The position numbers were made by a program, and so were the translations under genes. A stretch of DNA of 63,532 bases, the filler included, from Hyphochytrium catenoides (Eukaryota; Protista; Hyphochytriomycota): assembly GCA_900088475.1 (NCBI GenBank). It is 10 parts of 10 records of this genome, joined end to end, with 100 filler letters (N's around TTAATTAATTAA, not from the genome) between each part and the next. Parts side by side here need not be neighbours in the genome. Positions count along the whole stretch, not along the records: positions 57,729 to 62,288 come from FLMG01001172.1; 9 more parts are not named here. One strand, given 5' to 3'. Below the pieces are notes generated by a model, which saw nothing but the letters and a program-made list of their open reading frames with translations, did not search any database and was not told the DNA's origin. Below, one piece after another: positions 1 through 63,532 of the stretch (positions within the stretch are counted from its first letter, which is position 1; each line of letters starts with the position of its first letter).

Positions 1-1528
1 TTGTGGGAAGGCGATTTGGAAGGCGGAGAACGTTCCAAGGTGAGACACCACATGACTCCGCAATTGGAGCTTTCAGAATCGCCCTGTGTTCTCCCTAGCG
101 TTCCCCCCACACTGTTCCTAGAGCCTAAAGTTCCCGTCTAGTTCTTAGGGGAACTTCGCCTAGTAGTTTGTACCTGGTGCACTATTGTGCCAGTCTTCCT
201 TCTGGGCACATTTACCGACGGTGCGCCTGGCTTTCAAAGTACTATCACACGTAGGATAGTGGTTCCACTGGCCAAGAGGTGTGACCATAGTTGAGGTTTG
301 AATTTCAAGCTCTTAGCGGAGATGGCTAGTTGGCTGCTAGGGCTTCTTGCAAGGTGGTTCCCAGTGTTCCCAATAGTGAGCACCCATCCTGCTTGGTTCC
401 TACAAACTCATTGCTCTTTATGCTATGGTCAGCTATGAGGCGGTACAATAGTACTAGTTTGAATCCCACCTCGTGTTTGACTAAATAATGTATGGCAAAC
501 GCACATCGTCAGCACCGCCTAAGGTTTCTAAGGTTCGTGTGACAGCAAACCCACATAGAGTGCTGTGTTTGAGCAAAGTTCAGCCTGGCGTGGTGTAGAC
601 TCTATTCGCTGCACGCTTCGTACCAACTTGACACAGAAGGGAAAGCAATGCGTGTGAATGGGAAAAGAACCATGGGTCAGTAATGGCATGGTCTATATTA
701 GGCCTGAAGTTTTGATTCATCTGTGTCTGCTTCTCTGATCGAGTTTGTGTAAGGTTGCATCTGCCTTCCAAAGATCCCATAGTTCGAAACCCACATTCAT
801 TCATTGTTTCTCTTGGGCTCTATGTTTATGAGGAAGAACAGAGAGAATAACACGGCCCAATCTCGCCAAACTCATTTCCGTCCCGCCCAAACTCAAATGC
901 ACCTAAATTTTGAAATAAGCCTTACATTTGCCTCTCAACGTATATCAAACTCATACTGAATTCAAAATAGGTTTCAGCACACGCAACTCCTTCTCTAGTA
1001 TTACTACGCAGGGCAGCTTCACAAAGAGGTGTGTTTGAACCACCCTGTGGGTATGTTTCTATGGGCTCCCCACTCACCCACTCGCGCTGCCCCTCGCTTC
1101 CCACCCCTCTCTTTCTGTTCCCCAGTTGTCAAGCGCTTGGCTTGCTTACTTGCTTTTGCTTTTCCTCCTCGGTCCCCAGTTGGCTCATTCCCGCGATTCA
1201 GTCGCAAGTGCCATACATAGTTCAGCAAGCAAGCTTCGCCCTCGCCGCGCAGCATTTCAATTCAAAGTTCAGACGTCAACGCGCAGTAATACGCTCTACT
1301 ACACCAAGGTAATATACCGTACCAGGGTTTCTGGTAGAGGGTACTTTGTAGTCATTTTTTTCTATTGCGCTTTGCAGTGGTAGTCTCTCGCTTGACGAAT
1401 GTCAGCATGCTTTAAATCTACAAGCACCGATCGTTGAGCTCATCTGTTCGGCAGTGATCTCAGTATTGACTATTACGTTTTAAGTTTTGCAGTGCACTAA
1501 CAGCTATTTTTTGTTGTACTTCAGAATC

Positions 1529-2399
1529 ATGCCACGCAAGAAGGCCGAGAAGCCCGTCCTCAAGAAGGGCAAGAAGGGCGCTGTCAAGGTTGTAGAGAAG
1601 AGAAAGAGACGTAGAAAGGATCCCAACCGCCCAAAGCGTCCTCTGTCCACCTTTATGTTCTACAGCAATGAGATCCGTGAGCAAGTAAAGAGTGAGAGAC
1701 CTGGTGAGTTTCCCTCGTTGCTCTCGTTGTGCGTTCGTTCGAGGTTTGACTGATCTTGTACTCGCATTTAGACCTTGCATTCAAGGAGATTGCTGGCGAG
1801 ATTGGTGCCCGGTGGCGCCAGCTCACCGATGCACAAAAGAAGGTGAGACCGTACTGGTTTAGGCTGGGCCTCATTTTTGGGATTAAAACTCCTCTCCATA
1901 GCCTTACGAAGCCAAGGCCAATGAGGACAAGGCACGGTACGAACAGGCGAAGGCCGGTTACACCCCCGACCCTAAGTACGCCAAGAATAGCCGCAGAAAG
2001 AAGGACCCCAACGCACCTAAGAGAAACCTTTCTGCCTACTTCTTCTACTGGTATGGAGCTATCCTCGTATGGCGTCTGTTTCATCCAACACAAACTGACC
2101 CCTTGCTTCATTCAATTAGCAATGAGCGCAGACCTCACCTCCGTGCACAATATCCTACCAAGAAAATCACAGAATATGCCAAGATGCTGGCTGAGGAGTG
2201 GAAGAGCCTGACCCCTAGCAAGAAGACAAAGTATGAGAAGATGGCAGAAAAGGACAAGGAAAGATACGAGCAGGACAAGCAAAGATACGAGCAGGAGAAA
2301 GCTGGTGCTGCGGAGGAAGAAGAGGAAGAGGAGGAGGAAGAAGAGGAAGTCGAGGAGGAGGAAGAAGAAGAAGAGGAGGAAGGCGATGGCGACTACTAA
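1529..2399 (+). CDS. HMGB-like protein with two HMG boxes and an acidic C-terminal tail. Exons 1529-1703, 1772-1842, 1902-2050, 2120-2399; probable 5'UTR intron 1309-1524
   Basis: GT-AG splicing gives a continuous frame: [61 protein letters not shown], then [50 protein letters not shown], then poly-E and TAA. Confidence 0.95.
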
Positions 2400-3390
2400 G
2401 CGTCAGAGTCATGAGTTCTCCCTTTCTAACTGTTGGCGTCCTACCAGCATCGACTAGTGCTGACGATGTAGATATGCGCCTTTACACTATTGATGTTTGG
2501 ACCGACGCGTCGTGGCATCAACCTGTAACTTCATTACGAGGGGCCAGCGCTCCAACCCTTCCCATTCCTCTATTCTCCATTCGCGCTCTCTCTCCGTTCC
2601 ACACCGTCAGATGACTATATTTCATAATGCCCACATCTATAACGCTATCTAATGCTATTGACCCCCATACCTCAGCCCAATCCAAATCCTTTCCACACTT
2701 TTTCATTTTCAAACGCTAAGCCAGACTGGACCCCCGTGGTTGCCTGGTCGAGCATTCGATCTCTCATTGTCCACCCTCATCGTCGCTGTAAAGTTCACAT
2801 ATGTTTTCAATGTCCTGGCGATGCATCGATCGGGTTCTTTCTCCGCCGAACATCACCTACAGATTCAGGGAGACTGACTCACCTACCATACCTCAACAAA
2901 AAGAAGCGTGGACATGAGAAATAGGTGGAGAGGAAGATAATGATCACACCTTCCCACAGCTCTTCTATTCCTCGATGAAAGGATAACGGGTCCAAGAAGG
3001 GCGCGACGTCTGCCGCTCACTCGTGTTTTACCAAGGTGGGAAGTAAGGGCAGCTTGGGGGTAAGCAAGAGTCTTGGCGTCTGCGATGTCTCCATTCTCTT
3101 TCTCATAGCCAAAGCATCGTGAGAGTTGAGAGAGATACCAATTTCCGTCTTTCTAAGAGAGAGAAGACGAAGCCGGACCTGGCGTATCTTTGAGTCGACG
3201 GATCTCACCCAAGGTCATCACCAGCTCTAGCCTGCCTCAGAGTAGTTGAAAGGTATATAGATTTATCGTCTTTTAGTGCTACACTAGGGTACACGGCCGT
3301 CAAGAGATTTGTCATAAGTAAACGACCAATAAAGCAGGAGAAGGAGAGATAATTGTGACTCTAGGTCACCAGGGAGAACGTTCCAGCCAG

Positions 3391-4622
3391 TCAAAATGGC
3401 TGTATCCGGATCTCGTCTTCAAAGACGTTGAGCTGGAGGAAGTCTCTCACGAAGGGCCTCAGAGGTACGCCTGCAATGGACCTTGGTCTCAGTGGTGCCG
3501 GATCATATATTACAAGCAGATAACACAACGAAAACGGAAGCGCATGATGCACCCAATGTGACTAGGACCAGGCAGAACTCCCTTGAACCCTCATAGACAT
3601 TTTTCTCGTCAAGAGTTCAAGGAAGAGCCGCGGACTGACAGACAGGGGATGAATACCGAGTAAAAACAAAGGAGCTTGAAGAACAAAGGCAGAAGTCCGA
3701 TACCTGGTACGCGGAGAACAGCAACGAGACATTGCTCCAGGCTTTTCCGCCGCTCTTCAAGGAAACCCTCTTCTGACCAACGGAACCATGTCTTTGGCGG
3801 TACATTCCACTCCTTGAGAACGCCGTCCTTATAAAGCTCTTCCCAGAAGGTGTAGAACTCCGAAAAACTAACCGCGAAAGAAAGACAAAGATTGTTCAGT
3901 GTGCGTACCATCCTATTGATAGCAAGGAAAGTGTGTCCTTTCGACCGCGGGTGAGCTACCAAGGACTCCAAGGGCCTGTCTGTAGCTCCTTCCTCAATCC
4001 GCCCATCTCCACTGCATCTAGCAGAGCATTGGCCTTACCGCTTCTCCAGTTCATGGCTCATCGTTCCGCAGCGGACCTCGACCACGTAAACCTGATTACC
4101 GTCCGCACTCTTTCTGAAGGTCGACAGGCGAACCGTGAAGACCCAGGGAAATTTGGCCCACGAAAACTTAGGCTAGAGGCGACACAATGAGTCGTCAATT
4201 TGTAGGCCCTTACTCTGCCGTAGCGGTGATGTGAACGTACCGTAGCCGCGGCAACTTCCCACTTGTCAAACTCGCAGAACTCTGAAGAGACTCGCTGGTA
4301 CTGATAAGCCCTTGACGCCGGGTCAAAGTCTTCCGCAGTGGTGCTGGCTGGATGCTGAATATCAACCTTGCCCAGTGCTTGACGGTACACGTACTCGATC
4401 TCCAGCTCCGTCAAATGCCGGTTCTGATAGGCTTCACTTGAGTCGTTGGCCAGCGCGTTGCCAACGCTTATGATGGAGTTCACTACAGAGCTCCAGAGAC
4501 TGACAGAAACCGACGATCGGCATTAATAAACATCCGTAGCAAGAGGCAAGGGGTCATATCAGAAGCCTTCGTACAGGAGCCACAGTTCAGCGAAGACTCT
4601 ACCTCTCTGAGTCCTGCGCCAT
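3391..4622 (-). CDS. PX (Phox homology) domain protein, about 5 exons
   Basis: Spliced product reads ..HHRYGR|VYVVEVRCGTMSHELEKR|FSEFYTFWEEL..VPPKTWFRWSEEGFLEERRKSLEQCL..VP|GVPLRPFVRDFL... This contains the PX hallmarks R(F/Y)SEF, PPK, F.EERR..LE and V.DFL. GT-AG junctions keep the frame; TGA at 3391-3393. Confidence 0.85.
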
Positions 4623-4989
4623 GGTTCTCTGTTGTGGAAAATCTCTAAAGTTGGCTTTGCTCTGACGACAGTAGTCTTAAAGCTGAGCGCTATCAAAAGC
4701 AGGGTCCGCTGGTCTCCGGACTCGGTCACACATCCTCAATACTGCCGACGGCGGGAAGAATCCCGAGGCTGAACTTTCTGTTGGGGTACCACGCACTCCC
4801 TGGCGCACAAGCCCCGCGACGATGGTAGACGAGTCCACTGAAGTCTCAGGAAACAAGTGGAGCACGAGTTTCCTCTTGTCTAATCATAACGTGATGAAGA
4901 GATTGCTGGCGCTCTGGAGACAGAGGAGAGGACGAGGGAGAAAGAAGGGGTGGGGAATGGGGAAAGTGTTTAAAGGACGAAAGCGAGAC

Positions 4990-5203
4990 AGAGAGAAATA
5001 GAGCGAGAGAGCAAGAAAGCGAGAGAGCGAGAAAGCGAGAGAGCAGGAGCGAGCGAGAGAGAGAGAGACAGAGCACAAGAGAGAGAGCGAGAGAGCAGGA
5101 GCGAGCGAGCGAGAGAGAGACAGAGCACAAGAGAGAGAGCGAGAGAGCGGGAGGGAGAGAGAGAGAGACAGACAGAGCACAAGAGAGAGAGAGAGAGAGA
5201 GAC
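4990..5203. repeat. Compound GA microsatellite organised as about 3 copies of a ~50-bp unit containing GACAGAGCACAAGAGAG
   Basis: The motif gacagagcacaagagagaga occurs three times and gagagcaggagcgagcgag occurs twice within the GA tract. Confidence 0.8.
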
Positions 5204-5258
5204 GGACGAGTGGTGGAAGGTGGAGAAGTATTGGGCGTTTCTTGCCATTATCCTAGTG

Positions 5259-7225
5259 TTACTTGTACAGCTCATAACCTTCGTCGTCCAGCATAAAGAA
5301 GGGATCAAGAAAGCGATAGGAACATGAGGATTTGTAACATTGAACTGTCAATCTGGTATATTGGAAGGTTAAAGGAGGCCTATCAGGAATGTTCAAATAA
5401 TGCATAATGCATGCTTTGTTTGGGCCCTTGAAGAGTTTGACAAAGCTCTTGCTTTGCCTCTGTGTGAACACCGGGCGATGCTTTCTTGAGAGATTAGTTC
5501 CGAGCCAGCTGAGAGACGCGAGTCGTTGGTCATTAGTCCTTCTTGGTACGCAGTGGGTTCAGGGTCAACAGAGGGAGGAGGCTAATGCAATGCGTCCTGA
5601 ACGTTCTATTAGCTACGTCTGGAAGTGGGAGACCACGTACAGCGGGGTCAATTCCATGGCGTGTGGTGAGCTTACGGACTCCACATACACTGCTCTCTTG
5701 AGCGGTGATTGCTTCGGAATGCCGGCTTCTGGAGTGAAGTCTGTTTATTGAGCTTTCTGGGAAGTAAGAAAGAGTGTATTATTAGAGGAGTGAAAGGATG
5801 TAGATGTTATAAAGTGTGCTCCCCATCCACGCCTGAGAGATTGTCCTTCATATGGATATGGTGATCGTTAAGTTCAACAACAGCCTTGTTCCAGACACGG
5901 GCTTTGTTTGGCTCAGGCCAGTCATTTGCTGGAGAGTTCTTCAAAAGCCAGAACGTTGCGCTCGATGAAGGCCTCGCAAGGATCGTGACGGACTCTATCT
6001 CTGGGTAGCGAGATAGGCACTGCGGCTCGTTGTAGCAACCCGGGGATCTTAACTCTACTGACTTTTTCTCGTTGCAGCAAAGTGGACTGAGTGCCGTCTA
6101 CTGGTTGTGTGCAGAGGGAGGTACGCCCGAGAACGGACTTCCCACTGCTTGATGAGCTGTGGAGAAGGATCTATGCTCTTTGCAAGGCTGCACGATCTAT
6201 TGCATTCGCCCACAACCTGTCCAGTACCACAGCCTATCTGCAAAGCCTTACTGAGGCCGATCCCACAATAGACACACCTTCTCTCTCTTTGTCCCTGACG
6301 TTCAGTTCGTCACTCAGAAAATTTTTTAGTCGCTAGTGGAATAGCCATAAGATGCATAATTCATACATGAGCCAATGGCAACCAACAGAAAATCCGACTC
6401 TTGTCACTTCATCATTATTTTTCATAGAGTACATTGTTTGATAAAAGGAATGGAAAGATCCCCCCGCCTCCCAAGCGTAGAAGATGCGAAAGAGTCAGGG
6501 GAAAGAGAGAGAGCGCACGTGTGTGACACAATTGTTCTAATGTACCTACCGCTATAGCTAATGGATCAGCCTCGGCACTTTCAACTTCGCAACCAGAGGA
6601 CCGTACAGACAACAGTCAGAGCTATAGGTTCTCCCCTCCAAAGTCTTACGATCCCGCCGTCTCCGTCGGCATCTACACTTTCGTTGGGAGCCCCTTAGCC
6701 ATTGTAAATAGATAAACTTAAAGAGCTGATCGGCATCTATACGGCGATGGCTCTGTTCGTTGTAGAATGCTGCTTCTGCTGGCACCAGTAGCACAGGGTG
6801 GAATCCTCCAATGTGGGCCATAAGCAACAGCTTTTGCATGAGTTGGTCAGAGTCTCCTCAAAAGCGATGCCGCCAATAACCTTCTTGCCTTCCACCTTAT
6901 CGCTTTTATAGTCGTAGAAAGACGATGAGCTTACGGCCTGTGGAAAGGCTGACTGCTTGACACTAAAGGTGGGCGTGGAATGGCCCAGGTACTCAATGCC
7001 TCTTGGCGTCTGTCCTTCTTGGTCATCATAACTCTCATCAAGCTGGATAGAGTACTCCTTTGCCGCAACAGGTGTCTGTGTCTCAATGTAAGTGTCGATC
7101 GATCTCACAGAAGAACGGTCTCCAAGTTCAGTGTTTTGCGTCTGCGCGGGCCAGTAGATATAGAGACCGACAGCAGTGCCCAAGACGACTGCAGAGGCCA
7201 CAACAGCAATGATCACTGGCAACAT
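5259..7225 (-). CDS. Hypothetical multi-exon protein with an N-terminal signal/anchor; downstream exon structure and 3' end uncertain
   Basis: ATG at 7225 starts MLPVIIAVVASAVVLGTAVGLYIYWP (one hydrophobic segment) followed by a long open frame. Downstream segments have plausible splice sites but no recognised domain. Confidence 0.45.
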
Positions 7226-7435
7226 TTTTCTCACAAAGATGCTTAGGTCTATAGCCCCCAGGCGCCGCAGAGCTAGCAGGTCGTAGGTTGAATAGCGCGG
7301 GTTGCGGCGCTTCAGGCAGGACTGAGCACGTCAGAAGCGGCGGTCCAAATCGTGAGTGAGGATAGGAAAGAGCCGAGTAAGCGATAGAGTGTGAAAGAGT
7401 TGGGGAAGAAGGACGAAGGAGCGGCGGGGCCTAGA

Positions 7436-7535
7436 NNNNNNNNNNNNNNNNNNNNNNNNNNNNNNNNNNNNNNNNNNNNTTAATTAATTAANNNNNNNNN
7501 NNNNNNNNNNNNNNNNNNNNNNNNNNNNNNNNNNN
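7436..7535. other. Artificial contig linker N44-TTAATTAATTAA-N44. The same linker occurs at 12207-12306, 18452-18551, 20578-20677, 30213-30312, 36512-36611, 55404-55503, 57629-57728 and 62289-62388
   Basis: The identical 100-bp construct, with stops in all six frames, recurs nine times. Confidence 0.97.
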
Positions 7536-7786
7536 TTTGACGTCTTGGCTCCGACACTACCTGCGACTCCTGCGAAGTGCCGCCTAGACAGAGAGCCCAG
7601 CGGAGGGACCAACGCAGCTGTGGAGAGAGAAGAGAGAGGAAAAAAGAGAGAGCTGCCTGGACGACAAGAATAGAGAACAGAGTGCTCGGTTCCCATCAAG
7701 GGATTGCCGCAGGTCCGCCATAGAGCTCTACTCTGTCCACGGAGGAGAAGACGAGCATAAGGTGGCCAGGTCTTGACCGCTATCAT
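7536..7786 (-). CDS. Possible first exon of a gene truncated by the contig end; resembles a mitochondrial presequence
   Basis: ATG at 7786 starts MIAVKTWPPYARLLLRGQSRALWR...LSRRHFAG, which is Arg/Ser/Leu-rich and nearly free of acidic residues. The frame is open up to the linker. Confidence 0.3.
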
Positions 7787-8086
7787 GGACTCTTCTCTTC
7801 TCTCTCCCCTTTTCGCTCTCTCTTCAACTGCTTTTCTCCATCAATCCTCTTCTCCCGTCTGTGCTCCGCCGCCTCTGCCCTTCACCCTTGCTTGGATCAA
7901 GTCGGAAGATTGAGAGTGATGACAGCTACTCCGTACAATCGACACGAGACGCGAGTGAGGAGAGAGGACGTGGAGAGAAAAAGAGATGTGTGAGAGAGAG
8001 AGAGAGAGAGAGAACAGAGAGAGAGAGAAACGAAAGAGAGAGAGAGAGAGAAAGAAAGAGAGAGAGAGAGAAAGAAAGAGAGAAAA

Positions 8087-8117
<31 letters not shown>

Positions 8118-8137
8118 AATAGAGAGAGAGAGAGAAG

Positions 8138-8174
<37 letters not shown>

Positions 8175-8751
8175 GCTGACAGCAGGAGAGAGGAAGAGAG
8201 CTCTAGTAAGAGGCGGAGGATTGAGTAATATGCGACGCCAATAGATTGTATCTTGACTTCTTTTGGAATAGCTTTAGGTGTCAGCATGCCCTAGGTAACT
8301 GAACACTAGTTATCAACGGATTCTGAAAGGTCATCAGTCATCAGAACAGCCTCTCTCTTCCACTGTCTCTCTCTCTCTCCTCTCCTAGAACTATCTCTCC
8401 TCTCTCTCCTTTTCCCTTTTCTGCTCTCTCTCTCTCCTCCTCTTTCTCTCATCACCCTCCTCTTCCCACTCTCAGCTCCGAAGGTCTTCTAAAGACTTAC
8501 CCCATGCCTGGGATTCTCTGTGTGTCTTCCTCATCCGATGGGATGGTCTCATGCCATTGCTGATAACAAGGCACAACCTGGTCGGCTTCATTTCCCGTTC
8601 TCTCTTTTCTTCTCACTCTTCACCTCTCTTTTAGAGTCTCTCTCGCGCGCGCTCTCTCTTTCTCTCTTCTCTCTCTCTCTCTCTGTCTGCTCAGTGGCTT
8701 ACTGTCATCCTTTATGCCCCTTTTCCTTGCCTGCTGGAGAGAGAAGCTGCG

Positions 8752-8992
8752 ATGGCGTCATCAGGGCTGCGGGACTGCAAAGATGGGAATCAATTGTATC
8801 GCATCCTACGAGAGAGGCTCCGAGTAGAAATGCAGGGGTTAGAGCTGCATAAGGCAGATAAGGTTCAACTCTTCTTGTCTCTTTCTTCCTCTCTGTCTCT
8901 CTCTCTACTCTGTTTATATTTGTATATAGATTGCTCATGCTCGCTCTCTTCCCCCAACTCTCGTATCCCTCTCGCACCCCCACCCATCTCTC

Positions 8993-9088
<96 letters not shown>

Positions 9089-9992
9089 CGCTCGCTCGCT
9101 CGCTCCTCGCCGTCTCTCACTTGGTCTCTCTTTCTCTCTTTTCTGTCTTTCTCTCTCTCTCTCTCTGACTCTCTTTTCTCTCCTTCAATCTCCCCATCCG
9201 AATCACTGCCATCGCCACTTCTCAGACGAAAGCTCCTGGGCAGGAATCAGCAGAAACAGACGCGCGCTCCGTCACGAGCGAAGTGCGCTCTGTGTCTCTC
9301 TCTGTCCGGCCGCCCTCTAGCCCATCTTCTTCTCCCTCGACGGTACCTCGCACTCGTCCGAAGCGTACACTTCGTGCGCACCAATTAGGAGACTTTCACT
9401 GTTTTTGCAGTGATTGTCTGTCCTTCAGAGGCGAGAGCTGGCGCCTGGGAGGAGAGAATGCAAGGGTCTCGGGACCGAGGAATGAGCCGCTTCTCTTCGC
9501 GATGGGCAGAGGAGAGCTGGGGAGCATGGCGCTGGGACCCAGTCGAGGGCACAGTGAGAGCTTGAGGTAGCGAGACATGGAGTATAGAACAGCAGGAAAG
9601 GGGGAGAGACACACAGAGAGAGAGAGACACACACACAGAGAGAGAGACTAAGAGAGACACACAGAGAGATAGAAAAAGAGAGAGAGAAGCACACAGAAAC
9701 CCATGGAAAAGCACGAAGAGAGGAGTGAGAGGAGGGAAACACTGGATTCAAACAAACCTCTATGACCTTAACAAGTAGAAGTGAGGTGAAGTAGCGACTA
9801 ACAGGAGAGAGAAAAAGCAACGAAGTCCTGACAGATTCTTTCCACAAAGGTTTCCGTCTCCTGTTCCCAGTTTCTATGACTTCTCACCCGGCAGTCCGAA
9901 GCGCAAGGAAATAGTTAGGATAGAGCAGGTCCGACGGCACATAGAGGCAACATAACTGTCAATTTCCCTTTCCTGGGCATCTTCTCTCTCTC

Positions 9993-10023
<31 letters not shown>

Positions 10024-10319
10024 TTCCTCCTTTACTGCCGCTGCTCTTCTTCCTACATCTCTATAAAGTTAAGTCTTTGCCTCTTGCCCAGGTTGCTTGC
10101 GGCCGCTATCACACTTTACTGCTATCAGGTACATAAGATGTTCATTTCTCTCTTACCCTCTCTCCCTACCGAGCCTTTCGCCCCTCAATCCCCTCGAGGT
10201 CGATGTCCCCTCTTGCACTCTCTCACTCCTCCTCTCAAAGCGTCGGGCCTTTCTCTCCTTCTTCTCGCTGTCAGCTCCCCTTCTCTCTCCCTCCTTTCCC
10301 CTTCCCCTTCCACTGTCTT

Positions 10320-10363
<44 letters not shown>

Positions 10364-12093
10364 TCGATACTTGTTAATATGCTCTTCTATGTTGGGCTTG
10401 ACCCACAGAGACAGGTCTTCTCTACGGAAGTGGAGCTCTGGATACCCTTGGTCTCTCTTCTGAGAGCCTCTCAAAGGCTGTGAAAAAAAGAGAGAAAGAG
10501 ACAGACTATGTTCCGTCTCCCTCTCCTCTTCTTCTCCCCGTCAAGCCCAATGAGCGGGTCATCCAGATGGTAGCTGGAGCTGCGACCTCCTATGTGCTTC
10601 TAGGTAAGCTGTAGGAAAGAAGGAACAAAGGAATAATTTTGAAGAGACAGAGACCGAGAGAGAAAATGTGAGTGCTCGCATAGGAAAGAACACCATAGGA
10701 AGCCAAGAGAAGAAAGAGTGAGACCGAGAATGTTGATTGCGTGCGTGAGAGAGGGAAACAGAGAGAGCACCGAAGCGAAGGAAGTGACGGCAGCAGTGAG
10801 AGAGAGAGAGAGAGAGAGAGATTGACCCAGGCTGCAAAAAAGAATTATGTATGGCGGAAGTGGGAGTGGCATCTCATCCGGAGAACCAGTCTGACACCCA
10901 GAGAAAACGATATAGCTCAGAAGGAGAGAGAGCAAGGGTGAGGAGACTTAGAGAGAAGTGCTTGGGCTCAGCCCAGAGACAGAGAGAGAGAGAGGACAAT
11001 GTTCGCAGTTCTAATACTCGTGGGACGAAGCAGACGATGCACAAGTAATAGAGAAAGGAGACGACGCGATCGCGGAAGCCTTCAGAAAGGTTTACTATGC
11101 TACAGCTCTACATTTGTCTCTTTCCCTCCTTCTCTTTTTCTCTTCTTCTCCCTCCTTGACTCCTCGCTCTGTCGTCTTTCTCCCTTTGCATCTCTCTTCC
11201 TTCTGCCTGTTATCCCTCTTCCCATCTTATCCCTCTTTTCTTAATCCCTCCGCCCCCGTGTTCAGTCCCATGATATTCCTGTCCACACGTCGTTCCCTCC
11301 CATTAACTTGTGTCCTTTTTTCTTCTACTTCTGTCTCTTCTTTTCCTCTCTCTCTTACTCTTTCCTTACTCTCTCTCTCTCTCTCTTTGTCTCTCTCTTC
11401 CTTTCTGTCTTTGGCTCTCTCTTCCTTTCTCTCTTTGTCTCTCTCTTCCTATCTCTTACCTGTTTTCTTCTGTAGCTCCAAAATGCTCGAGAGGACTTGA
11501 AAGTAGCTTCCGAGGAAAAGGAAGGAAGTCGGCAGGAGGCTCACGCTCGAACAGCCCTTCAACAGGCGGAGGAGAGAGTCAGCAGAGTCAGGAGGAAAGT
11601 GGCTGAAGACAGACTGAAGACTAACCAATGTACACTTCCTATGCCTTCCTCTCTCTTTTTCTCTGTCTTCTGTGTGGCCTCTTTGTCAGCTTCTCTCTCT
11701 CTGTCTCGCTCCCTTCTCCCTAGTGAATAGTAGGCAAGCATGTTCCTCAGCTTCCTTGGCTGTCAGCTGACTATCTGCAGTTTTCTCTATCTTTCAGTGT
11801 CCCGGTTGTTTCTCTTGCTTCTCTTTCTCTCCCTCTGCTCGCCGGACTGATACTAGGGTCTCCCCTCTCGGCCAACACTGCCTCTCTCTTCTCTCCTGCA
11901 GTGTACATTTGGGGGAAAGGCAGGTCCGGGGCTCTGGGGACGGGAGATTGCAGGGATGTTCTGGTCCCAACCCTTTTCTCTCTTCATCTGGCGGTCTGCC
12001 AAGTGGCAGCGGGAGAGGATCATGCGCTCTTTCTCACGGTGGCGAATGGGCTGTATAGCTGCGGAAAGGGAGAGTACGGGCGGTTAGGATTAG
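8752..12093 (+). CDS. RCC1-repeat protein with an internal coiled coil; multi-exon, 3' truncated by contig end
   Basis: Exon 11902-12093 reads [46 protein letters not shown], a classic RCC1 repeat. Upstream exons [15 protein letters not shown] (~9490) and [14 protein letters not shown] (~10558) are RCC1-like. A coiled-coil exon lies at ~11476-11630. The start codon is tentative. Confidence 0.8.
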
Positions 12094-12451
12094 GTACCTT
12101 CTCCTAACCTCTCTACACCTCTCTCTCTCTCTCTCTTTTCTCTCACTCTCAAAATTTTCTTTAGTCTCTCTCTCTCTTCTCGCTCTCGCTCTCTCTCTCT
12201 CTCTCTNNNNNNNNNNNNNNNNNNNNNNNNNNNNNNNNNNNNNNNNNNNNTTAATTAATTAANNNNNNNNNNNNNNNNNNNNNNNNNNNNNNNNNNNNNN
12301 NNNNNNGAGAGAGAGAGAGAACGAGGGAGGGAGACCCGGAGAATGTGGGCGAGAAAGACAGGGAAATCCATGGGAGAGGGGAGAAGAGACAGAGCCGGGC
12401 GAGAGAAAGGAAACAGAACAAAAAAGAAGAGAGAGACGAAGAGAGAGAGGG

Positions 12452-12482
<31 letters not shown>

Positions 12483-12559
12483 CGACGAAAGGAGAGAGAG
12501 AGAGCATTAGTATAGTGCCGGATCAGCAAGGAGTCTGATAAGAGGAGAGGGACCAAGGG

Positions 12560-12602
12560 AGTGGGGACCAAGAAGTGAAGCGGACAGCGCGCCGCCCGAG
12601 AG

Positions 12603-12647
<45 letters not shown>

Positions 12648-14353
12648 CAGTCAGGGGCAGTGTGCTACCTCTATAGTCAGTGATATCTTCAAGCTGCTGC
12701 TGCTGGGCGTAGGAAACCTCAGAGATATTTCTGAGGATCTGAGAAGAGAAAAGAGAGAGAGAGACGTTGAAAAACGCTTCGGAAAGAGAGAGAAGAGAAG
12801 GAGGACTGTAACTGTGCTCAAAATAGGGAAAGAGAGAGACCAAAGAAAAAGGAGAGAGAGACACGAAGTGAAAGGGAGATAGACACGATGAAGCGCTGTG
12901 TGTGCTTTGCACAAGCAGTTTCTTCCTCCTTTTGCTTTCTTGTTGAGATCTCTTCCCCGCTCGTATCTTCCAGATAGGCTCTCTCTCTCTCTCTCTCTCT
13001 NNNNNNNNNNNNNNNNNNNNNNNNNNNNNNNNNNNNNNNNNNNNNNNNNNNNNNNNTCACTCCATCATTCGCAGCCATCAGCTCTGCATTTTTGGCTGGG
13101 GGAGAGAGAGAGAGAGAGAGATGAACTCAGTCTACGGTCCAAAAGACAAGGAATGAGGAGAACAAACAGAGAAACAGAGAGCGGAAGGAGAGAACCAAAG
13201 GGGAAAGAAGCAGTACGAAGGAGAGAGAGAAAGGTGACTTTGACTAATAGAGAGAGAAGAGAGAGAGATTGGGAAGGAAATATGTTGATAGGTGCATTCT
13301 TGAGGGACTGAGAGAGAGAGAGAGAGAGAGAGCAGTAAGGATGCAGGGAAAGAGAGGAGAGAAAGAGAGACCAATCTTGAGAAGAGAGAGAGACACAACG
13401 GTTGTCTGAAGAGTAAGGAGAAAGAGAGAGAGGAGAGGAAGGAGAGAGCATTCCTCTGAAAATGGAAACGGAGACGGAGAGAGAGCAAGAGGGAGACAGA
13501 CAGAGAGAGAGAGAGATCCGGGGAAGGAGGGAGAGAGCAACGACTGTCTATCTCACAACGGGAGAGAGAGAGAGAGAGAAGGACAGTCCGCGCAACGGCT
13601 GAGAGAGGAAAAGAGAGAGAATCCTATCCGAGAGAGAAACTCACAGTTCATGGTGAGGTTAATAGCAAGACCGCCCAGCTCTTTGGCGACGAGCGGCTGC
13701 TTGAACTCGCGGATAAATCGCTGGAGCGTCGGCACAGCGTCGGTGCAAGTGAAGAGACCGCGTGTCTGCGTGTCAGGAGGATTTTTGTTGAGTTAGCAGG
13801 AGGTAGGAGAGAGAGAGAGAGAGAGAGAGAGAAGAGATGGAGAAAGGAAGAGAAAGAGAGAATGAAGCCCACGATGGCAGAGATATTAAGGGAAAGGCAA
13901 AGGTATCATCAAAGAGAGAGAGAGAGAGAAAGAAAGAAAAAAAAGAGAGAGAGAGAGAGAGTGAGAGAGAGAGAGAGAAAGAGAGAGACAAAGAGAGGGA
14001 GCGAGAGAGGGGGAGTGAGAGAGAGAGAGAGTGAGAGAGAGAGATCAGGGAATTAACCCGTCTTACCTTATCCTCTGTGGACAAGTGGTAGAGGATGCTG
14101 ACGACGATTCTCCCGGAGAAGGGCGGCGGTCGCAGGAACTCTAGGAGAGGCGTCAGGCCGCCCGCAGCCAGCAGCTGCTCCCGACACTCGCTGTCGAAGG
14201 AGAGATTGAACAGCAACCGAAGAGACATCTGGCGGATCTACAGGTGAAGGGAGGAAGTGGGAGAAGGGGAGAGAGAGAGAGAGAGAAAGAAGAAGAGAGA
14301 GAAAGTGTGAGAGAGTAGGTGCGAGAACAAGAGAGAGAGAGAAAGAGAGAGAG

Positions 14354-14402
<49 letters not shown>

Positions 14403-14858
14403 AGAGGGCCGGAGTAGCCGGAGACAGAAGAAAGCAGAAAGAAGAACATGGGAGGGAGAGAGAGAGTGCAACTACGACCACGGTAGGAGACAGACCCATC
14501 AGCAAAGAGAGAGAGAAAGAGAGAGAAGAGAGAGAGGGAAGACCTGATCCGAAGGTACTGCCAGAAGCTTTACGCAGTGTTCCACCACTCCGTGCTGACG
14601 CATCGCATCCTTGTTCTCCTCAAACACGCTGCGAAAGATTGTTGATGAGGGAGAGAGACAGAGATATATATACACACACGCAGAGCGAGAGAGAGACACA
14701 GAGAGACAGAGAGAGACAGAAACAGAGAGACAGAGAGAGAAAGAGAGCGCATAAAGACTGAGTACACTTTGCGTCAGCTCTCTCCGCCTCTCACCTTAGT
14801 TTCTTAAGAAAGTGGAGGACATGCAGGACCAGTGGTGGGCTCACGCGGGTAAGCATCT

Positions 14859-14915
<57 letters not shown>

Positions 14916-15447
14916 CAGTAAAAAAGAGAGATCAGAAAGAGAGAGACGACCATGACAGAGATCGTAGGACAGAGATGGATTGTCATTATTTAGCCAATGA
15001 GAGAAAGGTAGAGGAAAAAGAGAGAGGGGAAAGAGAGAAAGTGATAGAGAAAGAGAAAGAGGAAAGAGAGACGGTGAATGAGAAAGAGAGAGAGAAAAAG
15101 GAAGATAAGCGAGGAAAGAGGAAGAGAGAGCAAGGGTTACGCTTGAAGAGAGAGAGAGGACTCCCTTGACGGAGAGAAGTTGAAGAGAAGGAGAGAGTCA
15201 ACACAGAACTAAGGTCTGCGCCGAGCAAAGTAGAGGAGAAGAGAATGTTCGCCCCGGTCTCTCTTACTTCTGCGAGGCTCTGCACAATATCTTTCTTAAC
15301 CATTTTCCTCTGAACGTGAATGTCCTCCGCCAAGTTGACAAGTACCTGGAAACAGACGTACCTGGAAAGAGAGAGAGAGAGAGTAAGAGAGAGAGAGTAA
15401 GAGAGAGAGAGGGNNNNNNNNNNNNNNNNNNNNNNNNNNNNNNNNNN

Positions 15448-15482
<35 letters not shown>

Positions 15483-17178
15483 AATAGGAAGCGAGCGAGA
15501 GAGTGAGACAAGAGAGGGTGAGAGAGAAAAGGGAGAATGAAAGAGAGAGAAAGAGAAAAAGAGGAATAGGGGTACAGAGCAGCAGAAAGAGGGATAGGTG
15601 AGGATTTGAGATATAATCTAAGAACAGAGACACAGTGAACAGTGGTCTGTGCACAAATGAGAGACAGACAGAGAGAGAGAGGGTCATGGAAAGAGAGAGA
15701 AAGAGGGAGAGAGAGAGAAGAGAGAGAGAGAGAGAAAAAGAAAAGGACGCACAGGAGCTTGTTCTGCTTCTTCTGGGACGCTCGGAAGCTTCTCTTTGCC
15801 TTCTCCAGAGCTTTCTTCACATCTCCTCCTTTCTCTTCTATCGCCTTGAGACTCGCTCTCTCTTCCTCCTGCCGGTGTTTGTGTCTCTTTATCTCAAACT
15901 CTATGATTTTCATCGTGCTGGCGCCCACACGGAGAGAAGAGAGAGACGGATGCATTTGTCGGAAGGAAGAGAAACACCAGAAGATCCGCATAATGTTGGT
16001 CACCAGCTCCGTGCTCTTCTTATATTCATCCAGAAGCACGCGGGAGAGAAGACCCTGCGCGATAGAAGAGGAGAGAGAGTGTGAATGAGAGAGAGAGNNN
16101 NNNNNNNNNNNNNNNNNNNNNNNNNNNNNNNNNNNNNNNNNNNNNNNNNNNNNNNNNNNNNNNNNNNNNNNNNNNNNNNNNNNNNNNNNNNNNNNNNNNA
16201 GACAGAGAGAGAGAGAGACTAATTATAGAGACAACTGAGGAAGAGAAAGAAGAGGGGAAAAGTGATTGAAGAGAAACGAGGGTGCAGCGATAGACGAATT
16301 CGAAGAAGGAGAAGGGAGAGAGAGAGGGAGCGAGAGAGGAGCGAGAAATGGAGAGAGAGAAAAAGAGAGACAGATGGAGAGAGAAGGAGAAATAAAGAGA
16401 GAGAGAAAGAGAGAGAGAGAGAAGGGATTGTGAATGAAAAACAGAGAGAGAGAGAAAGAGAAGCATACCATGAGCATATCGTTCTGCAGCAGTTGCTCCA
16501 GTTGTGTCGGCCTGCGAGCGAGGGCAAGGATCTTCTGCGTGCCCAATATCTTCTCTTCTATAGACTCATACAGCTTCTCCATATAATTCTCCAACTCGTC
16601 CATGCTTGCGGTCTCTTCTTCCTCTTTTTCTCTCTCTCTCCCTGTACGAGAGGCCGGCTGTAGCTCATTGGCTTTTCTATAGCAGAAGAGAGAAAGAAGC
16701 ATGAAGGGAGAGAGAAGGGTCAAGACAAGAAGTCGTTAGACACAGAGAGTTAGAAGAGAAAGATAGAGAAAAGAGAAGAGAGAGACAGAGAAAAGAGAAG
16801 AGAGAGCAGTGCTTGAGACCTAAGGGAGTAACTATACAGGGTAGGAAGGGAGAAGAGTGCGTGTGTGAAGAGGGGCAAGAGAGAAAGAGACAAAGAGAGA
16901 AAAGAGAGAAAACAAAGAGAGAGAGAGCGAGACAGAGAGAGAGTACGTCGGAGATCGACTAGGGGCTGACAGGCAAGCTCATACTTCTCTCTTGCCGTCG
17001 CCTTCCTGTTGTCCTTCCCAGAGGCTGAGGATGGGGCCTTGCGCTGCTTCCCTTCCTCGTCAGACCCTCTCTCTCCATCTGTCCCGCTTTGCAACCTTCG
17101 CAGCAGTTCTTCTACATAAAGGAGCTAGATAGACAGACACCGAGTGAGAGGCAGAGAAAGAGAGAGAAAGAAAGAGGC

Positions 17179-17211
<33 letters not shown>

Positions 17212-17340
17212 GGGAGAGAGAGAGCCCAAATTAAAAGCTTTGCTTCTATTTTCTTAATTCCCGTCGCATCCTTTCAGGTTGTGCTTCTTCGATATGCTCT
17301 CTTGGCTCTTACACTGACCAACCCCTATCCCTCATCCTCG

Positions 17341-17372
<32 letters not shown>

Positions 17373-18087
17373 NNNNNNNNNNNNNNNNNNNNNNNNNNNN
17401 NNNNNGATAATCTCCTCATATTTGTCACAAATCTTTCTCGCGAGCGCCTGAATATTTGTCTTCTCATCCACATCTAGTCCGATCTTCTTCTTCTTTCTCG
17501 CTCCTTCGGCCTCATAGTAAACCACCAGGAGAGAGTTACTAGCATCCAGCTCGATCGCGTTCTGACATCAACAGAAGAGAGAGACGGAGAGAGAGAGAGA
17601 GAGAGAGAGAGTAAGTGAGAGACAGAGGGAGAGAGACGGAAAGAGAGAGACAAGGAGGGAGAGAGAGAGGAGAGAGAGAGAGAGAGAGAACAGAGAGAGA
17701 GAGAGAAAGGAAGAGAGAGAGAGAGAGTGAGAGAGAGAAGAGAAAGGGAGAGAGAGAGAGTGAGAAAGAGAGAGAGAAAGAGAAAGAGAAGAGAAAGGCG
17801 GAGAGAGAGTGAGAGAGAGTGTGAGAGAGAGAGTAGTGAGAGATTTGAGTTCTGACCAAATTCAAAACGGACGGCACTGAGAGCGGACAGAGGAAGTAAA
17901 GAGAGAAGAGAGAGGTGATGCGAGATAGAGGTGAAGAGAGAAGATCAAAGACACGACGACAGAGAGAGAGCCTGGGAGAGAGAGCGCAGTAGACGAAGAC
18001 TGAAAGCGAGATGAGCGAAGGGGAGAAGGAGATGGATGGCGAGTTAAAAGAAGAGAATGAACAAACCTTCTTCACGCTCCGCGACAT
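12560..18087 (-). CDS. KIFAP3: Kinesin-II associated protein (KAP3/FLA3), armadillo-repeat; many exons, 3' truncated by contig end
   Basis: Successive exons match the conserved KAP3 motif order: ASMDELENYMEKLYESIEEKILGTQKILALAR; LLDEYKKSTELVTNIMRIFWCFSSF; QKKQNKLL|YVCFQVLVNLAED..RKMVKKDIV; FLKKLS|VFEENK; LRLLFNLSFD; ILYHLSTEDK; LAINLTMNSKNAELM; ILRNISE. Confidence 0.93.
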
Positions 18088-18551
18088 CTTCCGTCAACCT
18101 TGGACCTGAGTAGACAATGAGCTCTGTTGCTCTCTCTCTCTCTCTGTGCTTCTCTCTCTGACTTTTATTTTCCTTATTTCTCTCTCTCTTTCTCTGCTCT
18201 TCTTCTCCTTCTCGTTTGTTCTCCTCTTTCTGTGCCTTTCTTTTCTTTCTTCTAGAGCTTTAATTGCAGCTGTAGGTGATCGGTCTCTAGAAGAGAGAGA
18301 GAGAGAGAGAAAAAGAGAGTACAAGCTGTGACTAGAGAGAGAGACAGAGAGTATAACCTGTGACTGTCTCTGTCTCTCCTGATACGACTGACAGGCGCGG
18401 AAGAGAAGAGAAGGTTGTCAGAGAAATCTTCTACGTAGAGGAAAGGAGGGCNNNNNNNNNNNNNNNNNNNNNNNNNNNNNNNNNNNNNNNNNNNNTTAAT
18501 TAATTAANNNNNNNNNNNNNNNNNNNNNNNNNNNNNNNNNNNNNNNNNNNN

Positions 18552-19465
18552 GATGAGTTAGACCTCCTCGTTCACATTGAGGATGAGAATCAGACACTGC
18601 TGGCTGATGGCAAAGACCCGCTCACTAGTAAGGACTTCACAGAGACAAGCAAGAAGAACTGGAAGAAGAATGATCGGAAGACGATCAACAAACTGGTTCC
18701 CCTAGTTTTTTCCGATGAGCTCCTGTCGCTGCTGGAAGGGCAAGAATCAGCGTACGCGGGTTGGCTCAAACTGCAGGAGCAGATGGATGGAAAGGAAGGA
18801 GACAACGTCCTCAATCATGCGCGTCTTCAGGAGATCACCAACTCAAGGTTTGATTCTGGAGGCACCACCTCTCTGAGATCCCACCTGACCACCGTGAAAC
18901 AGAGGAAAGAGGCTCTAAAGAATATCTTCGAAAGGAGAAACAAGAAAGAGAACCAGCAGGACATTTATGAGACAATCCTGAACAGAGAAGAGTGTCTAAC
19001 TCTGTACACTTTCCGGATACTCTACCCTCTTCGGAGATGAATGCCCTTTCTGCTCCAGGGGAAAGGAAAAGAGAAGATCTCCCACATCAGCGAAGACAGG
19101 AGAAACCTGCGCGTGGTAGCAGGCAGTGCGGCATCTGCCGGAAAAGGGGACATAACAGCGCAGACTGTTTTGAGCTTCCGGAGAACGCTGCTCGCAGGCC
19201 AACTGGCTGGAAGTCTCGCGTCCACTTGGACAAGTTGCCGCTGGTACAGGAGCCCAGCAGCAAAAGGAATGTTCAGCAACTTAGTGCTCTCATAGCTGCT
19301 CTCCTATCCTCCACTTCTTCTCCACCAGAAGCTCTATCATCAGTTGACACTAATGAATTGAAATTAGCCAATCAGTATACAAAGTCTTCTGTCGACTCTG
19401 GTGAATCCCTTACCCTAGCTTCTATCCAGCAGGCTGCAGCGAAGGCGAAAGCCGTCCCAGAGTAG
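18552..19465 (+). pseudogene. Ty1/copia gag fragment (UBN2-type gag plus CCHC zinc knuckle), frameshifted
   Basis: Frame NWKKNDRKTINKL..DELLSLLEGQESAYAGWLKLQEQ is gag-like. After a frameshift near 19000-19040 comes CGICRKRGHNSADC (C-x2-C-x4-H-x4-C). Confidence 0.75.
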
Positions 19466-19830
19466 CCACAAATGGCTGCTAGGCAGCGGATGCTCTGATG
19501 AATTTTACAGAGCTGGGTGGCAATGCCTGAAGCTTCTGTATGAGCACAATCTAGATGAAACGATAACAAAGGGACTGGGTATTGGTCTGTGATTGAGATT
19601 CTTCTGAATGATCGCTGAGTCCTGAGAGTCTGGTCTCGAGATTTTTTGCTCGGCCCAGCTTCCCTCATCATCTCTCTCTCCTGTGCTGCTCCTGTGTTCT
19701 CCTGGAAATTCTTCTCACATCCCTCTTCCCCATAACACAGGTGTACCCGTAATGTCTATGTCCCTGAGAGCTAGGTGTGTATAGAGAGTGACTACTGTAC
19801 TACTGACAACGAACATTGTAGCACTCAACA
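19390..19830 (-). mobile_element. Putative 3' LTR of a copia element, preceded by the polypurine tract TGAGGGGGAG (19831-19840, minus strand)
   Basis: The minus strand reads TGAGGGGGAG|TGTTGAG shortly after the RNase H ORF. A candidate ...TCGACA end lies at 19390, but this distal end is uncertain. Confidence 0.6.
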
Positions 19831-19890
19831 CTCCCCCTCATACCTAGCTTCTCTGGATCATCAGTGGTGACGGTCGAACAATTAATTCAC

Positions 19891-20577
19891 CTAATTGTCG
19901 GTCTCACTCACTCTCTCCCCCTCAGACGAAGCTAGGTGGGTAGTGGCAAGAGTACTGACACTAGGAGGGAGCACTCCAAGGTGAGGGCGCAGTGTCCGAA
20001 AGAGAGGAGCAGGTAAAGGCTTGGTGAGGCAATCGGCTACCATAGCTGCAAAGGGAGTATAGACCAGCTTAATTCTCCCCTTGGCGACCTTCTCTTGCAG
20101 GACACAGTGCTTGACATCTAAAGTCTTTGACTTTGGTCGTGACGAAGAGCAGAGGACAATTGCGCTTTGGTTGTCATGATTAATAGGGATGGGCAGCTGG
20201 TTGGAGAAGCCAAGCTCGCTAAGGAGCACACTGAAGTGCTCTGCGACCTGGCTTGCGGACCAAAGAGAGACGCACTCCGCTTCGGTGGTTGACGACGCTC
20301 TGAGAGATTGTTTCTATGACTTCCATGAAGAAGCACCTACCGCCGTTGAGGCTCAATAAATAGCCTGTGATAAACTTGCGGTCAGCTGGGTCACTGGCCC
20401 AATTAGCATCAGCCTGGACCGAGAGTTCAATAGGGGTACCTCCCCCTAGACACAAGGAGTACTCTTGGGTGGCCTTCAGGTAGGTGAAGATACGTTTGAC
20501 AGCCTCCCAGTGAACGGGGCGGAAGGTAGTGGCGTGTTGGCTCACAGCTTGTACCGCATAAGCGATATCAGGCCGCG
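19891..20577 (-). pseudogene. Ty1/copia pol C-terminus (end of RT plus RNase H), inactivated
   Basis: Motifs RPDIAYAV, WEAVKRIFTYLK, ADANWASDPADRK, SWKS*KQ..SSTTEAE, DNQSAI and MVADCLTKPL. There is a frameshift near 20335 and an in-frame TAG. Confidence 0.93.
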
Positions 20578-20967
20578 NNNNNNNNNNNNNNNNNNNNNNN
20601 NNNNNNNNNNNNNNNNNNNNNTTAATTAATTAANNNNNNNNNNNNNNNNNNNNNNNNNNNNNNNNNNNNNNNNNNNNGAGAGAGAGAGAGAGAGAGAGAA
20701 AGGAAGAAGCACACGGAGGAAAAGACAGAGAAAGAGAGGAGAGAGAGGAGAGAAAGAAGTTGAGAAAGAAGAAAACCAAGAGCAGAGGGAGAAGAAAGAG
20801 GAGAGAGAAGAGGGAGAAGACAAGAGAGAGGAAGAAGAGTAAAGAGAGAAAGATACTAGGAGAGAGAAAGAAGAGGGAGAGAGGGATAAGGGTAGACCGT
20901 AGTTGGACGTGACAGATTAACACAAAGCCCATGGAAGAGTGAATCTATCGAGAAGAGGAGAAACTTA

Positions 20968-21594
20968 CTTCACAAGGAGCTTCAATACCCGCGTATCGTC
21001 CTCCTCACCATCCTCCCCTGCCTGGCAGCCAACGAGAGGAGAGAAACGTCAATTTTTGGCAAAGGAACAGGAGTAAGTCGCCCGACACAGAGTTGTGGGA
21101 GAGAAGGAGGCTTGAGTGAGAGAGAGAGTTAGAGAGAGAGAGAGAGANNNNNNNNNNNNNNNNNNNNNNNNNNNNNNNNNNNNNNNNNNNNNNNNNNNNN
21201 NNNNNNGAGAGAGAGAGAGAGAGAGGGGTATAGCCAGCAAAAGAAAGCCGGAAGAGGATCTTGGATGGGGAGACGAAACGAGATATATAAAGGCCAAGGG
21301 CAGATGGCCAGAAGAGACAGACTCAATTCTCGGTGCTCTTGCCTTCATCTCAGCTTCTGCTTCGGGGGACGATAGAGCAGCATCCTCCAGCCTGTCTCCA
21401 TCCTCGCCCCTGGCTGTCTCTGCTTCCTTGCCTTTCAGCTTTTCTTCATTCTGTGTCTGCTGCTGAGCAGTTTCGTCGGTCTGAGAGGGAGGAGGAGAGG
21501 CAGAGAGACAGACTTCAACGGCTTCAGATTTGACTGGCGCGTCATTCTCCTGCGGCTTCTGTCCTCCGTCAGCCTGGTTCGCTGTGTTCTCCAT
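20968..21594 (-). CDS. Hypothetical protein, first exons only (3' truncated by contig end)
   Basis: ATG at 21594 starts the acidic open frame MENTANQADGGQKPQE.... A further exon AGEDGEEDDTRVLKLLV ends at a GTAAG donor. Introns are CT-rich on the minus strand. Confidence 0.5.
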
Positions 21595-21933
21595 CGCTGC
21601 CTAGTTCAATGTCCCCAAGGTACTGGATGTGCTCCAAGCAGTCGATTGAAAGCTGGGAGAGAGCCACGGACCACCGAAAGAAGAGAACCTATCTCTGCTG
21701 AGGGTTTAGCTGGCTGAGTCGTTCTCTTCAGTAGCCGCGGCTGTAGACTCAGGTTGCTCCTTCCTGCTGACTCGCCCTTTCGATGCAATCTGCTTTAGAG
21801 CTGTGTCGAATGACCATGAGCCAGCCCTTTCATAGATTATCTCTCGCCTCTTGCTCTCTGTCTCTGTTTCCTTCTTGCTTTGTTCCCGCTTGTTTTACCC
21901 TCTCTCAACCCGTATGTCTCTCTCTCTCTGGCC

Positions 21934-21974
<41 letters not shown>

Positions 21975-22690
21975 CCTCTCTCTCTCGCTCTTCTCTGCCT
22001 CTCTTTCCTTTCTCTTCTCTTTCTCTCCGGCACCCTTCAGTCTCTCTCTCTCCCGCTCGTTCGTCTCTCTTTGTCTATCTCTTTCAACCACGTCTGTCTC
22101 TCAACGTCACGCTCTTTTCCCTCCTTCCCCATCTGTAAACCTCTGATTAACGGTCTGGATCGGTCTCGCTTTTAGTCCCACTCCTGTCTCTGGGTGACTC
22201 TGTCTATATTATAATCCTTATATTCTTCGTTTGAGATAAATTTCTTTGGCCTCTGTCTAACACCCCAAATATCTCTTCGCCATCCACTATCGCTTCGCTT
22301 GGTTGTCCTGTCCTGCCCAGCGTGTAACGCCCGAAATCCAACAGCGATGCAAAAGAAGCATTTATTCGCTATAAAAGCTACCCTAATTATTACTATTCCG
22401 AATAACAGTGATGGGTTGGTCCAACTGTTCTGTTCGGTGATCCCAAGAGTGCAGCCCAAGAAGAAGGCGCGGCCCGCCCCACTGCCAGGTGCGCGGGCGC
22501 GACCAGGAAGGTAAGCACGACGGAGGATCCAGAAGACTTCTTTAATCTGCTGGATGCTATGCCAATGATCTTCCTCAGCTTGAGAAGATCTGTCGGAGGG
22601 CAGAGGTAGGCAAGAGTGGTAGGTTGCAGCTTTGGGACGGACCTTTCTGTCTGATAATATCTAGGAAAGGAGTTAGTGAAGATGACTACT

Positions 22691-22868
22691 ACCAGCTGCA
22701 TAGGTCGCGATCAGGCATCTCGAAAGACCAACGAGACGAGTGACTGCTGGTCCCTTCGATCCATCTATGGTGCTCTTACTTAAAAGTGTCAGTGATAACC
22801 AGCTGCACAGGTCGCGATCAGGCATCAGAGGACCGACTGACTGCAGGTCCCTGTGCTCATTTTTAAAA
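22691..22868. repeat. Degenerate direct duplication
   Basis: ACCAGCTGCAyAGGTCGCGATCAGGCATC occurs at 22691-22719 and 22798-22826 (1 mismatch). TGACTGCwGGTCCCT occurs at 22741 and 22838. Confidence 0.8.
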
Positions 22869-24431
22869 TGAGGAGCACGAACTCTGTCAATATCTTCGCT
22901 TATAGCATTCGGTCATGAAGGTCTTCTGATACGTCTTTTCGCTTCCACGATGGCATGGGTTGTTGATGGACACGTTAGCTTTCCACGTAGTGACGCGACG
23001 AGAAAGACGATGCTGGGATGAAGGGCAATGGCTTCTGGCACAAGCGTATGCGGCTTGCAGCAGGAGGCTCTTCTGGCGTCAGGATAGGCCGCAGAAGTAA
23101 GCAGGGTCATAGGTCTTTATTGTTAGGGGTCCTTAGTTGCCGATGCCGGCTTATCGAGCGTGAGAAGGAAACAAAGAAGGCTTCCAGTGACAACGCGTAA
23201 GCTTCTACGATCAAACATCGCAGAGACACTATTGGCAGTTCCCTTCGACTAACAAAAGAGAATCTAATGTCTAAGACCAAGCCAGCTAGCCTCTGCCCTG
23301 TTATGGTATGTTCACTCTCTCTTCGTAGTGTATAGCTCTCTACGACTTCACGTAATCGTTGGTTTTGGAGGAGGAGAGGGATGTAAGAAGATAGAATCGG
23401 CATGTCACTTTGCCCGCTTCGTCGTGGTTGAGCCATTAGCGAAGGACGATAGAGCTGATGCCGGCACTGTCCCTCTTCGCCTCATGTCTACAGAGCTCGA
23501 GCTTCCTAATCAAGCTGAAAAACTNNNNNNNNNNNNNNNNNNNNNNNNNNNNNNNNNNNNNNNNNNNNNNNNNNNNNNNNNNNNNNNNNNNNNNNNNNNN
23601 NNNNNCAGGAGCATAGTCAACAAGAAGAAGGAAGATGCAAGGCGTCGGAGAAGCTGTAGGAGATCCGATCATAGATTCCAAAAAGATAGCCGTTAACGAT
23701 CTTCATCTTCAGCACCAAAATTGGTGTGTTCAATCACATCGCGGGCATATCTCGTGGTATTCTTTTTGCCAACTTGTGCGAACCTTTGCGATAAAATTGT
23801 TAGTTGATATAGGGAGAAAAAGAGGACTCTTTCTTCGTATTTGAACTATCTCACCTGGGCTCTGTCTCACCACTCCTTGCTAATAGTCTCCCCTGTTAGG
23901 CCCTGCTCCTCCCGCCACAGAAGTTCGGGTTGGGGGTTTTGAATCACAATCCCCATTCTTCTCTCTGTCTCTTCTCTCTCTTTCTCTGTCTCTCTCCTTT
24001 CTCTGTCTCTCTCCTTTCTCTGTCTCTCTCCTTTCTCTGTCTCTCCTCTCTCCTATCGCTCTTTCTCCCAAATTCTTATCCCACTCTCATCTTTCACCTC
24101 TCCCTCTGTCTCCCACTTGTACATCTTGGTGTTCCTCGTCTTCTNNNNNNNNNNNNNNNNNNNNCTCTCTCTTTTCCTCTCTCTTTCGCTTTCTCTCTCT
24201 CTCACCTCTGTCTCTCTCTCTCTCTCTTCCTCATAACCTCCCTGGCAATAACTTCGACCTTCAGATTATTGAGAAAGATCCATCACAGATCACCATTGTC
24301 ATCCTGCATCTTCTCCCTCTTCCAGAGTTTCCGCGAGCTGGCACATCTCCCAGTCTCTCTTTCCCAGCAATCTTCTTCCACTGTGGCCGCTTTCTGGAGA
24401 TAACAAGGTAGACGAAGCGTTAGACAGAGAA

Positions 24432-24462
<31 letters not shown>

Positions 24463-24737
24463 GAAGAGAAAAAGCAAACAGCAACCTTGTTATCTGATCC
24501 TGTCCGTGCTCTCTTTTTGGTTGGCTCTTGAGCTCTACGTCCGAGAACCCTCCCGCTTCTGTCATCCTGCTTGCATGCTGATCACTTGGCTACCTCTCTC
24601 TCTCTCTCTTGGTCTCTCTCCCTCTCTCTCTCTCTGTTGCTCTCTTCTGCTGTCCTCTGATTTCTTTTCAGGAAGAGTCTCTTAGTCCTGGTTTCTGTCT
24701 CTCTTCTCTCTTGCCTTGACATCGACAGGAAGAAAAG

Positions 24738-25455
24738 ATGTCTGACACAGATCCTACTGGGCCGGGGAATGTTGTCTGGGTGCTCCTGGAAGGTAAAAAG
24801 ATTGTGTCTCCTCTTCTTACTCTCGCTGAGAAGAGTCATATCTCTCTCTGTCTTCCCTACGGTGCTCTCTTTCCCTCTCTCTTTTCTCTCCTCCTCTCTC
24901 TCTCTTCCCCTTGTTGACCGTCTGTCAGGATATCCTTGGTGGCCAGCCTTTGTCTGCAACCCTTTCACCCTGAGAGAGAAGCTCTGGAAGCTTGGTAAGA
25001 GTCATCTCTTTTCTCTCTTTCTCTTCTTTCTCTTACTCTAACGATCTTAGTGCGGCTATGCCTTCCCTCGAGTCTCTCCCTTATTCTTCTGTCGCATATC
25101 CTGACCGTCAGCCACTCATCTACTCCTCTTATATTTCTCTCTCTCTCTGTGTCTTTCTCTCTCTCTCTCTGTCTCTCTTGCTCTCTCTCTCTCTCTCTCT
25201 GTCTCTCTCTTGCTCTCTCTGCTCTCTGTCTGTCTCCGTCTGTCGTTATGCAGGTGACGGACATAAGAAGATCCTTCGAAAGGCTCGAAGCTTCCCAAAT
25301 GACTTTCGGCTGGTCTATTTCTTCTTCTCACACGACTTGTACGAGCGACATCCTTCACTTTCTGTGTCTCCTTTGCCTTCTGCCTTCTCTCTCCTCTGGA
25401 TGCCATTCTTCCACTCTCTCGTTTTGCTCTCTCTCTCTGTCTCGCTTTCTCTCTC

Positions 25456-25488
<33 letters not shown>

Positions 25489-25621
25489 TCTCTCTCCGTT
25501 TCTCTTTCCTTTGCTATCTCTCTTCTTTGTGCTCTCCTTCCATTGCTCTCTCTTCCTCTCGCCTTATTGAGTCTATCGTTCTACCGAAAAGACTGCAGCA
25601 ATCCCATTCCTTCTAGTCTAT

Positions 25622-25659
<38 letters not shown>

Positions 25660-25906
25660 ACTGCTCGAGTCCATTCTAGCACAGGAGGAAACTACCTCTC
25701 CCCTCGGTCATTGCCCGCAACTCTTTTTCTCTGTCTAATTGCTATCCATCTCCGACGTTCATGTCTCTAGCCAAATCTTCTCCGTGAAGAAAAATGTCAT
25801 ACGTCCGTGGTATTGTCCTGAATCAGAAAAGTATAGAAAATGCTGGCCCGAGAAGCTGAGGACCAAGGTAGAATGCTCTTACATGCGCACTTGTGGTAGG
25901 CTGGGT

Positions 25907-25948
<42 letters not shown>

Positions 25949-28900
25949 TTCTTTCTCTCTCTTTCTCTCTCTTCTATGTGGCACCCCACGGCGCACAGAA
26001 CACCATGACAGAGCTGGAGCTAGCCATCGGAGAGGCCGAGGTAAGTTTCTTCTATCTTCTTCAACATCTTCACCACCTCTCCCTAACCTGTCCGTCTGTA
26101 AGAAGAGCCTTTATCTGCCTCTTCCCTGTCCAGACATATCATCCTCTTGGCCATCTATCCTTCTGCTTCTCTTACGACTCCTTTTTACTTCCAAGGCCTC
26201 TCCGCTTTGTGCTGTCTCTCTGCTAGTCTCCGCTATTGTTCTCTTTCGTTCTCTCTCTCACTCACTCTTCCAAACGAACGTCTCTGCTCTGTCTGGCAGG
26301 AGTGCCTGATTGCCCCGTTAGGAGAGCGCGTCCCAATTCACTTTCACCCCTCAGACATAGTAAGTGCGTGGGAGAGTAGATGGGGAAACAAGGGCGCGGA
26401 GATGTCAGGGAAAGGGCTGAGGGCCCGGTTCTTCTTTTAGAGCGAGAAATTGGCCTAACATAGAATGCTTCCGAGTTAAAAGTGTCCAGCAGAGGAGGAA
26501 CGACACAGGAAGAAGAGAGAACGCGAGAAAGGAAAAGGAGGAATATAGAGAAGGGGCAGAAAGAGAGTGAGAGAGAGAGAGGAAGGGAGGGAGAGAGAGA
26601 GAGAGACATAGGGAGAGAGAGAGAGAGACATAGGGAGAGAGGGAGANNNNNNNNNNNNNNNNNNNNNNNATCCGCATCATCTGTCAGGATCCTCGAGTCC
26701 CTCTCCCTCCAGCTTTTGAAGAAGAAAAAGATAGCGATGAAGGAGAGAACGAGGAGGAGGAGGAGAAGGAGGAAGAAGAGGAGGAAGAAAGTGAGGCAGA
26801 CGAATCGGAAGAGGAGAAGCCCCAGAAAGTAAAGGGGAAAAAGATAGTTAGCAAGAAAGCGAAGACGCCACAGAAAGCAGGAAAGAAGAAATCCAAGAGA
26901 GGAAAGGATGAAGAAGAAGACTCGGACCGAGATAAGAAGAAGAAAAAAAGAAAGAAAGAGAAGAGTGAATCAAAATCGACTACCAAGGACAAAAAGAAGA
27001 GGGAAAGCACATCTTCCAAAAAGCAGCAAGGTCTTTGTCAACTCTTACCTTCGCCTCTCTCTTGCCCTTTCGCTGCCCCAGACGCTATTAGTTGTGCTCC
27101 TTCACGTGACTTCAATTTCTATCTTTGCTTCTCTTTTTCCTCTGAGTGGTGCTGATATCCCATTTTGCTTCGCTTTTGCCTGTCAGCGAGTACACCTCGA
27201 CAGTCCACAAAGAAAGAGGAACCTGCCCCTTCGCCTGCTGCCTCTCCGGATGCGGCGCCACAGAAGGAAAAAGAGGGGGAAGAGAAACAAGCGCCGGAGG
27301 ACGTCAAGGTGGAACTGAAAACGAGTAAAGAGAGCCCCCGCCAGACACCTCCTCCTCCACAAGCCAGAAGTAAGGAGGAGGACGCTCCTAAGGAGATGCC
27401 GGTAAAGAAGGAGGAGCCCATCCCTAAGGAGAAGATGGAGGTTGCGAAGGAGCTTTCACAGGGCAAGAAGACTCAAGAGGAGAGAGAGCCCAGCAAGGCT
27501 GGAGGAGAGATGGGCGATGAAGATCTGCGGAAGCGCATTAGCCAGACAATTCGCAGTATTATTCAGCAAACGCCTGACATCACAAAGATAACTCTTGGAC
27601 AGGTCGGACAACTAATTGCAATCATCAAGTTGGCAGCAATCTCTCTATCCAGAGCTTACATTTAGTGCTCCAGCAACGGTCCCCTCTATATTCTTCGCCG
27701 TCCTCTTTCTGCCAGGGCTTCGTGCCCGTCACTTTCTGATCTGACCCTTCAGTGGCTAGGCATCGCTCTTTCTTATAGTCATCACTCTGCTGCTTCTCTC
27801 TTTTTGCAGTTGCGTAAGGAAGTGGAGAAGACTCTAGGCATGGAACTAACAAAGCACAAGGATGTTATTAAGCAAGAAGCCACACAGCACATTAGAGAGA
27901 GAGCACAGCAGCAGCAGTCAGAAGAACAAGGCAGGAAGGTGGAAGAGAACAACGAAGAAGAAAAGGTTAAAGTGCGGGCACCGGCGAAGGAGGCAGCCAG
28001 CGGTCAGGCACCTGGTATGTCATAGTTAGTGTTTCTGCTCTTGGCGGCTCAGCCGTAGTCCTTATTTCCTCTCTCCCCGCTTGCTGTGTGTCTCTCGTTG
28101 TTGTCACTGTCTCCCTTCCTTCCCTCTCCCATCGCTCTCTTCTCTGTCTCTCTCTCTCTTTCAGTGGTCACGCGTGTGTCCTTTCTCCCCTCTGTCACTC
28201 CGCTTCTCCTTCTCCTGCTGCCTTTCTCTTTCATCTGCTCTGTGTCTGTCCCAAGGGTCTGTCTTATGATCTTCCATGTGCCCGATGACCTTCCCTTATT
28301 CTTCGTAAGTCTGTCTATATCAGACCGGTTATCCCCTCCTAGTCCACTCTTTTCAGTGTATCCTTTGGAGTTATTCACATTATATCCTGCATTACTGTTG
28401 ACCTTCAAGCCGAGCGGCAGCCATCGCCCAGGTCACCAAAACAGAGTGGAACTGGGAGCTCTCCACCTCGTGCGCCGCCACCCAGTGACAGTAAGAAGCG
28501 GGAGAGAGGAGAGGGGAGCAAACCGGAGGAGAAAGGGGAAAGCCAAGAATCAAAGAGAGAAAGTAGAACAGAAGAAAAGAGGGACGAGGAGAGGCCACCA
28601 GCGGCTTCAAAGTCGTTGGAAAGAGCAGAAGATGAGCAGGACCCTTCCAAGAGCTCTGGAGAGCCAATGGAGGAACACCTCCCTCCGAAGAAAAGAATGA
28701 AGATCCGAAGAGACGGCTCCACAACTTTTGAGCCTGAAGTCCAGACTTCTAAAGGTGAGCTCCGAAATGAGGATGGTGACTCAAGGTTGGGTCCAGAGTG
28801 AGTTTGCTGGAAGAGGAGAGAGAAATAGTAGAAGAGAGGCACTGAAGCCACTAAGACTGCTTTCTGACGGGCAAAGAATTTATGGGAGAGACGAAAGATA

Positions 28901-29764
28901 GAGAGATCTGCCCTGGAAGGCACAAAGGGTATGTTTGCAATCTATAGGCAACCTGGCTAGACCTGGAGCCAATGGAGAAAGAAGTCAGTCATGGCGTGGC
29001 CTCCGTGCTCAGACTGTCATTGGAACCTTAATCTCTAATCTCTCTTTCCCCTTAATATTTGCCTTTTTTTCCAATCTCTGGTTCTCTAGAGCCGGGCCCA
29101 ACCGAGGCCATTGCGGAACAGCAGCCATTCCTCTCTGCCGATAAGCCCGCCGCTGACTGCCTGACAGCCATCAAGAGATTAAGTGAGGTCCGTGATATCC
29201 CTTTACTTTCTCTTCTTGGTCCCCTGGAACGAGCTGCTCATATAGTTCCCCTTCTCTTTGTGTCTTCTCTTGTCTTGCCGGCTGCCATCATACGACCTGG
29301 CCGCCGCGGTAGGTGGATGTGACAGTGGAGTTGTTAAGAGATACAAAGGTGACAGCAGACCTGAAGGCACTCAGCAAAAGTCACCCGTAAGTTGCAATGT
29401 CTCCCCCGAGAAACACTGCCACCACCTTCCTGCGCGACCTATTGTCCTCTTTCTATGTCTTTATCTCTTCACTGACAGCCCCAGCCCGTCTGACAATCGC
29501 CACCATGTGCACGTTATAGGAGCGAAAGTGTCAAGAGAGAAGCGAAGGCCCTTCTCAAGACGTGGAAGGACAAACTGACCGCATAAAATGCTTGTTATCC
29601 ACTCCTTAGGCTCCGCCGTCCTAATCCTGTGCAGCTTCGCTCTGAACTATTTATGAGCTCTTTTATGCCTGGCCGAGGCGTGTGCAGATGGTAGAATATA
29701 AACAGTATATGCAGGCCCGTCAGTTGAAGGCTGAGGCCGTCGGCTCCATGTTTGAATCCATCTA
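24738..29764 (+). CDS. Chromatin protein: N-terminal PWWP, acidic/lysine-rich linker, DEK-C domain and a possible C-terminal TFIIS-N (Med26/IBD-like) domain; 3' end approximate
   Basis: PWWP: MSDTDPTGPGNVVWVLLEG|YPWWPAFV..RLVYFFFSHD. DEK-C-like: DEDLRKRISQTIRSIIQQTPDITKITLGQ|LRKEVEKTLGMELTKHKDVIKQ. TFIIS-N-like: DCLTAIKRLSE|VDVTVELLRDTK. Confidence 0.8.
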
Positions 29765-30312
29765 GCTCCTCTGCACTCTCAATAGATCTAAACTTTTTAA
29801 GACGTATGAGAGACAAAGATCACTTGCCTCATCCTCGGCCCCAGAAAAATCTACTCGCCACTAACTCTTGAAAGACCTAGATACTTTCTTCGCTTACGAC
29901 ATGCGATGACTACCATCGCCCTGACATACATACTCCCTGGAACCTATGAGAACCTTGAGAGCTGAGCATCTTCGTCCCGCTCCTCGAGGCCTTACACCGT
30001 CAGACAAGGGAAGCCAAGACTCATCTCTTTCTCTGTCTGGAAGATCTGGCGCAGACTCCGTTTCTTCCTCGCCTGAGCTCTGAGGTTTCTCTTCCACTTT
30101 TTCAAGTTTTGAAACTTCAAAGCCTTCGCGGGGCTTGGGGAAAGTTCTTGAAATGTTTCATGAAACGTGAAGGATTGAGAGGAATCTTAGGGTTTAGTGG
30201 GTACAAGCTTTTNNNNNNNNNNNNNNNNNNNNNNNNNNNNNNNNNNNNNNNNNNNNTTAATTAATTAANNNNNNNNNNNNNNNNNNNNNNNNNNNNNNNN
30301 NNNNNNNNNNNN

Positions 30313-33300
30313 TCAGCCGATTGACTCTCTCTTCCATCCCTTTTAGACTCCGTGCCAACGCAGTATCAAGGGAACTGCCTGCTTCTTGTTCTTCGTCCTT
30401 CCCATGTTTGTCATCCTCTTTGCGACCTTCTAAAGAAGCATAAGTGGGAGGTTGTTCCTCCAGAGAATGTAGGAGGTCATCCTCAGCGTCCTCTTCCATG
30501 TCTCTTATCACTTTGCTTTGATGAGCCAAGAAAGAGGGGGAAGGAGTACTAGCTTGAGGAGAGACATCTTTCGCCTGAACTTTATCTGTCGTTTCCTCAG
30601 AATCAAAGCTCTCTTCGTAACCTTCTGATTCTTCAATGGTTGTCCTTGAAAGAGGGGGAGGGGAGGAGAGAGAGGTGGACACTAGAGGAAGAGGAAGTGT
30701 AGAAGAGAGAACGGGAGGAGACGAAGAGACAACTGTTTCCGTCACGTTGTTGGAAGTCTCAAAGTCCCCGCTATAAACTATTTCTTCGGAAGCCGTGGAG
30801 TCCCTTCTCTCTCGGGTTCGGAAGCTGACAGCTTCTGCTTCTTGTACAGGTTGTTCTGATATATCTTCCTCTGCCTCAACAGCATCGACTGGAGGAGGTT
30901 GCGGGGGAGTCTCGATCGGTAAAGCTGTTGATGCTTCAAAGTCTCCACTATAGGCCACCTCTGAGCTTGACGAGTTCCCTCTAGCTCTTGACGGATCCGG
31001 TGGTGAGGAAGAGAGCTTCTTTTCTGCCATCTCTTCAATGAAGACTCCCACCTCCTCCCTGTCCTCAAACCACTTCCCGCCTTGATTGACGGGCGCCACA
31101 GTGTCAGCGATATAGGTCGACGTATCTTCTGGAACCTCGCTGGCCTCAAGGGCAGATTGAGGCAAAGGAAGAGAGCGCGGTAGCGGAGCGTCGCGGTTCA
31201 TAAGAATATCTTCTTCCTCTGCTTCCTCTGTTTCCTCGTCGCGGCTCTCATTCTCTTCACGTGCTTTCATCTCAAGACTCATCTCAGTGGCCGTCTTACT
31301 TTCTGCATAGAAAGAGGCTTCGTAGTTATCGCTCACTTCCCAACCTACCCCATCTTCTCTCCCCTTATCCTCTGCCACAGCAGGGGCAGCGGCCACGACG
31401 ATATCTGCCTGGAGACGTTTCACGGTGTCCTCTTCCTGTTCTGTCTTGCTCTTCACTTGCTGCTCAGCGTAGTTCTAAGAAGGAGCAGTGAAGTAAAACG
31501 GAACATGAGCATATTGGATACTCACGGAGGAGACTTCATCTGGCAGGCAACCACAGTGCGAGGACTATGAGGGGACGATAGAGAGACTGTGGTCCATAAA
31601 CTAGGTAGCGCGAAAGGCACGAGAGAGGGAATAGGAGGAGTGAGTAAAGAGTGAGAGAGAGAGGGAGGTAACTGTTGAGCTTAACCGACCACCAGCAAAG
31701 AGTCACGTTTGCGGATGACATTCACAGAGAAGGCTAGAAAGAAAGGACGATGTACCTCTTCCTCTCGGACTGAGGTCCCGGAAGGAAACGAATCAGAATA
31801 TTCCTCGCCCTTCTGAGAGACAGACAGAGAAAACTCCTCTACTACCGCGGCCATCTCCTCTTGCTTCACTCTGTGTGATGATGTCATATCTCCTTTTTCG
31901 TCCTCAACGCTATCGCTCTCCTCCTCCGCTTCCAGTCGCCGACTGTTGTCTAGCAGAGGCTCTCTACCAGTCTATACAGAGATCAGTTTAGCCGTGACGA
32001 GGGACGGGTGACGGGTGAGCAGTCTCATAGAATAGAAAAAACCTGGCTCCTTCCCGTTACGAAGCTGACCTTACCTGGATTGCCATGTGACCAGCTTCTT
32101 CGACGAGCTGTTGCTCTTCTTGACCTCCCATCACCTGACCACTTCTATCTGGTTTCCTTGTTAAGCTCCCTTCGCTCTCTATATTCTTCTTAGAGAAGGG
32201 AGAGACCGTCAGCGAAGAAGAGAAGGAGATTCCTTCCAGGAGCTCAGCAATCTGCCGCTGGAGTTCTTCCACATCAGAGCAGTCAGCTAGGTTTTCTGAC
32301 GACAGCTACAAAGTGACGGTTAGTTGCAGAAGAAATAACGATCAAGAAGGCGAGAAGAGGGGTAGAGAACAGCAGCAAAGTAACGATCAGAAATTGGCGT
32401 GGAAGGGACATTATATAACCTCCTACAGAACTAATGCAAAGCACAAGTCAATCATAACAGCCGTTCCTAGTGGTGAGAATAGAGTCAAAGCTGGAGACCA
32501 TGGCCCATTGACAGAAGATCTACAGGCTGGAAAGAGCAGACGGACACCTCAGATAAAAATTCGCCGCCTTAGAGAGTCCAATGACAAGGTAAAGGAAGAA
32601 GTCTCCCTACCACTTTCTCCTGGAAGTCGACTATTTCGTGCATGAGCCTGGCTTTGACCTTCGCTTTGTCCAGCTCCAGTGCCGACAGTTTGGACCGCAA
32701 CGAGAGAGAAAGAGGAGAAAGGGGAACCTACCAGCAGCCGTTAGCAAGATTGGAGGGCTACAGAAAATGAGGTACGATAGAGAAGAAAGAGCCAAGAATG
32801 CCAGAAGCGAACAAAGAATGCTGGGAAAGAGAGTGAATAAACGACAAGAGAGGAGACTCTTTTGAGGAAGGGTAGTGAATCGGATATTAAGGACTGCGGG
32901 AAGTAATGTAGGCATTTGCAGCGTAGGATTTTTTGGCAGCGTCACTCAATGTCTCACCTGTCTTTCCTGCTTATCTCTCTCAACTCTTCGTCTCTCTTCT
33001 GCCCTATAGATCTGCATCAATGCTTGGGCTTTCAAGTCGATTACTGACTCTTCAAATCTCGCTTTTTCTGTCAGGTTAGTGAGCAGGCCCGTGAGGGTTC
33101 GCAGAGAGAAAGCATTCTCTTGGGTCTCAATATGTTTCCTCTCCCTCTCTTGCCCAAGTTCCTCGTCTGCCTTAAAGGGTGGGACTCGCGGGACAGGGGT
33201 TTCCCTCAAAATATCCTCGTAAGGGTTATCTTTTCTCTCCTGCTGCTCTTCCCTCCTGTCCTGGTCTTTAGAGTGCGAAAGCCCGGCCTGAGAGACTTCT

Positions 33301-36300
33301 TGTTCCTCTTCCGCAATGCTTGGAGTGCTTGATAATCCTTCTTTCCCATAACTTTCTGCTATCCGCTCTTCCTCCACGTGTTCCTGTCCTTGCCGAGAAA
33401 GCGATGACTCATAGTCTTCAGAGTAGTACTCCTCCTCTTCTTCTATTTCCATCTTCGGATTAATGACTGGAGCCGGTAGAGCAATAGAAGGAGGCAGTTC
33501 GTCCTGAATCTCAGCNNNNNNNNNNNNNNNNNNNNNNNNNNNNNNNNNNCTGTTCCTCTTCCTTGGTCCCTAGGAAATTTGGAGTTCCCTCTAGCCTCTC
33601 ACGGGTAAAAGCTTCAGATTCTAAGCCTGGAACCTTGTCTGTAGCAGCTCTTGCTCCTTTCTCTTGGCTCGTCTGTTCGAAGTCATCTGACGTGTAGGCT
33701 GCGCCTGACTCCTCATCAGCAGAATTAGTCTGTGTCGGATCGTTTCTTCTTCCTATTTCGCTTAGCATCTCCCTCGAGGTGTCAAAGACAGACGCAACTG
33801 TCGGAGGAAGAGGGAGATTGGCTTCCGGTGGGGGAAGAGTGGGGGACGATTGCTCTAGAGGTCGTCTAACTGTCCCTGACAGCTCAGGAAGCGAATCTAA
33901 GGGATAAGAAGAGTATACAGGGACAGCATCAGGACTGGAGGATAGCGGGAGAAACTCTGTCTGGCATGAGGAAGTCCTAGCATCAGGCCTTGATTCCGCC
34001 AGCGTAAAGGTATCCACTACTAACCGTGCCTCCGTTGCTGCAGTTTCCCCAGTCACGGGTAAGGAAAGAGAAGGTGTCAGCGGGCTTAGAAAGAGTGACG
34101 GACCACAGCGAGGATGGGAGAAAGCGACATGGCAGGGCGAGAGGCAGAGGAGGCGGAACTCGCTATTGCGAATGACGGAGAAAGGACTGAGACTCTACCT
34201 TGTGAGAACCTTTGGGGTTGCTCCGTCTGTATAGCCGTTTCTTTCTTCGCGTTCTGTCTCTTGTGAAGCTGAAGCGCTGCGTGTAGGGTTTGTAACTCCT
34301 CTTCCTCTTTCGCCTCCTGGTCCTCATCCTCACTGTCAACGCTTTGTTGCATGGCAAGAGAGATCTCCCTCGCTGCAGCTTCCATCTCCTGACGTCTTAA
34401 CTGAAGAGCAACATACAAGAGGAACACAGTGGACGGAGGAGAGACAGATTTAGCGGCTTCTTTCAGACTAATGAGAACGAAATAAAAGCCTTCTGATCAC
34501 GAAAGAAGAGACAAGGTGCTCAGAAATAAGTGTGAGAAGAGTCTTGCAGGCATACCTCTTCTTGCATGAGTATCTCCTGGGCTCTCTGCATGATGTCCTC
34601 CTCAGCCTCTTCTCTCTCCTCCACCTCGACTTGTCTTTTTTTCTCCTCTAATCTAACCTCCTCTTCTCTATTTCTCGAGCGCTCTTCCTCATGCCGCTGA
34701 GAGTGGAGAGCCTTTGTTCTTTCTAGCGCGGCAAGTTTGAGCTCAGAGTTGTGGAGAACCTCCTGCATCTGGACCTGTGGAAGATACGAAAGCGTAGGAG
34801 GGTTAGTGCCGGTAAACTAGCATGGCCATAGGAGGTAGTGCTGTGAATTCAGAGTAGGGAGAGGACGATTAGATCAGTGTTCCATGCCCGCTCCACTTCA
34901 GCGAGAAAGAGACCTCCAAGAACACCGAAGAACAACAAATAGGTCAGAAAAAAATTGAGGGAGAGACACTGAGAAGGAGCGAGATATGGACAGCGAGAGA
35001 GAGAAGCAAGCCCGCGGACCTCCGCTATTAGTTTCCTTTGGAGAGTCCCAGGAGAGAGCTGTCCTCTGTCTCTCCAAGAAGGCTGAAGAATAACGGTGGG
35101 ATGGTCCAGAGGGGACAAGGAATCATCAAGTCCGCTAAAGTCCTCTGCTTCTGATTGCTTAACCTCTTCCACGGCAGAAGAAAAGGTTTGCATCATTTTG
35201 TGAACGCCCTTGCCATCCTTTTCCTCTTCGATCTCCATCAAGGTAGATGAGGCGGGAATGGGCACCGGAGGGGTTCCTTGAGCTTCAATGACCGGGGACC
35301 TTCCCATTACCTTTTTTTCTTCAGCAGAAGACCTCCAAGGTGCGGCAGCAGGAAGAGAAGACAATAAATGAGAAGGAGAAGTGTAAGACAGGTCCGCGTG
35401 TGCTTCCGGATGGTGAGCAGGAGAGGGAGAGGGCAATTTTGCTGGAGGGGTAGCTGTTGATTGTGGTCGATCCAGCACTCCCTCGCGCATCTCAGTGTCG
35501 ATTTTTGTCCTTGAGCTATCGCCAGGGTAAAAGATGGCATCTTTCTTCTCTTTCATCTCTCTTGGGCCGCCAGGCTCCAATCTTTCTTTTCGTCGCTTCC
35601 CTACTGCCTCTTTGGCAAGAAGATCCAAAAGGCTATGGCCATCTCTTACTTCAACATACGAGGGCCGCCCACGCGCAGGGAGCTTAAGGGGCTTGCCCAA
35701 AGACGATGGGATCTTTGAATTTGACCGATCTCGTAGAAAGGATTGCCCCTCGTCAAAGGAATAAATAGAAGAGGGTCGAATTTTGTCATAGCTGTAGTTA
35801 GCCTGAGAAGCAGACATAGAGAGGGAATATGTCCCTGCCGTCGGAGAAGGTGCCTGCTTCCTATTAAGACGCATTCCAGATGATTGAGCTTTTCTCTCTT
35901 CAAGAGGTACTTCGGCCTCGAATGTACTGAGAGGCATAGCATCGCTGTGGTGTCTTTCTTCTCTTCTTTCGCCTGCTGTTGAGCTCCCAGTTTGGTTAGG
36001 TATTGCCTCTGTCGCTACCTCTTCACGGCTGGAGGTAGCAACTGTGTCTCCATGGGCGGACTTCACTGCTCTCGAGAGCTTAGATACACCGATAGACATA
36101 GGAGAGAGATCCACTTCTAGGTCATGCTCGTCATTATTCGCCAAGTCATCTAGCCTCCCTCTGTGCATTTCCATGGACCCCTGGATCACATTGCTATCTT
36201 CCCAAGACGTCATACTAAAGTTGAGCGTCTGGGAGTGCTGAACAGTATCAGGGGCGCCTCTATAGAAAGCTTTTTCTTCCTGCGCATCTTCCTGCACTCT

Positions 36301-36511
36301 CTCGGGACCACCAATCTTGTCAGAGATGCCATTCTCTCGTTCTTGTCTGACTGCGGAGGAAGTGGAAGGTGATACTGAGAGATTAAGGCTTTGAAGAGAG
36401 GAACGGGAAGCGGAGAGAGAAGACTGCATGAGACTCTCTACTCGCTGATTTAGGGATGCCAGAAGTGCGCAGACGTTTGAAAGCTTCTCTCTCTCCTCCG
36501 GAGGGAGCCTG
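30313..36511 (-). CDS. Large acidic, Ser/Glu-rich coiled-coil protein, tentatively CEP350-like; both ends truncated by contig ends
   Basis: Long exons on one strand (34849-36429, 33511-34056, 32946-33452, 30313-31456). The blocks QLSPGTLQRKLIAE|VQMQEVLHNSELKLAALERTKAL and EKARFEESVIDLKAQAL resemble CEP350 helices as I recall them. Repeated Y-S-x-D-F-E motifs are present. Gene existence is well supported; the family call is weak. Confidence 0.55.
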
Positions 36512-36855
36512 NNNNNNNNNNNNNNNNNNNNNNNNNNNNNNNNNNNNNNNNNNNNTTAATTAATTAANNNNNNNNNNNNNNNNNNNNNNNNNNNNNNNNN
36601 NNNNNNNNNNNTCTCTCTCTCTTTCTTCTTCTCTCTCGCTCATTCCCTCTCTCTCTCTCTCTCCTCTCTCCCCTTCTCTTCTGTGAAGTGGGCTGGCCGT
36701 AGCCTTGTTCCTTTCTATTGGGACCCTCTCTCTCTCCTCGTTTCTCTCTTCCAGCTCCTTCTTGCTGTTTCTCTCTTTCATGACACTTTCTCTCTCTCTC
36801 TCTCTTTCCCCTCTTGCCTACTCTCTCTGCTACTCCTCTCTCTCTATTTATACAG

Positions 36856-36910
36856 GTTAGCCAACGCAGCCAAGGGCTAGGAACCACGCCGCTTATTGCC
36901 GCGACCAAGT

Positions 36911-36945
<35 letters not shown>

Positions 36946-37088
36946 CCTCCCCTTCCGCTTCCACTGTTTGCCTTGTTGTCTTCCCTTGTTGTTCTCTCTC
37001 TTCCTTCTTCTCTCTCTCTCTCACCCTATACCTGTCGACTCTTTTTACTCCTCTTCGTGGCTCTCTCTCCACTGTCGAAATGTCTTTA

Positions 37089-37131
<43 letters not shown>

Positions 37132-37145
37132 TGCTCTTTCTCTTG

Positions 37146-37178
<33 letters not shown>

Positions 37179-37381
37179 TCCTTCTTTCCTTCTCTCTCGG
37201 TGTTGTCGCTTTCCTTTCCTTGTCCTAGAAATGGGTGGAAAGACATCTGCGAGCTTCTTCTGAGCTGTGGAGCAAATCCACTGCAAAAGGTAAGAGAGAA
37301 GAGAAGTGGACAACATAATAAAACGGATCTGAGAAGGAGAGAGAGACTGAGAGAGAAAGAGAAACAGTGATAGAGAGGTGA

Positions 37382-37417
<36 letters not shown>

Positions 37418-37563
37418 TGACTACGTGCGTGTGCGATCAGGAGGAAGGGAGAGACAGAAGAGGGAAGAAAAGGGGTCTTTCTAAGCAACTTCAGGAGGAA
37501 AGTCGTGCTTTAGGAGAATGTCTAGTCTTACTTCCCTTACTGAACTCTCTCTCTCTCTCCCTG

Positions 37564-37600
<37 letters not shown>

Positions 37601-38815
37601 TTCTCTCTTTCTCTCTCACATACACACACACCTCTCGCGCTGCATCTCCTTTTCTCCCTCTTTCTCTCCCCTTTCTTCTCTCTCTCTGCCTCTTCTTCTT
37701 CCCTTCCTTGCGCACTCTCTCTCTCCTCTCTTTGTCTTGCTTTCATTAGGACTCTGAGGGCCGAACTGCTTTCTTCTATGCCTGGGAGAGAGAGAAAGAA
37801 GACATCCAGAAAATGCTCAAGATTGCGACTTCTGCCTGGGAGAAAGAGAGAGCGGAGAGAAGAGAAAAAGAAGAAAAGATAGAGAGAGACAATGAGGCCT
37901 CTCTCCCCTCTTTTAAGATCACTAGCCCCGTCTCTCCTTCTGCCAGAAGAGACAGAGCAGCTAGCAGCAGTCAAGAGAAAGAGAATCCCGAAGTCGGTCT
38001 CTCTCCTTCAAAAAAGAGTAAATTAGCCCTAGTGGGAAAAGGGAGAAGAGATATAGAAGAGAAAGAGAGAGAAGAAGAAGAAGAAGAGAAGAGAGACGTT
38101 GATGTCTCTTCTGCAGCAATGAAGTTCTGTGGTTGGGGCTGTGGGAGAAGGTTCCCACCTCGCGCGGAGCGCCTAGTATCTCTCCCCACATCATCAGGAG
38201 AAGAAAGAGAAGAAAGAGAGAAAGACAGCAATGATATGAAGAGACAAGAAAAAAAGAGAGAGGAAAGACTGGCTGCCAAAGGAAAAGGAACAGGAGGAGA
38301 GAGAGAGAAAGAAGAGACAGAAATCAAAGTGTGGAGGTTCTATTCTCCTCTGTCAGGTGAGAGCAGCTGTCTCTACCTTGACTCTCTCCTTCTCCTCTCT
38401 TCTCTACCACCTACTCGTGGAACAAGGGTGGCCCCTCATCCGCTCTCTCTCTCTTCTGTTTCTCTCTTTCTTCTCTTTTTCTCTCTATGTTTCTTTCTCC
38501 CACTCCCCTGTCTCTCTCTCCCGCTCGCTCGCCCTCTTCCCTCTCATTCTATCTCTGGTCTATCTTCCAACCTGCATTCACTCTTATCGTGGTGCTTCAC
38601 GTCTCGTCGTCGCTGTCTCTCTCTCTCCCTTGCTCATCATTCCCGTCTCCTCCCTCTCTTCTCCCCTGATTGGTCTCTCCACTCAACCTCTCTTTCTCGT
38701 CTCCTCCACTATTTCTTTCTCGCATTGTCCCTCTCTGCTTCTCTAAATCTCTCTTCCTCGTTCGGTCTCTCTTGCTCCCTGTTAATCTCTCTCTTTCGCT
38801 CTCTCTCTCTCTCTT

Positions 38816-38887
<72 letters not shown>

Positions 38888-39542
38888 CTCCCTCATTCTA
38901 ATAGAGCATGAAGAGGTCTGTCCCAAGCGCATCATTCCTTGTCACTACAACTGTTCTCTCTCTCCCCTGTGGGCGGGAGAAAAAGAAGAACATGAAGAGA
39001 AAGTCTGTCCTCTCCGCCCCATCCTGTGCCCTCTTGGCTGTTCTCTCTCTCTTCCCAGAGAGAGAATGAAAGAGCACACGGAGAGACAGTGTCCAAAGAG
39101 AAAGGCCGCCTGTTCTTATGGGTGTGGTCTGCAGGCTAGAGGAGATAAAATGGAGGGACNNNNNNNNNNNNNNNNNNNNNNNNNNNNNNNNNNNNNNNNN
39201 NNNNNNNNNNNNNNNNNNNNNNNNNNNNCCCTCTCTCTCTCTGTGTGTCTTTCTTTCGCTTCTCTCTCTCTCTGTTATATCCTTTTTCTCTCTCACACCG
39301 ACACTACTTCTTCTTTTCCTTGCTCATCAGCTGCCTCTCTTACCTGGAAAGATGGCCTTGGCTTCTGTTCGTCTTTGTTAGTTCTTCTCTCTCTCTTTCT
39401 CTCTGTTTGTCTCTCGCTCTCTCACTCTCCCTTTCCCTCTCCCTAGCTGTTCCTTTCTATTTTCCTACCTCAATGTTGCTTTCTCTCTCTTCGTTGGAGC
39501 CCGTTGCGCAGTGCCGCTCCACCTATGTCTCTCTCTCTCTCG

Positions 39543-39581
<39 letters not shown>

Positions 39582-40365
39582 AGTCTCTCTCTCCCTGGCT
39601 CTCACAGACTTCGCCCGATGCCCTGTCCTCTGGGTTGTGATGAGGTTGTTCTTCAGTATCTTCTTCCCCAGCACTCGCGTCTCTCCTGTCCCAACAAGCT
39701 CTCTCCNNNNNNNNNNNNNNNNNNNNNNNNNNNNNNNNNNNNNNNNNNNNNNNNNNNNNNNNNNNNNNNNNNNNNNNNNNNNNNNNNNNNNNNNNNNNNN
39801 NNNNNNNNNNNNNNNNNNNNNNNNNNNNNNNNNNNCAATGTGTTAAAAAGAGAGATACAAGGGTGAGAAGGGGATAGAGAGACAGAAAGAAGGTAAGAGA
39901 GAAAGAGAGAAACGAGGAAAAGAAGAGAGTGTCATACTGCGGGATGGAGAGAGAGAAAGAGGGATAAGAGAGCTCGAGAGGGAGAGGAAGAGAGAGAGAC
40001 ATGCGGAAGGGAAGAGATAGGAACAGTGCCGATGGATAAACAGGAGAGAAAACTGGGACGCGGCAGGTTGATATTGAGCTTGAAGAAAATCTATCGCATA
40101 TACTAAGATCTCTCTCTCCATCTCTCTCTCTCTCTCTCTTTCTCTCTCTCCTCTGCAGAAGGAGTATCATTTAGAGAACGAATGCCTAAGAAGGACAATT
40201 CCTTGTCGTCTGGGCTGCGCGGAGGGCTGTCTCCCTCTCCTTCGAGAGCAGCACGAGAGATTCTTCTGCAGCAAAACGAGAGAGAAAGAAGGAGAGACAG
40301 AGAAAAAGGAGGACGAAAGAGAGTCTGGCGAAGGGATGGGAGAGAGAGAGAACGGACAGGAGTAA
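36856..40365 (+). CDS. Ankyrin-repeat plus multiple TRAF-type zinc finger protein; 5' truncated
   Basis: Ankyrin: GTTPLIAATK|NGWKDICELLLSCGANPLQK|DSEGRTAFFYA. Repeated C-x3-C..H-x3/4-C-P-x-R units: CHYNC..HEEKVCPLR, CPLGC..HTERQCPKR, CSYGC, CPLGC..HSRLSCPNK and CRLGC..HERFFC. TAA at 40363-40365. Confidence 0.85.
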
Positions 40366-40449
40366 GAGAGAGAAGAGAGATTAAGTTTAATGCAACAGGC
40401 ACTCGCTTTGTTCTCTTTCTCTCTCTCTCTCTCTCTCTTCCCCTGCTAC

Positions 40450-42822
40450 CTAGTAACCAGCTTCAAAAGCCTCCCAGAAGTCTGCTGATTCCTCTCCTTC
40501 TCTCTCCCTTTTCAGCCGAGAGAGAGAGAGACTCTGTAGTGTCTTCTCCCTCTCCAGAGGAGGAAGAAAAGCCATTATCTCTGCCAATAAAGCTGTTTCT
40601 CTGTCTTTCTTCTCTTCCTCTGTTTGAACGCCAAAGTGCTCTGTCTCGCTTCCAATCCATAGATAATGAACCATCGCGTCCTCTTTCTCCCATTGGACAC
40701 TCAGGAGGGACAGAGAGGAAGAAAGTAAGTCATCTGCGTCGTAATCTTCTAAAGGCTCCCAGAAAGTCTCTCTCTCTCTCTCTTCTCCTACATCCTCCCT
40801 TTCTTCGCCATCTCTTTTTTCTACTACTTTCTGGAGCAGTCGAAGAGAGACCGGAGTCCTTTTCTGGTCAGGTCTCTCTCCCTCTCTCTCGCTTTTCTCT
40901 CTTGAAAGAGAGGTGTCTAGAGGAAGGGAACACTGTGTTTCTCTCTCTTTCCCTCTCCGCGTCATAAGAGGAGGAGGAGGAGGCTGCAGGAAAGACGCAG
41001 TGTCTTTCCCTTGACTTTCTCTTCTTTCTCTTTCCCTGACTTCTAACTCAGAGAAATTGAACCTCTTCTGGAAGAGAGCCCACTGTGGAGCTCCAGGAGA
41101 GAGAAGAAAGATAATTGTCCCTCTCTCTTTCTCTTCTCTTGGTCTCTCTGTCTCTCCTGAAAGAACCTTGTTCAGGTCATTGGCTGCTTTGAGAGCTAAA
41201 AGACTCTCTTCTCTCTCTCTTCTTCCTCTGTCTGTCTCTTCTTCGCCCTCTCTCTCTCTCGGTGCCATGGGAAGAACAAAGATCTCTCTCTCATTGGTAA
41301 GAAAGATGAGAGTTCTCTTTCTTCTCTCGATCACCCTTTCAGGAAGAAGAGGAGAGCGATCAAGAGGATCTCTCTCCATCTTCACAGCTGGATAACCTTG
41401 CAAATCTATGAGAGAGAAAGAGTAACCCGGAAGCGGGGGAGGAGAGAGAAGAAGTCTCTCCCACTCCAGCAATTGCCCAATAAACCCCGCGTTAGGGTTG
41501 CACACATCTCTCTCTCTCTTCACGAGAGAGAAAGACTCGTTGTACCCTTTCCCTGTCTTCCACATAATATAGGCGATGGCCATCGTGCAAGAGCGAGAGA
41601 TTCCTTGGTGACAATGGATAAGAATCCGAGAGAGAGAGAGAGAGAGAAGAGTCTCTTCTATGAAGAGAACAACTCTAGGAAAATAGGCAGAGATCTCTTC
41701 TTGCGGGCTATCCAGGAGAGGGAGAGAGAGATAAGAGAGATGAGGAAAGACAGGTGTGGAGAGAGAGGGAGCACAGTTGATAACATGCGTGATCTTCTCT
41801 CTCTCCAAGAGAGAGAGATTTCCTGCAACGGCTGCGGAAGAGACAAAGAGACGAGGGAAGACTTGGCTGGCCTGCAGACGACAATGAGCCATTTTCTTTG
41901 TCTTTATCTCTGACTCTCGGAGAGAGAACGAAACAGGAGGAGAGTCCGGAGAAGAGAGAGAAAGAGAGGAAGGAGGAAGAGGGAGAGACGCAGAGAGAGA
42001 GGAATCACTGTCTTTCTTTGTGCTTTCTCTTTCTAGTTCTCCCTCTCCATTTCTTGAATGAGAGAGATCGATCTTGAGATTCGGCTTTGTCTTTATTCCC
42101 AGCTGTCTCGTAGGAAGAGAGAGAGACGGTGGAGAGAGAGAAGGAGGAGGAAGAGCGAGAGAAGAGGAAGGAGAGAAGGAGAGAGAAACTGAAGAAGGAG
42201 AGAGGGTTGAGCCAGGGAAAACAGGTCTACTCTCTCTCTCCTCCCTCAGGATTGTTGGTGGCGAGGAAAGCGCTGTGGAATCCCCAGAGGAAAGAGAGAG
42301 AGAAGAGAGAGAGAGGCTTGTCAGTTTCTCTCTCTCTTGATTGCTTGGGGGTGGAGAGAGAGAGACAGTGGAGCCATTTCCATGTAGAGTCAGAGGAACC
42401 TCGGTCGGGACGGAAAGAAAAGTGGCATCAGAGAGAGGAGGCTGATCTGTAGAAGGAGAGAGAGCTGACGCCATACTAGAAAGAGAGGAGAGAGACCTCT
42501 CTCTCTCTGCTGTAGAAGGAGGAGGGAGAGGTTGTGGTGGTCGAGGGAGAGAGAGAAACGGAGAGAGAGATGGAGCCGGTGGCAGTGACTCTTCTCTAGT
42601 GCACAGAGAGAGAGAGAGATTAAAGGCCACTTTCTCTCTCTCTTCCCTTCTTGGTGCCAGGCATTGAGAGTCTTCGTCTTTCGAACGAGGAGAGAAAGAA
42701 GGAGAGAGAGAAGAATGAGCGATTATGGGAGAAGAAACCAGAGTGGGAGCCAAGGTACAAAGAGACTTTGTTCCTAAGGCAAAATTGAGCTTTGGCACCG
42801 GCTTTCCTCTTTGTTCATTCAT
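40450..42822 (-). CDS. Dual-specificity protein phosphatase, MKP1-like, with a gelsolin-like C-terminal region; intronless, 790 aa
   Basis: DSP motifs ITHVINC, LLDSPQEEI, ILIHCHQGISRSCTMAIAYIM (HCx5R) and R..CNPNAGFIGQLLEWE. C-terminal YDADDL..YLWIGSE..EGEESADFWEAF. Confidence 0.92.
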   Translation of the reverse strand: MNEQRGKPVPKLNFALGTKSLCTLAPTLVSSPIIAHSSLSPSFSPRSKDEDSQCLAPRREEREKVAFNLSLSLCTREESLPPAPSLSPFLSLPRPPQPLPPPSTAERERSLSSLSSMASALSPSTDQPPLSDATFLSVPTEVPLTLHGNGSTVSLSPPPSNQEREKLTSLSLSSLSLSSGDSTALSSPPTILREERESRPVFPGSTLSPSSVSLSFSPSSSLALPPPSLSPPSLSLPTRQLGIKTKPNLKIDLSHSRNGEGELERESTKKDSDSSLSASLPLPPSSLSLSSPDSPPVSFSLRESEIKTKKMAHCRLQASQVFPRLFVSSAAVAGNLSLLEREKITHVINCAPSLSTPVFPHLSYLSLPLLDSPQEEISAYFPRVVLFIEETLLSLSLSRILIHCHQGISRSCTMAIAYIMWKTGKGYNESFSLVKRERDVCNPNAGFIGQLLEWERLLLSPPPLPGYSFSLIDLQGYPAVKMERDPLDRSPLLPERVIERRKRTLIFLTNEREIFVLPMAPREREGEEETDRGRREREESLLALKAANDLNKVLSGETERPREEKERGTIIFLLSPGAPQWALFQKRFNFSELEVRERERRESQGKDTASFLQPPPPPLMTRRGKERETQCSLPLDTSLSREKSEREGERPDQKRTPVSLRLLQKVVEKRDGEEREDVGEERERETFWEPLEDYDADDLLSSSLSLLSVQWEKEDAMVHYLWIGSETEHFGVQTEEEKKDRETALLAEIMAFLPPLEREKTLQSLSLSRLKREREGEESADFWEAFEAGY

Positions 42823-43975
42823 TGTGAGAGACAGGGAACGCGCCTAGTGAGCGGAGAAAGAGAGAGAGAGGGAGAGAAAGAGAGACAAACAGATGTCGAC
42901 AGCCGAGAAGGAAGAGGGAAAAGAGACAGAAGGATGAAGGCCGACGAAAGGAAATGAGAGAGAGAGAGAGAGAGAGAGAAAGAATGTACTTCTTCTCACT
43001 TTAGAGTTGCTCTGAAACCTCTAAAAGTCTCTCGTGGAGGACAAGGAACATTGAAGCGCCTCCACAGAGAAGAAGAAAGAGGTAGCCGCGTAGCAATGCC
43101 TAAGTTTGAATAGAGAGAGAAAGAGAGAGTGAGAAAGAAAGAGAGAAAGAACAAGGAGGAAACAGAAAGAGAGAGAAAGGGAGAGGTGTATGTGAAGATT
43201 TATCGCTGCTGAAGAGATAGGAAGTGCCGCCACTGGAGGTGAGGGATACTAGGACCACGGGGAGAGAGAGTGAAAATGGGGCGGGCAAGGTCCCAAAAGG
43301 AAGACAGTCAAAGCAAAAGGATGGAGGCACCCCTTAGGGTTAGAGAGAGAAAGAAAAAGAGAGAAGAGAAAGAACGAAAGGAAGAGAAAGAGAGGAAGAG
43401 GGAGAGAGAGAGACAGAGAGAGAGAGACAGAGAGAGAGAGAGAAAGAGAGGGAAAGAGAGAGACGGAGAGAGAAAGAGAGAGAGAGAGGAGAGCCAAAAT
43501 GAAAACAAGCTGCGGGAAGAAAGAGCAGGAAGAGGAGAGAGAAGCAGACCCAACTTGTGACAGCAAGATAGCAGAGGGGAGAGAGAGGGAGCGGCGAGGA
43601 GAGAGGGAGAGACAGAAAGAGAAAGAAGAGAGACAAAAAGAGACCGAAAGGAAAGACAGCCTGTCCGTTACTACTAGGGCCGCTAACGGACATCACTCCA
43701 CTGATCATTAGCAGCAAACTCCCTCTAACAACTACACAACAGTCTAGGAGGCCGCTAACGCCTAAGATAGGTCTGCGTGGTTCATTGACTGTCCTACAGC
43801 ATGCTCCTCCACAGGAACTGTACGAGTAGGGGTCTGTGTCGGCAGAGAAACACGGAGAAGAGAGAGATAGAGAGAGAGAAAGAGAGAGAGAGAAAGAGAG
43901 AAAAAGAGTGAGAGAGAGACAAAGAGTGAGAGAGAAAGAGAGAGAGGAAGAGAGAGAGAGAGAGAGAGAGAGAGG

Positions 43976-44009
<34 letters not shown>

Positions 44010-44715
44010 GAGAGAGGGAGAGAGAGGGAGAGAGGCGCAGAGAGAGAGAGAGAGAGAGAGCAAAAGAGAGCGAGCGAGATACAGGAAATGACTATGGTTG
44101 GCCTGTGCGACATCGGTTTCTATGAGCTTGGCGACAGATAAGATGTAGCTAGGCCACTGATAGGCGATGACTTGCTTCCGGGCTATGAGTGAAGGTTGAA
44201 AGAGCAATGGGTCAAGAACTGAAAAGAGATGTAGCGCAGAAAGGGACAAATGTTGGCCTTGCTCGTGGATGAAGATGGCACTTCGAGAGAGAGAGAGACC
44301 CAATCGCCTTCAGAGCTTGGGCAGTATGGAGCCTCGGAGAGACAGCTCTAGAATCTATGCCATAAAGGAATCGCGTTGAGTTGACTGGTTCCTTGTGACA
44401 TCATCAAAAGAAAGAGATCCGGACATATTCCTCACGAATAATGCAGCTGCAATGACAACTAATCTGATAGGGAAGAGAGTAGAGAAGAAATGATACTTTG
44501 AGTGCTTATATAGAGGCATCTCATCTACATAGTAAGCAAGATAATCAAATGTATTATCTAATAGGAGAAAAGCGCACGATCTAGAGAGAGAGAGCGAAGA
44601 GAGACGAGTGGCTTCCTCAGCCCCTCTTCTCTTTCACCGTCTCCCTCTGTCTCGCACAAGACTACCGCTCCCTCCGCGTTATATAACCCCAGGCTCTCCT
44701 GCTTCTTAACTATAT

Positions 44716-45723
44716 TTACCACTTGTTAGCCGTGCGCCAGTCTACATACAGATCCTTGAGCTTGTCGAAACCAGAGAGCACACCAGCACCAGCAACACCA
44801 CGAAGGATGTTAGCGCCAGCGCCTCTGAAGAGAGAAGCAACACCCTCGCTCTTGACAATCTGCATACCGCAGTCAAGAGAGTTCTTGTACTTGACAGCCT
44901 CTCCGGAGGTCATCATCATACGACGACGGATGGTGTCAAGAGGGTAAGAGAGGATACCAGCGGTGATAGTAACAGCCCATCCAAGAAGGAAAGAAGCAGC
45001 GAAAGAGTCCTTGACAGCGCCAACGAGAACGACAGGCTTGAGAGAGTCATAGAAACCAAAGTAGCATCCACGGTAGACGATGATACCAGCGCAAGATACG
45101 ACGAAACCTCTGTAGAGACCGACAGGGCCATCAGCCTTGACAGTCTTAGCAAGACAGTCATAGAGACCGTTGAACTGGCGCTCACCGCCCTTCTTTCCTG
45201 CTACCTTAGCATCAGAAGCAAGACGGGTACGAGCGTAGTCCAGAGGGTAGACAAAGCAGAGAGAGAGAGCGCCAGCAACACCACCAGAAGCCATGTTAGC
45301 AAGGAACCACTTGGTGTAGCCATCCCTCTCCTTCTTGTAGTTGAACATAAGCTTAAGCTTCTCCTTGAAGGCAAGGTTCAGAGCCTGGGTAGGGAAGTAA
45401 CGGAGCACATTGGCCATGTTACCACGCCACAGGGAGCCAATGCCCTCATCAGCGACAGTGCGGCCGAAGCAGTCAATGACGCCCTTGTAAGGGGTAGCCA
45501 GACGGCCGGTCTTGAGCATCTCTCCCTGGTTCTGAAGAAGGAGCTTGACGCGCTCAATAGGAGCAGCAGCGGTCTTAGAGATACCAGCGGAGACACCACC
45601 GAGGAGGAAGTCCTCGTAGAAACCCAGCTTGGGTCTCTTAGGTGCAGGAGCTGCAGGAGCAGCAGGCTTAGCTGCCTCATTGGCAGAAAGCATGTAGAAG
45701 GAGGTGTATGGCCGTGCGCTCAT
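44716..45723 (-). CDS. AAC: Mitochondrial ADP/ATP carrier, intronless, 335 aa
   Basis: Motifs [50 protein letters not shown] and the signature RRRMMM. ATG at 45723. Confidence 0.98.
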
Positions 45724-48700
45724 GGTTCCTAATGTGTAAAATGTATGGAGAAGAGAAGACTGCTGGAGATCAGCGCTGCTCCTGGTGGTGAGGACCTGGT
45801 ATCTATGGATCTGACCAGTTTGATCGACGGGGCGGCGGCGCTGGCGTGTGTTTGGAGGCTGTTTGTGGCGTTGAGTGGCGGAGCTTTTTCTCCAAAGGTG
45901 TGGAAAGGTGACGAGGAAGAGAGAGACAAGTGAGACAGAGTGAGAGAGAGGCAGCTGGATAGAAGAGAGAGAGCTAAGCNNNNNNNNNNNNNNNNNNNNN
46001 NNNNNNNNNNNNNNNNNNNNNNNNNNNNNNNNNNNNNNNNNNNNNNNNNNNNGACTTTTGTTGATATCCATCAAAAAACCAAACCCACCATCTCTGGGTA
46101 CTATAGTGAGTTTGCAAAGCTTAGTATAATTACCAACATACTCTCAAACTCACTATCGATGAAAGGAGCGATTTAGCTTGAGTGGGTGGTTCAGATTGCC
46201 TAACAGTATGTAAAACGTTGCATATCCGGTGTGGATTCAGGTTAAGTCAAGTACTTATCGCCAATTACAATTAGAGGATTGCTATTATTCTGAATATCTG
46301 AGTAGATGAATCTGGCTCTAGTCGTCACACTTGCTGCTGATAATAAAAGGACCATCTCCACCTGTCAGCGGTAAAGGTGAGAGTCTCCGAACGGAACTTT
46401 TGAGCGGGAGACAGACTCATGAAGAGATATAGCATGTCCCAGCCCTAGTCACAAGCCAGAGGAAATCAGTATAGTGCTGAGTTTGAGACAGTGCTGGGCA
46501 TAGCTTGGGAGAACACCTACCCCGACATAGGTAAGAGATACTCCCTTCATGAAGACAGAGTTTTTCAAGAGTCGTTGAGCATGACACTTTTACTGCGAGA
46601 AAGAGTGAAGAGTGAGACAGGAGACAAAGAGACAGAGAGGACTATGTTCATCAGGCTCTGCACAGTCAGTCCAGGTGCCCAAACCTCGTCTCAACCCCAT
46701 ATCGCACTGGCTTGTAATGTGCGGGTGTGAGGGCGGCCAACCCCTAAGATAAACACAGGGAATTCCGCGCTTCCTTCCCCACCAGTCGTTTACCGCAATA
46801 ACGGCGATGATAACACCGAACAGCCATTTCCTGGTATCCAGAAGACTAATATAGTGTCGGTACTGTAGCTAAATGCCTTATAGTGGCGTTGTTAAAATAG
46901 ACTAATGCGCTTCTCTTGTACTGCTTGTGAAGCGCTATTATTGGGCGTTATAAGGGATAAGTGAGGATTAGAATGACATCTTACTATGCTCAACAGAAAG
47001 GTTTCGTTTGAATCATTTCCCTCTTGGGTTTTAAGCAAATTGATGGTAATAAAGGCTCGAAGAGACAAAAGATTCATGGAAGCATTGAAGGTTTCATGTG
47101 GAATAAATCCGTTGAACATCAACTTTTCCTTGGTCCTGACGGTTTTCCCTCCCACTCAGAACCTAATAATACGCCGAAAAGGCTTCCATAAGAGTAAAGA
47201 GGGGTTTGAATCGTCCTAATCGTCAACCGCCGCCTAAATCTGCAGTTATTGAAGCAAAGGTTATCGATATAAAAGATTTTTCAGTAGCCCATCATCCCAA
47301 TACAGTACAAAGCCAAAGCCAAAGTCCCATTGAAAAGCAGCAGCCCATCAAACTTCTTCCTCCCTCCTCCTCCTCCTCCTCCCATCTAGCCTATCTACTT
47401 GCGTTCGACTCAAGGAAGACACGAGGCCATCAGAGTAGTAGTTCGTCATCATCATCAGCAGTCATCATCAGCTCCAACAGCAGCAACAGTGCAAGCAGCA
47501 CACCCCATTCTATCTCTTCTCTACTCTTCTTCTTTCTCTTACATTTCTCTCAAGTCTCCTGTCTCCATCCTCCTCTCTACTAGGAGTAGATGATGGTAGT
47601 TTACTACTACGTTGTCGAAGGAAGAGGATGACCAAAGGATGAAGAAGAAGACGTGGAACTGAATTCTCTATAAAATAAGAGTAGGAAGTGGTCAACCTAA
47701 CAACCTAACGATGGGCGGTCTGAAGTCCGTCAGTTGTTAGCAAATGAACTTTCGGTCTTTGGCCGCCTTTTAGAGAACATTAAATTAGACAGAGCGGCCA
47801 TAACGAGGACAAATCGGCCATTATAGGTGGTAATAAGGCACCTCCTAGTAGTAGTAGGTCTCCCTAGTATTAGCGCGTGGCTGCTGGCGTTCAAGATAAG
47901 ATAGATAAGAGTTGATGATGACCAATCAGTCTCTTGGTCTTACTCAGGGGTGACTTTGTGGGATGTTGTGGTGCGAGTCATCACCGGCTGCCCAGTGATG
48001 GTTCTTCTTGCGCCGCCGCCTGCGCCGTTCTTATTTAGTAATTATCATCACGTGCAGGCCATGCAGCTGCTGATGAGAAAGAGTCACAGTTGCTTTCTGT
48101 CACAGCAACAGCAGTGTTCAGGAACTCATCAAAGCAGCCCGCGACTCTGTTGAAAAGAAGATTTACGTCGTTCATAGTGGCTGTGACTCGCTCTTGCTGA
48201 GGTAATTTTATGTGATAATACCCAGGAGCTGGTCTTGGTGGCTGGCCGGAGGGCCAAGGAGAGGCTTAGTGGCTGCTAGAAGAAGGTGGCCGTGCCTGAG
48301 CAGCCGTACTCGGCTGTTCTTAACAGCAGCGACCACCAAGAGAAGATCAACTTTTATGTTGATAGCATGGCGGGCTAGAAAATAAAGAAAAAACCACGAC
48401 GTGATGTACCACCACGCAATACTACTAGGCTAGTTACCCCTTGAAGAAGAGAAGTGAGAGACTAAGAGACGGAATGACCCTGTATACTTTGAAGACATCC
48501 ATGTTGTTCCACTATGATGAAAAGTTTTACCACCACCACAAACATCGGTGATCACCACCACAAAACATCGCACATTAGTATGTAAGACGCTTTCTTCTAT
48601 GTTGAAGTTTCTTGCTGCTCTCTCGCTCATGATTCCTTTCGCCCCGACTTGGTATAATAGTGTGTTCCAGCAGGCATTAGAAGAAGAGGAAAGGAGCGGA

Positions 48701-49801
48701 AAACAAAAGACCGGAGAAGAGAAGATTCATATACTAGGTGTAGGCGCCTCAACCACTGCCTGGATGCCTTTTCCTAGGCCTCAATAGTTCTAGGTGGAGA
48801 GGAGTCAAAGACAGCAGAGTGTCCACCAATCCATGGCAGGGTGTCAACTTGAAAACGTAAACTGGAGCCAACAAGAGTGTTGCTACACCACTTACTAGGG
48901 GGAACTATTGTCATTTCTGTGCCCTACTACGTACCTCCTCTTCCTTGTTGATGATTGCAAGGATGATTGATGCACGCAGGATCAGAAGAAGAAGAAGGAG
49001 AATGCCACGCAGAGACAGTCTCGCCTCTCTTTATCTACTTGTTCTTCTGCTATGATCAGCGCTTAACTCTTGTTGAGGAGGAGGTTCTTCGATCAGAAAA
49101 CCGCTCGTGCGTCTCCTCGCTCCTTCTCCTTCCTCCTGCTCCTCGCGTTGGCTGGCCAAGATCGTCGCCTGCTCTTCTTCTAGAACTACTAGTCTTCTTC
49201 CTCCCTCCCTTCTTCTTTCTTCTTCTCTTCTTCATCATCAAATGCTAGATCTTCCCTCCTTCATCAGATAATAATAATAGAAAAGAAGGGAAGAAGAAGA
49301 AGATGTGACACAAAAAATTTCTCCCTCACACCTGATTACTGCAAAGGTTACATATAGGATAATCATTGGGCTCCAGTTTCGTCCTCTTTGGCTGTTGATT
49401 ATCAAATAGATGTGTCCAATTATTTGATCGCTTACATGGTAATCAGAAGGTATTAGGTATTGATTCTTTCTTGAACTGATATTGCGTGCTCCGCCAACAC
49501 TTTTGTCTCTCTTCCTCCTCAGATTTTATTCTGAAGCTTTCAGATTGAGACTTCTTCTTGGCTTCTGGCATTGAGCTATTGAGCTCTTGCCTCTCTCCCA
49601 TCGCGTCTGCGCTTCTGGAGGACTAAGGGCCGTCCTCTGCTCACTTGGTTTCCTGTGGGACGCGTTCGCGCATGGCTCTTGTGCAGCTACGGCGTTAAGT
49701 AAGTCTACTGGGATCATCTTTAACTCAAGGTTGAGGGACAAGAACTGGACAGTGTTTCTTCTTCTTTTTTGAGCTTTTCGATAGGGATCGTGAGACCGGC
49801 G

Positions 49802-52368
49802 ATGGTGGCTATTCTCCCGCACATTAGACGTCATCGCAATACCGCGTCTCTTTCTTTGGGGCTTCGACAGCATGTTGGAGCCCACGGTCAATTGTCTTGG
49901 CAAAACGTGGAGCCACCCGTGACTGTCATAGCTAGAGCGATGAGCATCCGCCGCTACGAACGGCGGAAAAGGAAAGAGCAAACGCCGGAAGAGAAGAGAG
50001 CCAAGAGAGAGGAGATTGCTGCAAAGAAGGAGAGATGGAAGAGAGAAGAGAGGAAGAAGGTGGCCAAAGTGGATGAGGGGGAAGTTCTCGAGTCCATGCG
50101 AGACATGGTAGGCCATGCATTTCTCACCGAGAGCTTACTCGATCCTGAGTCTGCACAAGAGATACGAGAAGAGATAGGAGAAGCGGTCATGGAAGCAGAA
50201 GAAGACCAAGAAGAAGATACTGTCTCTCCCTCTTTCCCTTCCTCCTCTTCGCCGCCTCTTGGCTCTCAAAAATACGAGAGAGCCATGAAGTTTGCAGAGC
50301 AGCAAGCACAACGACAAGCAGAGAAGAAAGCGTTCTTAGAGCTTCTTGCTTCTCTGCCGTTAGGAAACTTCAAAGGGGCTCTGCGGGTTATTGATGCTAG
50401 GGATATAGAGGGAGATAGACTGGCTAGGGCGATATTAGGGAGAGAGAAAGTGCTGGGCTTTGACACAGAGAGTAAACCGCAAACTGGTGACCGTTCCATG
50501 GATCCTTGCCTTGTACAGCTTTCTAGCGAAAATCACGCCTTTCTCTATAGACTGAGGGCAGGCATACCGATGCTTCCTGGCCTCGTGGAGCTGCTTGAGA
50601 ACAAATATATCATTAAGGTAAAGAAAGAGAGGTGGCTACTCTTTTCTCTCTCTCTCTCTCCCTCTTTTTTGGCTTTCTCTTTCCTCTCTAGTGTTGACCC
50701 TCTCCCATCTCTATTACTCTAGCTTGTCGAGACACTCGCTCTTGCTTCTGTTGGCGCTTGCGTTGGTCACCGCGTGACATGAAGGCCCTCCTCTGCTCAC
50801 GGGAGATGCTTTGTCCCTTCAGTCTAGCGTTCCTCTCTCTTTCTTGACTTGCTGTTTTCGTCTCTCTTTGCACTGCCGCCCCTCTCTCTCTCTTCAGAGT
50901 CTTCTCATAATCTTTCTGTCGCGTTCTCTCCTAACCTGATCTTAACCTTTTGACTAGTAGAGTGGCTCTTACCTCTCATCTACCATTTCCGTTCTCTCTG
51001 TCCCCATTGTCTCTTCCGTTCCTGCCTTCTCCCCTGTGGACTTACTGACACCATGCCATGGGTCATACGTGGCTCGCGTCTTGTTTGTGTGTGTGCCCTC
51101 TCTCTCTGTCTCTCCCTTTCTCTGCGTGGCGTGTATGCTTTCTCTCTCTACCTTTAATTCTATAAAGACCGGTGCAGGGGTAAAGAATGATGTTATGGGC
51201 CTTCACAAGCAGGCGAGGGACGTCAATCAGCCGCTATCTGTAGCATCTATGGTATGCCTCTCTTCCTTTCTCTCTCTCGCTCTGACTCTCTCTCCTCTAG
51301 CTGTGGGACCAGCAGGTCTTGCTGTAGATTCATCCTCGCATTGCAATCTCTTCTCCTTCCATGTTCCTCCTCTCTCCTAGTCACCCGCCTTTTGTCCTAT
51401 GGCTCTCTCCCTTTTCCATTTCTCTCTCTTGCTCTGTCTCTCTCTCCCTTTTAGACCCTTTTTCGGGGCCATTCCTGTTTGGCATTGTATCTCTCACTCA
51501 CTCTCTCTTTCTCCCTGGCAGATTGACATCCAGCATATTGCCCAGCAATTCTCGATATCCCGCATCTCTCTCCAGGCGCTGACCGCGACATACCTGGGTG
51601 TTCGCATTAACAAGTCTCAGCAGGTCTCAAACTGGGAGAGAGAGAGACTTTCCCCGGCGCAGAAGACTTATGCAGCCACTGACGCTTGGGCAGGGAGGCA
51701 AGGTAGACGCTATAATAAAGTGCCTTTCTTTTCCTCTTACGTCTTTTCTGTGTGTGTGTGTCTTCCTCTCTCTTTTTCGTTGCATTCTCGTCCTTCCAGG
51801 TATATCTTTTCCTCCTACTTCTCTTATTTCTCTGTCTCTGTCTCTTTCACTCTCTGGTTCTTTCTGTGTCTTTCACTCCTCTCAAGCTTGCCAGTCACTT
51901 CTCCTTCGACTCGTACTTCAGCTCACTTTCGTTGACTTCTAGACTCTTCTTTCTTTCTCTCTTTCTCTTCGTCTTCTTGCTATCTCTCTCTCTCTCTCTT
52001 TTTTGTCTCACGGTTCTCTCCATATCCTCTGACTGCCCAACAGTGTCCTCTGTCGTCTTTTCTCTCTTTCACACCCTTTCATATCTAACTGACCTGCTCT
52101 GTCTGTCTCTCTCTTCTCTGCCATAATAGTTCTTCTAGCGATGGCAGAAATGCACGAGCTTACCCCGAAGAATATCATCTTGCAAGGAGTAAACTCCGTC
52201 TCTGAAGAGAGAGCTCTCTCTCTTCTGAAAGAGGCTTCTCAAGAGAATATGGAGGGCCAACTATTCCGAGCGTTCAAGAAGAGACAGAGCCCCCAGCTTA
52301 TGAGGAATGTGGACCACCAGCTAATGCAGGCAGTGATGGACAGTATCATTGGGCAAACGTCACGATAG
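49802..52368 (+). CDS. DEDDy 3'-5' exonuclease (WRN-exo/EXD2-like). Exons 49802-50617, 51168-51251, 51522-51702, 52130-52368
   Basis: ExoI VLGFDTE, LVQLSS, K|TGAGVKND, IDIQ, SLQALTATYLG, SNWERERLSPAQKTYAATDA (ExoIII YxxxD). GT-AG junctions keep the frame. Confidence 0.93.
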
Positions 52369-52888
52369 AGTTTCTCTCTCTCTCTCTCTCTCTTTTTGTC
52401 TCCCGTATCTTCTTTTGACTTGAATGGGAAGCGGAGGATTCTGTCTTCGCCATTACAGAGGGCAGATTCTTTCTCTCTCTATTCTACGAGACGATGGACG
52501 GAGGAGAGGGAAGGGTGATGTCGATGTGGAAAGACATCTCTCTTGAACCTCTCCCTTCCCCTTGCGTTTCTTTCTTTCCTCGATACTACCGCTAGACCTA
52601 GAGTCTTTCTGGTCTGTCTCTCATGTAACAGACAGGGCTTACACTTGTCAGCGTCTTCACGAAGAGGAAGTCTATCTCTTTTGTTTTCTCTTCTCTACTT
52701 TCTTCTCTTTCTCTACCCATGTCTCCACTAAGTAGTGGCCGCTTTTTCTCTCTTGTCCTTTGCGGCTGGCAGCTTCCTCTGCACCCTGACAGCCCCCAAT
52801 AAATTATCTTATCACCTCATCGCTGGGTAAACCTGTTTTCTCTCTCTCTCTCTCTCTTCCTCTCTCTCTCTCTCTCTCATTTTGTCTC

Positions 52889-53775
52889 CTAGGCTATTAA
52901 TGCTGGAGCCAGAGCGTCTGGCCTGACATCTGGGGCGAGGGCTTGCTCAATTTTTCTATAAACAAAGGCATTGCCCTCAGGACCAAGGTGCAAACCGTCA
53001 GGAAGGAAAGACTCCCACTCTGTCTCTTCCTCTTGGAATGAACTCCATAGATTTATCCCTTGGACTCCCATCTCTCTCGCCACTTCCATGGCAACGTCTG
53101 CATACTTTCCACTTTCTCGCAGAGTTCTTTCTAGCACAACGCCATCGAGGGAGAGAGGAGGAACAGCATCCGAGAGAGAGACATACCGCTTACGATTCTC
53201 TTCGGCGACAGGAGGAGGAGAGAGAAGGAGAATCTGCGCCGAGGAGTGGAACTGCTTGGCATAGCTAACAATATCTATGAGGTTTTGCCGGTATTCCGAG
53301 AGAGGAACGCGCTGTCCGGAGCTGTCTCTCTCTTCTAAGACCGAGTCATTGGCTCCAAAGAAGATTGTGATGAGAATGGTTGTCCCTTGAGCCAGGTGCG
53401 AGGTATCCGCAGGCACGTCAAAGACTTTCCTCATCACCTTCTTAGCCCACCTGCCAGGAAAAGGAGTAGGTGATCAGTCCATTTCTCTCTCTTTAGATTT
53501 CATGGGTAAGAAGAGAGAGGAGAAGAGGGAATGGAAGACCTGGTATTATAACCTGACAAGCCCCTGCAGATCACATCGGCTCGTCCAGAGTAATAATGCG
53601 CGAGACTGGCGCCCCAGCCGCCTTTACCCATAGAGAGCTGGGTAATGGAGTCTCCGAAAAGAATGATTCTTCTGGGCTCCACAAAGGACTGACCTCTACT
53701 GGCCGTAGAGAGGTTGTTGGTAGGGCTAGAGGACTCATCGCGACTTTCCTCCATTATGATTCCTCGTGCCGTCAT
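52889..53775 (-). CDS. IAH1: Isoamyl acetate-hydrolysing esterase-like SGNH/GDSL hydrolase; one intron 53451-53539
   Basis: Motifs [32 protein letters not shown]|[11 protein letters not shown] and FLPDGLHL. Start could be 53775 or 53754. Confidence 0.92.
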
Positions 53776-54976
53776 AAACACTATGAAGACTTTCGTCTGT
53801 CAGCTTCTACTCTATGTCACAGAGAGGAAATAGATGATCCATGGCGCTTTGTCAATGATCTTCGTCTCTCGGTCCGGCGATTGTCTGCAGATTTCTGCAG
53901 ATCTTTGGCCAGATTTCTGAAGCTTTTTGCCTTGCTAAAAGATCTTTGTGTCATTTCCTCTTCTCTCAAAAACAAGCCGCTAACGGTGATATGGGAGTGT
54001 AAATTGTCAATATGAAAGCGTTAGAGTAGGTCTAGTTCACCTCCTCTGTGAGTCCGTCAACGAAGTCGTGGAAGTGTACGAAGAGAACTGTAATTTGCAG
54101 TTTTCGAGAGTCTAGTGATTACTTAATCAGAGTAAGCTATGGTTTTGATCTAGTTATCAGAAGAGTGTGTTACACTTCAAAGTGGCTCTTGGGCACCTGT
54201 CACTAGAGAGAGAGAGANNNNNNNNNNNNNNNNNNNNNNNNNNNNNNNNNNNNNNNNNNNNNNNNNNNNNNNNNNNNNNNNNNNNNNNNNNGAGAGAAAC
54301 AGGGAGAGAGAGACAGGGAGACAGAGACAGAGAGAGGGAGAGAATGGGACAGAGAGAAAAGCGAGGAGAAAAGGAAACCAAGGAGCGAGAGGACCTTCAG
54401 ATACAAAGCTCTCCAATGCTCCCGCAGGTTTGCTCTTGAGAGAGAGAGAAAGAAAGAGAGAGATCGCATTGCCAACATCAAGAGACCCAAGGAAGCAGTG
54501 GGTATAACTTTATCTCCGTAGCACAGAGAATAGACCTGTCTCTCCCGGAGTGTGAGAAAGGCATAGACGGCCTCCTTTCTCTTTTCCTTCAAGGTCTCTT
54601 TCCCGTGGGGAGAGGCGCGCGGCGGTATTGAGGAGAGAATAAGAGAGACGCAGAGAGAGAGAGAGAAAGGGAGAGAGAGAGAGAGCGCACGAGTTGCGGT
54701 GATCATCTGAGGCTTAAGAATGCTTCTCTCCAGACCCAAAACAGGAGGCGTCCGTGCTGGGCCCAGGGTAGGGCCACTTTCTTCTGTCAAGGCTGACACT
54801 CTCCTCCCTCTCTCTTTCTCTCTCTTGATAGTTACTCCTTGTTACCCTGCACTCTTCCTCGCACCTACCGCCTCCATTCTGCTCATCTCTCTCTCTCTCT
54901 TGCTGCTCGCTGTAGATCCCTCTCTCTCGCCCGCATTCTCTCATCCTTTCACTCTCTCTCTCTTTTCTTATCTTAG

Positions 54977-55068
54977 GTGCTCAATGCCGCCAGCGTCGTC
55001 AATCTTGGGTCAGTAGAGGCGCCCAGAAAGAAGAAAGTGCCAGAACTGACAGAGTTCATCGCCAACAG
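54977..55068 (+). CDS. Isolated exon of a hypothetical gene
   Basis: AG|VLNAASVVNLGSVEAPRKKKVPELTEFIANR|GT, flanked by CT-rich intron-like sequence. The rest of the gene is unresolved. Confidence 0.35.
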
Positions 55069-56130
55069 GTTGGCCATAAAATCACCTCCATATCTCTCTC
55101 TCTCTCTCTCTCTCCCGGTTTGGCGCTCTCTCTCTCTCTCTTGCTATTCTCTTACCTCTCACTCGTCTGCTCCCGCCTTCTCTCTCCCGTCCCTCGCAAG
55201 TTCTCTCTTTCTGTATCAAGTTCCTCATAGCCACGCTTCCCTTCTGCATCCCACCGTCTTTCGGTGTAGCTACCAATATAGTTCTTACTCTTTCTTCTCT
55301 CTCTCTTTTGTCTCTCCCCTCTTCTCTCTTTATGCAATTTCTCTCTCTCTTCCTTCTCTCTCTCTCTCTCCTTTCCTCTCTCCTTCCTGTTCTGACTCCT
55401 ATTNNNNNNNNNNNNNNNNNNNNNNNNNNNNNNNNNNNNNNNNNNNNTTAATTAATTAANNNNNNNNNNNNNNNNNNNNNNNNNNNNNNNNNNNNNNNNN
55501 NNNCTCGTCTCTCTCTTCAGGATCCGTCCGAGGAGTGCCCAAGTCGTTAGCCTTCGTAACGCCAGGAGAGAGAGAAGTCGACATCTTTCTCTCTCTTTTT
55601 TCTCTTTCTTCCTTCTTTCTGCTGGAGTCTCTCTATACAGATGAGTAAAAAGAAAGAATGTTAGCTACAGATCCAAGGGTACAGTCACTGAAGACTCAAG
55701 AAAGAACGCGCTTTTCTTCCTACTAGGAAAGAGGGAAGAGAGAGAGAGCAAGCGAGCGAGAGAGATCGAGAGAGAGAGACGGGGAAGGAGAGAGAGAGAG
55801 AGAGAGAGAAGAATACTCAAGGCCGTCACTTGCGACTCTAATCAGTGTGCTTACCTAGCCGATGAGAAAATGAGGCAGCAATGCTAGTAGAAATTTGGCA
55901 GGTCTCTCTCTCTGTCTCTCCCTCTGCTCTCTTTTCTCTCTCTCTCCTCTCCTATCTATCTAGAGTCTACAGCTATCTGTATCTTGTGCTGCTGGTCGGG
56001 CGGTGCTTGCTCTTTTCTGACCCTGACTGATTCGTCTCTTACTGGGCACGAAAATGCCCAAGTTTCGCATCGTCTCGGCTCCTCTCTCTCTCTCTCTCTC
56101 TCTCTNNNNNNNNNNNNNNNNNNNNNNNNN

Positions 56131-56173
<43 letters not shown>

Positions 56174-56301
56174 CTCTCTTTCACTCACTTTCACTCTCTC
56201 TTTCTCCCTCTCTCTCTCTCGCTCTCGCTCTCTCTTTCTCTCTCTCTTTCTCTCCCTCTTTCTCTCTCTCTCCCTCTTTCTCTCTCTTTCACTCTCCCTT
56301 T

Positions 56302-56337
<36 letters not shown>

Positions 56338-57885
56338 GTGGGCATGGTCTGTGTGATACAGAACAAGCTGGCAGCTGACCTCCCGAGCCAACGACCCTCC
56401 CAACGCAAACATTTAGTAAAAACCATTTCTTTCACTTGAAACCTTTCAACCTTGAGGTTGTTTTTAGGTATAGAAATCATTTGAATGTTACCATTGACTG
56501 AAATCAATCGTATGTTTCAGAATTTGGCTCCTTCCTCTCGTTTTGGATGCTACTCTCTATGGTACGAGCCAGAGGAGACTGGCTTCAATACATAATTGCC
56601 CTTCTACAGTTCATGAGAGACAGGACTCCTTGCTTTACTGTTATTTTTCGAACACATGTGTGGGCCTTGTAGTCATCTTAATTCCTCATAATGCTAAAGC
56701 TTTATCCATGATAAACAAGACGCCACCACTACGCCACTGCCAGCGTACTGTACATGTACGTGTAATTTACCTGTATTTCTATGGGTTCTACCATTCTGAA
56801 TAGACCTATAGGGTGGGTGGGTTAGGAAGCAGTAAAACGTATACTCTATACTAATGCTATTGCCACTACACCTCCATATATTACATTAAACTGTGAAGCC
56901 CAAAGGGTGATTAAGCAAAGAATTGTTGGCTGCACCTCTGTCTCGTATACATTTAGGTTTATCCTATAGATTTATCCATCTCTCCGGAGAGAGAGAAGAT
57001 AGGAAGAGAGACAGGGACGAAAGGGGGAGGCACAGAGAGAGAGACAGAGAAAGAGAGAGAGGGGGAGAGAGAGAAAGAGAGAGAGAGAGAAAGAGAAAGA
57101 GAGAGAGAGAAAGAGAGAGAGAGTGATATAGAGAGAGAGAAAGAGTGAGAGAGACTTCAAGAGAGTACACTGAGAGAAAGAGAGAAAAAGAGAAAGAGAG
57201 AGAGACAGAGAGAAAGGGAGAGAGGGAGAGAGGGAGAGAGAGAGAGAGAGGGAGAGAGAGAGNNNNNNNNNNNNNNNNNNNNNNNNNNNNNNNNAGAGAG
57301 AGAGAGAGAGAGAGAGAGAGAGTTGTTCGTTTTTCATAGCAAAAGATCCACCACAAGAATCAGATGTGGAGCATACATCGCCTGGTTCTGAAGAGACACA
57401 AGAGAGAGAAAAGAGAGAGAGAAACGCTTGTCACGTACTCTCTCTCTTCAAAACAGAATTTCCACAGATCGGCAAAAAGAAAGGAGAGAAAACGAAGGGA
57501 GAAAGTGCTGAAGCGGGAGGACAAGAGAGGAGAGACAGGCTCCTACTAGACAACACCGATAAAGAGGAGAGAGAGGAGGAGAGAGAGAGCCAAAGAGAGA
57601 GAGATACACACACAGAGAGAGAGAGAGANNNNNNNNNNNNNNNNNNNNNNNNNNNNNNNNNNNNNNNNNNNNTTAATTAATTAANNNNNNNNNNNNNNNN
57701 NNNNNNNNNNNNNNNNNNNNNNNNNNNNCGCACATTCCTGTTTTCAGACCCTTGACCTAAAGGCCAAGGGCACTACGTAACCCTATAACAAGGGATAGAA
57801 AAGAAGAAGCGAAAAAAGGAAAGGAGTACAAGTCCACAAGTAGGCAAAAATAATATGTGAAGTAGTCTACCGCGAGTTACAAGTA

Positions 57886-57913
57886 CAGTAGACCCCCTGT
57901 AAATTTGCGTACC
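57886..57913 (+). repeat. Left TIR CAGTAGACCCCCTGTAAATTTGCGTACC
   Basis: Exact reverse complement of 62177-62204. Confidence 0.97.
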
Positions 57914-58277
57914 AGTCATTTTGCGTATCCACTTTTTTGCGCACAAAATCTTGGGACACAACTTTTTCGTACTGCTTCTGAATAATGACGTATTTATTCC
58001 TAAATCAGCACTAATGTTAACAAGGGGCTGATCTTTGCTCTGTTTATCTTAGAAGGGTTTCTATCTCCTCCTTCCACTTTTTCCTTCTTCAAGTTCCTTC
58101 TTCTTCGTTCCCACTCCCAGCGCCGCCGCCGCCGCGCCGCGCTTCTTCTCATTCTCCTACTTCTTCTTGCTGGTTGTGCTTGCTGGCTCCTCCTCGCTCC
58201 TCCATGCCTCCTCCTCTTTCTCGTTCTCGCTCGCTTCTCTTTATAGCGAGCCAAGCCTGCTGAAGAAAGAACAACCG

Positions 58278-61200
58278 ATGACTCTTCCAATTGCGTCCTT
58301 TCCTCCTCCTCATCAGTCCGGCAGTGGTGGTGATGGTGGTGGCGCTGCTGGGCTGTTGAGGGAAAGAGAACCCCTGCGTATGTTGGGGGAGCTGACGACA
58401 TTGCTCTCTGAGAAGGCGCTACGCAAAAGCAGCGATACCCATGATGGTCGTTGTCACATTCTTCAACCTCTCATAGAGTCTATAACAGCTCTCCTGAAGC
58501 CTTCTGGTTTTAAGGTCTACAATCCTCCGGGTGATGGGCACTGTCTCCTTCGATGTTACCTCTGCGCAGTCTACGGAGAGGCTGCGGCTTCAAACGACAG
58601 TCGTGTGGCCTCACTTAGGAGGCGCATTGCAGGAGCTTTCACAGAACTTGGCGAGCAATGCCTGGACTATGACGAGTTACTTCTTCTCTGGCTAGAGAAC
58701 TGTGACGACCGTGATGAGCGCTGGGCAGCCTCCTGTGAGGAAAACCCTAATCAAGAGAGACTCCTTCTAAAATGGCGTGCCTTTTGCAGAGATTACGGGG
58801 ACTTTAGAAAGGCAAAGTACTCTGGAGAGACAGTTCTGTCCGTCATTCGCTCCCAGATCCATCCAGAGACTGACAATCTCATATTCATTATTGTCTCCGT
58901 CTCAGAGAGGAATGGATGGCACGTGCTGGAGAAGAAATTAGCAGTTCGCGGTACAGATAAGCTGTCCGATGATCACAATGCAGTCTTTCTGATCTACCTG
59001 ACGTCTGCGCAACACTTTTGTCTTGTGACGAGGCAGCCAGAACATCCATTAGCAGATAATCGTCGGCAGCAGCAGCAGCAGCCGTTACTACCCAAAGAGG
59101 TATCATCACAAGAACCTGAAGTCACGAAGTTGCCAACAGGGCCGGCAGCAGAGGGCCAGACAAGAGGAGAAGGTGGTCGTGCTACGCTCAAACAAAAGGC
59201 CGGAGGGAAGATGCCGGTTACATCGGCCTCGTCCGGAAAAGGAAAGCAACGACAGAAGGCCAGCCGCAAAAGCAAAACTCACCTCACTATATCCGCTAAG
59301 CTTGAGGTTCTGAAAGCTCGAGCTGCTGGCGCAACTATCGCTGCTGTCTCTAAGCGATTTGGGGTATCCAAACGAACGGTGGTGTACTTGGTAACGCAAA
59401 AGAACGGGATTGAACAGAAAAACCTCAATTCAAGGCTGCGTGGAACCAAGAACTTGAAAGCTAATGTCAAATTCCCAGTCCTGGAGACAGCAGTGCAGGC
59501 CTTCGTGGAACTTATGCGCCGAGAGCGTTTCCCTGTCACTGCTAGGTTGATCCAGTCCCAAGCCCTGGCAATAGCGGCAGACCTTGGCATTGCTGAGTAT
59601 GATTTCAAGGCAAGTGATAACTGGGCAGCACGGTTCGTTAAAAGGATGGGATTGACCTCTAAGACCTTGCACGGCGAAGCCGGCTCAGCACGCGGCCTGG
59701 ATGTCTCAGATGCGATCCGCAAGCTAAGGAAGGAGCTCGACGGTTACTCTGTAGAGCACATCTACAATATGGATGAGACTGGTCTTTTCTATCGTCTCCT
59801 TCCGAAGAAATCGTACATCTGCATGGATGAGGACAAGCGGAGTGTTCGGGGCACAAAGATGATGAAGGCGAAGGATAGGATCTCCCTATACGTCTGTACC
59901 AATGCTGCCGGCACCCACAAGCTGCCTATGGGTGTGATTGGCAAATCTGCCAACCCTCGCATTTTGGGAAAAGGGGCTACTAGGACAACCCTCTTGAAAG
60001 ACCTTAGGTTAAACTACTTTAGCCAAAGTAACGCCTGGTCTGACACCAAGACTATGCTGGACTGGTTACGCGAGGTCTTTCTGCCCCAGGCTAGACGGCA
60101 TGCTAAAGGAGCTAAAATTGCTCTTATCATGGATAATTGCGGTCCTCATCTGACAAAGAAGCGTGGGGAGGATGGCGAGGAAGTGCCAGTACTACCTGAC
60201 CTCGAGGATTGTAAGTTCCTGTTTCTGCCTCCAAATGTGACTTCCATTCACCAGCCAATGGACCAAGGGGTCATTGCTCTTACTAAGAGAGCATACCGCT
60301 ATAGGCTGCTGATTGTATGGGGAAAGGTTTTTCGGTACCGCCTTCAGCTCCAGAACACATCAAAGCAGATGAAGAGAGGCACAAAGGGCATCCAGGAGGG
60401 ATCTCCTCCGCACCTATTGGATGCCATCACGATACTCTCTGATGTCTGGAGGAACAGTCTGACGAAGGAAGCAATTATACGTTGCTGGTTGAAGTCCGAC
60501 ATTTTACCTGCTGCACACCAGAAGGCACTGACCAAAGAAGTAGGGGATGACTCTGCTCGTCGCGGAGGCTCAAGGAGAAGAGTTATCCCGGATCTCTTGA
60601 GTGATCAACAGACTGAGCAGGATGCAGACGACTTTGACTCCTCATCAGTTCCAACTGCAACATCAGGGTCTCCCGCCAAGTCGCAAGGACATCTCCCCGA
60701 TACCGTGCTGGATATGGTGAAAGATATCAGTACCGCGCTCGGTGATATGGCGAAGGCGGAGCTACTGGCAGCCACAGAGAAGAAGAAGAGCTCTAACAGC
60801 GCTGCCGCTGCTACGCTGAATAAAAAACCAGAAGTGGAGCACCGCGACGAGGTGGGAGAGTGTCTACTTCAAATGGCCCAGCTAAGCGTCAAAGACCAGG
60901 AGGAGACTGTGTTACGCTGGCTAAACCTGGAGGCGGATCCGGAGATCAGCGAAGCCATTGTAAATGACGGCCTTGAGGAAATCAAAGCCAGAGCTATCAA
61001 AGAGGTAAATCAGCATGGTGCAGCAGCAGCTTCCGGGGGCAACACGAGCAGATCTATCGAGGACTTTGATGGCTGTGTCAGTGAGAGTAAACAGGCTAGT
61101 GATAATGATGAGGACACCAGCGGCGGAGAGGAAAAAGTCACATCCGCTACACCTAAAGAGCAAGGAAACCCCCCGCCGTCGAAGAAGCGACAGCCAATGC

Positions 61201-61397
61201 CCAGTTCGGAGCAGTTCTTAGCCGTCTTCGAGACGCTAGAAGGCTACTTGGTTAGTTGTGGTGTGAGTGACCAGCTCATCAAAGACACCCATAAGTTGCG
61301 CTATTCAATCCTCAGTGAGCGAGACGCGATCGAGAAGGAGGAGGAAGAGGCAAAGAAAGTCCAGGTCCGCATCACTTCTTTCTTCAGCAGGCCATGA
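58278..61397 (+). CDS. OTU-like cysteine protease / pogo transposase fusion (OTU - CENP-B_N HTH - HTH_Tnp_Tc5 - DDE_1 - PIP box); first ATG at 58278, frame open from 58167
   Basis: OTU-like: PGDGHCLLR...FLIYLTSAQHFCLV. HTH: LTISAKLEVL..VSKRFGVSKRTV. Tc5 HTH: KFPVLETAV..PVTARLIQSQA..FKASDNWAARFVKR. DDD triad: IYNMDETGLFYR, LIMDN, FLPPNVTSIHQPMDQGVI. C-terminal QVRITSFF. Confidence 0.93.
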   Translation: MTLPIASFPPPHQSGSGGDGGGAAGLLREREPLRMLGELTTLLSEKALRKSSDTHDGRCHILQPLIESITALLKPSGFKVYNPPGDGHCLLRCYLCAVYGEAAASNDSRVASLRRRIAGAFTELGEQCLDYDELLLLWLENCDDRDERWAASCEENPNQERLLLKWRAFCRDYGDFRKAKYSGETVLSVIRSQIHPETDNLIFIIVSVSERNGWHVLEKKLAVRGTDKLSDDHNAVFLIYLTSAQHFCLVTRQPEHPLADNRRQQQQQPLLPKEVSSQEPEVTKLPTGPAAEGQTRGEGGRATLKQKAGGKMPVTSASSGKGKQRQKASRKSKTHLTISAKLEVLKARAAGATIAAVSKRFGVSKRTVVYLVTQKNGIEQKNLNSRLRGTKNLKANVKFPVLETAVQAFVELMRRERFPVTARLIQSQALAIAADLGIAEYDFKASDNWAARFVKRMGLTSKTLHGEAGSARGLDVSDAIRKLRKELDGYSVEHIYNMDETGLFYRLLPKKSYICMDEDKRSVRGTKMMKAKDRISLYVCTNAAGTHKLPMGVIGKSANPRILGKGATRTTLLKDLRLNYFSQSNAWSDTKTMLDWLREVFLPQARRHAKGAKIALIMDNCGPHLTKKRGEDGEEVPVLPDLEDCKFLFLPPNVTSIHQPMDQGVIALTKRAYRYRLLIVWGKVFRYRLQLQNTSKQMKRGTKGIQEGSPPHLLDAITILSDVWRNSLTKEAIIRCWLKSDILPAAHQKALTKEVGDDSARRGGSRRRVIPDLLSDQQTEQDADDFDSSSVPTATSGSPAKSQGHLPDTVLDMVKDISTALGDMAKAELLAATEKKKSSNSAAAATLNKKPEVEHRDEVGECLLQMAQLSVKDQEETVLRWLNLEADPEISEAIVNDGLEEIKARAIKEVNQHGAAAASGGNTSRSIEDFDGCVSESKQASDNDEDTSGGEEKVTSATPKEQGNPPPSKKRQPMPSSEQFLAVFETLEGYLVSCGVSDQLIKDTHKLRYSILSERDAIEKEEEEAKKVQVRITSFFSRP

Positions 61398-62088
61398 GGT
61401 ATATGGTCGTCACTCGTCCCCATTCAATAGCAAACAGTTAGTCCAAGCTAGTCCACACAACTAATGATGATAACGCTCAAAATAAGTGATCATAGTAACT
61501 GCTCCTGCTCAACAATGATAGGATGATGGGGCGTAGAAGAAGTAGTAACAAACACAGTTCAAGGGAAGAGAGAGAATGGGTTCTATTCAACCCTAAGATC
61601 TATTTTTAGATCTAGAAGAGCAGAATGAAGAAGAACTCATTGCTCGTCACTCAACAGGAAGAAGAAGAAGAAGAAGGGAACAGCGATGTGTAGAAGAGTT
61701 GTTGAGAGAGGAGCAGCAGGAAGCAAGGAGCAAGGGCGAGAAGAGGATATTTATCGACGAACATTTGTTTTCTTCCATCATCCTCCTGTTCTTCTTCTTC
61801 TTCTCATCTTCATCATCTGCTTCTTCTTCGTTCCCTCCTCTATCTTCTTCTCGTCAATCGTAGCTTTCTTCTGTCCTCGCTTGTCAATGATCATCATCAT
61901 CATCATCAGTTAGTAGCAGCAGCAGCAGCTTATGATGCAAGCAGAAGATAGTAGTAGAAGATGATGACGCCAGGACGACGACAGGAGGGAGAAACAAAGA
62001 GTGAAGAAGAGGTGAAGATAGATGGTCGGTGGTGGGGTGGTCAAGGACCGGCGGGAGGAGAGAAGACGGCTTTCTGTGCTGGACAAGT

Positions 62089-62129
62089 TAAGCCATAGTT
62101 AATATTAGAGGGATATTAACTATGGCTTA
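62089..62129. repeat. Perfect 17-bp inverted repeat with a 7-nt spacer, in the transposon's right subterminal region
   Basis: TAAGCCATAGTTAATAT-tagaggg-ATATTAACTATGGCTTA. Confidence 0.9.
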
Positions 62130-62176
62130 TCTATTTGCGTCACCCATTGTTTTGCGTGTTGGTGGCATGGGACACA

Positions 62177-62204
62177 GGTACGCAAATTTACAGGGGGTCT
62201 ACTG
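62177..62204 (-). repeat. Right TIR GGTACGCAAATTTACAGGGGGTCTACTG
   Basis: Exact reverse complement of 57886-57913; followed by TA. Confidence 0.97.
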
Positions 62205-62553
62205 TACTCCTTTTTATTATATATTTTTTAATTTCGTGAATGGCTTTTATTGATTTATTGCTACTACTAACGCTACTAACAGACTAATNNNNNNNNNNNN
62301 NNNNNNNNNNNNNNNNNNNNNNNNNNNNNNNNTTAATTAATTAANNNNNNNNNNNNNNNNNNNNNNNNNNNNNNNNNNNNNNNNNNNNTTCTCGGATGAC
62401 CTGGGCTACCTACTCTTTTCCTTCTCGTCATCCCCCCTTGCGCCGTCAGAGAGAGGAAATACTACGGAAAAATTTTCTTGCGCCAAGCACATCGAGGATG
62501 CAGTACTCTTGGGTGCACCAGGTTAGATTTGTGAAGAGGCTACACAGCTGAAC

Positions 62554-63532
62554 TTGAGGGCTCCTATCATAGCTGTTACATGGACCCGAACAACTGCTAA
62601 CTTTGCGCTCACCCTTGATTTTGTAGGACCATCGGGTCAAAACTGTGACTGGCTGGATGCGGTTACCCTTCGTGCCGCTTTAGCGTTCGATGCAACAGTG
62701 CTACCTACTGATACCCTCCGTCTTAATGTTTCCTCGTTTGCGAAAAGACTCGTCACCTCAGAGGTGTTCCTTGATGGACCTGCATACCCGCAGCCCATGA
62801 CTGTCACTCTCAGTGCTCCAGTTCTTCTCGGACTGGTAAGATGGAATATTTGAGTCTAAAGAACAGGAGCTATTCGTTTTTTCTGATTCATTGCCGCAAG
62901 CTGTAGTTTCTCGCGCGTGTTCTTGATAGTACTTTATCTTCTCAGTTCTGATCTCCCTCTAAGTTTCCCCGTTGGGGTTACCTTTGTGCCTTGACATATC
63001 GTCCACTATAAGAGGCTATCAAGATGCAAACTCATGCTTGACGCTTTCCTCTTCTAGTGTAGTGATTTGGTGGTTCAAGTTACTCAGGTGACGGGTGCTG
63101 GAGGTCGCTCGGTCATCTATGGCTGGAGTGTTGACCCAAGCGAGAGCAAAGAGGTCAATATGGTACTTAGGACCACCAACGCCGGAGAAGGTTAGAAATA
63201 CTACTGACCGTCCATGACGGCTGCTTTCAGTTTGAGGATATGAGCTAACCCTCTTCCTGGGTACTTCCTTCGTCTTTCTACGATTAGCGTTCCTATTCCG
63301 GTTCCCTGGGATTCCTTACCCTTCCCTCTAAGCAACTCACACACAACAACCTACCCAGAGTATGACCTCATTCTGTCCATCTTGCAGGAAAGACTACTTT
63401 GGCTATCCCGGCTGCCCTGCTTCTTCCCGACTCCAATTATACAGTCAACGTCACAGCCTTCAACTATCTGGGTCAATCTACGGCCCGCTCAGTAACTGTG
63501 AGGAAGGAGCCTAAGCCCTTACCGACCATCTC
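62554..63532 (+). CDS. Internal exons of a REJ/PKD-like extracellular-domain protein (partial)
   Basis: Exons VTLSAPVLLG.. | DLVVQVTQVTGAGGRSVIYGWSV | TLAIPAALLLPDSNYTVNVTAFNYLGQSTARSVTVRKEPKPLPTI. These resemble the REJ-module pattern (AP..G, GGR..Y.WS, L.IP...L.P...Y.....N.LG). Confidence 0.6.

Follow-up and report, generated by a model that had tools for sequence, protein, structure and literature searches.

Element and transposase

A structurally intact DNA transposon of the pogo superfamily lies in the FLMG01001172.1 part of the window, by which we mean the whole 63,532-nucleotide stretch of Hyphochytrium catenoides DNA that was analysed (10 parts of assembly GCA_900088475.1, joined end to end). 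Measured from TA to TA it covers 4323 nt (57884-62206) and holds a single 1039-codon open reading frame (ORF) between its inverted repeats; the element proper, CAGTAGACC...GGTCTACTG (57886-62204), is flanked on both sides by TA (Table 1). The inverted repeats (57882-57916 and 62174-62208) are 35 nt long and 97% complementary, with one mismatch, and the outermost 32 nt of the left end match the reverse complement of the right end exactly. All five TTTGCG hexamers on the + strand of the 4.5-kb piece fall within approximately 70 nt of the element ends, and GGGACACA is confined to the same two ends of that piece; these subterminal repeats are candidate transposase-binding sites. The ORF runs from an ATG at 58278 to a stop at 61395-61397 without an internal stop, which bears out two points of the original prediction, namely that an N-terminal module is in frame with the transposase and that the whole ORF is enclosed by the terminal repeats of an intact pogo transposon.

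Table 1 Features of the transposon, with positions along the window
Feature	Position	Strand	Evidence or remark
Left TA target-site duplication	57884..57885	.	Abuts left repeat; second TA at 62205-62206
Left terminal inverted repeat (CAGTAGACCCCCTGTAAATTTGCGTAC...)	57886..57916	+	Inverted-repeat search
Left subterminal TTTGCG repeats (57904, 57920, 57936) and GGGACACA (57953)	57904..57960	+	
1039-aa ORF: OTU-like module, linker, pogo transposase, acidic tail, PIP-box-like end	58278..61397	+	
Module homologous to P0065, approximately aa 40-260; OTU-like core aa 77-250 (nt 58506-59027)	58395..59057	+	
Cys box G-D-G-H-C-L-L-R-C, with Asp86 and Cys89 (putative catalytic)	58530..58556	+	Sequence; P0065 alignment
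Y-S-G-E-T-V-L-S-V-I loop, aa 181-190	58818..58847	+	Motif scan; K-Y-x-G kept in P0065
Hydrophobic strand and His box, aa 236-250	58983..59027	+	Motif scan; His246 putative catalytic
Low-complexity basic linker	59058..59264	+	Poly-Q; Gly-Gly at aa 299-300 and 309-310
First CENP-B-type HTH, aa 330-376	59265..59405	+	Pfam HTH_23 1.5e-5; CENP-B_N weak
Second HTH, HTH_Tnp_Tc5, aa 399-462	59472..59663	+	Pfam 2.9e-12
DDE_1 catalytic core, aa 532-737	59871..60488	+	Pfam 5e-32, full profile
Acidic low-complexity C-terminal region	60558..61361	+	No Pfam family up to E 10
PIP-box-like motif Q-V-R-I-T-S-F-F, aa 1029-1036	61362..61385	+	Motif scan
Right subterminal TTTGCG repeats (62134, 62151) and GGGACACA (62169)	62134..62176	+	
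Right terminal inverted repeat	62174..62204	-	Inverted-repeat search
Right TA target-site duplication	62205..62206	.	Partner of TA at 57884..57885

By its sequence, the part from residue 330 to residue 737 is a canonical pogo transposase. Three hallmarks by which pogo elements, a superfamily of the IS630-Tc1-mariner transposons, are recognized were found: a D-D-D DDE_1 core, paired CENP-B/Tc5-type helix-turn-helix domains (HTHs), and inverted repeats with a TA duplication. The catalytic triad comprises D499 (nt 59772), D619 (nt 60132) and D662 (nt 60261); 42 residues separate the last two, and the three Asp columns are kept in the 14 relatives listed, apart from a single exception in one of the columns. 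Pogo, Tigger, Fot1/Fot-like, Passer, Mover and Lemi elements likewise have a TA duplication, short inverted repeats and paired CENP-B-type HTHs, and the D-D-D core and C-terminal PIP-box-like motif are again those of the canonical superfamily. The pattern Qxx[LIM]xx[aromatic][aromatic] has its sole match in the ORF at aa 1029-1036, and C-terminal PIP-box-like motifs also occur in 11 of the 14 relatives listed. By analogy with Drosophila pogo, which is the basis for expecting PCNA binding by a C-terminal motif of this kind, the motif may bind PCNA. Among recorded proteins, an exact look-up found no entry identical to this 1039-aa product.

Canonical members of the superfamily start some tens of residues ahead of their first HTH, whereas the protein described here carries 311 additional N-terminal residues. 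Its closest relatives, at 35-44% identity, are mostly environmental sequences, with one from the diatom Skeletonema dohrnii, and their residue 1 aligns at aa 300-327, beside Met312 (nt 59211) and close to a K/R-rich stretch of the linker (aa 321-333). Because the relatives begin there, residues 1-311 are an addition that lacks a counterpart in canonical relatives, as had been predicted, and Met312 is probably the ancestral start codon; initiation at Met312 could yield a canonical transposase without the module.

Given that the window joins unrelated pieces, the continuous ORF might be thought an assembly or joining artefact uniting two unrelated genes, which is vanishingly improbable. We found no support for such an artefact, and a chimera is effectively refuted by one 4323-nt contig, present in each of two separate runs of source-organism DNA (Logan contigs), that covers 57884-62206 with zero differences. 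Identical fragments of 151-190 nt were moreover found in an air metagenome, from the module as well as from the transposase part, and in a soil metagenome, from the module.

N-terminal module

The motifs on which the original prediction had drawn are all present at their predicted positions. P-G-D-G-H-C-L-L-R-C occupies aa 83-92, and within it Asp86 and Cys89 lie at nt 58533 and nt 58542, respectively; a V-A-S-L-R-R-R-I-A helix follows from aa 110, and then the Y-S-G-E-T-V-L loop; and the strand with its His box reads V-F-L-I-Y-L-T-S-A-Q-H-F-C-L-V, with His246 at nt 59013.

An exhaustive phmmer search of 1.84 billion protein representatives returned P0065 as the sole match to the module (E 2.3e-4), and a pairwise BLASTP comparison of the two gave 9e-14 at 27% identity. 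P0065 is a 253-aa ORF on a 1404-nt contig, ends where the linker begins, and is known here from the protein alone. The module resembles P0065 from near its own N-terminus onward, a stretch that takes in the Cys box, the K-Y-x-G loop and, between them, the L-R-R-x-I-A helix. D-G-H-C...L-R-C is unchanged from one sequence to the other, and the P0065 residue aligned to His246 is not His. Because it has this one independent homologue, the N-terminal module is a genuine and very divergent protein domain.

P0065 has no Pfam match. Further kin were sought in several ways: a word-indexed protein search with region 40-270 found none, and a profile of the module and P0065 returned P0065 again and nothing further. 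Module-derived patterns gave no confirmed relative in metagenome and viral contigs, and tblastn of phage and plasmid records gave chance matches only (E 5 or worse). The module is present in 0 of 64 transposase relatives. The protein, metagenome and viral collections searched gave no relative that fuses an OTU-like module to a pogo transposase.

Relatives of the transposase have N-terminal add-ons of other kinds: L002/L003 bear a Cys-rich module that is zinc-finger-like, and P0010 bears Znf_SCAND3. DNA upstream of relatives was inspected for an OTU-like ORF at P0005, whose contig is short on that side, and at the P0014 element (L002/L003), where an upstream 276-aa ORF was considered as an OTU and rejected; it consists of the Cys-rich module and the first HTH.

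Family assignment of the module

The module is a probable OTU-type papain-fold cysteine protease (kin of MEROPS C85/C64/C65), and OTU is the sole family to which any method points. The Cys box, the Y-S-G-E loop and the strand with its His box stand in the same order as in OTUs; D-G-H-C-L-L-R (aa 86-92) fits the OTU Cys box D-G-x-C-[LF]-[FYL]-R, and the Y-S-G-E loop may be the counterpart of the OTU W/Y-G-G...E loop. We think it quite unlikely that the module is instead a real but non-OTU orphan domain, mostly helical and with some other function such as protein-protein interaction or chromatin targeting, in which the D-G-H-C and H-F likeness arose by chance. The ordered motifs speak against that reading, as does the Cys-to-His distance of 157 aa, which is within the range of known OTUs. 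So does a shuffle test of the first 320 aa (n = 200,000), which, for motif definitions composed after the sequence was seen, gave 67 occurrences of the Cys box, 1750 of the His box and 0 of the two in order. Two residues after His246 stands Cys248 (F-C-L follows the His), so there is no acidic or amide residue at the position where OTUB1, yeast Otu1 and nairovirus OTUs have Asp or Asn. Since some OTUs site their third catalytic residue elsewhere, Cys248 does not exclude activity.

Profile searches are where an orphan domain fits better. Pfam OTU (PF02338, gathering score 23.3 bits) scored 12.5-14.8 bits (E 0.04-0.21), far below its cut-off, and the match is restricted to profile positions 1-40 of 128, which correspond to the Cys box. 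The best PDB match was a viral OTU, 6dx3_A, at E 0.08, with an alignment that takes in the Cys box and the helices after it. Every OTU sequence match is thus sub-significant and limited to the region of the Cys box, while the C-terminal half, with the His box at aa 236-250 included, matches nothing in Pfam or PDB on its own, and the sole homologue lacks an aligned His. A two-sequence profile of the module and P0065 found no OTU in PDB, giving spurious helical-bundle and Bte1 matches; P0065 alone gave nothing relevant there, NCBIfam had no match to the module, and PHROGs offered only two families of unknown function (E 0.06-0.4). Even so, no other family scored higher than OTU in any library.

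Among the language-model neighbours of the module, 64 of 100 clusters were OTU or otubain (best named neighbour 0.92, with 177 shared features), as were 71 of 100 for P0065, which is a lead rather than a test of the fold; by the tool's own caveat, 10/10 family-consistent hits are also obtained for one in three shuffled proteins. That caveat would suit an orphan domain; against it, two sequences with 27% identity both fall among OTU clusters, and the C-terminal half alone, without the Cys box, still has OTU or otubain as 37 of its 38 family-bearing neighbours, at low scores of 0.65-0.73. AlphaFold2 models of aa 40-270 reached a pLDDT of 38.9 from the single sequence and 34.2 from the two-sequence alignment, which is too low for a fold. 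Both are largely helical with few strands, again as expected of a helical orphan, and a helix begins at Cys89 in the first and not in the second. Foldseek found no match to the first model in PDB at E<=0.001, as expected at such confidence. Of the predicted OTU-like protease, the motif order and the exclusive family signal thus held, while the Pfam score stayed under its threshold and the proposed check by AlphaFold and Foldseek returned neither a confident fold nor a match.

Copy number and origin of the fusion

The transposon is probably single-copy: its contig depth against that of the flank junction was 18.4 versus 21 and 151.7 versus 146.4, a single-copy level. No second contig at least 80% identical over the module was found in the source runs, where contig data show presence and not absence, and neither depth nor the source-run contigs gave evidence of several copies or of mobility. 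That the contig breaks exactly at the element ends was rejected as a sign of multiple copies; the 32-mer shared, inverted, by both ends is enough by itself to break a k=31 graph, so the break is uninformative on copy number. An exact scan of JGI metagenome contigs for the inverted repeat gave no match. The proposal of a new pogo lineage was not supported, given single-copy depth, the lack of the module in all 64 transposase relatives and no fused kin in the collections searched.

On a further reading, the fusion arose once, by accident, and plays no part in transposition: an upstream OTU-like ORF or a captured piece of a host gene came to lie in frame in this one copy, and the working transposase, if made, begins at Met312. 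This seems to us somewhat unlikely. Depth at single-copy level, the lack of a second module contig in the source runs and the lack of a fused relative in the collections searched are what it would lead one to expect; yet the relatives of the source genome lie outside those collections, so that missing kin are weak evidence. P0065, known from its protein alone, is a stand-alone ORF that stops at the linker, residue 1 of the transposase relatives maps beside Met312, and the clade's N-terminus looks like an accretion hotspot, because relatives carry other, unrelated add-ons there (L002/L003, P0010). An accident would, however, have to accommodate 311 codons that stay open, without a stop, at 51% GC, and a putative catalytic Cys and His that are both intact. 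The near-perfect inverted repeats, too, speak against an accident, as they indicate a young element whose fusion has not decayed.

Discussion

We favour, with moderate confidence, a pogo transposon whose in-frame upstream extension of 311 codons, ahead of the probable ancestral start Met312, encodes a divergent OTU-type module acting as an accessory protease or as a polyprotein cleaver. The protease dyad would consist of Cys89, with Asp86, in the D-G-x-C box and His246 in the H-F box. Borne by the transposase, such an accessory isopeptidase or protease could strip ubiquitin-like modifiers either from the transposase itself or from proteins present where transposition takes place, and the PIP-box-like tail may bring the protease module to PCNA. 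Alternatively or additionally, the product may be a polyprotein cut at Gly-Gly (aa 299-300 or 309-310) just before Met312, which would free the canonical transposase in the manner of viral OTU-like proteases. The stronger version, a transposase polyprotein with an active OTU isopeptidase that either cuts itself after Gly-Gly at aa 309-310 or is guided through PIP box and PCNA to strip modifiers, is distinctly doubtful. For the module as a whole, the OTU fold, catalytic competence and any role in transposition are inferred.

Viral OTU and OTU-like proteases include those of nairoviruses, tymoviruses and arteriviruses, and some viral OTU-like proteases combine the removal of ubiquitin with cleavage of the viral polyprotein behind Gly-Gly-like sites. 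Self-cleavage of this type would be in line with the Gly-Gly pairs that precede Met312, although here there is no viral context and the parallel is inferential; viral OTUs (nairovirus L-protein, PDB 6dx3) are also the best PDB match of the module, at E 0.08 only. Among transposons, Ulp1 domains are found in Mutator-like elements, and protease or deubiquitinase domains have been acquired repeatedly by unrelated groups (Ginger1, Helitrons and Mutator-like elements). OTU domains on transposons are thus a known theme from Ginger1 and Helitrons, and the combination with pogo appears to be new: no OTU-pogo fusion was found in the literature searched, in keeping with the original prediction, and two pogo surveys (PMC7386202, PMC7325037) mention neither a protease nor an OTU domain.

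Ginger1 elements are OTU/Ulp1-bearing DNA transposons that form multi-copy families in Hydra, Aplysia and pea aphid (PMC2836005). They likewise place a cut-and-paste transposase and an OTU-type cysteine protease in one ORF, but with a Gypsy-integrase-like DDE and a C-terminal OTU that Pfam recognizes, whereas the transposase here is pogo-type and its N-terminal module falls under the Pfam cut-off. Helitron and Helentron proteins carry OTU and/or VTD deubiquitinase domains, for which a role in shielding from the proteasome those proteins on which transposition depends has been proposed; according to the same source, transposon OTU domains, those of Helitrons included, have never been assayed (PMC9741609). 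The likeness is that of a transposon carrying papain-fold deubiquitinase domains, the OTU fold being putative in our case, and the difference is one of mechanism, rolling-circle elements with RepHel proteins as against a DDE transposase. Added domains near the N-terminus of a whole pogo transposase are also known from POGK, POGZ and CENP-B (KRAB, zinc fingers; PMC7386202). In contrast to the present element, which keeps both inverted repeats and the TA duplication, these are immobile genes of the host and lack inverted repeats.

The value of the finding is limited by the single copy, the weak OTU signals and a general theme that is already known. If the stronger version is true, the Tc1/mariner-pogo group would have its first protease-bearing member, and the module and P0065 would define a new OTU subfamily that is invisible to current profiles. 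A pogo element with a deubiquitinase or protease module would also be a further, independent acquisition, in the cut-and-paste group that is best understood and for which transposition assays are routine, with a deubiquitinase-type module and a PCNA-binding-type motif on one polypeptide. What a transposon gains from a deubiquitinase of its own would then become directly testable.

Results

Piece 57729-62288 of the window contains one complete DNA transposon, and its single long open reading frame (ORF) lies inside the terminal inverted repeats, as originally noted, with the two arms of repeat I1 enclosing it. A TA dinucleotide stands at each end of the element and is the target-site duplication expected in the Tc1/mariner-pogo group. 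All remaining ORFs of at least 60 aa are short and either overlap the 1039-aa ORF or sit in the low-complexity flanks.

Coordinates of the transposon, its protein features and its metagenome matches (nucleotides along the window; aa, residues of the ORF)
Feature	Position	Details
Inverted repeat I1, element boundary	57882-57916 and 62174-62208	35 nt, 1 mismatch
Element proper	57886 to 62204	CAGTAGACC end to GGTCTACTG end
Flanking TA	57884-57885 and 62205-62206	one at each element end
Single long ORF	ATG 58278 to stop 61395-61397	1039 aa
Cys box	aa 86-92	motif scan
Y-S-G-E loop	aa 181	motif scan
Hydrophobic strand plus H-F	aa 236-250	motif scan
HTH_23	aa 330-376	Pfam 1.5e-5, with weak CENP-B_N
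HTH_Tnp_Tc5	aa 399-462	Pfam 2.9e-12
DDE_1, whole profile	aa 532-737	Pfam 5e-32
Metagenome-matched fragments	58439-58814 and 59402-59770	X4 (air), X5 (soil)

The pogo part of the element is ordinary. With aa 320-760 as the query, 64 relatives came out of 5.8 billion proteins. Nearly all are environmental sequences, and the diatom Skeletonema dohrnii contributes one; the best relatives share 35-44% identity and mostly have lengths of 580-700 aa. Aligned with 14 relatives, D499, D619 and D662 each occupy a column made up wholly of Asp, apart from one exception in one column, and 42 residues lie between the second Asp of the triad and the third. At its C-terminus the ORF reads Q-V-R-I-T-S-F-F (window 61362-61385), the sole PIP-box-type pattern in the protein, and 11 of the 14 listed relatives finish with an equivalent motif. 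Such an ending fits the pogo family, because the Drosophila pogo transposase binds PCNA through a C-terminal motif of this kind, and it suggests that PCNA binding is conserved across this mostly environmental clade. PIP-box-like C-termini (pattern Q-x-x-[ILM]-x-x-aromatic-aromatic) were noted among relatives P0001-P0012 and P0054. The element is a member of the pogo superfamily by every defining feature tested and, with its core, DNA-binding domains, triad and ends intact, looks capable of cut-and-paste transposition.

All five plus-strand TTTGCG hexamers of the piece lie within ~70 nt of the element ends (57904-57960 and 62134-62176), and both copies of the octamer GGGACACA are at most ~70 nt from them; these subterminal repeats are candidate transposase-binding sites. 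Compared with the terminal repeat, their direction is reversed at the right end, which makes the element's ends asymmetric. The ORF is bracketed by a perfect inverted repeat of 17 nt (58255-58271 and 61376-61392): the left arm stops 7 nt ahead of the ATG, and the right arm overlaps the F-F codons of the PIP-box-like motif and stops 2 nt short of the stop codon. Chance may account for this repeat, since GAA/TTC-type low complexity makes up 10 of its 17 bases and abounds in the element; it is also conceivable that the repeat serves long-range pairing of the RNA or is left over from nesting. A palindrome in the right subterminal region (62086-62132; 20-nt arms, 7-nt spacer) is a small repeat found elsewhere in the source genome, because 62094-62130 recurs, with 2-5 differences, in further short source-run contigs that continue into unrelated sequence on either side.

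Typical pogo transposases had been said to begin at the helix-turn-helix (HTH) region; in local alignments, residue 1 of the closest relatives aligns to residues 300-327 of this ORF. Together with the position of Met312 (nt 59211), the third Met of the ORF and 18 residues ahead of the first HTH, this places the canonical transposase start about there and makes residues 1-311 extra. None of the 64 transposase relatives matches these residues; the longer ones have other N-terminal content or nothing recognisable. Relative P0010 starts with a Znf_SCAND3 finger. The element of P0014, a 44%-identical pogo relative, occurs in two different genomic contexts (loci L002 and L003, 7058-10025 in each). 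In both, an ORF of 276 aa is found upstream, made up of a Cys-rich start resembling a zinc finger, then a stretch rich in Ser/Thr, then the first HTH. The ~110 nt between that ORF and the DDE ORF point to an intron or frameshift, and the content of the ORF to another kind of N-terminal accessory module in this clade. Given this variety, the N-terminus of the clade seems to accrete modules.

The N-terminal module is a real domain, and nearly an orphan. Its reading frame is open for 311 codons, and when aa 40-270 were run by exhaustive phmmer against 1.84 billion representative proteins, a single match came back, P0065 (253 aa, E 2.3e-4). This match is a stand-alone ORF on a JGI metagenome contig of 1404 nt (sample 3300059473); the ORF ends roughly at the point where the module's linker starts, with 370 nt of contig beyond its stop. 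Pairwise BLASTP of the two gives 9e-14, with 27% identity across an alignment of 128 residues. In their alignment, shared residues run from the helix ahead of the Cys box onward and include the motifs D-G-H-C-x-L-R-C, L-R-R-x-I-A-x-A, a W-R pair and K-Y-x-G.

The claim that this module is an OTU protease stood in part. The Cys box, the Y-S-G-E loop and the strand with H-F are where they had been reported and in OTU order. When the first 320 residues were shuffled 200,000 times, a Cys box came up in 67 cases and a His box in 1750, and the two never appeared together in the correct order; the motifs had been defined after the sequence was seen. OTU is the only Pfam family matched by the module (E 0.04-0.21), although the match is limited to profile positions 1-40 and at 12.5-14.8 bits stays below the cut-off of 23.3; among its sub-pieces, the one other family matched was RHH_10 (E 0.18 on a 100-aa piece). 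The single PDB match is a viral L protein OTU domain (6dx3_A, E 0.08), whose alignment begins at the Cys box and covers 84 residues. No Pfam or PDB match of the module to OTU reaches significance, the His half alone found no sequence support in either, and a two-sequence profile of module and P0065 did not find OTU in PDB.

A language-model search placed OTU or otubain in 64 of the 100 Atlas clusters nearest to the module and in 71 of the 100 nearest to P0065. The best named cluster for the module scored 0.92 with 177 shared features, where 170 is typical of true family members. When only the C-terminal half was used, leaving out the Cys box, 37 of 38 family-carrying matches were to OTU or otubain, at low scores of 0.65-0.73. 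Many OTUs have Asp or Asn two residues after the catalytic His; here the residue at +2 from His246 is Cys, and the P0065 position aligned to His246 is not His. AlphaFold2 models of the module were of low confidence (pLDDT 38.9 from one sequence, 34.2 from two) and Foldseek with such a model returned only noise. The module is probably OTU-like, and we consider an OTU fold fairly likely, with catalytic activity a good deal less so.

One 4323-nt contig, found in two DNA runs of the source organism (X1 and X2), equals 57884-62206 with zero differences, which supports the fusion as genuine DNA and speaks against an assembly artefact. It breaks exactly at the element ends; an identical 32-mer, inverted at the two ends, breaks a k=31 graph anyway, so the breaks carry no copy-number information and were ruled out as a sign of multiple copies. 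Element depth equals that of the contig bridging the left junction (18.4 versus 21 in X1, 151.7 versus 146.4 in X2) and at ≥80% identity the module has no match in any other source-run contig; hence the element is most likely single-copy, contig data showing presence better than absence. The DNA just outside it (57729-57772 and 62207-62288) has ~17-20 times the element's depth (311.7 versus 18.4 in X1, 2923 versus 151.7 in X2), which places the transposon in or beside high-copy repeats. Module and transposase fragments of 151-190 nt, 99-100% identical, occur in air metagenome X4, and module fragments at the same identity in soil metagenome X5. They probably come from the same organism, which suggests an airborne or soil-dwelling host.

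Discussion

The original prediction of a new pogo lineage was not borne out: on present evidence there is a single element, with the module fused only once as far as observed. No second OTU-like/pogo fusion was found among full-length-sized proteins with a module-region query, by exhaustive phmmer against 1.84 billion representatives or by profile search, in protein collections apparently without the source genome's own proteins, so that relatives in sister species could be missed. Module-derived patterns found none in JGI metagenome or viral contigs, and the element's inverted repeat had no exact match in metagenome contigs. The main rival explanation regards the fusion as an accident confined to this copy, with Met312 as the start of whatever active transposase is made; on the other side stand the open module frame and the intact putative catalytic Cys and His.

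In the literature searched, the fusion does appear to be previously undescribed, as had been proposed. Full-text literature searches found no further case of OTU with pogo or another DNA transposase, and two large pogo surveys mention no protease or OTU domain, their only extra domains being those of domesticated CENP-B, POGK and POGZ (PMC7386202, PMC7325037). OTU domains on transposon proteins are already known. Ginger1 also has one fused to its transposase, but C-terminally and on an integrase-type enzyme (PMC2836005), and Helitron proteins carry them too (PMC9741609). We class the pogo-type carrier as a new variant.

The linker contains Gly-Gly pairs at aa 299-300 and 309-310 (window 59172-59213), the latter ending two residues upstream of Met312. 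Were the module a ubiquitin-type protease, it might cut at these pairs. An OTU-like cut after them would release the canonical transposase, much as some viral OTU-like proteases release polyprotein products; as the ORF has eight Gly-Gly pairs in all, this is only a hint. Transposon OTU, Ulp1 and VTD domains have been proposed to shield transposition proteins from the proteasome or, alternatively, to act on DNA repair that is under ubiquitin or SUMO control (PMC2836005, PMC9741609). With a putative deubiquitinase and a PCNA-binding-type motif on one protein, the enzyme could be aimed at ubiquitinated PCNA or its neighbours.

Follow-up and report, generated by a model that had tools for sequence, protein, structure and literature searches.

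The window, by which we mean the whole 63,532-nucleotide stretch of DNA analysed here, contains at positions 57886-62204 a complete and structurally intact cut-and-paste DNA transposon of the pogo superfamily. Its protein combines an N-terminal domain resembling OTU-type cysteine proteases with a pogo-type transposase, and ends in a canonical PCNA-interacting PIP box. We consider it probable that the PIP box was inherited from the ancestor of this pogo family, and that the OTU-like domain is a lineage-specific addition that serves the element and is not a partner of the PIP box.

The transposon and its reading frame

The left end of the element is formed by a 31-nt terminal inverted repeat (TIR) of the CAGT type that begins with CAGTAGACCCCC (57886-57916, plus strand). 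The right TIR, also of 31 nt (62174-62204, minus strand), has the terminal letters GGGGGTCTACTG, the last base being 62204. Just outside the left TIR lies a TA (57884-57885), whose partner TA directly follows the right TIR (62205-62206); together they form the target-site duplication. The TIRs proper match each other at 30 of 31 positions (one mismatch), and when the TA and two flanking bases are counted the resulting 35-nt arms are 97% complementary. Two direct copies of the subterminal sequence TTTGCGTA, starting at 57904 and 57920, are present on the plus strand within 57904-57927. The window contains five matches to TTTGCGTR, against 0.16 expected, and four of these are located at the ends of the element (57904, 57920, 62151 and 62179); the fifth is internal (58420, minus strand). 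The subterminal TTTGCGTA is a likely binding site of the transposase.

The whole element was recovered as one 4323-nt unitig, with its ends at 57884 and 62206, in each of two Logan assemblies that show zero differences in this region. The two belong to one study, with filing years 2011 and 2017, and since the window may derive from either of them, they lend weak independent support. Because the two unitigs are identical, the reading frame is not an error of one assembly, and the possibility of an assembly chimera was rejected on the basis of identical unitigs from two runs. The element unitig and the unique junction contig have equal depth, and searches of the Logan assemblies at 80% likeness yielded short stray pieces but no diverged copies of the element. 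Hence, the transposon is apparently single-copy. The sequencing runs found for this organism include none of RNA.

An uninterrupted open reading frame encoding 1039 amino acids (aa) runs on the plus strand from the first ATG at 58278 to 61397, and is open from position 58167. A look-up of the exact 1039-aa product found it not to be on record. The order of its parts is OTU-like domain, linker, HTH, HTH_Tc5, DDE_1, acidic tail and PIP box; Pfam coordinates were shifted by 37 into ATG numbering. The DNA-binding region (59286-59663, plus strand) consists of an HTH_23 domain (aa 337-369; PF13384, E 1.6e-5, 25.0 bits, cut-off 24.6) and a Tc5/CENP-B-type HTH (aa 399-462; HTH_Tnp_Tc5, PF03221, E 3e-12, 46.7 bits, cut-off 22.2). 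The catalytic core (59763-60488, plus strand) contains DDE_1 (aa 532-737; PF03184, E 5e-32, 111 bits, above its cut-off). Its DDD triad is made up of D499 (NMDETG), D619 (LIMDNCG) and D662 (QPMDQG), with DD42D spacing. The matches of all three domains above their Pfam cut-offs bear out that the protein is a pogo-family transposase, as the initial annotation had implied.

Downstream of the core, phmmer analysis of the C-terminal tail detected an acidic motif, W-x-x-[LV]-E-x-D-P-[ED]-[IV]-x-E-A-[IV] (60861-61043, plus strand), which is weakly common to relatives, including P0138, P0006, P0003 and others at about 1e-4. Upstream of the transposase, the low-complexity linker contains the basic stretch KGKQRQKASRKSK (59238-59276, plus strand), in a region (aa 300-345) in which K and R make up 26% of the residues; this stretch is a candidate nuclear localisation signal, a function that we infer. 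The frame also contains an internal in-frame ATG, Met312 (59211-59213, plus strand), just upstream of where the transposases of relatives start. Where the match of a relative begins at its own N-terminus, the alignment starts at aa 329-334 of the query; for instance, residue 2 of P0002 aligns with aa 334 and residue 5 of P0003 with aa 331. As Met312 is located about 20 residues upstream of this alignment start, it is a possible start of an isoform that lacks the OTU-like domain and still has the PIP box.

The C-terminal PIP box and its distribution among relatives

The initial annotation had placed a canonical PIP box three residues before the stop, and this was confirmed. The codons cag gtc cgc atc act tct ttc ttc at window positions 61362-61385 (plus strand) encode QVRITSFF, which is directly followed by agc agg cca tga (S-R-P-stop, with the TGA at 61395-61397) and preceded by KK-V. 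The motif corresponds to residues 1029-1036 of the 1039-aa protein when numbered from the first ATG at 58278, or to residues 1066-1073 of the 1076-codon open frame counted from the TTG at 58167. The fit to the consensus Q-x-x-[LIM]-x-x-[FY]-[FY] is exact, and no other PIP match occurs in the protein under either a strict or a relaxed definition. Basic residues flank it, with Lys at -3 and -2 and Arg at +2, and the tail in which it lies (aa 780-1039) consists for 19% of D and E and for 41% of S, T, P, G, A or Q.

From the composition of the protein itself, 0.0145 PIP matches are expected by chance in the whole protein and 1.8e-4 in its last 20 residues. Likewise, among 20,000 shuffles of the protein a PIP match was obtained anywhere in 1.5% and in the last 20 residues in none. 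We rejected a chance match on the basis of the expectation of 1.8e-4 in the last 20 residues together with the conservation across the family described below. A PIP degron was also considered. In PIP degrons recognized by CRL4-Cdt2, positions 5-6 of the motif are T-D, and a basic residue stands four places downstream of the box (+4). Positions 5-6 of QVRITSFF are T-S and the protein stops at +3, so that there is no basic residue at +4, and a degron was rejected. Lacking the T-D pair and the +4 basic residue, the motif looks like a binder and not like a destruction signal.

An exhaustive HMMER search retrieved 9232 relatives. In each of the best 150 of these, the match lies in the transposase core (query aa 320-770), and identities are at most 45%, a value reached by the best relative over the core. 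Most of the best 150 originate from metagenomes; one is from the diatom Skeletonema dohrnii, the nearest named relative. A strict PIP box is present within the last 30 residues of 21 of these 150 proteins, against two matches elsewhere in their sequences, which amounts to a 225-fold positional enrichment (Fisher p 1e-26). In 40 of the 150 a relaxed motif was found; like that of the query, it mostly follows a K or R. A recognisable tail motif is absent from about 110 of the 150; many of these are truncated gene calls, which lowers the apparent frequency of the PIP box, and some look complete. Among the relatives in this set that look complete, 29 of 79 have the relaxed motif.

We then constructed a tree from 66 cores, all of the pogo type, with a Tigger1-derived protein as the root. 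The query falls within a 19-member clade (SH-aLRT 99), and relatives bearing a PIP box are spread over basal as well as derived clades, with representatives in all clades of the tree. The clade of the metagenomic relative P0101 (see below) has a tail variant without the glutamine at the same position (SPTITRYF, TTLHEFF, PSLEKYFF). As far as can be judged from this distribution, the C-terminal PIP box is an ancestral trait of this pogo family. The statement of the initial annotation that C-terminal PIP boxes are known in pogo transposases agrees with the 21 strict and 40 relaxed motifs among the best 150 relatives, and with the literature. In a review, the Drosophila pogo transposase is described as a PCNA interactor found in a two-hybrid screen (PMC5371812, citing Warbrick 1998, 2000). 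The same review notes that the pogo PIP box is kept in Tigger and Lemi1 and that its functional relevance is unclear. The PIP box itself therefore adds little, a motif of this kind having been reported for pogo as early as 1998; what the present survey does is to measure how strongly the motif persists at the extreme C-terminus across deep pogo branches.

The same data bear on whether the motif is still used, and by which partner. PIP, RIR and MIP motifs overlap, and the match might be an inherited relic, or might serve another PIP-like reader, such as those of the Rev1 RIR or Mlh1 MIP F-F motifs, instead of PCNA. Besides the unclear relevance acknowledged in the review, this would agree with the degenerate versions present in many relatives (QLSMKDFV, QLMLTEVW, and the Q-less forms of the P0101 clade), which suggest that the constraint has been relaxed in places. 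However, the element is intact, its motif is perfectly canonical with basic flanks, and an enrichment of 225-fold at this position in deep clades points to purifying selection acting on the tail. We therefore hold a relic or another reader to be improbable.

The N-terminal OTU-like domain

The region upstream of Met312 comprises 310 stop-free codons in frame with the transposase, whose GC content per codon position is like that of the transposase part, and it is certainly coding-like. An OTU-like cysteine-protease domain extends over about aa 60-262 (58455-59063, plus strand), its matches in Pfam, PDB and language-model analyses being weak and its scores below every curated threshold. The three signature motifs of OTU proteases are present on the plus strand and in the proper order: a Cys box, GDGHCLLRC (aa 85-93, 58530-58556), a Trp motif, DERWAASCEE (aa 146-155, 58713-58742), and a His box, SAQHFCLV (aa 243-250, 59004-59027). 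The predicted catalytic residues Cys89 and His246 are retained. The only Pfam match of the N-terminal region is OTU (PF02338; E 0.24), whose 12.3 bits lie below the curated gathering score of 23.3. Similarly, phmmer against PDB returned a single match, to a nairovirus L protein (6dx3) in its OTU domain; the alignment (E 0.09) spans 84 residues from the Cys box to the Trp motif. When language-model features were compared, 78 of the 100 nearest named Atlas clusters had PF02338 (score 0.92, with 173-178 shared features).

Searches for relatives of this region gave no results. A word-index search with region 45-300 retrieved no relatives, and one with a two-sequence OTU alignment (query and P0101) gave no match; with the whole protein, the word index returned bat Tigger1 only, as low-complexity words swamped the query. 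Scans of metagenome loci with the OTU-like domains of the query and P0101 did not reveal relatives either. In total, neither the protein sets searched (5.8 and 1.84 billion proteins) nor metagenome contigs yielded sequence relatives of the N-terminal 310 residues. AlphaFold2 modelling of the OTU-like domain gave a pLDDT of 38.7 for the single sequence (aa 31-296) and of 37.3 with a two-row alignment including P0101.

Taken at face value, several of these results would fit an N-terminal region that is not a functional OTU protease at all, being either a degenerate or unrelated capture, or an untranslated 5' leader in front of a start at Met312. The Pfam score is under the cut-off, the AlphaFold confidence is below 40, sequence relatives were not found in the databases mentioned above, and the Cys-to-His spacing of 157 residues is long for an OTU domain. 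Moreover, in relatives whose match begins with their own first residues, the alignment starts some 20 residues downstream of Met312. On the other hand, the 310 codons are stop-free, in frame with the transposase and similar to it in codon-position GC, the three signature motifs are correctly ordered, and the sole Pfam match, the sole PDB match and 78 of 100 named language-model clusters all point to the same superfamily. We regard a non-functional or untranslated N-terminus as rather unlikely, and the N-terminal domain probably has the OTU fold, with scores below curated thresholds. The term "OTU-transposase" used in the initial annotation thus holds as far as the Cys, Trp and His motifs in an uninterrupted frame are concerned, but the OTU score lies below the Pfam cut-off. 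The same applies to its description of a single polypeptide with both an OTU domain and a PIP box: the two are located in the same frame, and the former is below the Pfam threshold.

Among the best 150 of the 9232 relatives, one other protein has an OTU-like N-terminus. This protein, P0101, has 879 aa and is encoded on a 3.3-kb ENA metagenome scaffold (L001). Its N-terminal part contains a Cys box (DGNCFFR) and a His box (NHF), matches Peptidase_C65 (E 0.002), and shows weak PDB matches to a bunyavirus L-protein fragment and to OTUD3. Its C-terminal part has a pogo core, followed by an acidic tail that includes the acidic motif described above and ends in the PIP-like sequence SPSIKTFL. P0101 is thus like the query in having an N-terminal OTU-like domain, a pogo core and an acidic tail with a PIP-like end. 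It differs in belonging to a separate clade (SH-aLRT 100 and 99 for the two clades in the 66-core tree) and in its tail motif, which has no glutamine. Significant alignment between the two proteins is confined to the transposase core (34% identity), in which the triad motifs of the query align with NADQSG, LDNC and QPADMG of P0101. The Cys and His boxes of the two proteins also align, but their OTU parts are not significantly alike (BLASTP E 0.39). TIRs were not found around P0101, which lies on a short contig, or around P0004 (L002).

The other relatives among the best 150 that have room for an N-terminal domain do not contain an OTU-like one, and the N-terminal domains of the query and P0101 each retrieve only themselves within this set. 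There may be further OTU fusions among relatives beyond the best 150. The co-conservation of OTU and PIP, by which the initial annotation had proposed to examine its idea of a functional module, gave a clear outcome: between 21 and 40 of the best 150 relatives have a PIP box without a recognisable OTU domain, in every clade, and the OTU-like domain is found only in the query and P0101, in separate supported clades. Therefore, OTU and PIP occur independently, an outcome that the initial annotation had itself named as refuting its idea and that speaks against a co-evolved module. Comparison of the sequences suggests that OTU-like domains were added here and there, in single lineages, to a family in which the PIP tail already existed, and that the domain was probably not recruited to partner the PIP box.

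Possible roles of the two parts and comparison with known systems

For the C-terminal end of the protein, the most likely mode of action can be proposed from what is known of Drosophila pogo and of the biochemistry of PIP boxes. The acidic tail, presumably disordered, would present Q-x-x-I-x-x-F-F with its basic flanks to the hydrophobic pocket of host PCNA, and this docking would tie the transposase to sites of replication or repair synthesis. The addition of about 200 aa at the N-terminus is probably an OTU-fold cysteine protease, with Cys89 and His246 kept, and would most likely act on ubiquitin or a ubiquitin-like modifier for the benefit of the element. Possible benefits are that the transposase or host factors are spared from degradation, or that the fusion protein is processed. 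If both parts work, the PIP box would carry the OTU domain to PCNA.

A model that develops the suggestion of the initial annotation has both parts act jointly: the PIP box would dock the polypeptide on PCNA, at replication forks or patches of repair, where the OTU domain would deubiquitinate PCNA or nearby histones and thereby steer the repair of excision or insertion sites. Both parts are encoded in one uninterrupted frame with the predicted catalytic Cys and His kept, and the authors of PMC2836005 speculated that the OTU and Ulp1 domains of transposons target repair factors. P0101, the other OTU-like fusion found, also ends in a PIP-like motif, and if the gains were independent, as the tree suggests, a deubiquitinase would have been fused twice within a PIP-bearing family. 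However, the PIP-like tail of P0101 is uninformative because such tails are widespread in the family without OTU, and among the best 150 of 9232 relatives OTU and PIP do not co-vary. In addition, the two OTU-like domains are not detectably related beyond the Cys box, and a start at Met312 could yield a transposase without OTU that still has the PIP box. We therefore judge joint action to be quite unlikely. A dedicated role of the OTU-like domain in editing PCNA or chromatin ubiquitin has little probability, as has the proposal that at least two independent N-terminal recruitments of deubiquitinase-type domains (here and in P0101) were favoured because a PCNA-tethered OTU benefits the element, for example by removing ubiquitin at the excision gap, from PCNA or from histones, and thus choosing the repair route. 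If this were so, the element would be a transposon-encoded manipulator of DNA-damage tolerance.

Somewhat more room can be given, tentatively, to specific roles that do not involve PCNA: a deubiquitinase that shields the transposase or host factors from the proteasome, or a protease that acts in cis to free the transposase from its N-terminal extension. Viral OTU and papain-like proteases cleave in cis within polyproteins. The low-complexity linker (aa 263-330), which separates the OTU-like domain from the point where the transposases of relatives start, is long, and the closest, weak matches of the domain are viral, namely the nairovirus L protein and Nucleocytoviricota clusters; shielding from degradation has been proposed for Helitron deubiquitinases (PMC9741609). 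Against these roles, the linker contains no recognisable ubiquitin-like Gly-Gly cleavage site, and the domain assignment is below threshold.

With Drosophila pogo, human Tigger and Arabidopsis Lemi1, the element shares the TA duplication, the CAGT-type TIRs, the CENP-B/Tc5-type HTH, the DDE_1 DDD catalytic core and the C-terminal PIP box. Its DD42D spacing falls within the DD29-42D range of Lemi elements, which are also present in stramenopiles (PMC7386202); by this spacing alone, the element is a candidate member of Lemi. In contrast to pogo, Tigger and Lemi1, the query has an N-terminal extension of about 310 aa with the OTU-like domain, and the protein is about twice the usual length. The viral OTU domains (nairovirus 6dx3 and giant-virus clusters) are the best matches of this domain, though weak ones (E 0.09 to 0.24), and compared with these the query has a long insertion between the Trp motif and the His box; common descent is not seen beyond the superfamily level.

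OTU and Ulp1 domains are known in Ginger1, Helitron and Mutator elements (PMC2836005), and transposon-encoded deubiquitinases have been suggested to shield proteins needed for transposition, although the OTU domains of transposons have never been assayed (PMC9741609). With its near-perfect ends and an open frame of 1039 codons, the intact and apparently single-copy element described here lends itself in practice to tests of such domains, and the PIP tail and internal Met312 allow clean separation-of-function mutants. In common with OTU in Ginger1 and in Helitrons/Helentrons, Ulp1 in Mutator-like elements and Ginger1, and VTD in Helentrons, a papain-like, deubiquitinase-type domain is fused in frame to a transposition enzyme, its distribution among related elements is patchy and the predicted catalytic residues are kept (PMC2836005, PMC9741609). 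The words "OTU" and "PCNA" are absent from two large pogo surveys, PMC7386202 among them. Given this silence on OTU, and since OTU fusions are known for Helitron and Ginger1 and Ulp1 fusions for Mutator, the joining of an N-terminal OTU-like domain to a pogo transposase, found here twice, is a new combination; a PIP box in pogo was already known. What is modestly new is therefore the architecture, in which an OTU-like protease domain precedes a pogo transposase in one protein. It is set apart from Ginger1, Helitron and Mutator elements by an enzyme that is a pogo DDD transposase and by the N-terminal position of the domain, which is C-terminal in Ginger1, and from other transposon-borne OTU domains by a divergence too great for the Pfam OTU threshold.

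A 17-nt inverted repeat around the transposase ORF

The longest of the perfect inverted repeats within the pogo-superfamily element is 17 nt long, and its arms at positions 58255-58271 and 61376-61392 frame the transposase ORF. The 5' arm ends 7 nt ahead of the first ATG, and the 3' arm spans the codons for S-F-F-S-R-P, ending 3 nt ahead of the stop codon. When the sequence was shuffled, a repeat of at least 17 nt was obtained in none of 200 Markov shuffles and in 4 of 200 block shuffles. In the mRNA, the two arms could bring about base pairing between the 5' leader and the 3' end of the coding sequence. Because the 3' arm overlaps the last codons of the PIP box (PCNA-interacting motif, QVRITSFF), the inverted repeat may place a second constraint on these codons.

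DNA surrounding the element and matches in an air metagenome

The regions flanking the element (57729-57880 and 62137-62288) reach a k-mer depth in assemblies of up to ~11,000, versus ~150 for the element itself, and therefore the transposon is inserted within highly repeated DNA. About 780 nt separate the stop codon from the right TIR, and within this stretch (GAA)n and (TTC)n tracts lie opposed to each other (61650-61860), giving rise to several imperfect inverted repeats. In an air metagenome, three short contigs (151-190 nt) are 99-100% identical to parts of the element (58625-58814, 59402-59552 and 59620-59770), and hence the organism or the element was present in that sample.

Internal start codon and comparison with related transposases

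An in-frame ATG (59211-59213), corresponding to Met312, is located ~20 residues upstream of the position where the alignment with the proteins of relatives lacking the OTU-like domain starts. This location suggests that an ancestral start codon may have been kept around Met312, and it is possible that the ORF gives rise to two isoforms, with Met312 serving as the second start. One relative, P0052 (988 aa), contains two tandem transposase units in a single predicted protein (two HTH_Tc5 and two DDE_1 stretches), probably because one insertion is nested in or in tandem with another, or because the gene call is fused.

The C-terminal tail contains a conserved acidic motif (60861-61043, aa 862-922) that is weakly common to many relatives; when it was compared with Pfam, no family was matched. 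The motif reads W-LNLEADPEISEAIVNDGLEEI, and its counterpart in P0101 (L001:86-2725), a metagenome relative with its own OTU-like N-terminus, reads W-AEVEDDPDVIEAVIDDEIEAI. The P0101 clade also includes P0140, P0061 and P0094, and the N-terminal extension of P0140 weakly matches the “Usp-48” domain of Pfam at E 0.002, a hit under the cut-off. The proteins of this clade end in PIP-like tails without the Q: SPSIKTFL, SPTITRYF, TTLHEFF and PSLEKYFF.
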